Source: Myxococcota bacterium
GTDB lineage: Bacteria > Myxococcota_A > Polyangia > Nannocystales > Nannocystaceae
DNA: 64,000 nucleotides
Assembly: GCA_039028615.1 (NCBI GenBank)
Contig: JBCCHT010000011.1
Span: 128,001-192,000, forward strand
Direction of reading: 5' to 3'
A program made the translations under genes and the position numbers. This document shows positions 1 through 64,000 of this stretch, in pieces. Each line of letters starts with the position of its first letter. Position 1 is the stretch's first letter. The notes below the pieces were generated by a model that had not been told where the DNA came from, searched no databases, and worked only from the letters and a program-made list of their open reading frames with translations.

Positions 1-266
1 TGTTTCGGACCGTCTTGCGTCGCCGGGTCGACCGGTGGACGGGCCGGATTTTCACCGTCGTCACGTTCGCCGACCGCTGCGGTCACGGCCGGCGTCTCGC
101 CTTGTCGAGACGAGCCGTTTCCGCCCGTACAAGCACAAGCGAGCATCGCCCCCCACCACCAATGTCGCGGCCTCATCATCACCGAGACTAGCAGGCTGTG
201 GTGTCGGCGAGGCCGCGTCCCCTGTACCATCGCCTTCCCCTTTTCACATACCCACGAGGTTTCTCC

Positions 267-2759
267 GTGAAGAAAGTCGTCCGCAACGCCGCCTACCAGG
301 CCTACCTCGATGCCAATGAAACCCTCGATCTCGGAACGCGCCTGAAGTCGGTTCGCGACGAGCCGCTGACGCCCGGCGGCCGCGCCCGCATGACGCTCTT
401 CGAGCGCGTCTCGGGCGGTCGCCCTCACCCCCGCATGCAGTTCTCCTTCGTGGAGGTCGAGGATCCGAACCCGCCCGGGCCCCTCTTCACGCCAGACAAG
501 GCTCCGACCAATGCCACCGAGCTGCGCGCCGCCATCGGCAACACGCGCTCGCAGCACGCCGAGACGCTGGCGCTCAAGGACCTCGAGGGCAAGGAGCCCA
601 AGCAGAGCCGCCAGTACTGGCGCAACCGCATCCGGGCCAACCGCTGCGCGGCGCTCTTCGAGGAGGTCCGCGCCAAGGTCGCCGGCTGGGTCGACGACGG
701 CTCCATCGACGCGGCGCAGCACAACGCCTGCAAGCTGGCCATCGCCGAGCAAGAGGACGAGGCCTTCGCCGGACGCATCACCTACGACAACGAGGACACG
801 AAGACCTACCACAGCTACAAGAAGGACGCGCCCTTCGTCCACTACCTCGAGGAGATCCTGAAGTCGCTGCCCGAGGAAGGTAGCGAGGCCATGGCCGTGT
901 CGTACTCGGCCACGCGGGAGTCGATCCGTCGCCAGCGCGAGCAGGCGCGTCGCCACCTCGACTACCTCATGCGCAACAAGTACGCGTACGAGGTCATCGT
1001 CGAGACCGACATCGAAAAGACCCTGGGCGGCTTCCTCATCGACCGGGCGAGCCGACGCATCGTCTCCGAGACGCCCGACTCCGATCCGCTGGAGCCGAGC
1101 TACGAGCTTTTGCGCATCAAGCCGAGCGCCGAGCACCCGCACGCGGGCAAGTGGCTGTACCGCACGCCCCAAGGCACCCTGCACCTGCAGACCCACGAGA
1201 AGGTCGAGGTCGACGCGTCGCTCGTCCGCTCCACGCCGCGCGACATCGAGGAGCTCACCTTCCGCCGCGCGCCCAAGGACCCCAACCTTCGCCAGGGCAT
1301 CCGGTTCGACTGGGACGAGAGCGGATGGGTCCAGCAAGACCGCGTGGACTGGGTCTCGTGGGCCGGCCACTGCGACCTCAAGGCGGTCGTCGAGGCGCTG
1401 GGCGTCACCCTCACCTGGGAGCCCAAGCCGGGCATCGAGGAGTACCGCTCCGACACTGGGAAGAAGACCAACTACAACCGAGACCTGCTGCTCGAGATGG
1501 TCGCCAGCATCCTGGAGTTCGGCTCGGTGCACAGCTACATCGACGGCACCGGTCGGTACTCCAAGGGCATCCACCACTTCGGTGGCTCGCGCAACGACAG
1601 CCACCCCGACCGCCTGCAGTTCAAGGGTCTGTCGCAGGGCCGCAGCTTCCGCTGGCCGCTCGGCGGTCGCCAGGACGTGTTCCGCATCAGCGGCATCGAG
1701 CTGCCCAACGGCGACAAGCCCGACATGGGCACCGTGTTCTTCCGGCACCTGCCCGACACCGAGAAGGTCTCGTTCGCGCCCAACCCCCGCTACATCAAGA
1801 CCGTCGAGGGTGACTACAACATCATCGACGTGTCCGGGTCCAAGCTCGAGGCGCGGATCAAGGTCGACGTGTTCGACGAGAGCACCGGGTACCCGATCCA
1901 GAAGTCGGAGACCACCACCATCGATCTCCGCGACAACGCCGAGGGCGGCGCCGATCGGCGGGACTTCCTGGGCACGCACATCGAGGACGTGGCCACCCGC
2001 AAGCTGTTCCGCGTGTACTACGTGCCCAAGGACAGCTCGATCGTCGCCGAGATGCACCAGTACACCGAAAAGGACGGCAAGTGGGTCAGCTCGCCGCTGC
2101 CCGACGAGAACACGGTGGTCAAGCTGGTCGAGCCGCTCAACTGCACGCTGAGCCGCGAGATGAAGCGCGATGATCCCTCGCAGTTCACCGCCCTGCTGGA
2201 CATCGCCCAGCGTCAAGCCAAGAACATCTGTGCCGATACCGACAAGGAGTCGGCGGTGTGGAACGGCGTGGTCACCTCGATCGACACGCAGAAGCTCGGC
2301 GCCAACGCGGAGGCCCGCACCGAGCACTGGAAGGTCGACATCAAGGCACGCTTCGGCGACGCCTCGCTCGAGTACCTGGTGCGCCGCGGCGAGGACGGCA
2401 CCCCCGAGGCCTACTGCCCCGCCACCTCCGACCGCCACTGGGGACGCTGGCCCGACTTTCTGTGGCAGGACATCCCGGACGTGTGCACCAAGGGCCTCGA
2501 CGAGGGCGAGTGGGTCGTCAACGAGACCATGCTGGAGCGCGAGTTCATCGAGGTCCGCCCCGACGACTCGCTGGCCTCCGGCTTCTTCGTCTTCGATGAC
2601 CACGTCAAGAACGTGTACGAGCTGATCTGGGGAGGCCTGGCCGGCTACACCCACACCATCGTCCACGAGAACAAGCGCTACGGCTTCAAGTCCAAAGAGA
2701 CCTGGCAAGCGGCGGTGGACAAGGTCGAGGCCCTGCGCCAGGCCCTGAGCTTCAAGTAG
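267..2759 (+). CDS. Large hypothetical protein, transglutaminase-elicitor (GP42)-like cysteine-enzyme motifs
   Basis: ORF with host-like codon usage; GTG at 267 after GAGGT. Motifs SWAGHC, DPSQF, ADTDKESAVWNGVV and WPDFLW resemble the TGase-elicitor motifs W.G.C, NP..F, VWNQPV and HPDFLW. Confidence 0.6.
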   Translation: MKKVVRNAAYQAYLDANETLDLGTRLKSVRDEPLTPGGRARMTLFERVSGGRPHPRMQFSFVEVEDPNPPGPLFTPDKAPTNATELRAAIGNTRSQHAETLALKDLEGKEPKQSRQYWRNRIRANRCAALFEEVRAKVAGWVDDGSIDAAQHNACKLAIAEQEDEAFAGRITYDNEDTKTYHSYKKDAPFVHYLEEILKSLPEEGSEAMAVSYSATRESIRRQREQARRHLDYLMRNKYAYEVIVETDIEKTLGGFLIDRASRRIVSETPDSDPLEPSYELLRIKPSAEHPHAGKWLYRTPQGTLHLQTHEKVEVDASLVRSTPRDIEELTFRRAPKDPNLRQGIRFDWDESGWVQQDRVDWVSWAGHCDLKAVVEALGVTLTWEPKPGIEEYRSDTGKKTNYNRDLLLEMVASILEFGSVHSYIDGTGRYSKGIHHFGGSRNDSHPDRLQFKGLSQGRSFRWPLGGRQDVFRISGIELPNGDKPDMGTVFFRHLPDTEKVSFAPNPRYIKTVEGDYNIIDVSGSKLEARIKVDVFDESTGYPIQKSETTTIDLRDNAEGGADRRDFLGTHIEDVATRKLFRVYYVPKDSSIVAEMHQYTEKDGKWVSSPLPDENTVVKLVEPLNCTLSREMKRDDPSQFTALLDIAQRQAKNICADTDKESAVWNGVVTSIDTQKLGANAEARTEHWKVDIKARFGDASLEYLVRRGEDGTPEAYCPATSDRHWGRWPDFLWQDIPDVCTKGLDEGEWVVNETMLEREFIEVRPDDSLASGFFVFDDHVKNVYELIWGGLAGYTHTIVHENKRYGFKSKETWQAAVDKVEALRQALSFK

Positions 2760-2973
2760 GAGCGAATCCCACCATCCTTGGCCCGAACGAACCGGGCCGG
2801 AGAATCGTCGAGGCGCTGCGGATCTGGCCGCAGCGCCTCTTTTCGTGGGCCGAACGCTGGTTCTCTGGATTTTCGACCTCGCAGTCGTGACTTGTCCCGC
2901 GATCGCGGCCCTCCGGTAAACCCTGGTTCTTTGCGGCGTGGCGAGGGCTGCGGTGCTAGCGTGCACGGCGGTC

Positions 2974-4284
2974 ATGCCCGACGAGCGGGAAACGACCCTG
3001 CCATCGACTTCCGACGGCTCGGACGAGTCCGACGAGCGACTCGCATTGGTTTGCATCGGCTCGCCGGAGCGTGATTTCGCCCATGCGGGCGCGGTGTACC
3101 GATTGTCGGGCGTCGGCCGGGTTCGCTTCGGCCGCTCCGTCGATCAGAAGTGGGACCACGGGCAGCGCGACGGCGTGGTGGAGATCGCCGTGCCCCTGCC
3201 GTGGGTCAGCAGCGTGCATGCCGAGCTCCACCTCGACGGCCCGCGCCTTCGCATCGTCGACTGCGGCAGCCGCAACGGCACGCTGGTCGAGAACAAGCGC
3301 ATCGGGACCCAAGCCGGCCTGAGCGTGGGGCGGGTCTTCGAGATCGGCCGCTCGTTTTGGATGCTGCGTCGGGTTCGTTCCACCGTCGATCCGACCGAGC
3401 CGGGCCAGACGCCGCGCTTCGCCTGCAACGAGGTCCGCACGCTCCAGCGGGTCATTGCCCGCCTCGCTCCCAGCACCGTGCCCATCCTGCTGTACGGCGA
3501 GACGGGCACGGGCAAGGAACGACTGGCGCGGGCGATCCACGTCCGCAGCGGTCGCGAGGGCCCCTTCATCCCCGTCAACGTCGCCGGCTCCATCGAGCGG
3601 CTGCTGCAAGGCCGGGCCGAGCGCCTGCTCGCCGCCCGTGGCGGCACCCTGTATCTCGACGACGTGGGCGAGCTGGCCCCCGAGGACCAGACCAAGCTGA
3701 CCTCGGCGCTCATGAGCCATGCCCACGAGTCCCGCGAAGAGGGCCACGACGCTCAGATTCGTCTGGTCTCGTCGAGTACCCGCGACCTGCGGACCATGGT
3801 CGAGGCTGGCACCTTCCGACCCGATCTGTTGGGGCGCCTGGCCGGCTACGAAGCGCGGCTGCCTCCGCTGCGAGAGCGTCGCGAAGACCTGGGCTTGCTC
3901 GCCATGGACGTCCTGCGTCGCCAGGCCAAGGGCGGCCCCGTCCCGCGCCTGTCCAGCGCCGTGTTTCGCTCGATGCTCGAGCACCCCTGGCCCTTCAACC
4001 TGCGGGAGCTCGAGCACTCGCTGATGGCCGCGCGCACGCTGGTCGAAGGGGAGCCGGGGGAGATCGACCTCGAGATCTGGAAGCAGGTGTGCTGGAAGGT
4101 CGAGGGCGGCGACCCGTCGCCGTCGCGCGTCGAAGCGGTCCGCCGTGAGCTCGTGCAGCAGCTCGCCCGGCACCGCGGCCAGCTCGACGCCGTCGCTCAG
4201 GCCCTGCAGTGCGAAGTCGAAGACGTGCAGCGCTGGGCCGAGCGATTCTCGCTCCGACCCGAGCGGTACCGCGACGCGGGCTGA
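2974..4284 (+). CDS. FHA-domain sigma54-activator-like AAA+ regulator (no GAFTGA loop)
   Basis: FHA motifs GR..VSSVHA..SRNGT; Walker A GETGTGKE; LYLDDVGEL; FRPDL; WPFNLREL; C-terminal HTH-like segment. Start is uncertain (2938 or 2974). Confidence 0.85.
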   Translation: MPDERETTLPSTSDGSDESDERLALVCIGSPERDFAHAGAVYRLSGVGRVRFGRSVDQKWDHGQRDGVVEIAVPLPWVSSVHAELHLDGPRLRIVDCGSRNGTLVENKRIGTQAGLSVGRVFEIGRSFWMLRRVRSTVDPTEPGQTPRFACNEVRTLQRVIARLAPSTVPILLYGETGTGKERLARAIHVRSGREGPFIPVNVAGSIERLLQGRAERLLAARGGTLYLDDVGELAPEDQTKLTSALMSHAHESREEGHDAQIRLVSSSTRDLRTMVEAGTFRPDLLGRLAGYEARLPPLRERREDLGLLAMDVLRRQAKGGPVPRLSSAVFRSMLEHPWPFNLRELEHSLMAARTLVEGEPGEIDLEIWKQVCWKVEGGDPSPSRVEAVRRELVQQLARHRGQLDAVAQALQCEVEDVQRWAERFSLRPERYRDAG

Positions 4285-4377
4285 ACGCCGGCCCACCAGT
4301 GGGCCACCCGGTCCACCCACGGGCCACCCTGCGACTCGAGCCGACGCGCATCTGCTCGGGATCTCAGCAACTCGATC

Positions 4378-5460
4378 TTGGCCCGGTCGTTGCTCTTACG
4401 AGGGCCCGTGGGTCCTTCAACATCATCAACCAATCCATTCGAAGCGTTCTGCACTCGCGACCCGGTCCTGCTGCGTACGCGTCAGAGCCTTCGTACGTGG
4501 TCCCAGCGACCGTTGGACGTGCTCGTGGTCGGTGAGTCGGGCGTGGGCAAGTCCCTCGTCGCACGCCTGGTTCATCTTGGATCAGCCGCCGCCAATTCGA
4601 CGCCGCAGGTCCATCCCGCGGTCGATCCGAGCGGGGTGGCCCACTGGTGGGCCACCCTCGAGGGCGCCGCCGAGACGTGGGTGATCGACGACCTGGAACG
4701 ATGGCCCCTCGATCGACAGGCCGCGATGGTCGAGGCGCTGACGAAGGCCAAAGAGCAGGCCCCGCGTCTGGTCGTGCTCAGTCGAGTCCCAGCGTCGCGG
4801 CTGCTCGACGAGGGGCGGCTGCTGCCCGCGCTCGCGCAACGCTGGGGCGCCCGCGAGGCCGTGCTGCCTCCGCTGCGGGCGCGACCCGACGACCTCGCCC
4901 CAATCGTGGGCGCCATGCTCCGCCAGGCGGGTCGTCCCGGCCTGCGCCTCGAGCCCGATGCATGGCGAGCGCTGGCCCGGCACGGCTGGCCCGACAACGT
5001 CCGAGAGCTCCGCAAGGTCATCGACGATGCGTTGGCTCGTGTGCATGGCCCCCACCTCGGCGCGGCCATGCTCCGCCTCGACCCGCTGGCGCCGCCCTCC
5101 CTCGAGGACCTCGGCGACCGCTCGTTCCGGGCGCTACGGCAGCAGGTCGAGGGCTGGTACCTGCGGCGGCTCCTGCACCAGACGAACGGCAACATCAGCG
5201 AAGCAGCCCGTCGCGCCGGGTGCTCCCGCAAGGTGCTGCGCGATCGCCTGCGTCGCAACGGGCTCTATCCCCCCGTGGCCGCCCCCGCGGTGGAGGTCGG
5301 CGCCCCGCCGTGTGCACGCGAGCCCGCCGTGCTCCACCGGGGCATGCTGTGGTGCGCCGAGCCTCAGTCGCGGCGATGGGGCCGACGTCGCCGCCACATC
5401 GCGAGCAGGCCCATCAGGCCCAAGCCCATCAGTCCTCGCCCGGTCTCGTCTGCGCTCTGA
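4378..5460 (+). CDS. Degenerate sigma54-activator-like AAA+ regulator with Fis-type HTH
   Basis: GESGVGKS, LPPLRARPDD, WPDNVREL, GNISEAARRAG. Start is uncertain. Confidence 0.75.
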   Translation: MARSLLLRGPVGPSTSSTNPFEAFCTRDPVLLRTRQSLRTWSQRPLDVLVVGESGVGKSLVARLVHLGSAAANSTPQVHPAVDPSGVAHWWATLEGAAETWVIDDLERWPLDRQAAMVEALTKAKEQAPRLVVLSRVPASRLLDEGRLLPALAQRWGAREAVLPPLRARPDDLAPIVGAMLRQAGRPGLRLEPDAWRALARHGWPDNVRELRKVIDDALARVHGPHLGAAMLRLDPLAPPSLEDLGDRSFRALRQQVEGWYLRRLLHQTNGNISEAARRAGCSRKVLRDRLRRNGLYPPVAAPAVEVGAPPCAREPAVLHRGMLWCAEPQSRRWGRRRRHIASRPIRPKPISPRPVSSAL

Positions 5461-7799
5461 GCCCGGCAGGCACAGCCCGCCCCGCCCGAGCGCCCGGTGG
5501 CGTCCTTGGGCGTGGCCTCGGCCAGCGGCGTGCCCACCAGGCCTCCGCCCGCGGCGGGATCGGCTGGGGCTCCGTTCGCCCCGGCACCCGCCGCTCCGTT
5601 GCCACCCGCAGAGGCGCTGCCGCCCGCGGCCGCGCTGGGCGGGGGCGCATCCCGCTTATCGGCGACGCCCAGCTCCTCGAGCAGGGCCCCCGCATCGGCC
5701 ACCTCGTCGAGCACCCACAGCACGTAGCGCACGTCGACGATCACGTTGCGCGAGCGCGCCGTGTTGTAGCCGAAGTCCCCGGCGATGTTCTCCCACACCC
5801 GGTCGAAGTTGAGGCCCACGAAGCGGCCCTGGCCGTCGATGACCGGGCTGCCCGAGTTGCCGCCGGTCGTGTCGCCATTGGACAGGAAGTCGACCGGCAC
5901 ATCACCGAGCGCGGGATCGACCCAGTAGGTGCTCGTCGACTTGGCGGCCGCCTGCTGGACGGACTCGGGCAGGTTGAACGGATCCTCGCCCGTGTGCTTG
6001 GCCACCATGCCAGCCACCACCGTCTGCGGCGTGGCGAACAGCCCGTCGCGAGGCGAGTAGCCCTTGACGCTCGCGTAGCTGAACCGAAGCGTGCCGTTGG
6101 CATCGGGGTACACGGGGCCGCCACGCACCTTCTCGAGCATCTCGAAGTAGCGGGGCCCCAGCACCAGCATCTCGCCCTTTTGCCGGTCGCGACGGTCCTG
6201 GAGCTTCTCGATCGCCTCGACCATCTCGTGGGCGAGCATCAGCATGGGGTCGCGGCTCGCCGCCAGCGCCTCGGCATCGGCCGCATCGAAGGCCGCCTTC
6301 ACGAACGCCTCGTCGGTCACCTTGGTGGACCGCAGCATCCGCTCGAGGTCAGTGCTCTTGAACCCGGTCACCCGCTCGGTCGGGGGCAGAGCCTCGATGC
6401 GGGCAAACAGACGCAGCAACAGGTCGAGGTCGACCTTGGCGTCGTAGTCCCGCAGCCGCCGCTGCTGGCTCTGCCACAGCCTCCGCTCGCCTCGCTCCTG
6501 GTACTTCGAGCGACGCTCGAGGTCGGGCTTGGCCTGCTCGCGAGCGCGACGCACCAAGTCGATGGCGACCGCCAGCGCTCGCGACCCCCGGGTGGAGTTG
6601 TCGAGCACGAAGTCGCGTTCGAAGTTGTCGCGTCGCACCGCGCTCAGATCGGCCAGGCCCTCCAGCACCCCGGCGTAGGCGTCGCCCTGCTCGGCCGCCC
6701 AGGTGGTCAGCGCCTCCTGCTCCTTCTTGCGCGCCTCCAGCAGGCGATTGCGACGAATCCCGTCGATCATCCCACGGGCGTTCTTGTGGCGGTTGGCCAG
6801 GCTGCGCAGGGTGGCCGCGACCTTGATCTTCACCGCTGGGTCGGCCGCGCCGTGCCGCTCGAGCACCTCGATCCACTCCCCATAAAGCGCCACGCGCGAG
6901 GGCAGGAACTGCTCGAGCTGCCGCTCCATCTCCACCGCGGGCAGGTAGCGGTTGGTGCGTCCCGGGTAGCCCAAGATCGCCACGAAGTCGCCGGGCGAGA
7001 CCCCGCGCGGCGCCACCTCGAAGTGCTGCTTGGGCTCATACGGCACGTTGTCGGTGGAGTACGCGGCCGGCTTGCCGTCGGGCCCGACGTAGGCGCGCAT
7101 CAGGGTGAAGTCCCCCGCGTGCCGGGGCCACATCCAGTTGTCGACCTCTCCGCCGTAGTTGCCGATCGACGAGGGCGGGGCATACACCACGCGAACGTCC
7201 AGCAGCTCGAGGTAGCGCAGCAGCTGGTACTCGTAGCCGTTGTAGAACTCGGCCACCTGGCAGTAGTCGCCGGGATGGTCCTTCTCGCACTGAGCCACCA
7301 TCTCGGCACGAGCCTTGTCGACGACCAGCGCCCGCTTGGTGGGGTCGGGCTCGGCTTCGGCCAGCGCCCGGATCTTCTCGGTCACGTCCTCGGAGGACTC
7401 GAGCACCTTGACCGTGCTGCCCTCCGCCTTCAGCTCGTCGGCGTGGGTCGAGGCATAGAAGCCGTCGCGCAGGTAGTCGTGCTCGACCGAGCTGCCCGCC
7501 TGGATCGCCCCGTAGGCACAGTGATGGTTGGTCGCCACCAAGCCCCGCGAGGACACGAAGCCCGCCGAGCACCCCGACAGGTTCACCGCCGCCCGCATGA
7601 GCCCGCCGTCCTTCGGGTTCCACAGGGTCCGCGAGTCGATGCGCAGCCCCATGTCCCGTAGCTTGGTCTGGTCGAGCTTGGGGATCTGTTTGGGCATCCA
7701 CTGCCCCTCGTCCGCTCGTCCCGTGGTGGTGAGGGCGAGCCCCAGCATCACCACCGAACCCATCAAAGCGCCGCGAAACGACCGTCCGTGCCCATTCAT
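5364..7799 (-). CDS. S46 family dipeptidyl peptidase (DPP7/DPP11-like) with MYXO-CTERM-like tail
   Basis: Signal peptide then ADEGQWMP, GCSAGFVS, TNHHC, DNWMWPRH, YPDANGTLR, DTTGGNSGSP, GLNFD. C-terminal GCAC-hydrophobic-RRRR. Confidence 0.92.
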   Translation of the reverse strand: MNGHGRSFRGALMGSVVMLGLALTTTGRADEGQWMPKQIPKLDQTKLRDMGLRIDSRTLWNPKDGGLMRAAVNLSGCSAGFVSSRGLVATNHHCAYGAIQAGSSVEHDYLRDGFYASTHADELKAEGSTVKVLESSEDVTEKIRALAEAEPDPTKRALVVDKARAEMVAQCEKDHPGDYCQVAEFYNGYEYQLLRYLELLDVRVVYAPPSSIGNYGGEVDNWMWPRHAGDFTLMRAYVGPDGKPAAYSTDNVPYEPKQHFEVAPRGVSPGDFVAILGYPGRTNRYLPAVEMERQLEQFLPSRVALYGEWIEVLERHGAADPAVKIKVAATLRSLANRHKNARGMIDGIRRNRLLEARKKEQEALTTWAAEQGDAYAGVLEGLADLSAVRRDNFERDFVLDNSTRGSRALAVAIDLVRRAREQAKPDLERRSKYQERGERRLWQSQQRRLRDYDAKVDLDLLLRLFARIEALPPTERVTGFKSTDLERMLRSTKVTDEAFVKAAFDAADAEALAASRDPMLMLAHEMVEAIEKLQDRRDRQKGEMLVLGPRYFEMLEKVRGGPVYPDANGTLRFSYASVKGYSPRDGLFATPQTVVAGMVAKHTGEDPFNLPESVQQAAAKSTSTYWVDPALGDVPVDFLSNGDTTGGNSGSPVIDGQGRFVGLNFDRVWENIAGDFGYNTARSRNVIVDVRYVLWVLDEVADAGALLEELGVADKRDAPPPSAAAGGSASAGGNGAAGAGANGAPADPAAGGGLVGTPLAEATPKDATGRSGGAGCACRAQSADETGRGLMGLGLMGLLAMWRRRRPHRRD

Positions 7800-7860
7800 T
7801 GGTGCCCGGACCCTATCATCATTGATTGGCCCGCGGCCGAGCATCGGGCACGATCGAGGG

Positions 7861-8442
7861 GTGAAGACCGATTCCGTCGCCCGGGTCGCCCCAGCCACCC
7901 GCCGCTGGCTTCTGGCCAACGCCCGCGACGCCCTGGCGAAGGCCCTGCAGACCCCCGCCCCGCCGCTGCCCCCGGCGCCCGACGACCCCATCCTCGACGA
8001 GCCCGCCCGCATGTTCGTGTCGTGGCACGAGGGAACGCGGCTGGTGGGATGCATCGGGGTCCTCGAGCCGCGGGAGACGGTGCGGGAGGGAACGCGGCGG
8101 CTCGCCGTGCAATCCGGGCTCCACGATCACCGCACGCCCATGCCCGCCGCCACCGACCTGCCGCGCCTGCACGCGGAGATCTCCATCCTCACGCCGCCCG
8201 AGCCCATGGCCGAACGCGGCCTGGCCGAGATCGCCGCGGCGCTGGTCCCGGGCCGAGACGGGCTGGTCCTCCACGACGGGGCCAAGCGCGCCGTGTTCCT
8301 CCCCGTGGTGTGGAACAGCCTCACGACCCCCGCCGCGTTCGTCACCGCGCTGTGTCGCAAGGCCGGGATCGACCCCCAGGTTCGCGCCGAGCATGTCCGC
8401 GGCGAGCGATTCTTCGCCGAGGAATTCAGCGAGCCGCACTGA
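7861..8442 (+). CDS. amrA: AMMECR1-domain protein (AmmeMemoRadiSam protein A-like)
   Basis: FVSW..LVGCIG, EISILTPP, PGRDGLVL, AVFLPVVW, LCRKAG; GTG start at 7861. Confidence 0.85.
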   Translation: MKTDSVARVAPATRRWLLANARDALAKALQTPAPPLPPAPDDPILDEPARMFVSWHEGTRLVGCIGVLEPRETVREGTRRLAVQSGLHDHRTPMPAATDLPRLHAEISILTPPEPMAERGLAEIAAALVPGRDGLVLHDGAKRAVFLPVVWNSLTTPAAFVTALCRKAGIDPQVRAEHVRGERFFAEEFSEPH

Positions 8443-8445
8443 GTC

Positions 8446-9834
8446 TCAGCCGGGGTTGGGCACGGCCCAGGCTTCGAACACCGGAGTGATGTCTTCGCCC
8501 GCGATCGTCTCGAAGCGGTCGTGGTTGAAGGTCCACGCCAGCGGCCCCGAAGGCACGATCACCGGATCGACCGCGTTCAGCTCGGCGAAGAACGCCTGAT
8601 AAAACGCCCAGTCGTAGGTGTACTGGAACTGCAGGAGGAAGCACAGGCCGTCCCACGCGTCCCACTGCTCGTAGGCCACGGGCTCGCTGCCCGGGCACCC
8701 CGCCACCTGCTCGTGCAGCGGCACGCCCAAGGCCTCGAGCGCGTAGATCGAAAACAGGTTGGGCCACGACTCGAGCGAGTTCTCCTGGTACCACCACAGG
8801 CGACCGGCGAAGGTGAAGTCGTGGCCCAGCTCGTGGGCAAAGCCCCAGATGTCCACCCCGGGCATGCCCGCCAGCGAGATGCGATCGGAGAAGTCGGGCT
8901 GCACCAACACGGGCTGCATGCGCACTGGGTTGCCCGCCAGCATGTAGCCCAGCGGGGTCACGTCGGGATCGGGGAAGAACCGGATGCGCTGCCCGTGCTG
9001 GGGAAGAGCGCCGCGGAGCTCCTCTTCGAGCTCGTAGATCTCGTCGAGGATCGCCACCGAGGCCTCCAGCGCGGCCGCGTCCTGCCCCGCGGTGCTCGTG
9101 GGCAAGGTCAGCAACACGTGGTCGCCGCGGATCTCGACCCAGCCCGACGCGACCTCGTCGAAGGGGTACTCGGCCGCGAGCACCGACTCCACCGTGGGTA
9201 CGGTGGCACCGTCGCTGGTCACCGTCACCGTCTTGAAGCCCTCGGCCGCGACCCGGGCCTCGTAGGTCTCGCCGAGATCGTTTTCGGGTAGCCCGCCCAC
9301 GAACAGGATCCCGTCCTTGTCCGCGGTGAACACCACCTCGCCATCCACACAGGTCAGCGCCGGATCTTTGTAGTGCAGGCCGATGCGGGCCACGAGGTCG
9401 CCGATGAAGCACGGGCCATGATCGATGGGGTCGCCCGTGTTGATGTTGACGAACCAGGACCCCTCCTCGCTGATGGTGGCCGTGTCGCCCGCCTGCATGA
9501 ACAGCCCGGTGTTCACCCAGTTCTGGGCGGCGGGGACCTCGAAGGTCATCGAGCCGTAGGGCCCCCCGGGCGGCACGGGTAGGCACGTCCAGGGGCCTTC
9601 GCCGCACGGCTCGTCCACGGGGGAGTCCCCGGTCGTCGAGCCCGACGACGACTCGTCTCCGCCCGTGGTATCCGCGGCCGTCGTGTTCTCGGGGGTCGCG
9701 GGTGCGCCCGTCGTCTCGCCGCCCGAGCCCGAGCCTCCCGTGCTCTCGGCCGAACCGGGCTCCGCTCCGCCTTCGCTGGTGTTGCACGCGAGCGAAAGAG
9801 CGACAGCAACGACGAGCCACGACGAAGTACGCAC
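8446..9834 (-). CDS. Lipoprotein with lectin-like domain and M60-like zinc metallopeptidase domain
   Basis: Lipobox LSLAC and Thr/Gly linker; WVNTG..GDLVARIG (LecA/PA-IL-like); WGFAHELGH followed by ESWPNLFS (M60-like). Confidence 0.7.
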   Translation of the reverse strand: MRTSSWLVVAVALSLACNTSEGGAEPGSAESTGGSGSGGETTGAPATPENTTAADTTGGDESSSGSTTGDSPVDEPCGEGPWTCLPVPPGGPYGSMTFEVPAAQNWVNTGLFMQAGDTATISEEGSWFVNINTGDPIDHGPCFIGDLVARIGLHYKDPALTCVDGEVVFTADKDGILFVGGLPENDLGETYEARVAAEGFKTVTVTSDGATVPTVESVLAAEYPFDEVASGWVEIRGDHVLLTLPTSTAGQDAAALEASVAILDEIYELEEELRGALPQHGQRIRFFPDPDVTPLGYMLAGNPVRMQPVLVQPDFSDRISLAGMPGVDIWGFAHELGHDFTFAGRLWWYQENSLESWPNLFSIYALEALGVPLHEQVAGCPGSEPVAYEQWDAWDGLCFLLQFQYTYDWAFYQAFFAELNAVDPVIVPSGPLAWTFNHDRFETIAGEDITPVFEAWAVPNPG

Positions 9835-9974
9835 GGCTCGAACCCTACCCCAGCGCCAACGCCTCGGCCTGCGCTGCACCCCACCGCGATTACACGGCGG
9901 CGCGCCGAGCCCCAACGCAACCGCGCCGCGACGCCGTGGGTACGGCGCGCGGCGATGTTGGCGGCACGCATCGA

Positions 9975-12665
<2,691 letters not shown>

Positions 12666-12845
12666 CACTCCAAATGCTCCCCCGCTTCGCCTCCGTTTCA
12701 CGAAGGCTCGGCGAGCGAAGCTTGCAACGCAGGGACGTCGTTGTCGAATGAACGACACCGACCGAGCGTCGAGCCGACCGCGCGTCATTTCCGGTTCCAA
12801 CGCGCGCACGCCCTCGCTTTCGCCCCACGCTATGCTCCCCGCGCC

Positions 12846-13592
12846 ATGCGGCATTCCATCGTCTCGACCATTGCCATCGTTTTCGTCGCTGTGGGTTGCG
12901 GAAATTCGACGGACGTCAACGATGGCTCCCCCTCGAGTTCGACGAGGAGCACGTCGAACCAAACCACCAACGAAAACACGGGACGCCCGACCGTCCCGGG
13001 AACGAACCAGACCTCCACTTCGACCACCAATCCCGGACCCCAAACAGACGGCAGCACGACGAGCAAAGGCACCGCCGACGGCACCGGGCCCGAGGGCACG
13101 GGCGGCACGAGGGGCACCAGCGGCACGGACAGCACGGGCTCCGATTCGACTTCGACCACCGTCGACCCCTGCGATGCGGGTGACGGCACCGAGTTCATGG
13201 TCGATAACCTGGTGTCCGTCTGGTACGTGATCAACGGCGTCCAGAACCCGGACCTGAACCTCTACCGCGGGTGCACCTATACCTTCCACATCGACACGCC
13301 CAAGCACCCCTTTCTCATCAAGTCCGTGCAGAGCGAGAGCGCGATCGACACCTACGACGAAGGGGTAACGAACAACGGTACGAAGGTCGGCACCATCACC
13401 TGGGAGGTACCGACGGACGCCCCCGACACGCTCTACTACGTCTGCCAGTTTCACCTGCGGATGAGCGGTGCCTTCAACATCTCCACCCCGGAGTGGGGCG
13501 GTAGTAGTGGAGGAGGCAGCGAAAGCAGCGGCAGCAGCGACAGCGGCAACACCACCAGCGGCGGCAGCAGCAGCACCAGCAGCGGGACTTAG
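12846..13592 (+). CDS. Ser/Thr-rich lipoprotein with cupredoxin-like copper-binding domain
   Basis: Lipobox AVGC and low-complexity linker; HPF...[12 protein letters not shown] (His, CxxH, Met type-1 copper ligands). Confidence 0.7.
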
Positions 13593-14869
13593 CGCAGGTC
13601 GGCGAGGGCCTGGGTGACCTGCTCGCGAATTTCCCCCGGAAACAGCGCTCGGTAGTGCACGAAGGCCTCCCGGCTGAGGCCGTGCATCACGGGCGAGGCG
13701 TCGAGCAGCCGCTGCAGCGTGCCGCGGCTCGACAGCACCATCAGCGCTTCGTCCTCGATGTAGGCCTCGATCTTCACCCGATCGACCCCGCCCGCGTACT
13801 CGGGCTCACAGCCCTGATCCCGCAGCACCTGATGCAGGCGCTCGCGCGCGAGCTCGGGATCGACGTCGGCCCGCAGCCGCAGGGTCTTGAACAGCCGCCG
13901 GTCGCGAAGGCGCCCCGCCAGGTCGCGCAGCACGTCGTCCTTGCTCTGCGCGTAGCTGCGAATGGCCGTCTGCAAGCCGGGATCGTCGAGCTCGAGGAAG
14001 GCGGTGGTCGACACCGAGTCGCCCCGCAGCAAGGCCTCGAGCGCGGGCGGAGTGCCGGGCTGCGGCCCCAGATCGTGCAGGCGGCTGAACAGCGCGCGCG
14101 AGACCGAGTCGGCCGCTCGCACCGCCTTGTGCAGATAGACCTGCCGATACATGTAGAGGCGATTGAGGAAGAACCCCTCCACCGCGGTGAGGCCCTTTTC
14201 TCCGTCGACGGCCAGGGTCGCCGCCGAGCCCCCGGGCGGCAGGTACAGCCGCAGCGCAGCCAGCAGCCAGTCGAGGTCGAGGATGCCGTAGCGCACACCC
14301 GTCATGTAGGAGTCGCGCAGCAGGTAGTCGCAGCGATCGACGTCGAAGGTCCCCGAGACCGCGCGTGCCAGGTGAGGGATGGGGCTGCGCCCGTGCACGA
14401 GCCCTTCGACCAGCGACGGCATCTGCGGATCGATGTCCGACAGCACCTGGTGCACCTCGCTGTGCGGGTCGAGCAAGATCGCCGAGGTCCACTCCTCGTG
14501 GGCCCGCGCCTCGGGCAAGACCGCCTCGAAGGTATGGCTGAACGGACCGTGCCCCACGTCGTGCAGCAGCGCCGCGGCCAGGGCCACCCGCGCCATGTCG
14601 TCATCGATCCGGTCGGAGGCGGGGATGTCCGAGGCCAGCCGCCGCACCCGGTCGAGGTACCGCTTCATGACGTGCGCCGAGCCCACCGCATGGGCGAACC
14701 GGGAATGCTCCGCCCCGGGGAAGGCGAGCGATGCGTGACCCAGGGCGCGAATCCGGCGGAGGCGCTGGACCTCACGGGTGTTCATCAGCCGCTCCACGAC
14801 GCCTTCGACCGGGCCCTCGAAGGAGATCAGGCCGTGGACGGGGTCGCGGAGGATCACGGGGCCTGTCAT
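13589..14869 (-). CDS. HD-domain phosphohydrolase (SAMHD1/YwfO-like)
   Basis: [50 protein letters not shown]. Confidence 0.92.
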
Positions 14870-14972
14870 ACCTGGCCGCTCGGCCGCGGCCAACCGGGGC
14901 CAAACCGTGGTTCTTTTCGGTTCCCCAGACCCGTCGCAGGCCCGTGGTACGCTTGCCGCCGTTTCGGTCTCC

Positions 14973-17900
14973 ATGCACGCGTGTCCCAGCTGCGGCTCCG
15001 CGCTCGACGCGAGCCAGCCACTACCGCCGCATTGCCCCTATTGCGGAGCCTCCCTCGCCCCACCAGCCCCGTCGGATCTCGGCGCTCCCCCCAGCTTTGC
15101 CGGCACCCCCGGTGAGTCGGGCGCGGCGCCGATCTTCGTGCCGGCCGAGAGCCGCACCGATCTGCGGTCGCCGTCTTCGCTGGCTGCCCCTCGGAGGCGT
15201 CAACCACCTCCGCCCGCCCCCAAGGCCGGGGCGGTCACCGGTCCGCCGAGCATCGGGCTCGCCGACGGCAGCGATCGCCACAACGAGTTCGATCTAGGCG
15301 GAGACCCCAGCGGGATGGAACTCGCCTTCGGCGACGGTCCGGTCGCCGAACCCGAGGCGCCTCCCGGCATCTCCCTGTCCGCGGAGCCCACCGATCGCTT
15401 CTCCTCCGGGGCCTCGTTGTCGGATCCGCTCATGGATCTGCCCAGCCCCGTCGCCGAGGCTCGCGATCAGGGCATCGGTCGCCCCAAGGCTCCGCCGCTG
15501 CCGCCTCCCCCCGGGTTCAGCCCGCCCAAGCCTCCCCCTCCGCCCGCTCCGCCGGGCGCCGGGCTTCCGCCTCCCCCTCCCGCCGCGGGCTACTCCGACC
15601 CCGTCGCCGAAGAGCAGGACCACGGGCTCGGGTTCTCGGCCCCCGTCGCCGGGCAATCGGACCACGGCATCGATCTACCCAGCCCCGTCCAGAGCCCGCG
15701 CGACGATGGCATCGATCTGCCCAGTCCCGTCGCCGCCGAGGCCCGCGACCACGGCATCGACCTGCCCAGCCCCGTCCAGGGTGTCCGCGACGATGGCATC
15801 GACTTGCCCAGTCCGGTCCAGGCGGGAGCCGCGGACGACGGCAGTGCCTACTCGCTCGATCTCCCGGCGCCCATCGATACGGCCAACCGCGATCTCCCGG
15901 CCCCGGTCGATCTGTCCCTGCCGGTCACCGAGGGCGACGGGCTCGATCTGCCGATCCCCGCCGACCTCCCCGTGCCCAGCGCGGGGGGCCAAGAAGTTCA
16001 GCCCGCCGGGCAAGAGGTTCGCCCCGCCGGGCAGGAAGTGCGCCCTGCCGGGCAAGAGGTTCGCCCCGCCGGGCAAGAGGTTCGCCCCGCCGGGATGGAC
16101 GTGACGCCCAGGGGCTCCGGGGACGAGGTCGCACCGCACGACCTGCCCGGGCCCAAGACGAGCGATGCGCTCGTGCCCGACTTCGATGCCGTGGGCATGA
16201 CGCCCGACGTGCAAGCTGCGGCAGCGACCAGCGGCGTCGCGGCCCCGGCCGCACCGTCGACCGACAGCGACGCATTGCCGGACCCGGCGATGACCGCTCC
16301 GACCGCGACGCCGCGTGCCAAGCCGATCGCCGCGGCCAAGCCCGCCGTGTCGCGCGGCGTGCTGCTGCTCGGCGGAGGCTTGCTGCTGCTGGGTGCAGTG
16401 GGAGCCGCCGTCTTCTATTCGGGGCTGCTCGATCCCGAAGAGCCCGAGGTCTCCGCGGGTCGCGGCGCCGTCAAGCGTGGCGGCGGCAAGTCTGGAGACG
16501 GCAAGGGCACGCAGACCCCGGGGCCCAAGGGCGCCGCGGCCGAGCGCGACGCCACCGTACTGGCGAAGTTCTCCGTGCACACGCCGGCCTCCTATCTCGA
16601 GGCGCTCGCCGCCACGAACGAGGCGGGCGACGTGCTGGGCGCAGCCGAGGCCGCGTTCCTGCTGCACTACCACTACGGTCCCAACCCGGCCCTGGCCACG
16701 CCGGCCGCCAGCGCGTTGCAGGCCCATGCCAGCGACAAGGCGGGGTACGTCCAGCGCATCGTGGGGCTCGCCGCTCTCGCCGCGAAGAACCTCGAGGGCG
16801 CCGAAGCTTCGCTGTCCGACGACGAGCCGCGCTCTCGGCTCTACCGCGGCTGGCTGCGCCTGGCCCAGGAGCGACTCGACGACGCCAAGGCCGAAGCCGA
16901 TGCCGTCCTGGCCGCGAATGCCAACGACCAGTCGGCCAAGCACCTGTCCCTGGCGGTGGCGGCCGCGAAGGATCCCGCCGCCGCGCTGAGCGCCATCGAG
17001 GCCGCGACCAAGGCCAACCCCGAGCACGCCGGTCTGCAGGCGCTGCTCGCCCAAACCGCGGTCGCGACCGGGCAGCTCGCCGTCGCACGAACGGCCGTGG
17101 ACGCCATCGATCCCGCGGCCACCGACGACCCCGGGGTCCAGGCGTGGGCCCATGTCCAACGCGCCCGCGTGCAGCTCGCCCAGGGCGACTACGACGGTGC
17201 GCTGGTGAGCTTCGACCGGGCCCTCGAGCGCGTGCCCGACGACTCGGCCCTCGAGATCGAGCGGATCCACGTCTTGCTCGATGCCCGACGCTTCAACGAC
17301 GCCAGCAATGCCATCGCGAAGCTGGTCGCCGCGAACTCCAAAGACGCCGAGCTGTTGCTGCTGCAAGCCCGCGTGGCGGTGCAGAGCGGCGACGGTGACA
17401 TCGCCCTGGAGATCCTCGGCAAGCTCGCCGCCGCCATGCCCAAGGACGCCCGCGTGCAGATCGCCGTCGGCGACGTGCATGCCATGCGCCTGGAGATCGA
17501 CCAGGGCCAGACCGCCTTCGCGGCCGCGCGCACGCTCGACCCCACGGCCATCGCCGCCGCGACCGGCGAGGCGGTGCTGCTGGCCGACGCCAAGCAAAAG
17601 CCCAAGGCCCTGGCCGTGCTCGAAGAGGCCAAGGCCCTGGCCAGCAAGGACGGGCGCACCGACGACGTCGTGACCCTGCTGGTCGCGATCGCCAACCTCC
17701 ATCGCTCCACGGGCGACGCCGCCTCGGCGTTGCTCGCTCTCGACGAGGCGCTCACCGCCGCGCCGACCCACAACGATGCCCAGCTTTTGCGGGGCCTGCT
17801 GCGGCTCGACGAAGGTCGTACCGCCGAGGGTCGAACCGACCTCGAGGCGGTCTTCGAGCGCACGGGCGGCTATCTCGGCCTCGCCGGACCCTTGGGTCGC

Positions 17901-18758
17901 CTGTACGTCACCACGGGTAATTTCGGCGCGCTCGAGCGGCTCATCGAAGGTCGCATCCGCGGCGAGCAAACGGCAGACGACGTGCTCAATGCCGCCGTCC
18001 ACCTGCGCCTGCACCAAAATCGCATCGCCGACGCCCGGGCGCTCATCGACACCGCGCTGGCGCGTCACCCCTCGGACTGGGAAGCCCACATGCTCCTGGC
18101 CCAGGTGCTCATCGCCGAGGGTCGGGCCGCCGACGCCTTGGCGGCCATCGAGCGCGCTCGCCCGAGCCAGCCCCAGCCCACGCTCATGCTGCAGCGCGGC
18201 AAGGTCTTCGAGTTCAACGGCAAGCACCCCGAAGCCCTGCCCGAGTACCGTCGCGCGCTGACCATCCAGCCCGAGCTGCACGAGGCCCGGTTCCTCTACG
18301 GCCGCCTGCTCGCGCACAACGGTGCCAACAGCAAGGCCATCGCCGAGCTCCAGCAGGTCACCAAGGCCACCGAGGCCGCGTCCGCCCCCTGGTTCCCCGA
18401 GGTCTGGGTCGCCATGGCCCGCGCGCAGCAGGGCCTGGGCAAGTACGACGATGCCATCGCCAGCCTCAACGAGGCGACCACGCTCAATCCCAAGTTCGGC
18501 TACGCCTTCGCCGAGCAGGGCCGCTACCACGTGTTCCGCAGCAACCATGCGGCCGCGATCACGGCGCTGACCAAGGCCATCGACCTCGCCGCGCCCACCG
18601 ACCACTGGTACCCCGACGCGCTCATCAACCTGGCGCGAGCGCAGGTCAAGCAGGGCAAGAACGCGGCCGCCAAGGCCACGCTGCAGAAGTTCCTCGAGGC
18701 GGCGTCGTCGGAGCACGTCTCTCGGGCCGAGGCGCAGCGCCTGCTTCGCAGCCTCTAG
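14973..18758 (+). CDS. Zinc-ribbon / Pro-rich repeat / transmembrane / TPR protein
   Basis: N-terminal CPSC..CPYC, long Pro/Asp-rich repeats, hydrophobic TM segment (GVLLLGGGLLLLGAVGAAVF), then many Ala-rich TPR-like helices. Confidence 0.85.
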   Translation: MHACPSCGSALDASQPLPPHCPYCGASLAPPAPSDLGAPPSFAGTPGESGAAPIFVPAESRTDLRSPSSLAAPRRRQPPPPAPKAGAVTGPPSIGLADGSDRHNEFDLGGDPSGMELAFGDGPVAEPEAPPGISLSAEPTDRFSSGASLSDPLMDLPSPVAEARDQGIGRPKAPPLPPPPGFSPPKPPPPPAPPGAGLPPPPPAAGYSDPVAEEQDHGLGFSAPVAGQSDHGIDLPSPVQSPRDDGIDLPSPVAAEARDHGIDLPSPVQGVRDDGIDLPSPVQAGAADDGSAYSLDLPAPIDTANRDLPAPVDLSLPVTEGDGLDLPIPADLPVPSAGGQEVQPAGQEVRPAGQEVRPAGQEVRPAGQEVRPAGMDVTPRGSGDEVAPHDLPGPKTSDALVPDFDAVGMTPDVQAAAATSGVAAPAAPSTDSDALPDPAMTAPTATPRAKPIAAAKPAVSRGVLLLGGGLLLLGAVGAAVFYSGLLDPEEPEVSAGRGAVKRGGGKSGDGKGTQTPGPKGAAAERDATVLAKFSVHTPASYLEALAATNEAGDVLGAAEAAFLLHYHYGPNPALATPAASALQAHASDKAGYVQRIVGLAALAAKNLEGAEASLSDDEPRSRLYRGWLRLAQERLDDAKAEADAVLAANANDQSAKHLSLAVAAAKDPAAALSAIEAATKANPEHAGLQALLAQTAVATGQLAVARTAVDAIDPAATDDPGVQAWAHVQRARVQLAQGDYDGALVSFDRALERVPDDSALEIERIHVLLDARRFNDASNAIAKLVAANSKDAELLLLQARVAVQSGDGDIALEILGKLAAAMPKDARVQIAVGDVHAMRLEIDQGQTAFAAARTLDPTAIAAATGEAVLLADAKQKPKALAVLEEAKALASKDGRTDDVVTLLVAIANLHRSTGDAASALLALDEALTAAPTHNDAQLLRGLLRLDEGRTAEGRTDLEAVFERTGGYLGLAGPLGRLYVTTGNFGALERLIEGRIRGEQTADDVLNAAVHLRLHQNRIADARALIDTALARHPSDWEAHMLLAQVLIAEGRAADALAAIERARPSQPQPTLMLQRGKVFEFNGKHPEALPEYRRALTIQPELHEARFLYGRLLAHNGANSKAIAELQQVTKATEAASAPWFPEVWVAMARAQQGLGKYDDAIASLNEATTLNPKFGYAFAEQGRYHVFRSNHAAAITALTKAIDLAAPTDHWYPDALINLARAQVKQGKNAAAKATLQKFLEAASSEHVSRAEAQRLLRSL
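15660..15975 (+). repeat. Coding imperfect repeats (D[H/D]GIDLPSPV / DLP)
   Basis: ggcatcga(t/c)(c/t)t.cccag.cc.gtc recurs four times at 42-45 bp spacing, followed by degenerate DLP units. Confidence 0.8.
15990..16094 (+). repeat. Coding tandem repeat, 21 bp x5 (QEVRPAG)
   Basis: caagaggttcgccccgccggg-type units start at 15990, 16011, 16032, 16053 and 16074. Confidence 0.95.
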
Positions 18759-18976
18759 ACCCGGCCGGCCCCACCGCCGAATCGCTCGATTTCGTGCGCG
18801 CCCGCCCGGCTGCGCGCGAAATCGAGACTCGTGCGGGTCACGGATGGGCCCCCGTGCGCCAGCTCACTATGTTTTTGAGAACTGTTTCCGAGGAAGCGAC
18901 CACTCCCTCGTAAGACTCGGTTTGGGGTCCGCCTAGGACAGATCAAGGGGCCAGCGCCAAGGCTCGAGGCATCGAT

Positions 18977-19708
18977 ATGCCCGCTCGCGCACCCCCCCGA
19001 GCCGCCATGCCGAATGAACGACCCAGTCCCCATGTCGATGCCGACCTCGAGCAGCTCGCCGCGTGGCAACGACAGCGCGATCGAGACCCGACGCCCGACC
19101 CTCTCGACGACCTGGCCGTCACCGACGTCCCCGTGCTCGACCACGCCCACGTCGACGCGATGGTCGACTCGGTGGTCGGCGGGCCCCGAGCCAGCGGCGT
19201 CACCCGGCTGCTGCGGGCGGTGGCCTCTCCGCTGGGCACGGGCCTGGTCGCGGCCGCGGTCGCCGTCGCCATCGTTCAGTTCACCTCCGACGACAAACCG
19301 GCCGCCTACGGGGGGCCGCTCGCCGAAACGAACTACGAAGCTCACCTGCAGGCCAATGCGCTCGGGCCCGAGGATCGACTCGAGTTTTTCACCTACGACC
19401 GACTCGACGTCACCCTCGAGCCGAACCCGCCGCTGGACGAAGAAACCGGCGCCCTCGAGCTCCGCATCGGAGCGCAGAGCGTCGCGCTGGGCCACACCGT
19501 CTTGTCCGCCCCCCGGGCCGTCCGCCACCGCTACGGCGAGGTCCGCTTCGAAGAACGAATCTCCACCCTGTTCGACCTGCCGCCCGGCGAATGGGACATC
19601 ACCTATCTGCTCGGCCCCCCCGGTTCCTGCAGCGAGTGGCCAATGGCCCTTTCGTGCAAGCCCCGCGGCACCGACCGCGTAGTCATTAAGCCGGAACGCG
19701 ACACATAA
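18977..19708 (+). CDS. Membrane-anchored hypothetical protein, possible anti-sigma factor
   Basis: Short N-terminal domain, TM segment (LGTGLVAAAVAVAIV), beta-rich C-terminal domain; directly upstream of a sigma factor gene. Confidence 0.65.
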   Translation: MPARAPPRAAMPNERPSPHVDADLEQLAAWQRQRDRDPTPDPLDDLAVTDVPVLDHAHVDAMVDSVVGGPRASGVTRLLRAVASPLGTGLVAAAVAVAIVQFTSDDKPAAYGGPLAETNYEAHLQANALGPEDRLEFFTYDRLDVTLEPNPPLDEETGALELRIGAQSVALGHTVLSAPRAVRHRYGEVRFEERISTLFDLPPGEWDITYLLGPPGSCSEWPMALSCKPRGTDRVVIKPERDT

Positions 19709-19719
19709 CGAGTGCGATA

Positions 19720-20691
19720 ATGACCGTTCTCCACGCGATGAAGCCCCCACCGCCGTCCGTCACGCCGCGCCTCGTCGAGTCGGCGTTGGCGGGAGATCTC
19801 GAGGCACGCGAGATCTTGGGCGCCACGGTCTCCCGCGTGATTGCCCGCGTCACCCGTCCCCTGCGGTCGTCGCTCGAGCCGTCGCTGAGCAACGAGCTCC
19901 TCCTGGTGGTCTGGCGGCACCTGTGCGCGGACAACCTGCACCTCGTTCGCTTGTGGCACGAGTCGCCCGAGGACGACTTCGAACGCTACGTCGCCGGGCT
20001 CATCCACGACTACGTCCACCCGCTTCGTGTCCGCATGCCGCCCGGCCCCGGCATTCGCAGCGCCGACGTCGTCGCGCTGTCCTCGGGCTGGACCCGCGAG
20101 TCCATCGAGTTCGCCCTCGACAGCGAGACGGGTCCCAAGGACACCCTCGCCCGGCACATCTACACCACGGTTCATCGCTACGCCTATCAGATCCTCTGCC
20201 GACGCAAGCGCAGCGGAGCGAAAGACGAAGCGCAAGACATCGCACAGAGCCTGCTGTTCAAGCTCTTCGAAGCGCCGGGCCCCAAGGCCAACGCCACGCC
20301 GCAGCAGCGCGGCCGCCCCGGGTATCTGCTCCGGTGCTGGGACCCCTCGCGGGGACGAGCACTCGACAGCTACCTGTACATGGTCACGAACAACTTCATC
20401 AATCACAAAGCCCGCAAGAAGAACAGCATCGTCCTGTTCCCCGAGGCCGACGACGGCGCAGCGACGCCCGATCCCCGGAGCCTCGAGTACGAGATCGGCA
20501 GCCAGCTCGCGCTCGAGTCGGTGGTCGGCAGCCTCAGCGAGCGAGAGCGTCCGCTGCTCGAGGTCATCGGTAAACAGTGCACCCCCGAGGAGCTGGCCAA
20601 GCGACTCGGCGTCGACCGCAACACCATCTATCAACGGATACGACGGCTGAAGGAACGTCTCAAGAAGACCCGCGACGAGTTCTCGCGATAA
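19720..20691 (+). CDS. ECF-like sigma factor with duplicated sigma2-like domain
   Basis: sigma2 DEAQDIAQSLLFKLF..WDPSRGRALDSYLYMVTNN; sigma4 SLSERER..PEELAKRLGVDRNTIYQRIRRLK; an additional sigma2-like copy at the N-terminus. Confidence 0.8.
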   Translation: MTVLHAMKPPPPSVTPRLVESALAGDLEAREILGATVSRVIARVTRPLRSSLEPSLSNELLLVVWRHLCADNLHLVRLWHESPEDDFERYVAGLIHDYVHPLRVRMPPGPGIRSADVVALSSGWTRESIEFALDSETGPKDTLARHIYTTVHRYAYQILCRRKRSGAKDEAQDIAQSLLFKLFEAPGPKANATPQQRGRPGYLLRCWDPSRGRALDSYLYMVTNNFINHKARKKNSIVLFPEADDGAATPDPRSLEYEIGSQLALESVVGSLSERERPLLEVIGKQCTPEELAKRLGVDRNTIYQRIRRLKERLKKTRDEFSR

Positions 20692-20853
20692 CCATAGACA
20701 CTCGCGACAACCGAGCACGGGGGGAAGAAACGACGGCAGACCGTGCAACCGAGCAGTGCAATGTATATCCGCTCCATCCGCTCTCACGACGGCCATGGCT
20801 GGGTGCACGCGATCTTTCGCGAGGCGCCCTCGCTCCGCGCGTGCCGTGCCCGC

Positions 20854-21390
20854 ATGGCTCCCAAGGCCCGGGAACTGCTCGGTACGATCGTGGTGACCGT
20901 GCTCATGGCCTTGCTCGTCGCCATGGCCGGCTCTCCCCCGAAGCCGGCCCCCGGCCAGGCCACCATCGTGTCTCCCCTCGCCGACGACTCGCCGCCGCCG
21001 CCTCACGCGATGCGGATGCACCTGGCGGGGCTCGATGACCCCCATGGCGCGCACGAGGGCGAGATCATCACCGTCTCACCCCGCAGCTATATCGAGTTCG
21101 AGGTCGAGCACGACATCGATCCCTCGGATGCGGCCACCCTGGTGATCCTCGCCCGCAACATCTCCTCTCCCGGCCCCGCCGGAATCCACCAGGCGATCCC
21201 CCTGCCCACCGACGCCCTCGTGCTCGCCGACTATGGTTTTCGGTATCAGGGCCGCTTCGACGAGCTGTTCCCGCTGCCGCCTGGCCTGTGGCGGCTGCGC
21301 TTCCACGTGGGCCCCGCGGGTCGATGTACCGTCGATCACGTGACCGCATGCGAGGGCGTCGAGAAGATCTTGGAGGTCACCGCGTCATGA
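20854..21390 (+). CDS. Membrane/secreted hypothetical protein, paralogue of 18977-19708
   Basis: Hydrophobic N-terminus; C-terminal LFPLPPGLWRLRFHVGPAGRC matches LFDLPPGEWDITYLLGPPGSC; ATGA overlap with the next gene. Start is uncertain. Confidence 0.65.
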   Translation: MAPKARELLGTIVVTVLMALLVAMAGSPPKPAPGQATIVSPLADDSPPPPHAMRMHLAGLDDPHGAHEGEIITVSPRSYIEFEVEHDIDPSDAATLVILARNISSPGPAGIHQAIPLPTDALVLADYGFRYQGRFDELFPLPPGLWRLRFHVGPAGRCTVDHVTACEGVEKILEVTAS

Positions 21391-24293
21391 AGTGGCTGCA
21401 GCGGACCCTCAGCGTCGCCACGATCTCCGCGATCGCGACCTTTGCCGTCCTGCAGTACCAAAAGTGGCGGCAGTCCCCGGCCGACGCGACCCCGGACATC
21501 GAGTGGTCCGAGGCCTCTGCGTCCGAGCTGGTGCTGCGAGGCTGTGACCTCCGCACCACCGCGCGCGGCACCGAGTGCCTGCTCGACCCCGTGCGCGCCA
21601 GCGACTCGCAGATCGTCCAGACCTGGCTGCGCGGCGCATCCATCCGCGACAAGGGCCGCATCGAGGTGCTCGTCGACGACCAGCCCTTGCCCGCCGAGGA
21701 CCTCGAGCTCGAGGAAATCGACGACGGGCTCCGTCTTCGCATCCCCATGAAGGGGCGCCTGTTCGGTCGCGATCCCAGCCGCTTCGAGATCCGCGCCACG
21801 CTCCGCGACGGGGCGCATCGCTGGGTCACCATCGTGCGCGAGCGCAGGCTGGCGCCGAAGCTCGAGGACCTCGCTTCGCGCATCATCTCCACCTCCGACC
21901 GAGCCCTCCGGGGCGAGCTCGAGGCTCAGCTGGTCGGCCTGCTGCCCCAGCTCGAGGGCAGCGACCGCGTCTACGCCATCGACCGCCTCATCGGACCCAC
22001 GATGGGGCGCAACGAGTTCTCCCGCGCGGTGGAGCTCGCCGACGAAGGGGCCACGGCCGCCCAGGCGAGCGGAGAGCTGACCGTCGGGTGCCGATTCCTC
22101 CGCTTTGGTGTCTCGGTGCTGCTCGACGTCATCAACGACGCCGAGCAGGCCGACGCCTGGTCCACGCGGGCCCAGCACTGCACGGCCGCCACCGAAGACG
22201 AACTCGATCCCGGCCCCGGTCCCGACCCCGACTCTCGCTTCAAGCTCCCCTTCGTCCGCGGCTCGCTCGTCTGGGAGCAAGGCGACCCGGTTGCCGCCGC
22301 CCTGGCCTTCCAGCGCTCGGCTCGTTGGGCCCGGCGCCTCGGCGACCCGAATACCGAGCTCCGCGCCACCATGGGCCAAGCCTCGGCCATGGGTCACGTG
22401 GGGCGCTTCGACGAAGCCGCCGCGCTCATGGCCACCCTCAGCCGCAGCAGCATCGCCGACGACTCCTGCCAGGGCCGGGCGCTCGTGGACTTCAACCGGG
22501 CCAACTATGTCTACGCACATAGCCAGGCCTACGACACCGCGGATACCAAGGCCCGCGAGCTGCTCACCGAGACAGACGAGCTGCTCACCTCCGCGCTCGC
22601 CGTGTTCCTGCGCCAGGAGTGTCTCGAGCGTCGCCGGCTCGATCGCTCCCGTGCCTATCTCAACCGCGCGCTGGCCCGAGTGGCGCTGGGTCGCTTCGAA
22701 GACGCTCGACGCGACCTCGAGCAAGCCGAGCCCGAGGGCGACGAGGACCAAGTGGCCGCCGCCCTGCTGCACGTGAAGGTCGAGCTGGGGCTCGGCCAGT
22801 GGTCGAACGCCGAGTCTCGCCTGGCCCTGCTCCGCACGAAGATCCTCGAGACCTCGCAGGTCGGTGCCAACCTGCTCGGCGATACCGAGGTCGTCGCCGG
22901 CCGCCTCGCCGAGCACCGAGCCGACCTCCGTGCCGCCGCCGAGCACTACCGCCGGGCCGAAGCGCAGTTCGAGTCGGACATGGCCTCGTCGCAGTTCGGC
23001 CTCGTCGCCGATCGCCAGGCGGGTGCCCAGGCCGAAGCCGCCCAACGACTCGTGAGCGTGCTGCTGCGTACGGACGAGCCCGCCGCGGCCCTGTGTGCGG
23101 CCCGGGTGCTGCGGAGCCGTCCTCTGCGACTGATGCACCGCGCGGCCCGGCTCGTCCGCGAAGGCGAGCCCACCCTGAGCCCCCTCGAACGCCAGCTCGA
23201 GGCCGCCCGGGCCCACCACGACCAAAGCCACCACAAGCCGCCACAGCAGCGTGATGCTGCCGACCGCTACGTCCGCGATGCCAACGCCCGATACGAGCAG
23301 GCGCTCGCTCGGGCCACCGCCGGGCGTGCCGAGACCGAGATCGGCGCGCTGTGTGAAACCCTGCCCTCCCCGCAGCCGGACGAGACCTCGCTGCTGTACC
23401 ACCGCGATCACCTCGGGGCGTGGTGGCTGATGGCGTGGACCGCCGACGACCTACGCGTCGAGTCGCTGGGCAAGCTGTCCGGTCGAGAGGCTCCGGCCGT
23501 CCTCACCGAGCGGCTCCTCGAGCCCGCCGCGTCGATGCTGGGTGCCTCCACTCACGTTCGCGTGCTGGCTTCGGGCGCCTTGGAGTCGGTGCCCTTCGAG
23601 ACGCTCCCGTGGCGAGGCACCCCGCTCGAGCAGTCGCATACGGTTCGTCGTGGTCTCGATCTGCCCCCCGGCCCCGACCGCGAGGGAACAAATGCGGGTC
23701 CGATCGTGTTTGCCACCGGGCCCCGCCCCGAGAATGCGCTGCGCGGCACCGACAACTCCGACCTCGAACGAGCCCAGGAGTTCCTGTCGGATCTGCCGGG
23801 CACGCTCATCGCTCATCGCGGCCAGGTCGACGTCGACACGTTCCGGGCGTCCACCACGGGCGCATCTGTGCTGGTCTACGTCGGGCACCACGAGCCGGGC
23901 GATCGCCTCGATGGCACCCATGCCCTCCCGGGGCTCCAGCTCGGCCCGCACAGCGCGGCCGACCTCGACTCCATCCTCGCCATGCAGCCCGGCCCCGCCC
24001 ATGTCGTGCTGGTGACGTGCGAGGGCATCGACGACGACGCCTCGACCTTGTCCGCCGATCTGGGCTTGGTCTCGGCCTACGTGGCCGCCGGGTCCATCGA
24101 AGTGCTCGCCACCACCGAGAGCCTGCGCCCCGACGACGGGGCCGCGGTTGCCCGAGCGATCAGTCGACGACTCTCCGCCATGGACTCCATCGACCTCCCC
24201 CGGGCGCTCGCCGACGTGCGCCGCCGAGGCATCGAAGGCCACGGCTCGGGGGTGCCACTGGACCTCTCCAAGTTTCGCGTCGTGACTCGCTGA
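21387..24293 (+). CDS. TPR-CHAT (caspase HetF-like) protease
   Basis: N-terminal hydrophobic anchor and TPR-like helices; CHAT motifs GALESVPFETL, LVYVGHH (His), VVLVTCEG (Cys), AYVAAGS. Confidence 0.8.
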   Translation: MKWLQRTLSVATISAIATFAVLQYQKWRQSPADATPDIEWSEASASELVLRGCDLRTTARGTECLLDPVRASDSQIVQTWLRGASIRDKGRIEVLVDDQPLPAEDLELEEIDDGLRLRIPMKGRLFGRDPSRFEIRATLRDGAHRWVTIVRERRLAPKLEDLASRIISTSDRALRGELEAQLVGLLPQLEGSDRVYAIDRLIGPTMGRNEFSRAVELADEGATAAQASGELTVGCRFLRFGVSVLLDVINDAEQADAWSTRAQHCTAATEDELDPGPGPDPDSRFKLPFVRGSLVWEQGDPVAAALAFQRSARWARRLGDPNTELRATMGQASAMGHVGRFDEAAALMATLSRSSIADDSCQGRALVDFNRANYVYAHSQAYDTADTKARELLTETDELLTSALAVFLRQECLERRRLDRSRAYLNRALARVALGRFEDARRDLEQAEPEGDEDQVAAALLHVKVELGLGQWSNAESRLALLRTKILETSQVGANLLGDTEVVAGRLAEHRADLRAAAEHYRRAEAQFESDMASSQFGLVADRQAGAQAEAAQRLVSVLLRTDEPAAALCAARVLRSRPLRLMHRAARLVREGEPTLSPLERQLEAARAHHDQSHHKPPQQRDAADRYVRDANARYEQALARATAGRAETEIGALCETLPSPQPDETSLLYHRDHLGAWWLMAWTADDLRVESLGKLSGREAPAVLTERLLEPAASMLGASTHVRVLASGALESVPFETLPWRGTPLEQSHTVRRGLDLPPGPDREGTNAGPIVFATGPRPENALRGTDNSDLERAQEFLSDLPGTLIAHRGQVDVDTFRASTTGASVLVYVGHHEPGDRLDGTHALPGLQLGPHSAADLDSILAMQPGPAHVVLVTCEGIDDDASTLSADLGLVSAYVAAGSIEVLATTESLRPDDGAAVARAISRRLSAMDSIDLPRALADVRRRGIEGHGSGVPLDLSKFRVVTR

Positions 24294-24364
24294 GAACGAA
24301 TCGCGAAATAAATTGAATATTGGGGGGTAAGAATCGCGCGCCTCGTAGCCTACTAGGTGATGCG

Positions 24365-24742
24365 ATGACTACTCCGCTGCTCAACCTGTTCCCCATCAAC
24401 GCGGCACTGCTTGCCTCGCAAGAGACTCGCCGCCCCACCCTCGGTTCCATCGACTATGTCGTGGAAAACCGCGACAACCGGATCTACGTGTCCGACCTCG
24501 AGCTGTCCGCCGACCTGAAGGCCAAGCTCACCGGTCCGACCATCGTGACCGCATTCTTCACGCTCGGCCAATCCCGGACCGAGATCGACGGCGCCCTCCT
24601 GCAGGGTGAGCGCAATGCCTTCGAGCTCCGCCACAGCGGCGAGCTGGGCGAGCTCCAAGAGCTTCGCCTGTCCCCCGAGGGCGAAGACGGCTGGGCAGTG
24701 GTCCTGGTTCCCCGCCACCGTCTCGACGCTGAAGCCTCTTGA
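24365..24742 (+). CDS. Hypothetical protein
   Basis: ORF with host-like codon usage; ATG follows an AGGTG RBS-like sequence. Confidence 0.6.
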   Translation: MTTPLLNLFPINAALLASQETRRPTLGSIDYVVENRDNRIYVSDLELSADLKAKLTGPTIVTAFFTLGQSRTEIDGALLQGERNAFELRHSGELGELQELRLSPEGEDGWAVVLVPRHRLDAEAS

Positions 24743-24856
24743 TTCGTACTGCCCCCGACCACGAATCAATCACGAGCACGCTCATCGTCGAGAGCAGCGT
24801 CCACGTCGGGTCGGCCCCTTTCGGGGGGTCGGCCCGACTGGATTTCGAAGCCTGGG

Positions 24857-25186
24857 TCACTTCGCGGGCAGCGAACGCGCAAACTTCAGCCCGCGCTCGA
24901 TCCACGCCTTCAGGTCCTCGTCCGTCCGAAATCCTGGTTTCCCCACATAGACCATGCCCTTCATCGGGCGCTTGGTGAAATCCATCGGGCGCGCATGCGG
25001 CATGGCCAGCGCTTCCGCGTGCGCCTTGGGGCCCACCCGCACCATCAGCTCGTCCTTCACGATCCCGAAGGCCATGTTCCCCGAGGCCATGAAGGCCACC
25101 CCACCGAACATGTTCCGCTCCGTGATGCCCTTGCGGCGGGCCACCACCGTACGAATTCTCTCCGCCAACATCTCGTCGTACGCCAT
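24857..25186 (-). CDS. TfoX/Sxy N-terminal domain family protein
   Basis: MAYDEMLAERIR, MFGGVAFM, LMVRVG, RPMKGMVYV, SLPAK. Confidence 0.9.
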   Translation of the reverse strand: MAYDEMLAERIRTVVARRKGITERNMFGGVAFMASGNMAFGIVKDELMVRVGPKAHAEALAMPHARPMDFTKRPMKGMVYVGKPGFRTDEDLKAWIERGLKFARSLPAK

Positions 25187-25353
25187 CGTCTGGTTCTCCT
25201 CACCCTCACGACGCGGCCGCCCCTCGCCGATCGACATCCAGTGTGCCGACTGCGTCAATCTCGGTCCATCGCCGGTATTGCGAGCGGCATGGAACACAGA
25301 TTCGAGACGTGAGACACCACGCGTAGGCTACGAGTCGCGGCCCCCTTGCTACC

Positions 25354-25842
25354 GTGGGCTCCGTGCCCGAGTCCCCCTCGCCTGCATCCCCGCCCGACGC
25401 GGGCTCCAGAGGGCAGACCCTGGTGCGGCTTTCGGTCACCGCCCTCCTGCTCGTCGCCGTATGGATGCCCGCGCGCCCCGGGGCCGAGGATGGCTTCCCC
25501 TTCTCCACCTATCCCATGTTCGGCTACGCCCGGACCGAGCGTTCCGTCATCGAGACCGTCGTGGGGGTCGAGGCCGACGGCCGACGACGACCCCTGACCC
25601 CCTGGCACATCGCCGGCACCACCCGCGCCAAGCAGGCCCTCGCCACCGCCCGCGCGGCCATTCGCCGCGGCACCGCGGCCGACCTGTGCCGTGACGTCGC
25701 GGCCCGAATCGCCGAGCGCCCCCTGCCCGCCGACCTCGTGTCCGTCGAAGTCGTCAGCGACACCTGGCGAGCCCTCGACGTCATCGAGCCCGGCGCGGGC
25801 CCCCTCGAGCGCCAGGTCCACGCCCGCTGCGAGGTGCCCTAG
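25354..25842 (+). CDS. Hypothetical protein, partner of the HTTM-like protein
   Basis: Signal/TM segment then DGFPFSTYPMF; abuts the next gene. Start is uncertain. Confidence 0.7.
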   Translation: MGSVPESPSPASPPDAGSRGQTLVRLSVTALLLVAVWMPARPGAEDGFPFSTYPMFGYARTERSVIETVVGVEADGRRRPLTPWHIAGTTRAKQALATARAAIRRGTAADLCRDVAARIAERPLPADLVSVEVVSDTWRALDVIEPGAGPLERQVHARCEVP

Positions 25843-26727
25843 ATGTGGAGCGCCGTCGACCGCTGGCTCGGGCCTCCCGCCCCCGCCTCTCGCCTCGCCG
25901 CCGTACGGGTCGCCGTGGTCGCGTTCGCCCTGGCCTGGACCGCGGGCATCGCCTCCGAGCTGCTCACGCGGGCCCAGCTCGATCCCAGCCGCTTCGCCCC
26001 CGTCGGCCTCGCCGGGCTCTTCGGCGTCGTCCCGCCCGCCCTCGTCACGACTGCGCTCGTCGTTGTCTTCGGCCTCGGCATCCTCGCCCTCGTCGGCCGC
26101 GGCTACCGATGGAGCGCCCCCGCCTTCGCCCTCACCCTCACCTGGCTGCTCTCCTATCGCAACAGCTGGGGCCACATGTCGCACTCCGAGCACCTGCTCG
26201 TCCTGCACCTGTGGGTCCTCGCCTTCGCCCCCGCGGCCGACGCCCTGCGCCTGCGCTCGACCGCTCCCGCCACTGCTCCTTCCGGTCGATACGGCTGGCC
26301 CCAGCGCCTGCTGATGGTCGTCACCGTCTCCACCTACGTCATCGCCGGCCTCGCCAAGCTCCGCGGAGGCGGATCGTGGATCTCCGGCGAAACCGTACGT
26401 CTGCACGTCGCCACCGAGGTGCTGCGCAACGACATGATCGGCACCGATGCCGCCCTCATCGGCCGCCCCCTGCTGCCCTTCGCGGGCCTCTTCGGTGCCT
26501 TCGCCATCTTCACCCTCGTCGTCGAGCTGGGCGCCCCCCTCGCTGTGGCGGCCGGCCGCATCCGCCTGGCCTGGGTCGCCGCCGTCTGGTCCATGCACCT
26601 GGGCATCGGCCTCGTCATGGGCATCGGCTTCGCCTACCCCCTCAGCGGCGTCGCCTTTGCGGCCTTTGTCCCCCTCGAGCGCCTCGTGGACTGGCTCACC
26701 CGGCTTCGGCAGCGCCGCCCTGCCTGA
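25843..26727 (+). CDS. HTTM-like polytopic membrane protein
   Basis: Several TM helices; GHMSHSEHL, YVIAGLAKL..GGSWISGE, LVVELGAPL, MHLGIGLVMGIGF. Confidence 0.75.
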   Translation: MWSAVDRWLGPPAPASRLAAVRVAVVAFALAWTAGIASELLTRAQLDPSRFAPVGLAGLFGVVPPALVTTALVVVFGLGILALVGRGYRWSAPAFALTLTWLLSYRNSWGHMSHSEHLLVLHLWVLAFAPAADALRLRSTAPATAPSGRYGWPQRLLMVVTVSTYVIAGLAKLRGGGSWISGETVRLHVATEVLRNDMIGTDAALIGRPLLPFAGLFGAFAIFTLVVELGAPLAVAAGRIRLAWVAAVWSMHLGIGLVMGIGFAYPLSGVAFAAFVPLERLVDWLTRLRQRRPA

Positions 26728-26753
26728 GCGTGTTATGGACCCAACCGATCGTC

Positions 26754-27629
26754 ATGGCGCACTCCCTCGAGATCGGACAGTTCAATGAGCTCGACGTCGT
26801 CGCGCTGGTCGAGGCCGGCGTGCTGCTCGGCTCGGGCGAGCTCGAGCTGTTCCTCCCCTCCCACCTGTGCCCCATCGGCGTGGATATCGGCACCACCATC
26901 GACGTCTTCGTCTACGTCGACCGCGACGGTGCCCCCCAGGTCACCACCCGGGTCCCCGAAGCCGTCGTCGGCGAGTTCGCCTTCCTGAAGTGCGTCAACA
27001 CCACCCGCGCCGGGGCCTTCCTCGACTGGGGCGCCCCCAAGGACCTGTTCGTCCCCCCCGACCAGCAGACCACCCTCATGGTCGAAGGTCGCAGCTACGT
27101 CGTCGCCGTCGTCCTCGACCGCAAGGGCGAGAAGATCATGGGCTCCGCGCGCTTGTCCGAGCACTTCGACTACGACGTCGACGACGTCCAGCCCGACGCC
27201 GAAGTCGAGCTGCTCGTGCACGGTCACTCCGACGCCGGCATCCAGGTCGTCGTCGACCGGCGGTACCGGGGCCTCATCCACAAGTCCGACGTCTACAAGC
27301 GGCTGTCCGTCGGGGATGAAGTTCACGGCTTCGTCCGGCAGATCCGCCCCGACAACCGGCTCGACGTTGCGCTCACCCGGCGGGGTCTCGGGGGGATCGA
27401 GGATGCGCAGTGGCAGATCCTCTCCGCGCTCAAGAAGGAGGGCGGGTTCTTGCCGCTGCACGACAAGAGCGCGCCCAAGGAGATCGAGCGGGCGCTCGGG
27501 ATGAGCAAGAAGGCCTTCAAGCGGGGGGTCGGGGGGCTCTACAAGGCGCGGCGGATTCGGCTCGTCGAGGGGGGGATTTCGTTGGTTGGGGATGAAGGGG
27601 CGGATGAGGATGATCGGGATGAGGGGTAG
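26754..27629 (+). CDS. cvfB: CvfB/YitL family S1 RNA-binding protein
   Basis: IGQFNELDV, GAFLDWGAPKDLFVP, LPLHDKSAPKEI, MSKKAFKRGVGGLYK. Confidence 0.92.
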   Translation: MAHSLEIGQFNELDVVALVEAGVLLGSGELELFLPSHLCPIGVDIGTTIDVFVYVDRDGAPQVTTRVPEAVVGEFAFLKCVNTTRAGAFLDWGAPKDLFVPPDQQTTLMVEGRSYVVAVVLDRKGEKIMGSARLSEHFDYDVDDVQPDAEVELLVHGHSDAGIQVVVDRRYRGLIHKSDVYKRLSVGDEVHGFVRQIRPDNRLDVALTRRGLGGIEDAQWQILSALKKEGGFLPLHDKSAPKEIERALGMSKKAFKRGVGGLYKARRIRLVEGGISLVGDEGADEDDRDEG

Positions 27630-27697
27630 GAGGGGCTAGGCGGGGGTTTAATGGGGGGTTGCTCTGGGTGGGGGATGGTTGATATTCCCGGGGCGCC

Positions 27698-27784
27698 GGA
27701 GGAGTGGCCGAGTGGTTGAAGGCGGCGGACTTGAAATCCGTTGTAGGGGCGACTCTACCGGGGGTTCGAATCCCTCCTCCTCCG
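27698..27784 (+). tRNA. tRNA-Ser (anticodon UGA), CCA not encoded
   Basis: Acceptor stem GGAGGAG/CTCCTCC; anticodon arm GCGGA-CTTGAAA-TCCGT; long variable arm; T arm GGGGG-TTCGAAT-CCCTC; discriminator G. Confidence 0.97.
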
Positions 27785-27963
27785 CCCTTCGTTCGCTTCG
27801 CTCCACTTCGGTTGGATGAGGAGGGCTTCAGGCGGCGGTTGGACCCCGGAGGGGTCCGCCCTTAGGCTCGAATCCCTCTGCGAAAGGGCTTGGTGGTTGT
27901 GGCGGCTTGGGGGGCCGGAGCCTGGGTGGTGGCGGTTGGTCGTTGGGGGGGTACAAAGGGGGT

Positions 27964-28644
27964 GTGACGACGTGGCCTCCGGAGTCGGTGCATGGGTTCG
28001 ATGGGTGGGCGGCTGTCTTTACCGATGCGGTGGGGTCGACGGAGGCTCTGATTTCGAACGATGGGGCCAGGGTGCACTTGAGGGTGCTGGGGGTGAGGTT
28101 TGCGGGGGCGTGGTTGGACGACTTTGCGCCCGTGGGGAACGAACCGGTGCCTGGTCGCTTGCGGCTGCATCGAGGGGACCTTTGCGACTATAGGCTCGAG
28201 TTTCGAGTGCCGATGACCGTCCGCGAGGGGGCTGACGATGTCGCGACGGCGCTCGATGTGTGTGTCGAACTGGGGCCTCCGACCGAGCGTGGGGGGCTCT
28301 CCCATGAGTGGGTGCAGCTACGTTTGTCGTTCGATGGGGCGGAGGAGTACACGACGAGGCGGCATGACTTGTTCGAGACTGCGTTGGATGAAGTGCGAGA
28401 ACATCTCGGTGCGGGGTCCCTACTGAAGTGCTGCTTTGGTTGTGATTTCTCGGACTATTCGCCGTACGGGAACGGGATGTTTGGGACGTTGTATTGCTTT
28501 CGAACGGCCAAGGAGCAGTATCGGAGGGTCGTTGGTAAGGATGAGATCTTCGAGCTTTGGGATGAAGCGGCGGGGGCGGTGCAGGAGACGTGGCTGTGCG
28601 AGGAGTGGGAAGCACGAGCGGCGAACCGAGGCTATCGAGGGTGA
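27964..28644 (+). CDS. Conserved hypothetical protein (DUF6304-like, Cys-rich C-terminus)
   Basis: CCFGCDFSDYSPYGNGMFGTLYCFR..VQETWLCEEW..RGYRG. Start is uncertain. Confidence 0.7.
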   Translation: MTTWPPESVHGFDGWAAVFTDAVGSTEALISNDGARVHLRVLGVRFAGAWLDDFAPVGNEPVPGRLRLHRGDLCDYRLEFRVPMTVREGADDVATALDVCVELGPPTERGGLSHEWVQLRLSFDGAEEYTTRRHDLFETALDEVREHLGAGSLLKCCFGCDFSDYSPYGNGMFGTLYCFRTAKEQYRRVVGKDEIFELWDEAAGAVQETWLCEEWEARAANRGYRG

Positions 28645-28688
28645 AGTAAGCGAGGCGAGTGCCGTCTCGTGCAGCAAGCGGGGCGAGC

Positions 28689-29729
28689 CTAGAGGTCGTC
28701 GAGGTACTCGAGCACGAGTTGGATGCCCTCGTCGTGAAGGAGGGTGGTTCCGAGGTAGGGCATGTCGCCGTCCTGGAGCTGTCGAGCGACTCGGTCTCGT
28801 CGGTCGTCGAGGCCGGTCTGCTCGACGGGTGTCGAGTAGCGGAAGTCGAGGTCGCGTTTGGATGCTCGATCCCAGCGCCCCGGGCTGTGGCAGTGGGCAC
28901 AGTTGATGTCGAGGTAGGCGCGTGCGCGCTCGGTCAGGGACTCGGTGTCGTCTTTGTAGTTGGGGATGGTGGCGACCGATCCGTCATCGACTCTGCTGAG
29001 GACGCCTTCGGCTTGAAAGTACGCCAGCTGGTTGACGTCGTTGCCCTCGCGCTCGACGAATCGGTTCAGGTTGCGAGGCGTGGGGCCGATGAACACGGCG
29101 GACTCGTTCGCCTGATGGCAGGTCACGCACTCGCCCTCGTGCGGGACGACATAGTCCGTGGTGCGAGGTTGGCCGACCCGGTCGGTCCACGAAACGGCCG
29201 TGGTGGTCCCCTCCAGAAGCAGCGTGGCGTCGGTTTGTTCCGCATTCCACAGGTAGGTCGCGGCGTTCCAAAGACCAGCGGACTTGACCAGGAGCCGGGT
29301 CTCGATGACCCGCACTGGCGCGGTAGCGTCGCGCATGTCGGACGGGTAGTAGAAGGTCTTCACGAGGACTGCCCCGTCCGGGAATTCCAGCTCTCCATCG
29401 TCCGTCAGCGTCATCGTCGTGCCTTCGGGGACCCTCAGGAGGCGCTGCTTGTAGGCATAGTCCGTGAACAGCTCCGAAGAGAGTTCGTACGGGAGCGCGC
29501 GCTCGGCCGGCTGAAGTGATGCCATTGGCTCTTCGTAGAGCGCGTAGGCGGAAAGCCTCTCTGGAAAGGGCTCGGTCCGCGGGATGTCGAAGTCGAGGTC
29601 GTAGGGGTCGGGCTCGAAGGTTTCCTGGCCGCACCCCGACCCGACCGCCAGCAGAGAGACGACGGCGATGACCGCGCGCAGGTGTCCACGGTGGCTCCGT
29701 CCCCTGCGGTCGTGTCGATTCGATTCCAT
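28689..29729 (-). CDS. Diheme c-type cytochrome lipoprotein (SO2930-like)
   Basis: Lipobox GSGC; LFTDYAYKQR, FPDGAVLVKTF, IETRLL; two CxxCH motifs (CVTCH, CAHCH). Confidence 0.85.
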   Translation of the reverse strand: MESNRHDRRGRSHRGHLRAVIAVVSLLAVGSGCGQETFEPDPYDLDFDIPRTEPFPERLSAYALYEEPMASLQPAERALPYELSSELFTDYAYKQRLLRVPEGTTMTLTDDGELEFPDGAVLVKTFYYPSDMRDATAPVRVIETRLLVKSAGLWNAATYLWNAEQTDATLLLEGTTTAVSWTDRVGQPRTTDYVVPHEGECVTCHQANESAVFIGPTPRNLNRFVEREGNDVNQLAYFQAEGVLSRVDDGSVATIPNYKDDTESLTERARAYLDINCAHCHSPGRWDRASKRDLDFRYSTPVEQTGLDDRRDRVARQLQDGDMPYLGTTLLHDEGIQLVLEYLDDL

Positions 29730-29860
29730 GAGCGCCGTTTCGTCGCGAAGCGCGACGAGGCCATGATTCGTGTTCTAGCCAACAGAAGACGGCATTTCAC
29801 GTGCCCTTACACTTCTTTAGATTCGCGACGCCGCAGGCTCGGTACGAGTGGTTCGGACCC

Positions 29861-30556
29861 ATGAACATCCTCATCGTGGAAGACGACGTGCGGACCGCTG
29901 AGCTCCTCGAGGAGCTTCTGGCGATGGAACCGCACCACGTCGTCTGCGTGCCGACCGGCGAGGAGGGGCTCGCCCACCTGCGCTCGGCCCCGGTCGACTT
30001 GGTGGTGCTCGACGTGATGCTCCCGGGACGCGACGGCTACTCGATCTGCGCCGAGATTCGCTCGTTCTCTTCGGTACGAATCCTGATGCTGTCCGCACGC
30101 GGGGCGCCCGAGGACCGAGTCGATGGGCTCAGGCTGGGAGCCGACGACTACTTGCCCAAGCCGTTCCACGCGCAAGAACTCCTCGCCCGCATCGAGGCGC
30201 TCTCGCGGCGTAGCCCGGTCGCGGAGACCGAGTCGGCAGGACCCGTCGCGCGAGCCCGTGGGCTGCGGCTCGACGGCAACGCCCGCACCGTCCACCTCGA
30301 CGACGCGGAGATCCCTCTGACCGGTGCGGAGTTCGATATCTTGCGTGCGCTCGTCGAACGGGCCGGACGCGTCGTGTCGCGGGAACGCTTGATGGAGCTG
30401 GCGCGCGGCACCGAGTTCACGGCGTTCGATCGTGCCATCGACGTGCACATCAGCAACATCCGAAAGAAGCTGGGCGAGACCCCCGGCGCCCCCCGTTGGA
30501 TTCGCACCGTCCGCGGGATCGGCTACCAGGTGAACGTGCTTCGAGACGAACCTTGA
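29861..30556 (+). CDS. OmpR-family response regulator
   Basis: ILIVEDD, LDVMLPG, GADDYLPKPF, IDVHISNIRKKL, IRTVRGIGY. Confidence 0.96.
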   Translation: MNILIVEDDVRTAELLEELLAMEPHHVVCVPTGEEGLAHLRSAPVDLVVLDVMLPGRDGYSICAEIRSFSSVRILMLSARGAPEDRVDGLRLGADDYLPKPFHAQELLARIEALSRRSPVAETESAGPVARARGLRLDGNARTVHLDDAEIPLTGAEFDILRALVERAGRVVSRERLMELARGTEFTAFDRAIDVHISNIRKKLGETPGAPRWIRTVRGIGYQVNVLRDEP

Positions 30557-31752
30557 ACCGCCAGACACAGCTGCTGTTCGGACTCATCGCGACCGTTTTC
30601 GTCACGCTGGCGCTCGCTTGGGTCACGGTGCAGGCCCTCGTGTTCCGCCCCGCGATCGGACAGCGGGAGCGAGCGCGGACCCACCAGGTACTGGACGCCG
30701 CCGAGCTCATGCGCTCCGGGATGAGCAAGCCGGAGATCGAGGCGAGTCGCGGCATCGATCTCCGGGTGTACCTCGGGCAGCCCGACGGGCCTCCACCCGG
30801 GGATGGGTGGGTCCGGCAGGACACCGAACGAGGCACCATCTGGAAGCGCACGGGCGGCAAGTACGAGATCGCCGCGTGGACGGGTCGGACCTGGGTGGTG
30901 ATCGAAGAGGACCTCCCCTATGGCACCACCTTCGCGGTAGCCCTCATCGCCGGCGGTATCCCGGTGATCCTCTTGATGTTGGGTCTCAGCCATCGGGCCA
31001 ATCGTCATCAACACCGAGCCGAACAGAGCTTGGCTCGGATCGCAGAGGGTAACCTCGCGGAACGGCTCGACGAGCACGCGGGTAACCGGGAGGTTCGCCG
31101 GGTCGCCGTGGCCGTCAACCAGATGGCCGCCCAGCTACAAGCGCTCATCGAATCCGAGCGCCACCAGATGGCGGGGCTCTCCCACGAGCTGCGCACGCCG
31201 CTGACGCGGATTCGCCTCGAGCTCGAGCTCGCCAGACGTGAAGGAGGGCCCACCAAGCGCCTCGATCGAGTGGAGCGAGACATCGAGGGTTTCGACGCCA
31301 TGTTGACCGAGATGCTCGATCTGTCGCGATTGAAGGTGGTCGGCAAGCCCCTGTTGAAACGCGAGGCCATCGCCCTGGAGCACCTGGCCCAGGACGTCGT
31401 CGGCGAGGCGTCGGGTGAGGTCGAGATTCTGGGGACGGGCACCGCCACGGTCGACCCGACGTTGGTGGCCCGCCTCATCCGCAATCTACTTCGCAACAGT
31501 GCACAGCACGCGGCGTCGAGCCGGCGATGGATTGAGGTCGCGGACGACACCCTCCGTGTCGGCGACGATGGTCCAGGGATCGCCCCAGACCAGCACACCA
31601 CTGCGCTCGAGGCGTTCCAACGCGGCGACTCTTCAACCGGGCACGGGCTCGGGTTGGCGATCGTCGCCGCGATCGCAGCGCTTCACGACGGGTCGGTATC
31701 CCTCTCCGAGCCGCCCGGGCTCGTCGTCACGGTCTGCTTCGGGCCTTCCTGA
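30553..31752 (+). CDS. HAMP sensor histidine kinase
   Basis: Two TM segments, HAMP, SHELRTPL, NLLRN, DDGPGI, GHGLGLAIV; TTG start overlaps the regulator stop codon. Confidence 0.93.
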   Translation: MNRQTQLLFGLIATVFVTLALAWVTVQALVFRPAIGQRERARTHQVLDAAELMRSGMSKPEIEASRGIDLRVYLGQPDGPPPGDGWVRQDTERGTIWKRTGGKYEIAAWTGRTWVVIEEDLPYGTTFAVALIAGGIPVILLMLGLSHRANRHQHRAEQSLARIAEGNLAERLDEHAGNREVRRVAVAVNQMAAQLQALIESERHQMAGLSHELRTPLTRIRLELELARREGGPTKRLDRVERDIEGFDAMLTEMLDLSRLKVVGKPLLKREAIALEHLAQDVVGEASGEVEILGTGTATVDPTLVARLIRNLLRNSAQHAASSRRWIEVADDTLRVGDDGPGIAPDQHTTALEAFQRGDSSTGHGLGLAIVAAIAALHDGSVSLSEPPGLVVTVCFGPS

Positions 31753-31913
31753 TGCCGCCTTTGAACACGCCGACTCTCCCCTCTCGCGTGTTCGGCAGTG
31801 CGGCATCGTGCCTACGGAGAGCAGTCTCGATGGAGTTTTGCTCCTCGAGGGGTGCAATGGACGGACCGGTTGGTGCGTTGAGGCCGTGCGACGGGGAGGG
31901 CTTCGGGCGGCGG

Positions 31914-33464
31914 ATGACGATTTCACCTAGGTGGGGGTCTGCGGTGGGATCGTGGTCGCGCTTGCTGTGGGCTGTGTGCGGCCTGCTGTTGGTGGGCTGC
32001 GCTTCGACGCGGGGCACGGCTCGGCGAGGTGACCTCTCCGCGTCGGTCTCGGGGAGGGTGGAGGTGGGGTGGCCCGAGGAGATGCCGCTGGAGTCTTGGG
32101 TGCCTTGTGTCGGGGTGAACGATCGGTGGGACGAGCCGGGGGTGCTGTTCGTGTATGCGCGCGAGGGCGGGTTCGTGCTGCACGCGGGGAGCCTCGAGAC
32201 GCGAAGGGAAGTGAGCAACACGTGGAAGGACGAGGAAGGACGGCACGGGTTCTACACGTGGCCGGTGTTCGGCACGGAGGAGGAGAGCTGGCTGGGCGTG
32301 GACTATGTGCTTCCGTCGTCGGGCCGAGGGCAATCGCGCTGGTACGAGGAGCAGCCGGGGCGGCCGTGGCAAGTAGTGCAGCGCGGAAATGCGGTGGCGC
32401 CAGTGATGCAACCGCTCGAGACGTCCTGCTGGGAGCGTGAATCGAGGACTCGTACGGAGGAGCGTTACCAAGAGCACCTGGCGTATGTCGCCCGCACGCT
32501 CGACGAGGCGCCTCGCGAACTCGTTCGGAAGCGCCGGGCGCCTTGGTATCGGGGGGCGCCCGCGGAGACTTGGTTTCTGTGCCGCGAATGGGATCACTGG
32601 CCTCCTCCGGCGCCGGACTGGATGTACCTGTATCGAACGAAGGAAGGCTGGGAGCTTCACGAGCAGTTCGGGCGGCGGAGGATCCGGCGGACGAATCACT
32701 GGGAGGACGAATCCGGCCTGCATTTCTTCTACGTCACGAAGACGTTCGAGAGTCGAGCGGGGATCGAGGTTGTGATTCGAGGGAACGGGTCGGGGGTCAT
32801 TTTCTGGTACGAGGATGCGGAAGACAACTGGCGCTTGGTCGAAGACGACGGTGTCGTAAAACCGGAGATGATCGCGAAAGAGACGGAGTGTCTGTCGCGG
32901 GTGGATGCATCGCTCAACGAACAGAGCCCGCAGCCACCTCCGCGCGGCATCCGAAGGCCGCTGGCTCGAGGGAGAGCCGCGACGCTCGTTGGGGCGGTGA
33001 ACAACCAGGTGGTGGTGTTCCCCCAAGCACCGCGCCAAGTCGCGTATGGGCTCGATGTGATCACGGGTCTGCGTCGGAAGCTCCATGGGCGTCGGCACGA
33101 CGTGTACTTGGCGGGGCTCCACGTGGGGTACGGGTTACTGACGAACGCCTCCCTGCGAGGGCATGCGGCGGTGATGGGTCCGAAGCTCGGGTTCGGCTCG
33201 GGCTGGGTGATGGGGACGTATTCGCCGATGTTCGTGGCCGGCACGGAGAGGGCACGCGTGGGCGATGCGGCGGCGCTGGGGCGTCGGCGGCAGCTGGGGT
33301 TTCGGCACTCGATCGGGTTCGGGCTCGGGCCCGACGTGCTGTCGTTCGAGGTGCAGCACGGGATGACGTGGCTCGGTCGAAGCGACGTGCCTCGGCATGA
33401 GATTCGAGCGGGGGTGTGGCTCGACGTCATCGAAGGCGTGCAGTGGGTGATGGAGCGGCGGTGA
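31914..33464 (+). CDS. Hypothetical lipoprotein with internally duplicated domain
   Basis: Lipobox LVGC; two similar ~110-aa Trp-rich units; beta-strand-rich C-terminus. Start is uncertain. Confidence 0.6.
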   Translation: MTISPRWGSAVGSWSRLLWAVCGLLLVGCASTRGTARRGDLSASVSGRVEVGWPEEMPLESWVPCVGVNDRWDEPGVLFVYAREGGFVLHAGSLETRREVSNTWKDEEGRHGFYTWPVFGTEEESWLGVDYVLPSSGRGQSRWYEEQPGRPWQVVQRGNAVAPVMQPLETSCWERESRTRTEERYQEHLAYVARTLDEAPRELVRKRRAPWYRGAPAETWFLCREWDHWPPPAPDWMYLYRTKEGWELHEQFGRRRIRRTNHWEDESGLHFFYVTKTFESRAGIEVVIRGNGSGVIFWYEDAEDNWRLVEDDGVVKPEMIAKETECLSRVDASLNEQSPQPPPRGIRRPLARGRAATLVGAVNNQVVVFPQAPRQVAYGLDVITGLRRKLHGRRHDVYLAGLHVGYGLLTNASLRGHAAVMGPKLGFGSGWVMGTYSPMFVAGTERARVGDAAALGRRRQLGFRHSIGFGLGPDVLSFEVQHGMTWLGRSDVPRHEIRAGVWLDVIEGVQWVMERR

Positions 33465-33494
33465 GAAATCGGCGAGACTGATGCCGAGACCGCC

Positions 33495-34889
33495 GTGCTG
33501 CTGACGATCACCACCACCCACGCGCCCGCGACCGACCTGGGCTACCTGCTCGGCAAGAACCCGGCCCGCACGCAGAGCTTCGATCTGTCGTTCGGCCGGG
33601 CGCACGTGTACTACCCCGAGGCCGAGGACGACCGCTGTACGGCGGCGCTGCTGCTCGATGTGGACCCGGTGGGCCTGGTCCGACGCCCTCGGGGTGACGA
33701 GGGCTTTGCGCTGTCGCAGTACACGAACGACAGGCCCTACGTGGCGTCGTCGTTCCTCAGCGTGGCGATTGGTCGGGTGTTCGGGCAGGCGCTGGGCGGT
33801 CGGAGTCGCGAGCGACAGCCCCTGGCCGACGAGGCGATCCCGCTGGAGGCTCGCCTGGCGGTCCTGCCCACCCGCGGGGGAGACACGCTGCTGCGGGCGC
33901 TGTTCGAGCCGCTGGGGTACACGCTGGAGATCGAGCGCCACGAGCTCGACCCCGACTTTCCACACTGGGGCGACAGCATCTATTGCACGGTGACGCTCCG
34001 CGGAACGCTTCGCCTGCAGGACCTGCTGCGGCACCTCACCGTGCTCATCCCGGTGCTCGACGACAACAAGCACTACTGGGTCGGGCGCGAGGAGATCGAG
34101 AAGCTGCTCACGCGCGGCGAGGGATGGCTGGCGACACACCCCGAGCGGGAGCAGATCGCCCAGCGCTACCTCAAGCACCGCCGCTCGCTGGCCCGCGAGG
34201 CGATGCAGCGCCTGGCGGACGAGGACGAGCCGGAGCTGCAGGCCGCCGACGAACGCAAGGGTCGCGAAGAGGAACAGCTGGAGCGACCGCTGTCGCTCAA
34301 CGATCAGCGCATGCAGGCGGTGCTGTCGGCATTGCGCCGCAACGGGGTCCGTCGCGTGGTGGACGTGGGCTGCGGCGAGGGCAAGCTGTTGCGGCACTTC
34401 GTGCGCGACAAGACCTTCGAGCGCATCGTGGGCATGGATGTGTCGATGAGCTCGCTCGAGCGAGCGAAGGCTCGCCTGCACATGGACGAGTTCGGCGAGC
34501 GACAAAAGGCCCGCATCGAGCTGTTCCAAGGGTCGCTGACGTACCGAGACGAACGCCTGGCGCACTTCGATGGGGCGTGCGCGGTGGAGGTGATCGAGCA
34601 CATCGAACCAACGCGGCTGTCGGCGTTCGAGCATGCGCTCTTCGAGGCGGCGCGCCCGGGGTGCGTGGTGGTGACGACGCCGAACGTGGAATACAACGCG
34701 AAGTTCGAGTCGCTGCCCGCGGGCAAGATGCGGCACCGGGATCACCGCTTCGAGTGGACACGCGCGCAGTTCGAGGCGTGGGCCCGCGACGTCGCCCGGC
34801 GGCACGGCTACGAGGTGGACTTCGAGCCCATCGGTCCCGTCGATCCGCAGCTCGGTGCGCCGACGCAGATGGGGGTGTTCTCGCGATGA
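33495..34889 (+). CDS. hen1: 3'-terminal RNA ribose 2'-O-methyltransferase Hen1
   Basis: MLLTITTTHAPATDLGYLL.K.P, QYTNDRPY, KHYWVG, DVGCGEG, EVIEH, TTPN.EYN, RH.DHRFEWTR. Confidence 0.97.
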   Translation: MLLTITTTHAPATDLGYLLGKNPARTQSFDLSFGRAHVYYPEAEDDRCTAALLLDVDPVGLVRRPRGDEGFALSQYTNDRPYVASSFLSVAIGRVFGQALGGRSRERQPLADEAIPLEARLAVLPTRGGDTLLRALFEPLGYTLEIERHELDPDFPHWGDSIYCTVTLRGTLRLQDLLRHLTVLIPVLDDNKHYWVGREEIEKLLTRGEGWLATHPEREQIAQRYLKHRRSLAREAMQRLADEDEPELQAADERKGREEEQLERPLSLNDQRMQAVLSALRRNGVRRVVDVGCGEGKLLRHFVRDKTFERIVGMDVSMSSLERAKARLHMDEFGERQKARIELFQGSLTYRDERLAHFDGACAVEVIEHIEPTRLSAFEHALFEAARPGCVVVTTPNVEYNAKFESLPAGKMRHRDHRFEWTRAQFEAWARDVARRHGYEVDFEPIGPVDPQLGAPTQMGVFSR

Positions 34890-37426
34890 CTACCAAGACC
34901 GAACTCGAGCTCCCCGAGCTGTGCCTGGTCGTCCTGGTGGGCGTGTCGGGGGCGGGCAAGTCCACATTCGCGCGCAAGCACTTCCGGCCCACCGAGGTGA
35001 TCTCGTCCGACTTCTGCCGCGGCCTCGTGTCCGACGACGAGAACGATCAGAACGCGTCGGGCGATGCATTCGCGGTGCTGAACTACATCGCGAGCAAGCG
35101 CCTGGCCCGGGGTCGCCTGACGGTGATCGACGCGACGAGCGTGCAGTCGGAGGCGCGCAAGAGCCTGGTGCAGCTGGCCCGGCAGCACGACTGCCTGGCG
35201 GTGGCCATCGTGCTCAATGTGCCGCCCAAGACGGCGAGCACCCGCAACGAGGCCCGACCCGACCGCAACTTCGGCGCCCGCGTGGTCCGGCAGCAGCACA
35301 GCCAGCTCCGCAAGGGCCTGCGCGGCATGAAGCGAGAGGGCTTCTCGCGGGTGCACATTCTCGACTCGGAGGAGGAGATCGACGCGGTCACCATCACCCG
35401 TCGCGCGCTGTGGAACGACAAGCGCACGGAGACGGGGCCCTTCGACATCATCGGGGACGTGCACGGCTGCTACGCCGAGCTTCGCGAGCTGCTCGAGCGG
35501 CTCGGCTACGGGCTCTCCGGGACTCGCGAAGAGCCCGTGGTCACGCCACCGCCGGGGCGCAAGGCGCTGTTCCTGGGCGACTTGGTCGACCGCGGCCCGG
35601 ACTCGCCGGGTGTGCTGCGGCTGGCGATGTCGATGGTGGAGGCGGGCACGGCGATCTGCATTCCCGGCAACCACGAGGTGAAGCTGGTCCGAACGCTCCG
35701 CGGCAAGAACGTCAAGCTGACCCATGGCCTGGCGGAGACGATGGAGCAGATGTCGCGCGAGCCCAAAGAGTTCGGCGAGCGCGTGGCCAAGTTCATCAAC
35801 GGACTGGTGAGCCACTACCTGCTCGACGACGGACGCCTGGTGGTCGCCCATGCCGGCCTGCGCGAGGAGTACCAAGGCCGGGCATCGGGGCGCGTGCGCT
35901 CGTTCTGCCTCTACGGCGAGACGACGGGCGAGACGGACGAGTTCGGCCTCCCGGTGCGCTACGACTGGGCGTCGGAGTATCGCGGGCGCGCGATGGTGGT
36001 GTACGGCCACACGCCGGTTCCCGAAGCGGAGTGGGTCAATCGCACGATCTGCATCGATACGGGCTGCGTGTTCGGGGGCAAGCTCACCGCGCTGCGCTAT
36101 CCCGAGCGCGAGCTGGTGCAGGTCGACGCGCAGCAGATGTACTACGAGCCGATCCGGCCGCTGGCGAAGGCGGACGATGAGCGGCCCGAGCACGTGCTCG
36201 ACATCGCGGACGTCACGGGCAAGACGATCGTCGACACCCGGGTGCGGCACACGGTGACGATCCGCGAGGAAAATGCCGTGGCTGCGCTCGAGGTCATGAG
36301 CCGCTTCGCCGTCGATCCGCGCTGGCTCATCTACCTGCCGCCCACGATGTCTCCGGCGGAGACGGCCCCCTCGGAGGTCCCGCTGCTGGAGCGCCCCACC
36401 GAAGCCCTCGCGTACTTCGCCTCGAACGGGGTCGAGCGCGTCGTGTGCGAAGAAAAGCACATGGGGTCGCGCGCGGTGATGGTGGTGGCCCGCAGCGTCG
36501 ACGCAGCCCAGGCGAGGTTCGGGGTCGGCGATGGCAAGCAGGGCGTCATCTACACCCGCACGGGACGAGGCTTCTTCTCCCGCGACGAGCTCGAGGCGCA
36601 GCTGGTGAAGCGCGTGGCGGCGGCCTTCGAGGCGGCCGAGCTGTGGGAGGAGCTGGACACGGACTGGGTGTGCCTGGATACCGAGCTGATGCCGTGGTCG
36701 CTCAAGGCGGTGGAGCTGCTGCGCACGCAGTACGCGGCGGTGGGTGCCTCGGCCAAGGCGGCGCTGAACGAAGTGGTGGCGAGCCTCGAAGCGGCCCAAG
36801 ACCGCGGTGCGAGCGAGCTGCTCGAGCGCTTCTCGGCCCGCCGCCAGATGGTGGAGGGCTACTCGGCGGCGTGGCGGCGCTACTGCTGGTCCACCGAGGA
36901 CATCGCCGACGTGAAGCTGGCCCCGTTTCACCTCCTGGCCACGGAAGGTCGAACGCACTTCGATCGCTCGCACGTGTGGCACATGGACACGCTGGCTCGG
37001 CTGGCCGAGCACGAGCCCACGCTCGTCGCCACGCCCTACGAGGTCATCGAGCTTCAGGACGACGCGGCCCGGGCGAAGGCCATCGCGTGGTGGGAGGGGC
37101 TGACGAGCAAGGGCGGCGAGGGCATGGTGATCAAGCCGGAGCACTGGATCGTCCGCGGCAAGCGAGGCCTCGTTCAGCCTGCGCTCAAGTGCCGCGGCGC
37201 CGAGTATCTGCGGATCATCTACGGCCCCGAGTACAGCGCCCCGGACAACATCGATCGCCTGCGGGCGCGCGGGCTCTCCACCAAGCGGAGCCTGGCGCTG
37301 CGGGAGTTCGCGCTGGGCCTCGAGGGCCTGTATCGCTTCGTCGAGCGCGAGCCGCTGTGGCGCGTGCACGAGTGCGTGTTCGGGGTGCTGGCCCTCGAGA
37401 GCGAGCCCGTCGACCCGCGGCTATGA
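34886..37426 (+). CDS. pnkp: Polynucleotide kinase-phosphatase-ligase Pnkp
   Basis: Kinase GVSGAGKS; phosphatase GDVHG/GDLVDRG/GNHE; ligase EEKHMGSR, EGMVIKP, LALESEPVDPRL; ATGA overlap with hen1. Confidence 0.97.
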   Translation: MTTKTELELPELCLVVLVGVSGAGKSTFARKHFRPTEVISSDFCRGLVSDDENDQNASGDAFAVLNYIASKRLARGRLTVIDATSVQSEARKSLVQLARQHDCLAVAIVLNVPPKTASTRNEARPDRNFGARVVRQQHSQLRKGLRGMKREGFSRVHILDSEEEIDAVTITRRALWNDKRTETGPFDIIGDVHGCYAELRELLERLGYGLSGTREEPVVTPPPGRKALFLGDLVDRGPDSPGVLRLAMSMVEAGTAICIPGNHEVKLVRTLRGKNVKLTHGLAETMEQMSREPKEFGERVAKFINGLVSHYLLDDGRLVVAHAGLREEYQGRASGRVRSFCLYGETTGETDEFGLPVRYDWASEYRGRAMVVYGHTPVPEAEWVNRTICIDTGCVFGGKLTALRYPERELVQVDAQQMYYEPIRPLAKADDERPEHVLDIADVTGKTIVDTRVRHTVTIREENAVAALEVMSRFAVDPRWLIYLPPTMSPAETAPSEVPLLERPTEALAYFASNGVERVVCEEKHMGSRAVMVVARSVDAAQARFGVGDGKQGVIYTRTGRGFFSRDELEAQLVKRVAAAFEAAELWEELDTDWVCLDTELMPWSLKAVELLRTQYAAVGASAKAALNEVVASLEAAQDRGASELLERFSARRQMVEGYSAAWRRYCWSTEDIADVKLAPFHLLATEGRTHFDRSHVWHMDTLARLAEHEPTLVATPYEVIELQDDAARAKAIAWWEGLTSKGGEGMVIKPEHWIVRGKRGLVQPALKCRGAEYLRIIYGPEYSAPDNIDRLRARGLSTKRSLALREFALGLEGLYRFVEREPLWRVHECVFGVLALESEPVDPRL

Positions 37427-37454
37427 CCCGCAGGCCGAGGCCGGGACCTCCACC

Positions 37455-38276
37455 TCAGTAGGTGGTGGGCACGACGTGCACGGTGGCGCTGAAGGGCTCG
37501 TTGCCCATCTCGTCGTGAAACCACACGTTGGCCTTGCGACCGCCCGCGCGCACGTGCAGGTAGCTCAACGAGCGCGCGACCGAGTCGACATACTCGATGC
37601 GGAAGCCGTTGAGCAGCACCGGTGAAGTGTTTCCGGCCAGCTCGTTCCAGACGAGCTCGACGCGCGGGTTCGAGGGGTCGCTGACGCCGGTCGCCGACAG
37701 CACGTCGCCGCCGTTGACCTCGTTTTCGGGGATATACGAGTACTGAACGGTGGCGTCGTAGGAGAACTCTTCGTCGCCGTCGAGCTCCACCCAGATGTGC
37801 CCGGACTCGGGATCGGGCTCGATCGCGATGGTATGGACCTGGTGCTCGAGACCGTCGTGCGACTCGAACAGAAAACCCGCGAGCACGAGCACCTGGCCGG
37901 ACGGCGGCACGGGAATGCCCAGCTCGCACACGTCGGTGCACTCTTCGCGATGCACGGTGTGGACCTCGCCCGCCCCGGGCGCGGGGTAGTGTTTGACGTC
38001 GTAGCTGTAGGGCGCGGGCGTCTCGCTGGACAGCCAATTGTGCGAGGCCTGCAAGCCCACGAGGTGACCGATCCGAAGCCAATCGTACTCGCCGTCGTCG
38101 TAGTCGAAGTAGAAGTTCATGAACCCCAGCGACTGCGTGTTGTCGAAGGAGAAGCCGAGAGTGTCGGAGCCCACGGCATCGCCTCCTCGTCGCAGCGAGG
38201 GGCCTTGGTCGGCCGCCGCGACGGACGAGAGGGTGATGAGGGCGGGGAGAGACAGGACAGTGAGGAGCCGTTTCAT
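37455..38276 (-). CDS. Secreted hypothetical protein
   Basis: Sec signal peptide (MKRLL..AAA) and an acidic beta-rich mature domain. Confidence 0.75.
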   Translation of the reverse strand: MKRLLTVLSLPALITLSSVAAADQGPSLRRGGDAVGSDTLGFSFDNTQSLGFMNFYFDYDDGEYDWLRIGHLVGLQASHNWLSSETPAPYSYDVKHYPAPGAGEVHTVHREECTDVCELGIPVPPSGQVLVLAGFLFESHDGLEHQVHTIAIEPDPESGHIWVELDGDEEFSYDATVQYSYIPENEVNGGDVLSATGVSDPSNPRVELVWNELAGNTSPVLLNGFRIEYVDSVARSLSYLHVRAGGRKANVWFHDEMGNEPFSATVHVVPTTY

Positions 38277-38345
38277 GGTTCGAGCACTACGGTTCCCGCC
38301 CCTCTCCCCGCGTTCCCGCTTTGAACGAAAAAAGTGTTCGTCGTT

Positions 38346-38945
38346 CTAGATTCGCTCGCCGAGGCCGGTCACGGCCCGATCCATCGCGGCTTCGTCCTGC
38401 GTCCCGTCTTCTTCGAGGGCCTTGGCCAGCGCCTTACGGGCACGAAATAGCCGCGTGCGCACGGTGGTGGGCTCGATCTCGAGGATCTCGGCGAGTTCGT
38501 CGTTGGGAACCTCTTCCCAGTAGCTCAGCTCGATGATCTCCTGAAAGTGCAGCGGGATCCGCTGTAGGGCCAGCCGTACGCGCTCCTGGTCGCGCTCGAT
38601 CATCATCACGGTACCGGGGGTCACCCCGAGCTCGGCGACCGAGGACACGCGGTAGTCGAGCACTCGTTTCGAGTCCCGTCGAGCGAAGTCGCGGTGGTAT
38701 CGAAGCAGGACGTTGCGCGCGATGCTGAAGATGAACACCCGAAACGGGGCACCCCCGCGGTAGCGATCGCGACTGGTCACCAGCCCAGTGAAGGTCTTCT
38801 GCAGCAGGTCGTCGACGTCGCGCTCGGGGACCTTGTTGAAGAAGAACCGACGGCAGGGCTTGAAGTAGCGCCGAAACAGGGCCGTGCCCGCGGCCTCGTC
38901 TCCGCGGCCCCACGCTTCGAGCAGCTCCTCGTCGGCTCGAGCCAT
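38346..38945 (-). CDS. ECF RNA polymerase sigma factor
   Basis: DEELLEAW.RGDEAAG, DVDDLLQKTF, FIFSIARN, ELAEILEIEPTTVRTRLFRAR. Confidence 0.92.
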   Translation of the reverse strand: MARADEELLEAWGRGDEAAGTALFRRYFKPCRRFFFNKVPERDVDDLLQKTFTGLVTSRDRYRGGAPFRVFIFSIARNVLLRYHRDFARRDSKRVLDYRVSSVAELGVTPGTVMMIERDQERVRLALQRIPLHFQEIIELSYWEEVPNDELAEILEIEPTTVRTRLFRARKALAKALEEDGTQDEAAMDRAVTGLGERI

Positions 38946-39034
38946 GCGCGTACAGTAGCAGAACGCTCTGCCGTCCCCGGGCCTCGGTCCCGAGGCCGGT
39001 GGAACGTTTTCGTGGTTGCGGGTACATCAGGAAG

Positions 39035-41730
<2,696 letters not shown>

Positions 41731-41734
<4 letters not shown>

Positions 41735-42285
41735 CGAAACAGCTCGGCCTGGTAAAAGCGCAGCTCTTCGATCGACTCGCGGATGTCGTCGAGCGCCCGG
41801 TGGGTGTCGAGCTTGGTGGGCGGCTTGAGCTGCGGGTGCCAGCGGCGGGCGAGCTCGCGGACCGAGGCGACGTCGATGAGCCGGTAGTGCAGGAAGTCGA
41901 ACAGCCGCGGCATGTAGTTGGCGATGAAGCGGCGGTCCTGGAACACCGAGGTGCCGCACAGCGGCGACTGCTGGGGCTCGGTCCACTGCTGCACGAACTC
42001 GAGGGTGAGGCGCTCGGCTTCGGCTTCGTCGAGGGTGGAGGCGCGGACCTGCTCGGTGAGGCCGCTGTCGCCGTGGTGCCGGGTGCACCACTCGTCCATG
42101 GCGTCGAGCACTTCGTCGGGCTGGTGCACGACGAGGTCGGGGCCCTCGGCCAGGACCTTCAGGTCACCGTCGGTGATGATGGTGGCGATCTCGAGGATCC
42201 GACAGCATTCGGGATCGAGGCCCGACATCTCCATGTCGATCCAGATCAGCGGGGCGGGACCCTTCCCTGCGCTTCGCTCCGTCAC
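41731..42285 (-). CDS. orn: Oligoribonuclease
   Basis: [47 protein letters not shown]. Confidence 0.96.
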
Positions 42286-42303
42286 GCTACGAACCTTACA
42301 CGA

Positions 42304-43533
42304 TCACGGCACGCCGAGCAGGTCGCGGAGGGCCTCGGCGACCCAGGCCGGGTGATCGTAGCCCGCGGCGTCGCTGGTCTCGCGGGGAGCGACGACCCGC
42401 GCAACGACGTGCTCGACGGGATCGTGATCTTCGGCGGGCCGCTCGACGAGGTGCAGGTCGGCGACCTGGGGGCACGTTTCGCAGCGAGGCACCTTGCCCC
42501 CGCGCCCGGCGTAGGCCTTGGCGATGTCCTCGTAGCCGAGCTCGACGATGTCGTCGACCTCGACCGCGTAGCCCTCTCGATCGTACTCGCCGTCGCGCAC
42601 CATCCGGTAGGCGAGCCCGTAGAGCAGATGGGTCGCGGCCTCGAGCACCTTGGTGTCGCGGCGCAGGCCGTCGAGTTCGAGGTCGACGCTGCCGAAGCGA
42701 CGCATGCCCCGGGTGCTCAGCCGCACGAACTCGCGGCCGTTGCGAGGGTCGGGGAAGGGCACCACGACCACTTGGTCGGCGATGTTGCCCACGGTCGATT
42801 GCAGGCGCCGCGCGCTGAAGACCGGCTCGCCCACGGTCTCGGCGGTGTCGGGGTCGTGGATGAGCGCGCCCTGCTCTTGCGCGACGATGCGGACCAAGGT
42901 CTGCAGCAGGCGAAGACCACGAACCCCGTAGCGATTGCGGTAGTGGGCCCGCAGCACCAGGGCAAAGCGACGCTCGGGCAAGCTGGCGCGCTCTTCGGCC
43001 GACAGCGCCCGGGTGGAGATCGGGTCGCGCAGGACCTCGAGCGGGATCAAGGCCTCTTCACCCGCGGGGGCGAGCGGCAGCAAGGCGATGTGCAAGCCGA
43101 GCAGGTCGGCGTGGCGGATCTGCTGGCTCTCGGAGGGCTCGAGGCCGGGCTCGCTGGCGGCGGGGGCCGGGTCGCTGGCGATGAGCTCGAGCAGGAGCTT
43201 GGCTTCAGGCTCGTCGGCGGCGCCCTCGAGCTTGCGGGACACCAGGGCGGCCAGCTCTTCGCGGGTGGGCGCGGCGGTGGGCGACCCGGTGAGCAGCAAC
43301 AAGTAGGACTGGGTGGTGCGATCGGCGAACACCACGTGGTGCGCCGACTCGGCCCGAGCGTCTTCTTCGCTGGGCGCGACCGCGATGGGGGCCGGCTCGG
43401 GCACGGCGTCGGCCGAGTCTTGGGGCACGGTGGCGCTGGCTCCCCCGTCGTCCCGCTTGGCGGAACAGGCGCAGAGGGCCGCGGACAGGGCCCACAGGCC
43501 TACGGTGCGAAGAGCGGTGGTCGAGTGCGACAT
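42304..43533 (-). CDS. Hypothetical lipoprotein
   Basis: Lipobox LCAC; start overlaps the upstream stop; TRGMRRFGSVDLE segment. Confidence 0.75.
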   Translation of the reverse strand: MSHSTTALRTVGLWALSAALCACSAKRDDGGASATVPQDSADAVPEPAPIAVAPSEEDARAESAHHVVFADRTTQSYLLLLTGSPTAAPTREELAALVSRKLEGAADEPEAKLLLELIASDPAPAASEPGLEPSESQQIRHADLLGLHIALLPLAPAGEEALIPLEVLRDPISTRALSAEERASLPERRFALVLRAHYRNRYGVRGLRLLQTLVRIVAQEQGALIHDPDTAETVGEPVFSARRLQSTVGNIADQVVVVPFPDPRNGREFVRLSTRGMRRFGSVDLELDGLRRDTKVLEAATHLLYGLAYRMVRDGEYDREGYAVEVDDIVELGYEDIAKAYAGRGGKVPRCETCPQVADLHLVERPAEDHDPVEHVVARVVAPRETSDAAGYDHPAWVAEALRDLLGVP

Positions 43534-44522
43534 CACGAAGCCATGGAGTGTTGGCCGAGCAGCATGGACACGGTTTTCGGGTCGACGTTGCCGCCCGATA
43601 GGATCACGCCCACGCGCTTCGGTTGTTCCGGGAGACGGCGCTCGAGGGCGACCGACAGGGCGGCGGCGCCCGAGGGCTCGACCAGCAGCTTGCCGTACAT
43701 CAGCAGCTGCACGAGCGCGGAGCCCATCTGCCGGTCGTCGACCCGGAACGAGCCGGCGACGTGGCGCTTGGCGATCTCGAAGTTCAACTCGCCGACCATG
43801 GTGGGCTTGAGGCCGTCGCCGAGGGTGGGCCCGGGCGGCACGGGGACGCGCTCGCCGGCCTCGAGGCTGCGGGCCATGGCGTCACAGCCATGGGGCTCGA
43901 CGCTGTAGATCTTGGCCCCGGTGGGCGCCGCGGCCACGCAGGCCCCGGCGATGAGTCCCCCGCCGCCGACCGGAACGAGCAGGGCGTCGAGCGTCCCGCC
44001 GTCGGTGCGCTGGGCGACTTCCTCCACCAGCTCGAGGGTCGCCGTACCCGCCCCGGCCACGATGTGCGGGTGATCGAAGGGCTGGATCACGGCCGACTTG
44101 CACTTGTCGGCGACCTCCATGGCCACCGCCTTGCGCTCGTCGGAGGTGGTGCCCGCGAAGATCAACTGAGCGCCCAGGGCCCGCACGCCCGCGACCTTGA
44201 TCGCGGGGGCATCGGTCGGCATGACGATGGTGGCATTGCACTGGTAGGTGTGCGCAGCCAGGGCTACCGCCTGGGCGTGGTTGCCCGAGCTGAAGGTGAT
44301 GATGCCCCGAGCGCGCTCCTCCTCGGAGAGCTGGCCGACCGCGTGCAAGGCCCCCCGGGCCTTGAACGCGCCGATGCGCTGGAGGTTCTCCGCTTTGATC
44401 CACAGCTCGGCGCCGGCCAGCTCATCGAGCGCGTCGCTGCGCAGGACGGGCGTTCGGTGGACGCGGCCGGCGATTCGGGTCGCGGCGACACGGACATCCT
44501 CGACATCGGGTAGCGGCGTCAT
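43533..44522 (-). CDS. PLP-dependent threonine/serine dehydratase (serine racemase-like)
   Basis: [50 protein letters not shown]; no regulatory domain. Confidence 0.93.
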
Positions 44523-46687
44523 CGGGGTCGAAGGCTATCAGCCCCGGATGGAACTCGCACCACGTCGGCGAGGCGAGCCGCCACGGCAGGGGCGGCGGAC
44601 TCCAGGGCCGCGAAGGCGTCCGCCTTGGAGCCAGCCACCAGCACGAGCGCGAGCACGGTCTGGGCACGAGCGGGGTCGGTCAGTGCGATCACCCCCCGAC
44701 GCATGCGAGCGGGTTCACCGTCGAGCTCCACAGGCAGTGCCTGCTCGGCCCGAGCGATCGCCTCGTGAGCCCCTCCCTCGGGCAGGTCGCTCAGTCGCGC
44801 GAGCACGAGCATCCCGGCACAGCCTCGGGCCAAGCGACGACCGAGGCCGTGCACCACGTGGCCGAAGTTCGGGCGCACGTTGACCTCGACCATCGGGCGC
44901 AGGTGCAGCGCGCCCTCGCGATCGCGGTAGATCAGACCATCGATGCCAATGGGGCCGTGGTAGCCCAAGCGATGAGCTCGCGCCGCGACGGCACGGGCCA
45001 CGACGTCCGTGACTCGCGACAGCCGCTTGGGATCGCGTCCGTCGTCGTGCAGCCAGCGGGCGACCTCGGGCGACCACGCGCGAGTGATCGGACCGAGCAA
45101 CGCACCGAGGTACTGGCCACGGCGGTCGGTCAGGAACCGGCCCAGGCCATCGATCCGCGGCTCGCCCGAGGGCAACACGGTGATCCGCAGCGACACGTCC
45201 CCCACCCGGTCGAGCCACGGCTCGATCAGCACTGCCCCCTGGATGGCGAGAGTCCGGTCGAGCCAGCCCTGGGTCGGCGTGTCGAGCGACCCGCACGCGC
45301 TGCGTTGCGATCCACGACCCGAGGTCCCGAAGGGCGCCTTCAGTACCACCTGGTCGTAGCCGCGCCCCTGCAGCTCGTTCAGCGCGGCCCGTGCTTCGGC
45401 GGCATCACGGACCACAATGCCCAGGGTGTGAGGCTCGTCGAGCCACGGTTCGTTCAGCTCGCGCACCAACGCCTCTCGCACCGAGGCCCACTCCGTTTTG
45501 GCGTGCAGCGGCGCGTCGGACTCGGGTGGCGGCGGCGAGAGCATGCACCGCTCGGCGAGGCCACCGAGGCAGGCCCGCGCCCGCGGAGCCCAGCCCCAGG
45601 GGCGAAGCTCGGCCAGCCGCGGCGGCAGCGGATCTCGCCGCTCGTCCTGCAGCTGCGCGCGTTCGATCCATTCGGGGAGCACGATGCCGCGCTCGCGCAG
45701 CGCCGTGAGATACGACGGCGAGGGGCCGCGATGCAGCGCCACCACGTCCTCGGGCGCCGCGGCGAAGGCCGGCAGCAGCTCGAGGTCCTCGATCATCGCG
45801 CGCGTGGCCTGCTTGGGCGTGAACGCAGCGCGGGTGCCCAGCTCCAGCTCGGCAGTGGGCTCGAACAGGTGCACCACGGGGGGCCGCCCTCGCGACGACT
45901 CGAAGCACGACACTCGATCGACGTAGTCCGCGGGAAAGCCCGCGCGGCGCCGGCCCTCGCGATCGAAGCCCAGGCCTCGCGCCCGCCGAGGCGTGACCGG
46001 AGAGCGCAGCGTCTGGCGGTGAGCCTCGAACAGCGACGGCCCCTTGGGGCGCCAGCGATCGAACCACACCCGACCCAGGCGTACGTGGCCGACCTCGTCG
46101 TCGTAGACCTCGTCCAAGATCCTCGCGCTGCGCGGGTCGTCGCAGGCCCGCAGCGTCTGCGCGTAGCTTCGGGCGAAGTCGAGGTTGGCCTGCTCGAAGG
46201 TCAGTGACATGTGGGCCACGAAGTCGAGCGGGCTCGGCATCGGGGCCATGACTCGCCAGAAGAATCCGCTGAGCGGCTGCTCGCCGAGCTCGACCCCCAG
46301 CTCCTTCATGCGCTCGAGGTAGAGGCCGAAGTGGCGTTGCTCGTCCTTCAACGCGTGGGCCAAGCCGCGACGGAACGACCGCGGTGCATCCACGAAGCGC
46401 AGCAAGGACAGCGCCATCAGCTCCATCGCGAGCAGCTCGTGGTTGGCGAACATGTGCAGCAGCCGACCCCGGGCGTGGGCGTCGTGCAGCTGCGCGTCGC
46501 TGGGCACGGCGGTGGTGGCGTTGCTGGGCGCGAGGCCTCGCGGGCGACCGGGCAGCGATGGAACCTCGATCGGCGACCCTTGCTCGTCGTCGTCGAAGAC
46601 CCGCGGCGCCCACTGCTTGTCCGCGAGCGTCGTGCCGAACAGCACCCGCTCTGCCCACGACCGCAGCTGTGTCTCCGTCCCCATCAA
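44519..46687 (-). CDS. Ferritin-like DUF455 domain fused to an ATP-grasp-like domain
   Basis: [28 protein letters not shown] diiron-type motifs; C-terminal [29 protein letters not shown]. Confidence 0.82.
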
Positions 46688-46747
46688 AGCGCTCGGAAGA
46701 CCGAGCTAGCACGCTTCACTCCGCTCGAGCTGGCGCTCGCTGCGGCA

Positions 46748-46762
46748 TTGATTTTAAATCAA
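46748..46762. promoter_or_regulatory. Putative operator, perfect 7-1-7 inverted repeat TTGATTT-T-AAATCAA
   Basis: AT-rich palindrome in a divergent intergenic region of an otherwise GC-rich sequence. Confidence 0.5.
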
Positions 46763-46828
46763 AAAGCCAACATCCACCGGATCAATAACTATCTTTTCTA
46801 ACGCACACGGCGTAGTCTCGGAGGGTCG

Positions 46829-47794
46829 ATGCCTCCTCGAGCCCACCTCCGGCCGGGCGCAGCCCGGATGCTGCTCACCGCGACGCTATGCGCCGTCACG
46901 GCCTGCGGACCCACGCTGACCCCCGTCGGCGACTCGGCGGCAGACGAGACCGACACCGCCCCGGGCACCTCGACCGGACCGGGCCTCACCAGCGGCGTGT
47001 CGACCACGAACCCGAATCCATCGACGTCGACCTCGACCTCCACGTCGACAGCCGCCGATCCCGACGACGGCTCCGACGGCGAGGTGGACCCCCCGACCGA
47101 CACGCCGATCATCCCCTGCAACTTCTTCGAGCAGGACTGCGGCGAAGGGCTCAAGTGTGTGCCCTTCGGATTCGCCGACGACGAGCACTGGACCGGCCTG
47201 CGCTGCGTACCCGTGGCGCGAGACGAGCAGTTCCCCGGCGACGCGTGCACGATGCAGGACCATGCACTCAGTGGTTTCGACGATTGCGATGCCACCTCCA
47301 TGTGCGCCCAGCTCGACGACACGCTCGCAGGCCGATGCCTCTCGTTCTGCCAGGCCGACGAGTTCAATCCGATCTGCCAAGACCCCGACACGCAGTGCGT
47401 ACTGGACGAAGGACCTTCGGGTCTGTGCTTCGTGAGCTGCGACCCCCTCATTCAAGACTGTGACGAGGGCATGGGCTGCTACCCGCCCTTCGACCCGCGC
47501 GAAGGCCCCTCCGAGCAACACCCGGTGTGCATGCGCAACACTTCGATGGGCATGGCTGGCCCCGGCGATCCCTGCGACGAGATCAACGAGTGCGCCATCG
47601 GATCGTTCTGCGCCGAAGCGAGCCGTGTGCCCGGGTGCGAAGGACCGAATGGTTGCTGCACCTCCTTTTGCGACCTGTTCATCCCCGAGCCACGCACGCA
47701 GTGTCTCGAAGGCCAGCTTTGTCGCATCCAGTACACCGACCCGTGGGGTCGACAAGCGTGGGGTGCGTGCTCGACCGAGCCCTGGCCTCTTTGA
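46829..47794 (+). CDS. Cys-rich myxobacterial lipoprotein
   Basis: Lipobox VTAC, Thr/Ser linker, repeated C[N/D]xxxQDCxEGxxC modules. Confidence 0.85.
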   Translation: MPPRAHLRPGAARMLLTATLCAVTACGPTLTPVGDSAADETDTAPGTSTGPGLTSGVSTTNPNPSTSTSTSTSTAADPDDGSDGEVDPPTDTPIIPCNFFEQDCGEGLKCVPFGFADDEHWTGLRCVPVARDEQFPGDACTMQDHALSGFDDCDATSMCAQLDDTLAGRCLSFCQADEFNPICQDPDTQCVLDEGPSGLCFVSCDPLIQDCDEGMGCYPPFDPREGPSEQHPVCMRNTSMGMAGPGDPCDEINECAIGSFCAEASRVPGCEGPNGCCTSFCDLFIPEPRTQCLEGQLCRIQYTDPWGRQAWGACSTEPWPL

Positions 47795-47922
47795 CGCGTC
47801 GTCGCGAGTTCGAGATCGCCCGCGGCCCCGGGGAATCACACGCTCGCGCCGTGTGATCTGATGCACCCGTGCCGCGGGACGCGACGCATGGCCGACCAAG
47901 TCCTGCGTGCTAGCGTCCGCGC

Positions 47923-49485
47923 ATGGTTTCCACTATTCGAGGACGCGCCCTGCACTGGGGCGTGATCGCGGCCCTGGCCACCGGTTGCGGCGACGATGCC
48001 GTCGATCCCGATACCGGCGCGGGCACGGAGGGCTCCGCCACCAACTCCACCGGGCCGGGCACGACCGACGACACGGGCGCGGATTCGGGAACGGGCACGG
48101 GCACGGGCACAGGCAGCTCGGGCGACGCCGTCGACGACACCACGACCGGTGGCACCACCGACGCCGCGACGGACACGGGCACCGACTCCGGCACGGACAC
48201 GGGCACCGAGACGGGTGAAGAGTCCTCGTCGAGCGAAGAGGGCAGCACCGATACCGGCATGATGGCCGAGGGCTGCTACGACCCCGCCGGCTATCCCTAT
48301 GCCGGTGGACTGTGCGGTCCGCTGGGCTCGCCGTGCTCGATCCTCATCGACGAGCAGCTCGACGGCGAGCACTTCCGCAACGACGCGCCCTCGGTGACGC
48401 TCGATGACGACTGCGAGCCGCAGGTGCTCTACTCGGTGGCCGAGGGCGGCTTCGTGGGGCACTTCGCCCAGCGCACCGGTCCCGATACCTGGGACGACCA
48501 GCTCACCCCCTTCGAGATCGCGACCGGCGGGGCGGTGTTCGACCCGACCACGGGCGACACCCTCACGGTGACCGACGACGGTGCCTTCGGCATCGAGGCG
48601 TGGCGCTGGGACGGCGCGTGGACCATGGAGGACGCCGTCAGCCCCTACCACCTCAACACGCACGGCGTGGGCCAGCCCGCCGACGGCACCGTGCACGTGG
48701 CCCTGCGCACCGACGGCAGCGATCTACGACACGGGCACCTGGACGGGACCTTCACGTTCCAGGACATCGACATGCAGGCGCAATCGGCCTCGATCGCGGT
48801 CGGCCCCGGCGGTGCGCCTCACCTCGCGTACTGGCGCAGCAATGCCGGCTGGGATATGTGGTGGGCGCTCGCGGGGCAAGCCCCCGAGCTCGTGGTCCCC
48901 GCGGCGAGCAGCGTCCTCGAGCTCAGCCAGCGGGCGGTGGCCACCGTCGACGCCGGCGGCGACGGGACGCCCCACCTGACCTTCGCCACCCGCACCGCGC
49001 CCGATGGCCTGCACGAGGTCGTGCACGCCACCCGCACCGCGCCTGGGGTCTGGGACGTCACCCCCGTGGCCAGCGAAGACCCCACCATGAACACGCTGTG
49101 CAACACCATCCCGGTCATGGCGGGGCAGCAGTGCATGTACGACTACGTCCGCGTGCGCCCGCTCGACATCGTGGCCAGCGACGGCGGCGACGTGCGGGTG
49201 CTCTACGCCCGCGACCACCACCAGGGCACCCTGCAGGCGGTGTGCATGCCCGGCCCGGGCGGCGGCTTCTGTAGCTGGAACTCGTTCATCGACAACGACA
49301 CCTCCGACCTGCACATCGCCTGGCCCGAGGCGGGCGGCGGCTTCGCCAATGCCGTGCTCGTGAGCGATACCTGGGTGCGCAGCATGACCGCCCAGATCGA
49401 CATCGACGGGCAGCTCCACATCGCCGCCTACGTCGGCCGGGGCAACACCGCGGTCCGCTACTTCCGCATCGGCGAACGCACCTGA
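47923..49485 (+). CDS. Lipoprotein with Thr/Gly/Asp linker and beta-propeller-like domain
   Basis: Lipobox ATGC; repeated D..G.PH-type blades. Confidence 0.8.
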   Translation: MVSTIRGRALHWGVIAALATGCGDDAVDPDTGAGTEGSATNSTGPGTTDDTGADSGTGTGTGTGSSGDAVDDTTTGGTTDAATDTGTDSGTDTGTETGEESSSSEEGSTDTGMMAEGCYDPAGYPYAGGLCGPLGSPCSILIDEQLDGEHFRNDAPSVTLDDDCEPQVLYSVAEGGFVGHFAQRTGPDTWDDQLTPFEIATGGAVFDPTTGDTLTVTDDGAFGIEAWRWDGAWTMEDAVSPYHLNTHGVGQPADGTVHVALRTDGSDLRHGHLDGTFTFQDIDMQAQSASIAVGPGGAPHLAYWRSNAGWDMWWALAGQAPELVVPAASSVLELSQRAVATVDAGGDGTPHLTFATRTAPDGLHEVVHATRTAPGVWDVTPVASEDPTMNTLCNTIPVMAGQQCMYDYVRVRPLDIVASDGGDVRVLYARDHHQGTLQAVCMPGPGGGFCSWNSFIDNDTSDLHIAWPEAGGGFANAVLVSDTWVRSMTAQIDIDGQLHIAAYVGRGNTAVRYFRIGERT

Positions 49486-49556
49486 GCGGGCGCTGATGGG
49501 CGCCATGGAGGCGTCGCGGCCGGCCCTCGCCTGAGGTACGGTTGCGGCGCGCTCCC

Positions 49557-51725
49557 GTGTCCGGTCCTTCCTCGAAACTCTGGTGGCAGCGCCCAGGCAT
49601 CTGGGCCCTCGTCCTCGCGATCATCGTCATCGCGATCAACCTCGCCTCCATGGCCTCGACCGGGGCCTGGGATCCCTGGGAGACCCACTACGGGGAAGTC
49701 GCCCGGCAGATCCTGCTGCGCCACGATCCCATCGACCTGTGGTGGCAGGCCGGCAACGGGGGCCCCGACGCCACCGCCGAGAAGACCTTCTGGTCCAAGC
49801 CCGCCCTGCCCTACTGGCTGATGGCGCTGAGCATGAAGGTCTTCGGCGTGGGCACCTCGGCCGACCCGGCCGAGATGGTGCAGCCCTTCTGGCCGGAGTT
49901 CGCCATTCGTCTGCCCAGCATGCTGGCCGGGCTCGGCAGCGCGGCCCTGCTCGGCTGGGTCGCGTGGCGGCAGGTCTCGCCGCGGGCGGGCATCGTCACC
50001 GCCCTGGTCCTGGCCACCATGCCGCAGTGGGCCATCGCCACCCGCCAGGCCCTCACCGACATGATCTTCGTGGGCCCGGTGGTGGTCGCGATGGCGGCGT
50101 GGATCCTCGCGTGGGGTGAGCCCGATCGCCCACTGAAACGCCGAGGCAAGGGCTGGAAGAGCCTGCCCTGGGACCGCGCCCACCTCGGCTTCGTGGTGAT
50201 GCTGCTGGTGTGCGCCGTCGCGCCGCTGGCCGTCATCCACCAGCACTCGTTCGACCCGTTCACCTGGTCTCGGCTCGGCAAGATCACCCGCTTCGCCAAC
50301 GCGCTGCGCGAGATCCAGACCCACATGTTCGTCTACTGGGCGCTGGTCGTGGTGGTGCTCGTGGCCAGCCTGCGCTGGAAACGACGCAGCCAGGCGTGGA
50401 TGGGCGTGCTGTACATCGCCGCCGGCCTGTCGCTACTCGGCAAGGGCATGATCGGCCCCGGCCTCGTGGGCGCGGTGGTGCTGGTGCATCTCATCGTCAC
50501 CGGGCGCTGGGATCTGCTGCGCCGCTGTGGGCTCCCCACGGGCATCCTGCTCTTCGCCCTCGCCTCGTTCCCCTGGCACCACGCCATGACCCTGTTCCGC
50601 GGCGAACGGTGGGTCAACGAGCTCATCATCCAGAACAACCTCGCGCGCTTCGGCAGCGGCGAGCAGAAGCAGGCGGTGGGCTCGTTCGCGTTCTATCTCG
50701 AGACGCTGGGCATCGCCGCGCTGCCCTGGATCGCCGTGGTCCCGCTGGCCCTCGCGTCGGCGTTCCGGGCGTTCCGAGGCGGCATCGAGCCCGAAGCGGA
50801 GCCCGCAAAGACCGATGCCGACGCAGAGTCGGGCGAACACGCCGACTCGGACGAGGACTCCGAAGCCACCGAAGCCGAGTCCACGCCGCCGTCGGACTTC
50901 ATCGACTACTCGCTCGCCCAGACGCCGGCCCAGGTCCGACGCACGCTGCATCAGTACGCGCTGCTGTGGTTCGCCGTCTCGCTGTTCGCCATCGGCTACA
51001 GCGTCACCAAGTATTACCACTACCTCCTGCCCAGCCTGCCTCCGCTCGCGCTGCTCGTCGGTCTGTGGATCGAGCAACGCATTCGAGACCACGCCGCCGA
51101 GCGCAAGGCCTCCCGCGGCGCCCTGCTCGTGGGCTGCGTCGTGGGGCTGGCGATCTTGGTGGCCGTCGTTCGCGATGCGTTCAACACCACCGCCTGGCTC
51201 GCCCACCTCACCACCTACCTGTACACAGGCCTGTGGCGCTCGGGCGGCCCCGCCGTGGATGCGCTGCCCTGGCTGGTTGCCCCCTTCGGCCTCGCCCTCG
51301 TGGCCTGGATGCTCGCCCGCTACCGCGTGGCGCTGGTCGGCTTCCTGCTGTCCGGGCTGCTGACCACGGGCTGGGTGATCGTCGACTACCTACCCGCCGC
51401 CTCCGAGAACTGGTCGCAGCGCAGCGCCCTGCGGATCTACTTCGATCAGCGTGGGCCCAACGATCGCCTCGTGAGCTGGTGGTTCTACTACCGGGGCGAG
51501 ACCTGGTTCTCCAAGGGCGACATCTGGGTGATGAAGGACGTCAACCGCAAGGAGCTCGGCGCCCTGTTCCAGGAGTTCGAGGGACAGGACGCCAACCTGT
51601 GGCTGATCACCATCGAGCCCCACGCCCGCCGCCTGCAGGGGCAAGTCCCTCGCCACCTCCGCTCGGAGATCGAGGTCATGTACCAGAGCTTTCACTACGT
51701 GTTGCTCCGGGTCCACGTGCCGTAG
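49557..51725 (+). CDS. ArnT/GT39-like membrane glycosyltransferase
   Basis: WDPWETHYGEVARQI, FWSKPALPYWL, IRLPS, LGKG, TKYYHYLLP; many TM helices. Start is uncertain. Confidence 0.88.
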   Translation: MSGPSSKLWWQRPGIWALVLAIIVIAINLASMASTGAWDPWETHYGEVARQILLRHDPIDLWWQAGNGGPDATAEKTFWSKPALPYWLMALSMKVFGVGTSADPAEMVQPFWPEFAIRLPSMLAGLGSAALLGWVAWRQVSPRAGIVTALVLATMPQWAIATRQALTDMIFVGPVVVAMAAWILAWGEPDRPLKRRGKGWKSLPWDRAHLGFVVMLLVCAVAPLAVIHQHSFDPFTWSRLGKITRFANALREIQTHMFVYWALVVVVLVASLRWKRRSQAWMGVLYIAAGLSLLGKGMIGPGLVGAVVLVHLIVTGRWDLLRRCGLPTGILLFALASFPWHHAMTLFRGERWVNELIIQNNLARFGSGEQKQAVGSFAFYLETLGIAALPWIAVVPLALASAFRAFRGGIEPEAEPAKTDADAESGEHADSDEDSEATEAESTPPSDFIDYSLAQTPAQVRRTLHQYALLWFAVSLFAIGYSVTKYYHYLLPSLPPLALLVGLWIEQRIRDHAAERKASRGALLVGCVVGLAILVAVVRDAFNTTAWLAHLTTYLYTGLWRSGGPAVDALPWLVAPFGLALVAWMLARYRVALVGFLLSGLLTTGWVIVDYLPAASENWSQRSALRIYFDQRGPNDRLVSWWFYYRGETWFSKGDIWVMKDVNRKELGALFQEFEGQDANLWLITIEPHARRLQGQVPRHLRSEIEVMYQSFHYVLLRVHVP

Positions 51726-51746
51726 CGGCCGCGGTGGCGAACGGGC

Positions 51747-52520
51747 TCAGGCCCCGAGCGCGGCCTGCTGCGGTGCCGCCTCGAGCAGCGCGGGCTGACG
51801 CTTGACGTAGCTCCAGCTGCGCTTGAGCGCGGCGCGTTGGTTGGGCTGCAGGTGCTTGCCCGCGACCCGCCGCGAGATGCCGTTGCGCTGGCTGTCGACG
51901 GCGAGGCCGAAGCAGGCCTCGGGCATGGAAAGGCCCGCGCGCAGCGACTTGAGGTCGATGCCGCAGCCGCCCCCACAGCACGCACTTTCGTAGACATAGG
52001 CGCCGTTGGCCACCCACACGCCCAGGCCCAGCACGATGGCGGCGAGCTCGGCGTCACCTTCCAGGTCCTCGGGGTCATCGACGAGCGAACCGCCGGCCAA
52101 GTGCACGGCGATGCGACCGAGCTCGCGGGCCACACTGCCGAGCGCCAGCTCGGGCACCTTGAAGATGGCGGGCACGGCGACGATCACCAGGTCGTTGCTC
52201 TTGGCGAAGGTGTGCACCATCTGCCCGACGGGATTGCCCAGCGGCTCGTAGCCGTGCTTCGAAGGCGGATCGTCGGGGTCGAGTTCGACCAAACTGAACT
52301 CGACATCCTTTTGGCCGATCTCCGCTTGCACGCCGCACATCAGCTCGAACAGGTCGTCGAGATCGCGCGGCTCGTCGATCGTGGTCTTGGTGATCAGACG
52401 ACCCTTGCGAGCCGCCGGACCGAGCCGTGCCGCGTGATCACGGAGGCCGTCGGCGACCCATGCGCGGGCATCATCAGAGGGCAGGAAGTCTACGTTCGGC
52501 GTGTCGGAAAACCCCAACAT
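51747..52520 (-). CDS. Hypothetical protein (possibly degenerate zincin-like)
   Basis: Host-like codon usage; VARELGR..AELAAIVLGLG; CCGGGCG. Confidence 0.7.
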   Translation of the reverse strand: MLGFSDTPNVDFLPSDDARAWVADGLRDHAARLGPAARKGRLITKTTIDEPRDLDDLFELMCGVQAEIGQKDVEFSLVELDPDDPPSKHGYEPLGNPVGQMVHTFAKSNDLVIVAVPAIFKVPELALGSVARELGRIAVHLAGGSLVDDPEDLEGDAELAAIVLGLGVWVANGAYVYESACCGGGCGIDLKSLRAGLSMPEACFGLAVDSQRNGISRRVAGKHLQPNQRAALKRSWSYVKRQPALLEAAPQQAALGA

Positions 52521-52751
52521 CGCTCGGCAGCATAGCCGCCGGTCGGAAGGCCTGCCACGGGCGGGGTCGCGGTTTACCCCCGGCCGCCCCGAGGTCCGAC
52601 ACGGCCCGAAACCGGCCCAGCGATTGCGGGAAACGTCCGGCAGGTCACACTTTATGTAGGGCTTTGTTCGCCCTCGATTCGTAGAGGTAGCGGCATCTCT
52701 TACCCATCACACAGCGTTTTGCGAGCCAGGCGCCGCGGGGACCAACCCACC

Positions 52752-53552
52752 GTGAGCCGCCCGTTCGCAGACGCAGTCGCACAGTCGCGCCTTGCGCGCA
52801 ACGGACGACTGCTGCCCCGCTTGGGCCTGTGGCTCGGCGTCGTGGCTCTATGGATGGGCATCGGCCTGCTGCCGAGCACGGCGGAGGCCCGCGGGCGCCG
52901 CGTGGTGCCCGATCTCCGCAACCCGTCCGAGGTCAGCCTGCACGCCAATCGGCGCATGACCACCGTCGGGCTCACCGTGCACGTGGCCTCGAGAGACGGC
53001 GTACCCGTCGCCTCGCGCCGTCAGATCGTGCAGTGGATCGAGCGCGCCAACGAGGCCCTCGACCCCTTCGACATCGAGGTCCAGCTCCATCGGCAAGTGC
53101 CGATGACCGGCTACACCCGCGTCACCCGTCGCAAGCAGCGGCGACAGCTCGCCTCCATGGCCGAGTACGACGGCACGATCCACGTGTTCGTGGTCGAGAG
53201 CCTCGACGAGCTTCGCGTCGCGGGCCTGCGGCGCCGGGTTCGTGGCCTGCACTGGCGCTACCGCGGCCTCAGCCGAGAGTACCGCCAGCGCGAGTACGTG
53301 GTCGTCACCCTCGGTGCCCCTCGCACCACCTTCGCCCACGAGATCGGCCACCTGCTCGGCCTGCGCCACAGCAACGACGATCGCAACATCATGTGCAGCT
53401 GTCGGCGAGGCTCCAACCTTCGCTTCAACGAAGAACAAGGCGCCATCATGAAGGTCGGCGTGGGTCGCTTCCTGTCCCGACAGCAGCAAGCCCAAGCCCG
53501 CGTGCAGGGTCAGCGCCGCCGCAACCTCGACCGCGCCCGTCGTCGGCCCTGA
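52752..53552 (+). CDS. Matrixin-like zinc metalloprotease
   Basis: Signal peptide; HEIGHLLGLRH followed by the Met-turn NIM. Confidence 0.85.
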   Translation: MSRPFADAVAQSRLARNGRLLPRLGLWLGVVALWMGIGLLPSTAEARGRRVVPDLRNPSEVSLHANRRMTTVGLTVHVASRDGVPVASRRQIVQWIERANEALDPFDIEVQLHRQVPMTGYTRVTRRKQRRQLASMAEYDGTIHVFVVESLDELRVAGLRRRVRGLHWRYRGLSREYRQREYVVVTLGAPRTTFAHEIGHLLGLRHSNDDRNIMCSCRRGSNLRFNEEQGAIMKVGVGRFLSRQQQAQARVQGQRRRNLDRARRRP

Positions 53553-53596
53553 GCCGCGCGAGGCGGCTACTCGAGCAGCGCTCGCAGCTCGTCGCG
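53552..53596 (+). repeat. Left 45-bp direct repeat (att-like)
   Basis: agccgcgcgaggcggctactcgagcagcgctcgcagctcgtcgcg, identical to 57909-57953. Confidence 0.95.
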
Positions 53597-53672
53597 CGAC
53601 ACGGCAACCTGAGCCGCGCAGGGCCGCTAGTCATGCCGCGCCGCACCACCCACAGATTTCCCACGCTAGGTT

Positions 53673-54629
53673 CTACTCGACCAGCACCCTCGTACCGCAA
53701 AACCGATGCTGCGGAAGCACACGCCGTTTCGGCGGACGCCTACTCATCACATGAAGGTACGTCACAGATGCTTCCAAGAGCGCCACAACACCCAGTGCTA
53801 GAGCGTGCGGTTTTGGACCGAGAGGAACGAGACAGAAGTTTGACTCCGAACCGCGTGGCACCAACTCCCGAACGGCAGTAGCGACATCAACTACAGCCTC
53901 CAACGGAGCACGTACCACATTGCGGGCCTGCTCCAACACCAAGCTATTCGTCTCGAGCACTCTGCCAACCGAACTCGCTTCCACTCCAGGATCAGCCAAC
54001 AATGCGTGAACGGCATGAGGTTGAAGCACCTCCAGCAACGCCCCCGACTGAGCACCATCGTAGCCCAAGCCGATCAAAAACTCCTCACGATCGCTTTCAA
54101 TGCCAGCCCCTTCGAAACCAGGAATCGCATAGATATCATCGACCTCCGCGGCATCCCAGTTTCCACAGTCATCGCGTTGGCCCAGATCATACACAAACAC
54201 GACTTCTGCAGGAGCAACAAGACACGCCAACGAAAGCATGCCAACATAGTACGGCTTCGGAAAGCAGCTGTAGTCGACAAGAACCCGAGCCATTCCGTCG
54301 CGTCGCTCCGACACAAGGCGACGGACCTCACGAAAGCACCGTGCGTAATGCGCAATCGGGAGTTCGAGGACATCCGGCATAATCCGGCGCATCTCAACGT
54401 CAACGTTCCTGCGAACATTGTCGTCTTTTCTCTCCTCGAACAGCACCCCCAACCCAACACCCGAGAAAACCCTACGAAACCGAGAAAAAGCTGAACGAGC
54501 TCTTGGCTCAAAGCTCGATGCAGCTAACGCAACATCAAACTCAGAGTCTTCAATCTCCTCAATTTCCTCATGCGTAAGGTCTGAGACTACAACCTGCCGC
54601 CCCCGCCATCGGCCAACCAAACTACTCAC
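53673..54629 (-). CDS. Islet gene C: hypothetical protein with two Rossmann/CARF-like repeats
   Basis: GTG at 54629 after GGGAGG, 8-bp overlap with the ATPase; motifs ASSFEPR, VLVDYSCFPK, IGLGYDG, LVPLGPKPHALAL. Confidence 0.75.
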   Translation of the reverse strand: MSSLVGRWRGRQVVVSDLTHEEIEEIEDSEFDVALAASSFEPRARSAFSRFRRVFSGVGLGVLFEERKDDNVRRNVDVEMRRIMPDVLELPIAHYARCFREVRRLVSERRDGMARVLVDYSCFPKPYYVGMLSLACLVAPAEVVFVYDLGQRDDCGNWDAAEVDDIYAIPGFEGAGIESDREEFLIGLGYDGAQSGALLEVLQPHAVHALLADPGVEASSVGRVLETNSLVLEQARNVVRAPLEAVVDVATAVRELVPRGSESNFCLVPLGPKPHALALGVVALLEASVTYLHVMSRRPPKRRVLPQHRFCGTRVLVE

Positions 54630-56331
54630 CGCTACCTCCCAGACCGAGCGGTAGTTGATACGCCAAAGGCACAGCCTCACCTTTCCTTAAAGCTAGCCAG
54701 AACTTCGGTGCCAAGCCAAAGGAAAGCCAATATTGATGATAGGCCTGAGGAAACCCATCCCTTTCATCGAACTCCCAGGGGCAAAGGACCCCATAGGCGA
54801 TTGAAGTTTGAAGAACCAGAAGCTCCTCGCCTTCGTATTTCGACAAATCGAAAGAAACAGAACAAGAATCACGAACAACGCCATCAGCACGATGAAGACG
54901 ACGCTCCAACATATCACCAATAAACTCTACAAATCGCACGACACTTTTTCCACAACGAGGCAGTGAACTCAGGCGATTAAAGGCTCCTTCTGCAGCTTCC
55001 CTTATCACCGTTGACTGCACACGCATATCCACGAAGCGATCTGTTTCAGCCGCGACGAAGACCCTGTCCATCAAACGAAGAAACCGACGGGGAATACCAT
55101 CAGACGCAGCTACCAGATCATTCCAGCCACCGTACACAGCAGGCTCAGCAGCACCTCGACTGCCGGTTCTAAGCAAACGCATTGCGACCGAAGGCACGTA
55201 CTGCCTAGCGGAGTCTGAGTCAGTCTTCTTTTCCTCAAACGGAAGCAACACCTGCATATCCGAGGGTTGAAGCCGCGCAAAGAAGGCATGTGCATTGCTA
55301 TCAGTCTCCAAAAACTCGGCTGCGCGCTCTCGCAGACTAGAACCACCGAGCCAAGCATCTGGTTTCTGATGTATCTCTGCGCCAGGATGCGCACGCACTC
55401 TTTTCCCGTATACATCCAGACAAAAACGCGCAGTAGATTCGCTTTTTGGATCTAAATACAGGGCAACATATTCGAAGTCTTCACCAGGAACAAGCGGATT
55501 ATTCTCCGCCTGGGTTTCTAGTGTTTTATGACCATGCGGCAAACAAGCCAACTTGAACACCAATGGAAACGACACATTCCGCACCGCTGTGTTTACATGG
55601 AGTTGTTGTCGCACGGAGAGATTATCAAGCTCATCCAGACCAAACACCCATATAACCGGAAGGCTCCGTCCAAGGGATTGATCCAGCTCGGATTGAATCA
55701 GCGCCACAGCTGCGGCAATGGGATCAAAAAAGCCGCTAAGGAGCACTCCTTCCGGTGCCTGGACGTCGTCGCCGAACGCCCCTCGGAGGCAAGCGTCATG
55801 TATCTGCTGCTGGGCTTTACTCAGCCGTCCTCTAAGGTCCCGAACGCCGAAATAGCCTCCTCCATTTATGTCACAGAAGAACTGAGATCCTAGAATCGCG
55901 GCCGCACGCGCCTCCAGCTCAACCCCATTCAGGCCATAGACGGTCCCAACATACTCGCAGAATCGGCTAACGGCTGCGACGAATCGGTCGGCAACCAAAA
56001 GATTGAGGGCGAAAGCAAACAGAACATCACGTCGGCCATCCGAAATCCAACCGCGGCGCTGGAAGCCAGCGACCCAACGCTGACCAAGGGGCACATAGGT
56101 CCCCACCGTGAGCGGTCGCCCCCCCTTTTCAATCTCGTCGACCTTGGGTGGCCTGGTAATCCAGCGAAGAAGTGTAGATTTTCCTGACCCACGGCACCCC
56201 TGAATAATGTGAGTTCTTCCATCCTGAAGGTCCCCCAATTTCGGGCGCTCGCAATACGTGTCGTAGACGTATTCATCGAGCATGCGTTCTGCTCGACGTA
56301 GCCGGAACGGGTTTCTATCTTCCTTAGACAT
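54622..56331 (-). CDS. Islet gene B: ORC/Cdc6-like (STAND-related) P-loop ATPase
   Basis: N-terminal NPF, Walker A GCRGSGKS, Walker B VFGLDELD, SDGIPRRFL helical motif, C-terminal wHTH-like region. Confidence 0.85.
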   Translation of the reverse strand: MSKEDRNPFRLRRAERMLDEYVYDTYCERPKLGDLQDGRTHIIQGCRGSGKSTLLRWITRPPKVDEIEKGGRPLTVGTYVPLGQRWVAGFQRRGWISDGRRDVLFAFALNLLVADRFVAAVSRFCEYVGTVYGLNGVELEARAAAILGSQFFCDINGGGYFGVRDLRGRLSKAQQQIHDACLRGAFGDDVQAPEGVLLSGFFDPIAAAVALIQSELDQSLGRSLPVIWVFGLDELDNLSVRQQLHVNTAVRNVSFPLVFKLACLPHGHKTLETQAENNPLVPGEDFEYVALYLDPKSESTARFCLDVYGKRVRAHPGAEIHQKPDAWLGGSSLRERAAEFLETDSNAHAFFARLQPSDMQVLLPFEEKKTDSDSARQYVPSVAMRLLRTGSRGAAEPAVYGGWNDLVAASDGIPRRFLRLMDRVFVAAETDRFVDMRVQSTVIREAAEGAFNRLSSLPRCGKSVVRFVEFIGDMLERRLHRADGVVRDSCSVSFDLSKYEGEELLVLQTSIAYGVLCPWEFDERDGFPQAYHQYWLSFGLAPKFWLALRKGEAVPLAYQLPLGLGGSGE

Positions 56332-57574
56332 GAGATGGAAAAACCTTCCAATACGGAAGATCCTGTCCGACGTCGGTGGCTGTCAACCCACGCACGTTGG
56401 ATTCCTCGACGACGAGTTCACGCAGAATCGTGGTTTCCAGACCATACAACTCAGACTCCCTTTCTAGCGTCCGCCCCAGGTGTGGCGCGGAGCTGCTGTC
56501 ATCTAGGATGCGCCCCACGTGAAGACGTGCGTCGTCAAGAGTCGTCGCACGTCCGAACCGGAAGACGGCGGGGTTCTCAGGATCCGACGGAGGCCTCCAT
56601 CCCGAAGCCGCCTTTTCTATCGTCCGAACCAATCCGTACGTAACACCAGAATCACGACCGGCCACATCAATGCGATGGACCGCACAGCGAGTGTTCCCTC
56701 CGCCTCGCTCGCTTGGTACAGTAGCGAGGGACGCAGCACCGAACACGTGCGCCTGATGGCCCTGTGTACCAGTTTCCCGAAGATATGATCGCTCATGGCG
56801 GTGGCCATGAAGAACCAGATCGATCTTACATCGCTCGACGAAATCTGACAGTGCTGCCGAATTTGTACAAACACTAAAATCGCGCCGACCAGCCCCATCA
56901 GCGCCGGGCTTAGTGTGATGATGCAACACCAACACCCGAAGATCAATGGAAGAAGAAAGAACACCACTCTCTTCAAGGCAGCTCAACTGCCATGGGTCAA
57001 TGTGGCCAGCGTGGAGGTTCACATCATAGTCTTCCCTACAGGCTGAATTTATCCCAAGAATCGCCATACGGCCGACCGTGGACCAATGCACAAAGCCGGC
57101 GACACCATCAAGCGAGTACGGATGCCTTTGATCCGTAGATAGCCCCTCAACCCTCGAGCAAAAACTGAGGTACGGACTAAAGCGCATTGAACGAAATCCC
57201 GAATCGTTATCTTCACCAAACGACACTGCTTCTTTCGGCTCATCAGGCAAAGACAACTTAGTCAGCGCCCATGCAACATCGTGATTCCCAGGCACCGTGA
57301 AGACGGGCGTAGGCACTGAAGACCCCCATAATCTCCCCAGTTCTCGGCAAAACTCTTCCGCTTGCCAAAATTCATACGGTGATGCAGATGTGGTAATGTC
57401 TCCAGAGAGCACGACAACATCAGGGCGTTCCCATGCCTTCAACGCCTCTAGAAGTTCCTTAAAGAGAGGATCTCTCAGAACGGAAGGCGGGTCCGAAGGG
57501 TCGGTAGGAGAAGCCAGACACAACTTACCGAATTGAACGTCGGAAAGATGAAGGATGCTGCCCATGGATTTCAT
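56324..57574 (-). CDS. Islet gene A: calcineurin-like (CpdA-type) metallophosphoesterase with C-terminal extension
   Basis: LHLSDVQ, SGD, PGNHD, LHHH, LHGHRH; 8-bp overlap with the ATPase. Confidence 0.9.
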   Translation of the reverse strand: MKSMGSILHLSDVQFGKLCLASPTDPSDPPSVLRDPLFKELLEALKAWERPDVVVLSGDITTSASPYEFWQAEEFCRELGRLWGSSVPTPVFTVPGNHDVAWALTKLSLPDEPKEAVSFGEDNDSGFRSMRFSPYLSFCSRVEGLSTDQRHPYSLDGVAGFVHWSTVGRMAILGINSACREDYDVNLHAGHIDPWQLSCLEESGVLSSSIDLRVLVLHHHTKPGADGAGRRDFSVCTNSAALSDFVERCKIDLVLHGHRHERSYLRETGTQGHQAHVFGAASLATVPSERGGGNTRCAVHRIDVAGRDSGVTYGLVRTIEKAASGWRPPSDPENPAVFRFGRATTLDDARLHVGRILDDSSSAPHLGRTLERESELYGLETTILRELVVEESNVRGLTATDVGQDLPYWKVFPSHV

Positions 57575-57597
57575 ACAATGGTCACCCGGCGCGGCTC

Positions 57598-57626
57598 ATT
57601 CTAGGGTAGGCAGAATTTGTTCTCAA
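57598..57626 (-). promoter_or_regulatory. Putative sigma70 promoter of the islet operon
   Basis: Minus strand TTGAGA-17 bp-TAGAAT, 23 bp upstream of the ATG at 57574. Confidence 0.65.
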
Positions 57627-57923
57627 TAACCGGTTTTCTGTATTCTAGCCGGCTGCTGGGGCGTATGCGGAACACTCAGAAACACCTACCTGAACGTATT
57701 GCTTGGAGGAAGTGCACGCGAACACAGAAAGCACTGAAGCCTCGTCGAACTGCGTCATGGGGCGCTTTTGATTCGAGATGCGTCACGACGGAGCATCGGC
57801 ACGACGCATTTTGCAAAGGCCCGTTCGTGCCAACTGTCAGTAGTTCGCACCTCCTCGTACTTTCCTGCGGACGGCAAAGACGAACACAGGCGAATAGGCA
57901 AATAGACCAGCCGCGCGAGGCGG

Positions 57924-60893
<2,970 letters not shown>

Positions 60894-60950
60894 GGGGCGG
60901 ACCGTAGCAGGCGTCTACGACCGCCCACCACCCCTGCGACGCCCGTGGGC

Positions 60951-61391
60951 TCAACGCCGACCGCGGAGCCAGCCGTCGATCGACCAGCGGTCGTGGACCG
61001 GAGGGATCATCAGCACGAACAGCAGCAGCACCAAGCGCGGGAAGATGTGATGCGTGGTGTCGTACAGCGCCTCTTGGAGCAGGTGCCCGTAGCTCACCAT
61101 CACCAGCACGACCCCGAGCGCGATGGCGGACTCACGCACGCGGAGCCCGAGGCACAGGGCCGCGCCCGCAATCAGCTCGACGAACGGAATCGCCAGGCCC
61201 GTGGCCCACAGCACGGCGGTGGGGATCCACGTGGAGGCGAACCCGTCGACGAAGAGCTTCTGGGCATGGGCGGTGGGGCCGAGCTCGAAGACCTTCCAGT
61301 AGCCGGCCATGCCGAACATCAGGCCGAGGACCCAGCGGGCGAACAGGGCCGCCCACCCGGCTCCAGTGACGCGTCCGTCGTCGTCGTGCAC
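60951..61391 (-). CDS. DoxX family membrane protein
   Basis: RWVLGLMFGMAGYWK, VELIAG, WSID; four TM segments. Confidence 0.85.
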   Translation of the reverse strand: MHDDDGRVTGAGWAALFARWVLGLMFGMAGYWKVFELGPTAHAQKLFVDGFASTWIPTAVLWATGLAIPFVELIAGAALCLGLRVRESAIALGVVLVMVSYGHLLQEALYDTTHHIFPRLVLLLFVLMIPPVHDRWSIDGWLRGRR

Positions 61392-61728
61392 GGGGATGGG
61401 TACTCGGCGCGGCGGTCCGAGTTACGCCGCGCGGCGGCGGTCGACGAAGCCGGGCGGCAGCGGCATCTGCTCGCGGCGCCGATCGGCGCGGGAGACCTCG
61501 CGAATCGGGGCCGGACGGGCGCCACGCGCGACAATCGCGCGAGATAGCGTGATCTTCGCCAGGCCCACGTTGTGACGGCCTCGGGGCGGTAGGTTCGCCT
61601 GCAGACGCTCCTGCGGGGCATTCCGCGACCGGCGAGGTTCGCGGCCGACGGCCAGGAGGGGGGCGGAACGCTTATCCGACATGTAGGTATGTGTATCAGG
61701 CCACGCGGGTGCCCCCAAGAATCCGGCG

Positions 61729-62970
61729 TCACTGGCCGCTGAGGGCGAAGCCCGCCTGACCGGTGCTGAAGTCGAGCATGAACTGCGTCGACAACGAGTT
61801 CGACAGCAGGAAATCCAGGCCGATGATCGATTGCCGGCTGTCGGAGGTGCCGAGCGTGGCCGCCGACTCTTGCAGCACGTTCACCGACGACGAGCCCTCG
61901 GCGAAGCTCACCGTCAACGAACATGCGTCGCTCGAGCAGTCGGGACCCGCCTGCCCGAAGTTCACGTTCCCGCCCTGCGGCTGGGTGCCGGTATCGAAGA
62001 GCACCGAGACCTCGCCCGACATCGAGCCTCCCGAGTTGAACACATCGATGGTGGCCGGCACATAGGGCGACCACAGCAACGCGCTCACGTGGCTGGGCAT
62101 CGTGGACGGAGGATTGGCGACCGCCGTCAGCGGGCTCGTGGTGAAGGTGTCGACGACGGAGGACGAGAGCCCCACCGTCAGCGTCGGGCTCGATCCGCCC
62201 GTGAGGGTAAAGCCCGTGTCCAGCGGCTCGGGTGCCGCCGACGTATCGAAGTAGATCATCGGGCTCACCAAGCCGCCGCCGACCGAGCTGTTGATCCCCA
62301 CCAAGCCCGCCCCCGCGGGCGGATCGTTGGGGTACTGCGTGACGACGACGAAGGGCATCGGGGCCGAGACCGCGGCGTCGCCCGAACCGAGGATCACGTT
62401 GGAGACCGCGAGGTACCCCGACTGCGCCCCCGCGCCGTAGCAACGGGTGACCTCGATGTCGGTGACGTACACGTTCTGTGTGGACTCGTAGCTGGGTAGC
62501 GTGCTGCTGCTGAAGCCCGAGCACGTGTCGGCATCGAACAGGACTTGGCAGTCCACCGTCACCCCCGCGGAGCCCGTGTCCAAGATGACGGGTTTGACCC
62601 CCGAGGCTGCGATCACCCGGTTGCCGATGGTGAGCGTCGGTGAGAGGCGCTGGCCGTTGTCGGCGAGGGTCAGCGACAGCGAGAGCGGGCCGTCGTCCAG
62701 CCCCGACGCGGGCGGGAGCTTGCCCGTGGTCCCCGTCTGCTGGTCGAAGTAGTTCGTGACGGCCGACGTGGTGTACAGGCCGAGATTCTCGACGGCGGAG
62801 ACCCCCTGGCCCTGGCACTGCGAGTGGTCGGCGGGCGTCGCCGTGCCCGGGCCTCCCTTCGAACAGCCCAGGGTCAGCACCAACGGAGACCCCGCGAGCG
62901 CCATTCGCCAGCGTGACCCGGTCGCGGATCGGGTGAGGATTCGGGGCTCGAACTCGGTGCTTCGTTTCAT
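61729..62970 (-). CDS. Pepsin-like aspartic protease lipoprotein
   Basis: Lipobox TLGC; ILDTGS and LFDTGT catalytic-like motifs; flap-like YG; GLVGI and IIGLDFL hydrophobic-hydrophobic-Gly motifs. Confidence 0.7.
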   Translation of the reverse strand: MKRSTEFEPRILTRSATGSRWRMALAGSPLVLTLGCSKGGPGTATPADHSQCQGQGVSAVENLGLYTTSAVTNYFDQQTGTTGKLPPASGLDDGPLSLSLTLADNGQRLSPTLTIGNRVIAASGVKPVILDTGSAGVTVDCQVLFDADTCSGFSSSTLPSYESTQNVYVTDIEVTRCYGAGAQSGYLAVSNVILGSGDAAVSAPMPFVVVTQYPNDPPAGAGLVGINSSVGGGLVSPMIYFDTSAAPEPLDTGFTLTGGSSPTLTVGLSSSVVDTFTTSPLTAVANPPSTMPSHVSALLWSPYVPATIDVFNSGGSMSGEVSVLFDTGTQPQGGNVNFGQAGPDCSSDACSLTVSFAEGSSSVNVLQESAATLGTSDSRQSIIGLDFLLSNSLSTQFMLDFSTGQAGFALSGQ

Positions 62971-63065
62971 CGCATTTCTCCGCGGGGCGAACTCCCCCGT
63001 GCCACGGGGCCCCCGGGGTTGGTGGGTCGAAGCCCAGCAGTGATCACAAAAACTCGGGCCAATTT

Positions 63066-63941
63066 ATGATCAACTCGACCCATGGTCCCACTGAACCTGC
63101 GATGACGACGACCCAGACCAGCGACCCTACGGTGACCTCGCTCAGCTCATTTGGGCAGTGGCCTTCGTTCTCGAATGACGGCAGCACGGTGGTGTTCTCG
63201 AGCGGCCACTCGCTGCACACGGTTTCGAGCGCGGGGAACGACGCCACGGTGCTGTACCAGGGGAGCGCAGCCTACAGCGCCTCCCGGGCCGACTGGTCGT
63301 GGAGTCCGACCACCATCGCGTTCACCATGAACATGGACGCCCCCGAGGGTCCTCGAGCCGTCACCTGGACCATCGACTCCGACGGCAGCAACGCAGGCGC
63401 GCTCAATTACTCGGGAGGACTGCGCGACACCTACTACCCGTCGTGGTTCGAGGACCTGAAATCCATCGTCGCGATGGACGGGGGCGACGACAAACACGTG
63501 CGCCTGTACCAGTTCGACATCTCGGCCGGCACCGCGACCGCGCTGACCGACTACGAAGACATCACCGCGGGTCGCCCGTCCGTGAACCCCGACGGCACCG
63601 TCGTCGCCTTCGCGGGCAACAAGGGCCCCTTCAGCCAGCAGGACAACCAGATCTGGTCGGTGGACATCGCGTCGGGCGACATCACCCAGCTCGAGCCCGG
63701 CCAAGGCCGCTCCCCGAACTGGTCCCCCGACGGCAAGTGGATCCTGTTCGAATCCGACCGCAGCGGCACCTATCAGCTGTACGTCATGCCGGCAGGCGGC
63801 GGGACCCCGGTCCAGCTCACCGACGGCAGCTCCGGTGCCACCCACGGGGAGTGGAACCGGCAGCAGACGAGCATCGTCTTTCAGGCGGGCCGCAGCGGGA
63901 TCTCGACGTTCCCGGTGCCCAGCGCCTACCAGAGCGCCTGA
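63066..63941 (+). CDS. TolB-like PD40 beta-propeller protein
   Basis: Repeated PSFSNDG, PSVNPDG and PNWSPDGKWILFESDRSG motifs. Confidence 0.88.
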   Translation: MINSTHGPTEPAMTTTQTSDPTVTSLSSFGQWPSFSNDGSTVVFSSGHSLHTVSSAGNDATVLYQGSAAYSASRADWSWSPTTIAFTMNMDAPEGPRAVTWTIDSDGSNAGALNYSGGLRDTYYPSWFEDLKSIVAMDGGDDKHVRLYQFDISAGTATALTDYEDITAGRPSVNPDGTVVAFAGNKGPFSQQDNQIWSVDIASGDITQLEPGQGRSPNWSPDGKWILFESDRSGTYQLYVMPAGGGTPVQLTDGSSGATHGEWNRQQTSIVFQAGRSGISTFPVPSAYQSA

Positions 63942-64000
63942 CCCCGCTCAGTAGCGGGGCACCGACGAGTCGACCTCGTTCGACCAGGCATCGATGCCGC

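Follow-up and report, generated by a model that had tools for sequence, protein, structure and literature searches.

What are the three overlapping genes of a small low-GC islet, how did they come to lie there, and what might they do? The islet sits in a 64-kb stretch of DNA (the window, meaning the whole stretch that was analysed), and the original prediction took it for a candidate undescribed defence system. Its features are as follows.

53552..53596, no strand assigned: left copy of a 45-nt direct repeat, att-like (perfect repeat, 100% identity, spacing 4357)
53597..57908, no strand assigned: unique, low-GC part of the islet (4312 bp; 4357 bp counting one repeat copy)
53673..54629, minus strand: gene C, tandem-CARF protein of the CARF6 family, 318 aa (PADLOC CARF6)
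54622..56331, minus strand: gene B, ORC-CDC6-like P-loop ATPase, 569 aa (Pfam PF24389)
56324..57574, minus strand: gene A, calcineurin-like metallophosphoesterase, 416 aa (Pfam PF00149)
57598..57626, minus strand: promoter-like site TTGAGA-17-TAGAAT, a consensus match only, 23 nt upstream of the ATG of A
57909..57953, no strand assigned: right copy of the 45-nt direct repeat, which overlaps the SNF2 gene at its true 3′ end and stop (57924-57926)
57924-60893, minus strand: SNF2 gene, a core gene whose 3′ end is the insertion site of the islet

The predicted layout of three genes with 8-bp overlaps on a low-GC islet is borne out by the ORFs, the junction sequences and the GC bins. Both the A/B junction (ATGTCTAA) and the B/C junction (GTGAGTAG) are 8-bp overlaps, and the bins that cover 54000-57999 have a GC content of 0.50-0.57, versus 0.67-0.73 in the flanks. 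Gene C is counted from a GTG start preceded by GGAGG (a longer frame of 335 aa begins at 54680); the chosen starts of B and C are backed by the N-termini of homologues, and one Atlas record places the start of B at residue 17. The promoter that had been proposed was also found, at 57626-57598 of the minus strand, as a consensus match only; it agrees at 10/12 positions and is the best of four promoter-like hits, against a mean of 1.8 (sd 1.4) in shuffled sequence.

The islet is an insertion between att-like repeats. The left repeat copy is a second version of the final SNF2 codons together with the stop and terminator hairpin of that gene, the repeat has only two copies in the genome, and two genomes of the same genus (G047 and G050) possess the empty site, with contiguous flanks. 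The SNF2 gene itself is present in 73/73 genomes of the family. The islet encodes A, B and C only, and is flanked by the SNF2 helicase and a metalloprotease gene; its ORFs and Pfam matches include no integrase, and a comparison with plasmid records gave no match. The insertion may be recent, given that the two copies of the 45-nt repeat have not yet diverged.

The original domain assignments, namely a metallophosphoesterase, an ORC/Cdc6-type ATPase and a tandem CARF-like protein, are upheld by Pfam, by PADLOC and by fold comparison. Gene A matches PF00149 at 1.9e-15 (58.3 bits versus a gathering cut-off of 21.5). Its AF2 model (pLDDT 78, with an extra C-terminal part, residues about 345-416, of low confidence) lies nearest to Lmo2642 (Z 24.9), Rv0805 (24.1), GpdQ (22.3) and SMPDL3B (21.9), followed by a zebrafish dimetal phosphatase (2nxf, 21.7), while Mre11/SbcD folds score below the phosphodiesterases (Z 15-18.5). 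The class III cyclic-nucleotide phosphodiesterases and GpdQ (Lmo2642 2xmo, Rv0805 3ib7, GpdQ 2dxl) are thus the closest folds, with Z 22-25 over 253-271 residues, and these phosphodiesterases, including Lmo2642 and GpdQ, are also the only PDB sequence matches of A (1.5e-4 to 9.5e-4). However, the identity is 16-20%, and A differs from them in its extra C-terminal part and in a Gln at motif I.

That Gln deserves attention. All five phosphoesterase motifs (DxH, GD, GNH[DE], H and GHxH) had been called present, the first in the form DxQ. Four are intact (G58-D59, G96-N97-H98-D99, H218 and G257-H258-x-H260), and motif I reads D12-V-Q14, with the Asp kept and the His replaced. The DxQ form is not a feature of the family. 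Among 45 distinct homologues, 42 have His at this position and two have a gap, Gln being confined to the window copy, so that His occupies 42 of the 43 aligned homologues having a residue there. In the metallophosphoesterase family, this nearly invariant His is a metal ligand. Gln14 might still hold a metal; nevertheless, because His14 is replaced, the window copy may not act as described below for the cassette.

Gene B matches PF24389 at 1.3e-73 (249.1 bits versus a cut-off of 27) over model positions 1-571 of 571, and its Atlas neighbours are all PF24389. As originally claimed, Walker A (GSGKS, residues 48-52) and Walker B (D233-E234) are intact; the residues invariant among relatives are G45, G48, G50 and D233. 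Pfam finds no recognisable toxic domain in B, and a DNA-binding part is presumed in it on the strength of what the family is called.

CARF proteins are receivers of cyclic-oligoadenylate signals from type III CRISPR systems. Gene C matches ten PADLOC CARF6 models (best 1.6e-22), has 425 representative relatives at E<=1e-3, and finds no match in the PDB at the sequence level. Its AF2 model is confident (pLDDT 95.6) and, together with the fold matches, points to a CARF (Rossmann-like) fold: the best match by VIA-align is Can1 (6sce; Z 12.9, rmsd 3.5, 228 residues aligned, both halves spanned), and Cam1, Csm6, Card1, Can2, Cdn1 and Csa3 (Z 9.0-11.5) come next, in a series of CARF proteins with Z 8-11.5. 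Can1, an ancillary nuclease of type III CRISPR systems, carries two CARF domains per chain, and as in C, one chain forms a pseudo-dimeric CARF pair; but the identity is 13%, C lacks the nuclease domains, and neither Cas10, a CD-NTase nor any other cyclic-oligoadenylate synthase was found at the locus, that is, in the islet or in its SNF2 helicase and metalloprotease flanks. The conserved residues S39/E41/R43, D119/Y120, L188/G189 and P269-G271-P272-K273-H275 come after strands one and four in both halves, in what are presumably the CARF ligand loops.

The ATPase and the CARF6 protein are predicted to bind each other. The B-C pair gave an ipSAE of 0.84 (runs 0.83, 0.84 and 0.84) while the best of three controls gave 0.01; the predicted contacts agree to at least 84%, and the partner pLDDT is at least 85. 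The score mark applied is reached by 116/157 solved complexes and 2/215 mismatched pairs, counts that hold only roughly here since our own alignments were used. Such a contact fits the earlier idea of an ATPase switch joined to an effector and a sensor.

Are these three genes a unit elsewhere? We gathered 60 metagenomic loci via relatives of B, and counted positions in loci whose contig reached far enough (at least 900 bp upstream of B for A), with clustering at 95% identity. Gene A lies upstream of B in 46/46 loci (38/38 after clustering), which is partly a matter of selection because the loci were fetched with a query pattern from phosphoesterase-type ATPases; gene C lies downstream of B in 40/41 (34/34 after clustering). 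Four genome loci (L028-L031) show this order too, as does a plasmid of Methylobacterium, where the genes are annotated Dam methylase, metallophosphoesterase, hypothetical and hypothetical. In four further loci (L026, L032, L034 and L035), a PRTase-CE replaces A ahead of the ORC-CDC6-like ATPase and CARF6. The triplet order is therefore conserved as a unit, with a first gene that can be swapped and a constant ATPase and CARF6. In some relatives an enzyme is even fused to the ATPase as an N-terminal effector-like domain (a kinase-ATPase in L103, and Atlas clusters), and in one clearly decayed relative of the same family (G055) a phosphoesterase and half an ATPase share one reading frame as a fusion, with a fragment of CARF6 after it.

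The distribution of the cassette is sporadic: it is rare in any one genome group, yet found across distant phyla, plasmids and defence islands. PF24389 at E<=1e-10 occurs in 4/401 genomes of the phylum, the window genome included, and strong hits occur in 3/73 genomes of the order. Some cassettes adjoin integrase, resolvase or transposase genes. Restriction-modification and other defence genes often lie nearby, PADLOC matches at E<=1e-8 accounting for 19/93 flanking ORFs, a raw count without a matched background. These matches comprise type I, II and III restriction-modification, AbiEi, WYL, SIR2/pAgo-like, PDC-S57 and mad8 proteins, and they include one TPR hit and the cassette's own methylase in locus L067; one cassette (L074) is placed between hsdM-hsdS and hsdR.

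Where the contig shows 1 kb or more to either side of the triplet, a D12 (Dam-type) DNA methylase adjoins it in 24/26 cases (20/22 after clustering); of the two exceptions, L067 does have a divergent D12 according to Pfam. This usual fourth gene had escaped the original prediction; it is absent from the window and was therefore invisible there. The cassette-type D12 profile found nothing in the 64-kb window, and searches with PF02086, PF01555, PF00145 and PF02384 gave no hit on the contig. Loci L059 and L101 are methylase-less as well, and both keep the motif I His. An intact effector can therefore be carried even where the methylase is absent, which weakens a simple restriction-modification logic. 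Given Gln14 and the lack of a nearby methylase, the window copy may be attenuated, or may work independently of methylation.

The relation to known systems can now be stated. To call the triplet undescribed was too strong, since curated PF24389 and CARF6 models exist and PRTase-CE sister cassettes occur; the earlier failure to match it to a named system is borne out, as neither the single-protein models scanned nor the literature searched yielded a named or tested system matching the triplet. The closest relatives are the unnamed cassettes of PRTase-CE (PF24390), ORC-CDC6-like ATPase, CARF6 and methylase, which share the ATPase family, the CARF6 family and the order effector-ATPase-CARF6. They differ in the effector, a metallophosphoesterase in the window, and in the methylase, which is of D12 type in phosphoesterase forms, of C5, N6/N4 or MTS type in PRTase forms, and lacking in the window copy.

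More distant is the likeness to DS-8 and DS-9 of DefensePredictor, in which phage defence depends on a metallophosphatase domain, coupled in DS-8 to a P-loop NTPase (NACHT) (PMC13092281); metallophosphatase domains can accordingly be essential defence parts. In contrast, the window ATPase is ORC-CDC6-like and a separate gene, and a CARF protein is present. Gene A matches the DS-9A model over residues 5-266 (7e-24), but membership in DS-9 (NCBIfam NF053862) was rejected, because A scores 84.5 bits, far below the equivalog cut-off of 420, and the islet has no HAD phosphatase partner. BREX/Pgl offers an analogy only: a DNA methylase, an ORC/Cdc6-clade ATPase (BrxC) and the phosphatase-superfamily PglZ act together there with no obvious nuclease (PMC12839542). 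However, the window phosphoesterase is not of the PglZ superfamily, a CARF protein is lacking in BREX, and A, B and C match no BREX family among the Pfam, PADLOC and NCBIfam models.

On balance we think it probable, as one joint reading, that the three-gene islet is horizontally acquired foreign DNA and a divergent copy of a widespread, experimentally untested conflict cassette, most likely anti-phage or anti-plasmid; the window copy would be its methylase-less variant. The defence role is inferred, since the literature searched contained no phage or plasmid phenotype for any cassette member. The full cassette would consist of a DNA methylase, an enzymatic effector (metallophosphoesterase, or PRTase-CE in the sister forms), the ORC-CDC6-like ATPase and the tandem-CARF protein, the last two possibly forming a two-input switch. 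As the first input, the ATPase would read DNA, self DNA being marked by the methylase in the full form; as the second, the pseudo-dimeric CARF pocket would read a nucleotide-type ligand whose synthase is not encoded at the locus. The switch would then license the phosphoesterase, and the infected cell would probably be arrested or killed through nucleotide-level damage rather than by classical DNA restriction, as is suggested by the kinship of the A fold with small-molecule (cyclic-nucleotide and glycerophosphodiester) phosphodiesterases.

The strongest competitor, which we regard as possible though unlikely, is that the window copy is a decaying or defused remnant without present function, which was brought in by a mobile element, either shed its methylase or was without one from the start, and is tolerated because its motif I His is mutated. 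The unique Gln14, the missing methylase and integrase and the clearly decayed relative in the same family all speak for it. On the other hand, A, B and C are full length against profiles from their relatives (positions 1-410, 2-578 and 7-309, respectively), and nothing is missing from the two Walker motifs, from the remaining four phosphoesterase motifs or from the set of invariant CARF6 residues. The identical repeats, the chance that Gln still holds a metal, and the retention of His in methylase-less L059 and L101 also weigh against decay.

It is harder still to credit that the roles are reversed, the first-slot enzyme (phosphoesterase or PRTase) making or trimming the nucleotide bound by CARF6 and the ATPase providing the output, for example a replication block on DNA. 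Such a scheme agrees with the nearest folds of A, with a slot held by nucleotide-metabolising enzymes and no other ligand source at the locus, and with CARF and SAVED proteins being known both as sensors and as signal-cleaving enzymes (bioRxiv 10.64898/2026.10.19.760177). But B lacks a toxic domain, the fusions place enzymes as effector-like domains on the ATPase, and PRTase-CE is the effector family of type III-A retrons (PADLOC model name PRTase_III-A; a table in PMC13712802). Least probable of all is that the cassette serves mobile DNA as a module for addiction or maintenance, akin to a selfish restriction-modification system and not host immunity: the pairing of a methylase with a module that could be toxic, seen in almost every full cassette, the plasmid copies, the mobile-element neighbours and the sporadic distribution would suit it, but both the window copy and L101 have survived with no methylase, and cassettes lie within defence islands and, in L074, between the genes of a type I restriction-modification operon, although addiction and immune roles are not mutually exclusive.

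A bolder and rather doubtful reading is that the ATPase-CARF6 pair is a new CARF signalling module working without Cas10 or a CD-NTase. Its pocket would sense a nucleotide-like metabolite made outside the cassette, for instance a product of phage attack or else SAM, SAH or another molecule tied to DNA methylation; the second option would account for the use of methylases from any family. The DNA-bound ATPase and the pocket would together switch on exchangeable effectors that destroy nucleotides (phosphodiesterase, PRTase and perhaps others), and the window lineage would show that the core runs without a methylase.

In this cassette a double-CARF protein is tied to an ORC/Cdc6-like ATPase, to an enzymatic effector that can be exchanged and, in most cases, to a DNA methylase, and no signal synthase is encoded at the locus. 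Should its function prove to be immunity, the marking of self DNA by methylation would be coupled there with nucleotide sensing, and metallophosphoesterases would become a further kind of effector. With a Gln in the metal site and no methylase, the window copy is a natural variant that could show which of these parts are dispensable.

By comparison with related loci, the gene triplet of the window is one copy of a cassette that is real, conserved and catalogued piecemeal, with a function that is predicted only. The three minus-strand genes together occupy window positions 53673-57574, and they and the surrounding features are:

56324-57574, minus strand: gene A, 416 aa, metallophosphoesterase
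54622-56331, minus strand: gene B, 569 aa, ORC-CDC6-like ATPase
53673-54629, minus strand: gene C, 318 aa, tandem CARF protein (CARF6)
57626-57598, minus strand: promoter-like TTGAGA-17-TAGAAT, matching the consensus at 10 of 12 positions
53552-53596: direct repeat, left copy, perfect 45 nt
57909-57953: direct repeat, right copy, perfect 45 nt, 4357 bp from the left copy
57924-60893, minus strand: SNF2 helicase gene, whose true 3' end lies in the right repeat copy

Neighbouring genes of the triplet share 8-bp overlaps (ATGTCTAA and GTGAGTAG), and the GC content is 0.50-0.57 over 54000-57999 versus 0.67-0.73 outside, so the open reading frames, overlaps and GC bins confirm the three-gene low-GC islet of the original prediction. 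The promoter proposed there is borne out as a consensus match, the top one of four where shuffled sequence gives 1.8. An Rfam search of 53400-58100 gave no match at E ≤ 0.1, and among the sequencing runs searched for window DNA, no RNA run containing it was seen.

Gene B has a full-length match to Pfam PF24389 ("ORC-CDC6-like") at 249 bits, and both its Walker A and Walker B motifs are intact. Gene C has no Pfam family; it matches ten PADLOC "CARF6" models (best 1.6e-22), a name that reportedly comes, in all likelihood, from the CARF classification of Makarova et al. in 2020. An exhaustive search found 425 representative relatives of C at E ≤ 1e-3, nearly all of 300-345 aa; none was found in viral contigs. 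The AlphaFold model of C (pLDDT 95.6) is closest in structure to Can1, the two-CARF nuclease of type III CRISPR (Z 12.9, rmsd 3.5, 228 residues over model residues 31-300 by VIA-align), followed by Cam1, Csm6, Card1, Can2, Cdn1, Csa3 and Cad1 with Z 8-11.5 on its C-terminal half, and by SAVED domains with Z 7-8. The earlier description of C as a tandem Rossmann/CARF-like protein was therefore right, given the CARF6 models, Can1 and the run of CARF structures. Whole-chain Foldseek put tandem universal-stress proteins and KCC C-terminal domains at the top, with a TM of 0.25 and an rmsd of about 17; this reading was discarded, and the exhaustive VIA-align search was preferred.

Gene A is a calcineurin-like metallophosphoesterase (PF00149 at 1.9e-15). 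Its model (pLDDT 78) comes closest to the phosphodiesterase Lmo2642 (Z 24.9, rmsd 3.4, 271 residues aligned), next to the phosphodiesterases Rv0805 (Z 24.1) and GpdQ (Z 22.3), then to SMPDL3B (Z 21.9) and the dimetal phosphatase 2nxf (Z 21.7); the Mre11/SbcD nucleases rank lower, with Z 15-18.5. A also matches PADLOC candidate models. The phosphoesterase model of the validated system DS-9 matches it only weakly (84.5 bits, far under the 420-bit cut-off), and a PHROGs search gave only a generic metallophosphoesterase match at 1.4e-5.

Of the alignments used to collect related loci, A1, with 73 rows, was too diverse to serve in a pattern scan. The 6-row alignment A2 yielded eight loci, of which L033, a C-terminal fragment only, is not counted. 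A metagenome pattern scan based on aligned relatives of B found 60 loci, or 49 clusters at 95% identity. With locally built profiles, A lies directly upstream of B in all 46 metagenomic loci that have at least 900 bp there, a count that arises partly by selection because the pattern searched for was derived from ATPases of the phosphoesterase type. C lies directly downstream of B in 40 of 41, the exception (L075) resembling a rearranged contig. A Dam-type D12 methylase is a regular fourth gene: among the triplets whose contig shows 1 kb or more beyond each end, 24 of 26 have one. It usually directly precedes A; in L060, L080 and L084 it follows C. Of the remaining two triplets, L059 has no D12 gene, and L067 has a divergent one visible to Pfam only. 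The same four-gene set occurs in the genome loci L028-L031 and on one Methylobacterium plasmid, where RefSeq labels the B and C equivalents only as "hypothetical protein".

The first slot can change hands. In L026, L032, L034 and L035 a PRTase-CE (PF24390) replaces the phosphoesterase, and the methylases of these loci are of C5, N6/N4 or MTS type; in L103 and in Atlas clusters a kinase is fused to the ATPase. The constant core is therefore the ATPase with CARF6, around which effector and methylase family can be exchanged. The L103 fusion (G332:C232, 5750-9589) is a 1280-aa protein with a protein kinase domain and an ORC-CDC6-like N-terminal region, and the Atlas clusters with this fusion count 344 members. 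In L041 and L042 (about 100-2900) the cassette D12 methylase is in two pieces, which match profile positions 6-142 and 142-270. In L041 the pieces are separated by an open reading frame that has a DDE transposase domain, and L042 has a phage-integrase fragment downstream of the cassette.

The products of B and C are also predicted to bind each other. Their modelled complex scored an ipSAE of 0.84 in three runs versus 0.01 for the best of three controls, with a contact agreement of at least 84% and a partner pLDDT of at least 85; the interface so predicted takes in residues 81-95 and 167-187 of B and residues 160-182 of C. Among solved complexes, 116 of 157 attained the same mark, and among mismatched pairs 2 of 215; both counts are rough because own alignments were used. 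PDB sequence searches with B and with C gave no match, and no similar complex has been solved as judged by sequence. Three features point to the ATPase as the hub of the cassette: its pairing with CARF6 is fixed, the effector varies, and effectors are occasionally fused to it.

As to novelty, the claim that the triplet matches no named system holds at the single-protein level with PADLOC 2.0.0 and NCBIfam. A search of the main full texts of the literature found no description of the cassette. PMC4012209 (Makarova 2014) gave no text on contexts with PRTase, ORC or calcineurin, and PMC12669027 (the 2025 CRISPR classification) gave no match to the searched terms. Thus, of the "undescribed defence system" proposed before, the want of a published account or named match stands, but the families themselves are already catalogued piecemeal (PF24389, CARF6).

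Around the related loci, 19 of 93 flanking ORFs match PADLOC models at E ≤ 1e-8, a descriptive figure without matched background. The 93 exclude cassette methylases found by local profile, and the 19 take in one TPR match and L067's own methylase; the matching types are type I, II and III restriction-modification, AbiEi, WYL, SIR2/pAgo-like, PDC-S57 and mad8. On the metagenome contig L074 (1007-12204), a type I restriction-modification operon carries the D12-phosphoesterase-ATPase-CARF6 set as an insert, with hsdM-hsdS on one side and hsdR on the other. PF24389 itself is sporadic, with 4 of 401 sampled genomes of the phylum matching at E ≤ 1e-10 and three strong matches in 73 genomes of the order. 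On the plasmid NZ_CP099612.1 (L114, locus positions 7845-11200), a pair annotated as a CHAT domain protein and a second metallophosphoesterase stands beside the four-gene cassette of that plasmid, and is possibly another conflict module.

The islet is an insertion. Its 45-nt repeat occurs in these two copies only in the whole 12.3-Mb genome, and the right copy includes the stop codon of the SNF2 helicase gene, present in all 73 family genomes, and a terminator-like hairpin. In two genomes of the same genus (G047 and G050), DNA left of 53581 or 53573 joins DNA right of 57921 or 57928, an arrangement that is the empty site. No integrase was found within the islet, no real PF24389 match in any of the five other genomes of the genus, and no megablast match to the islet in plasmid records. 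In the one metagenome run that contains window DNA, possibly its source, the contigs agree with the window, and the joined, empty-site form was not seen among them. There the islet is a separate 4372-bp contig (window 53567-57938) breaking exactly at the 45-nt repeats, with a word depth of 14.4 versus 19-22 for the flanks, although contig depth is not the share of cells. Short GAGCCGCGC-type repeats (family D1) are grouped at the left end (53548-53641), and the segments 53610-53623 and 57585-57598 form a 14-nt inverted match, the latter segment lying between the -10 box and the start codon of A.

The window copy is divergent: B shares 13-23% identity with the other 42 aligned ATPases. A single-protein scan of genome contigs with B found no relatives, and tblastn of B against phage records gave no match. 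A quick tree places B on a long branch, apart from the two main clades of phosphoesterase type. The ATPase of L101, another methylase-less triplet from a different family of the phylum, is placed likewise; both placements are unsure because of the long branches. The cassette-type D12 profile has no match in the 64-kb window, and four Pfam methylase families have none on its contig. The sole D12-class methylase of the genome (G000:C2:8386-9078, in L100 8197-9375; a 393-aa frame) lies far from the islet at native GC (0.68-0.73), and was rejected as a partner given this native-GC DNA and its weak match to the cassette-type profile (2e-5). Since the long-branch placement is shared with L101, which also lacks the methylase, the absence may characterise the lineage and not reflect a recent loss.

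L101 (G264:C41, 13-15972) is flanked by genes for a Vsr-like endonuclease, a 1898-aa FtsK-kinase protein and a 1450-aa SNF2-type protein. The SNF2 helicases beside the two triplets are not orthologous, with motif-level similarity only, and their shared adjacency is therefore treated as coincidence. A relative in the same family as the window genome (G055) is plainly decayed: in L027 (G055:C623, 18-2152), at a contig start in low-GC DNA, a phosphoesterase and the N-terminal ATPase half share one 627-aa frame, which is followed by a short C-terminal CARF6 fragment.

The active site of A differs as well. Motif I reads D-V-Q in the window copy; at its histidine position, an alignment of 45 distinct cassette phosphoesterases has His in 42, a gap in two and Gln in the window only, and this residue (H14) was rated "nearly invariant" in the conservation analysis. 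The methylase-less L101 and L059 keep the His, which we take to be a metal ligand; mutating it cripples related enzymes. The window copy is an unusual form, lacking a methylase and altered in its active site.

Taken together, a two-input switch can be proposed. Dual control by an ORC-CDC6-like DNA sensor and a second part sensing diffusible nucleotides has been put forward for a different system in a recent preprint (bioRxiv 10.64898/2026.10.19.760177). In the cassette, the ORC/Cdc6-like ATPase would read DNA (in the full form, self DNA would carry the mark of the methylase), and the tandem CARF pocket would read a nucleotide-type ligand from outside the cassette. The ATPase and CARF6 together would then license the phosphodiesterase, and the infected cell would stop growing.
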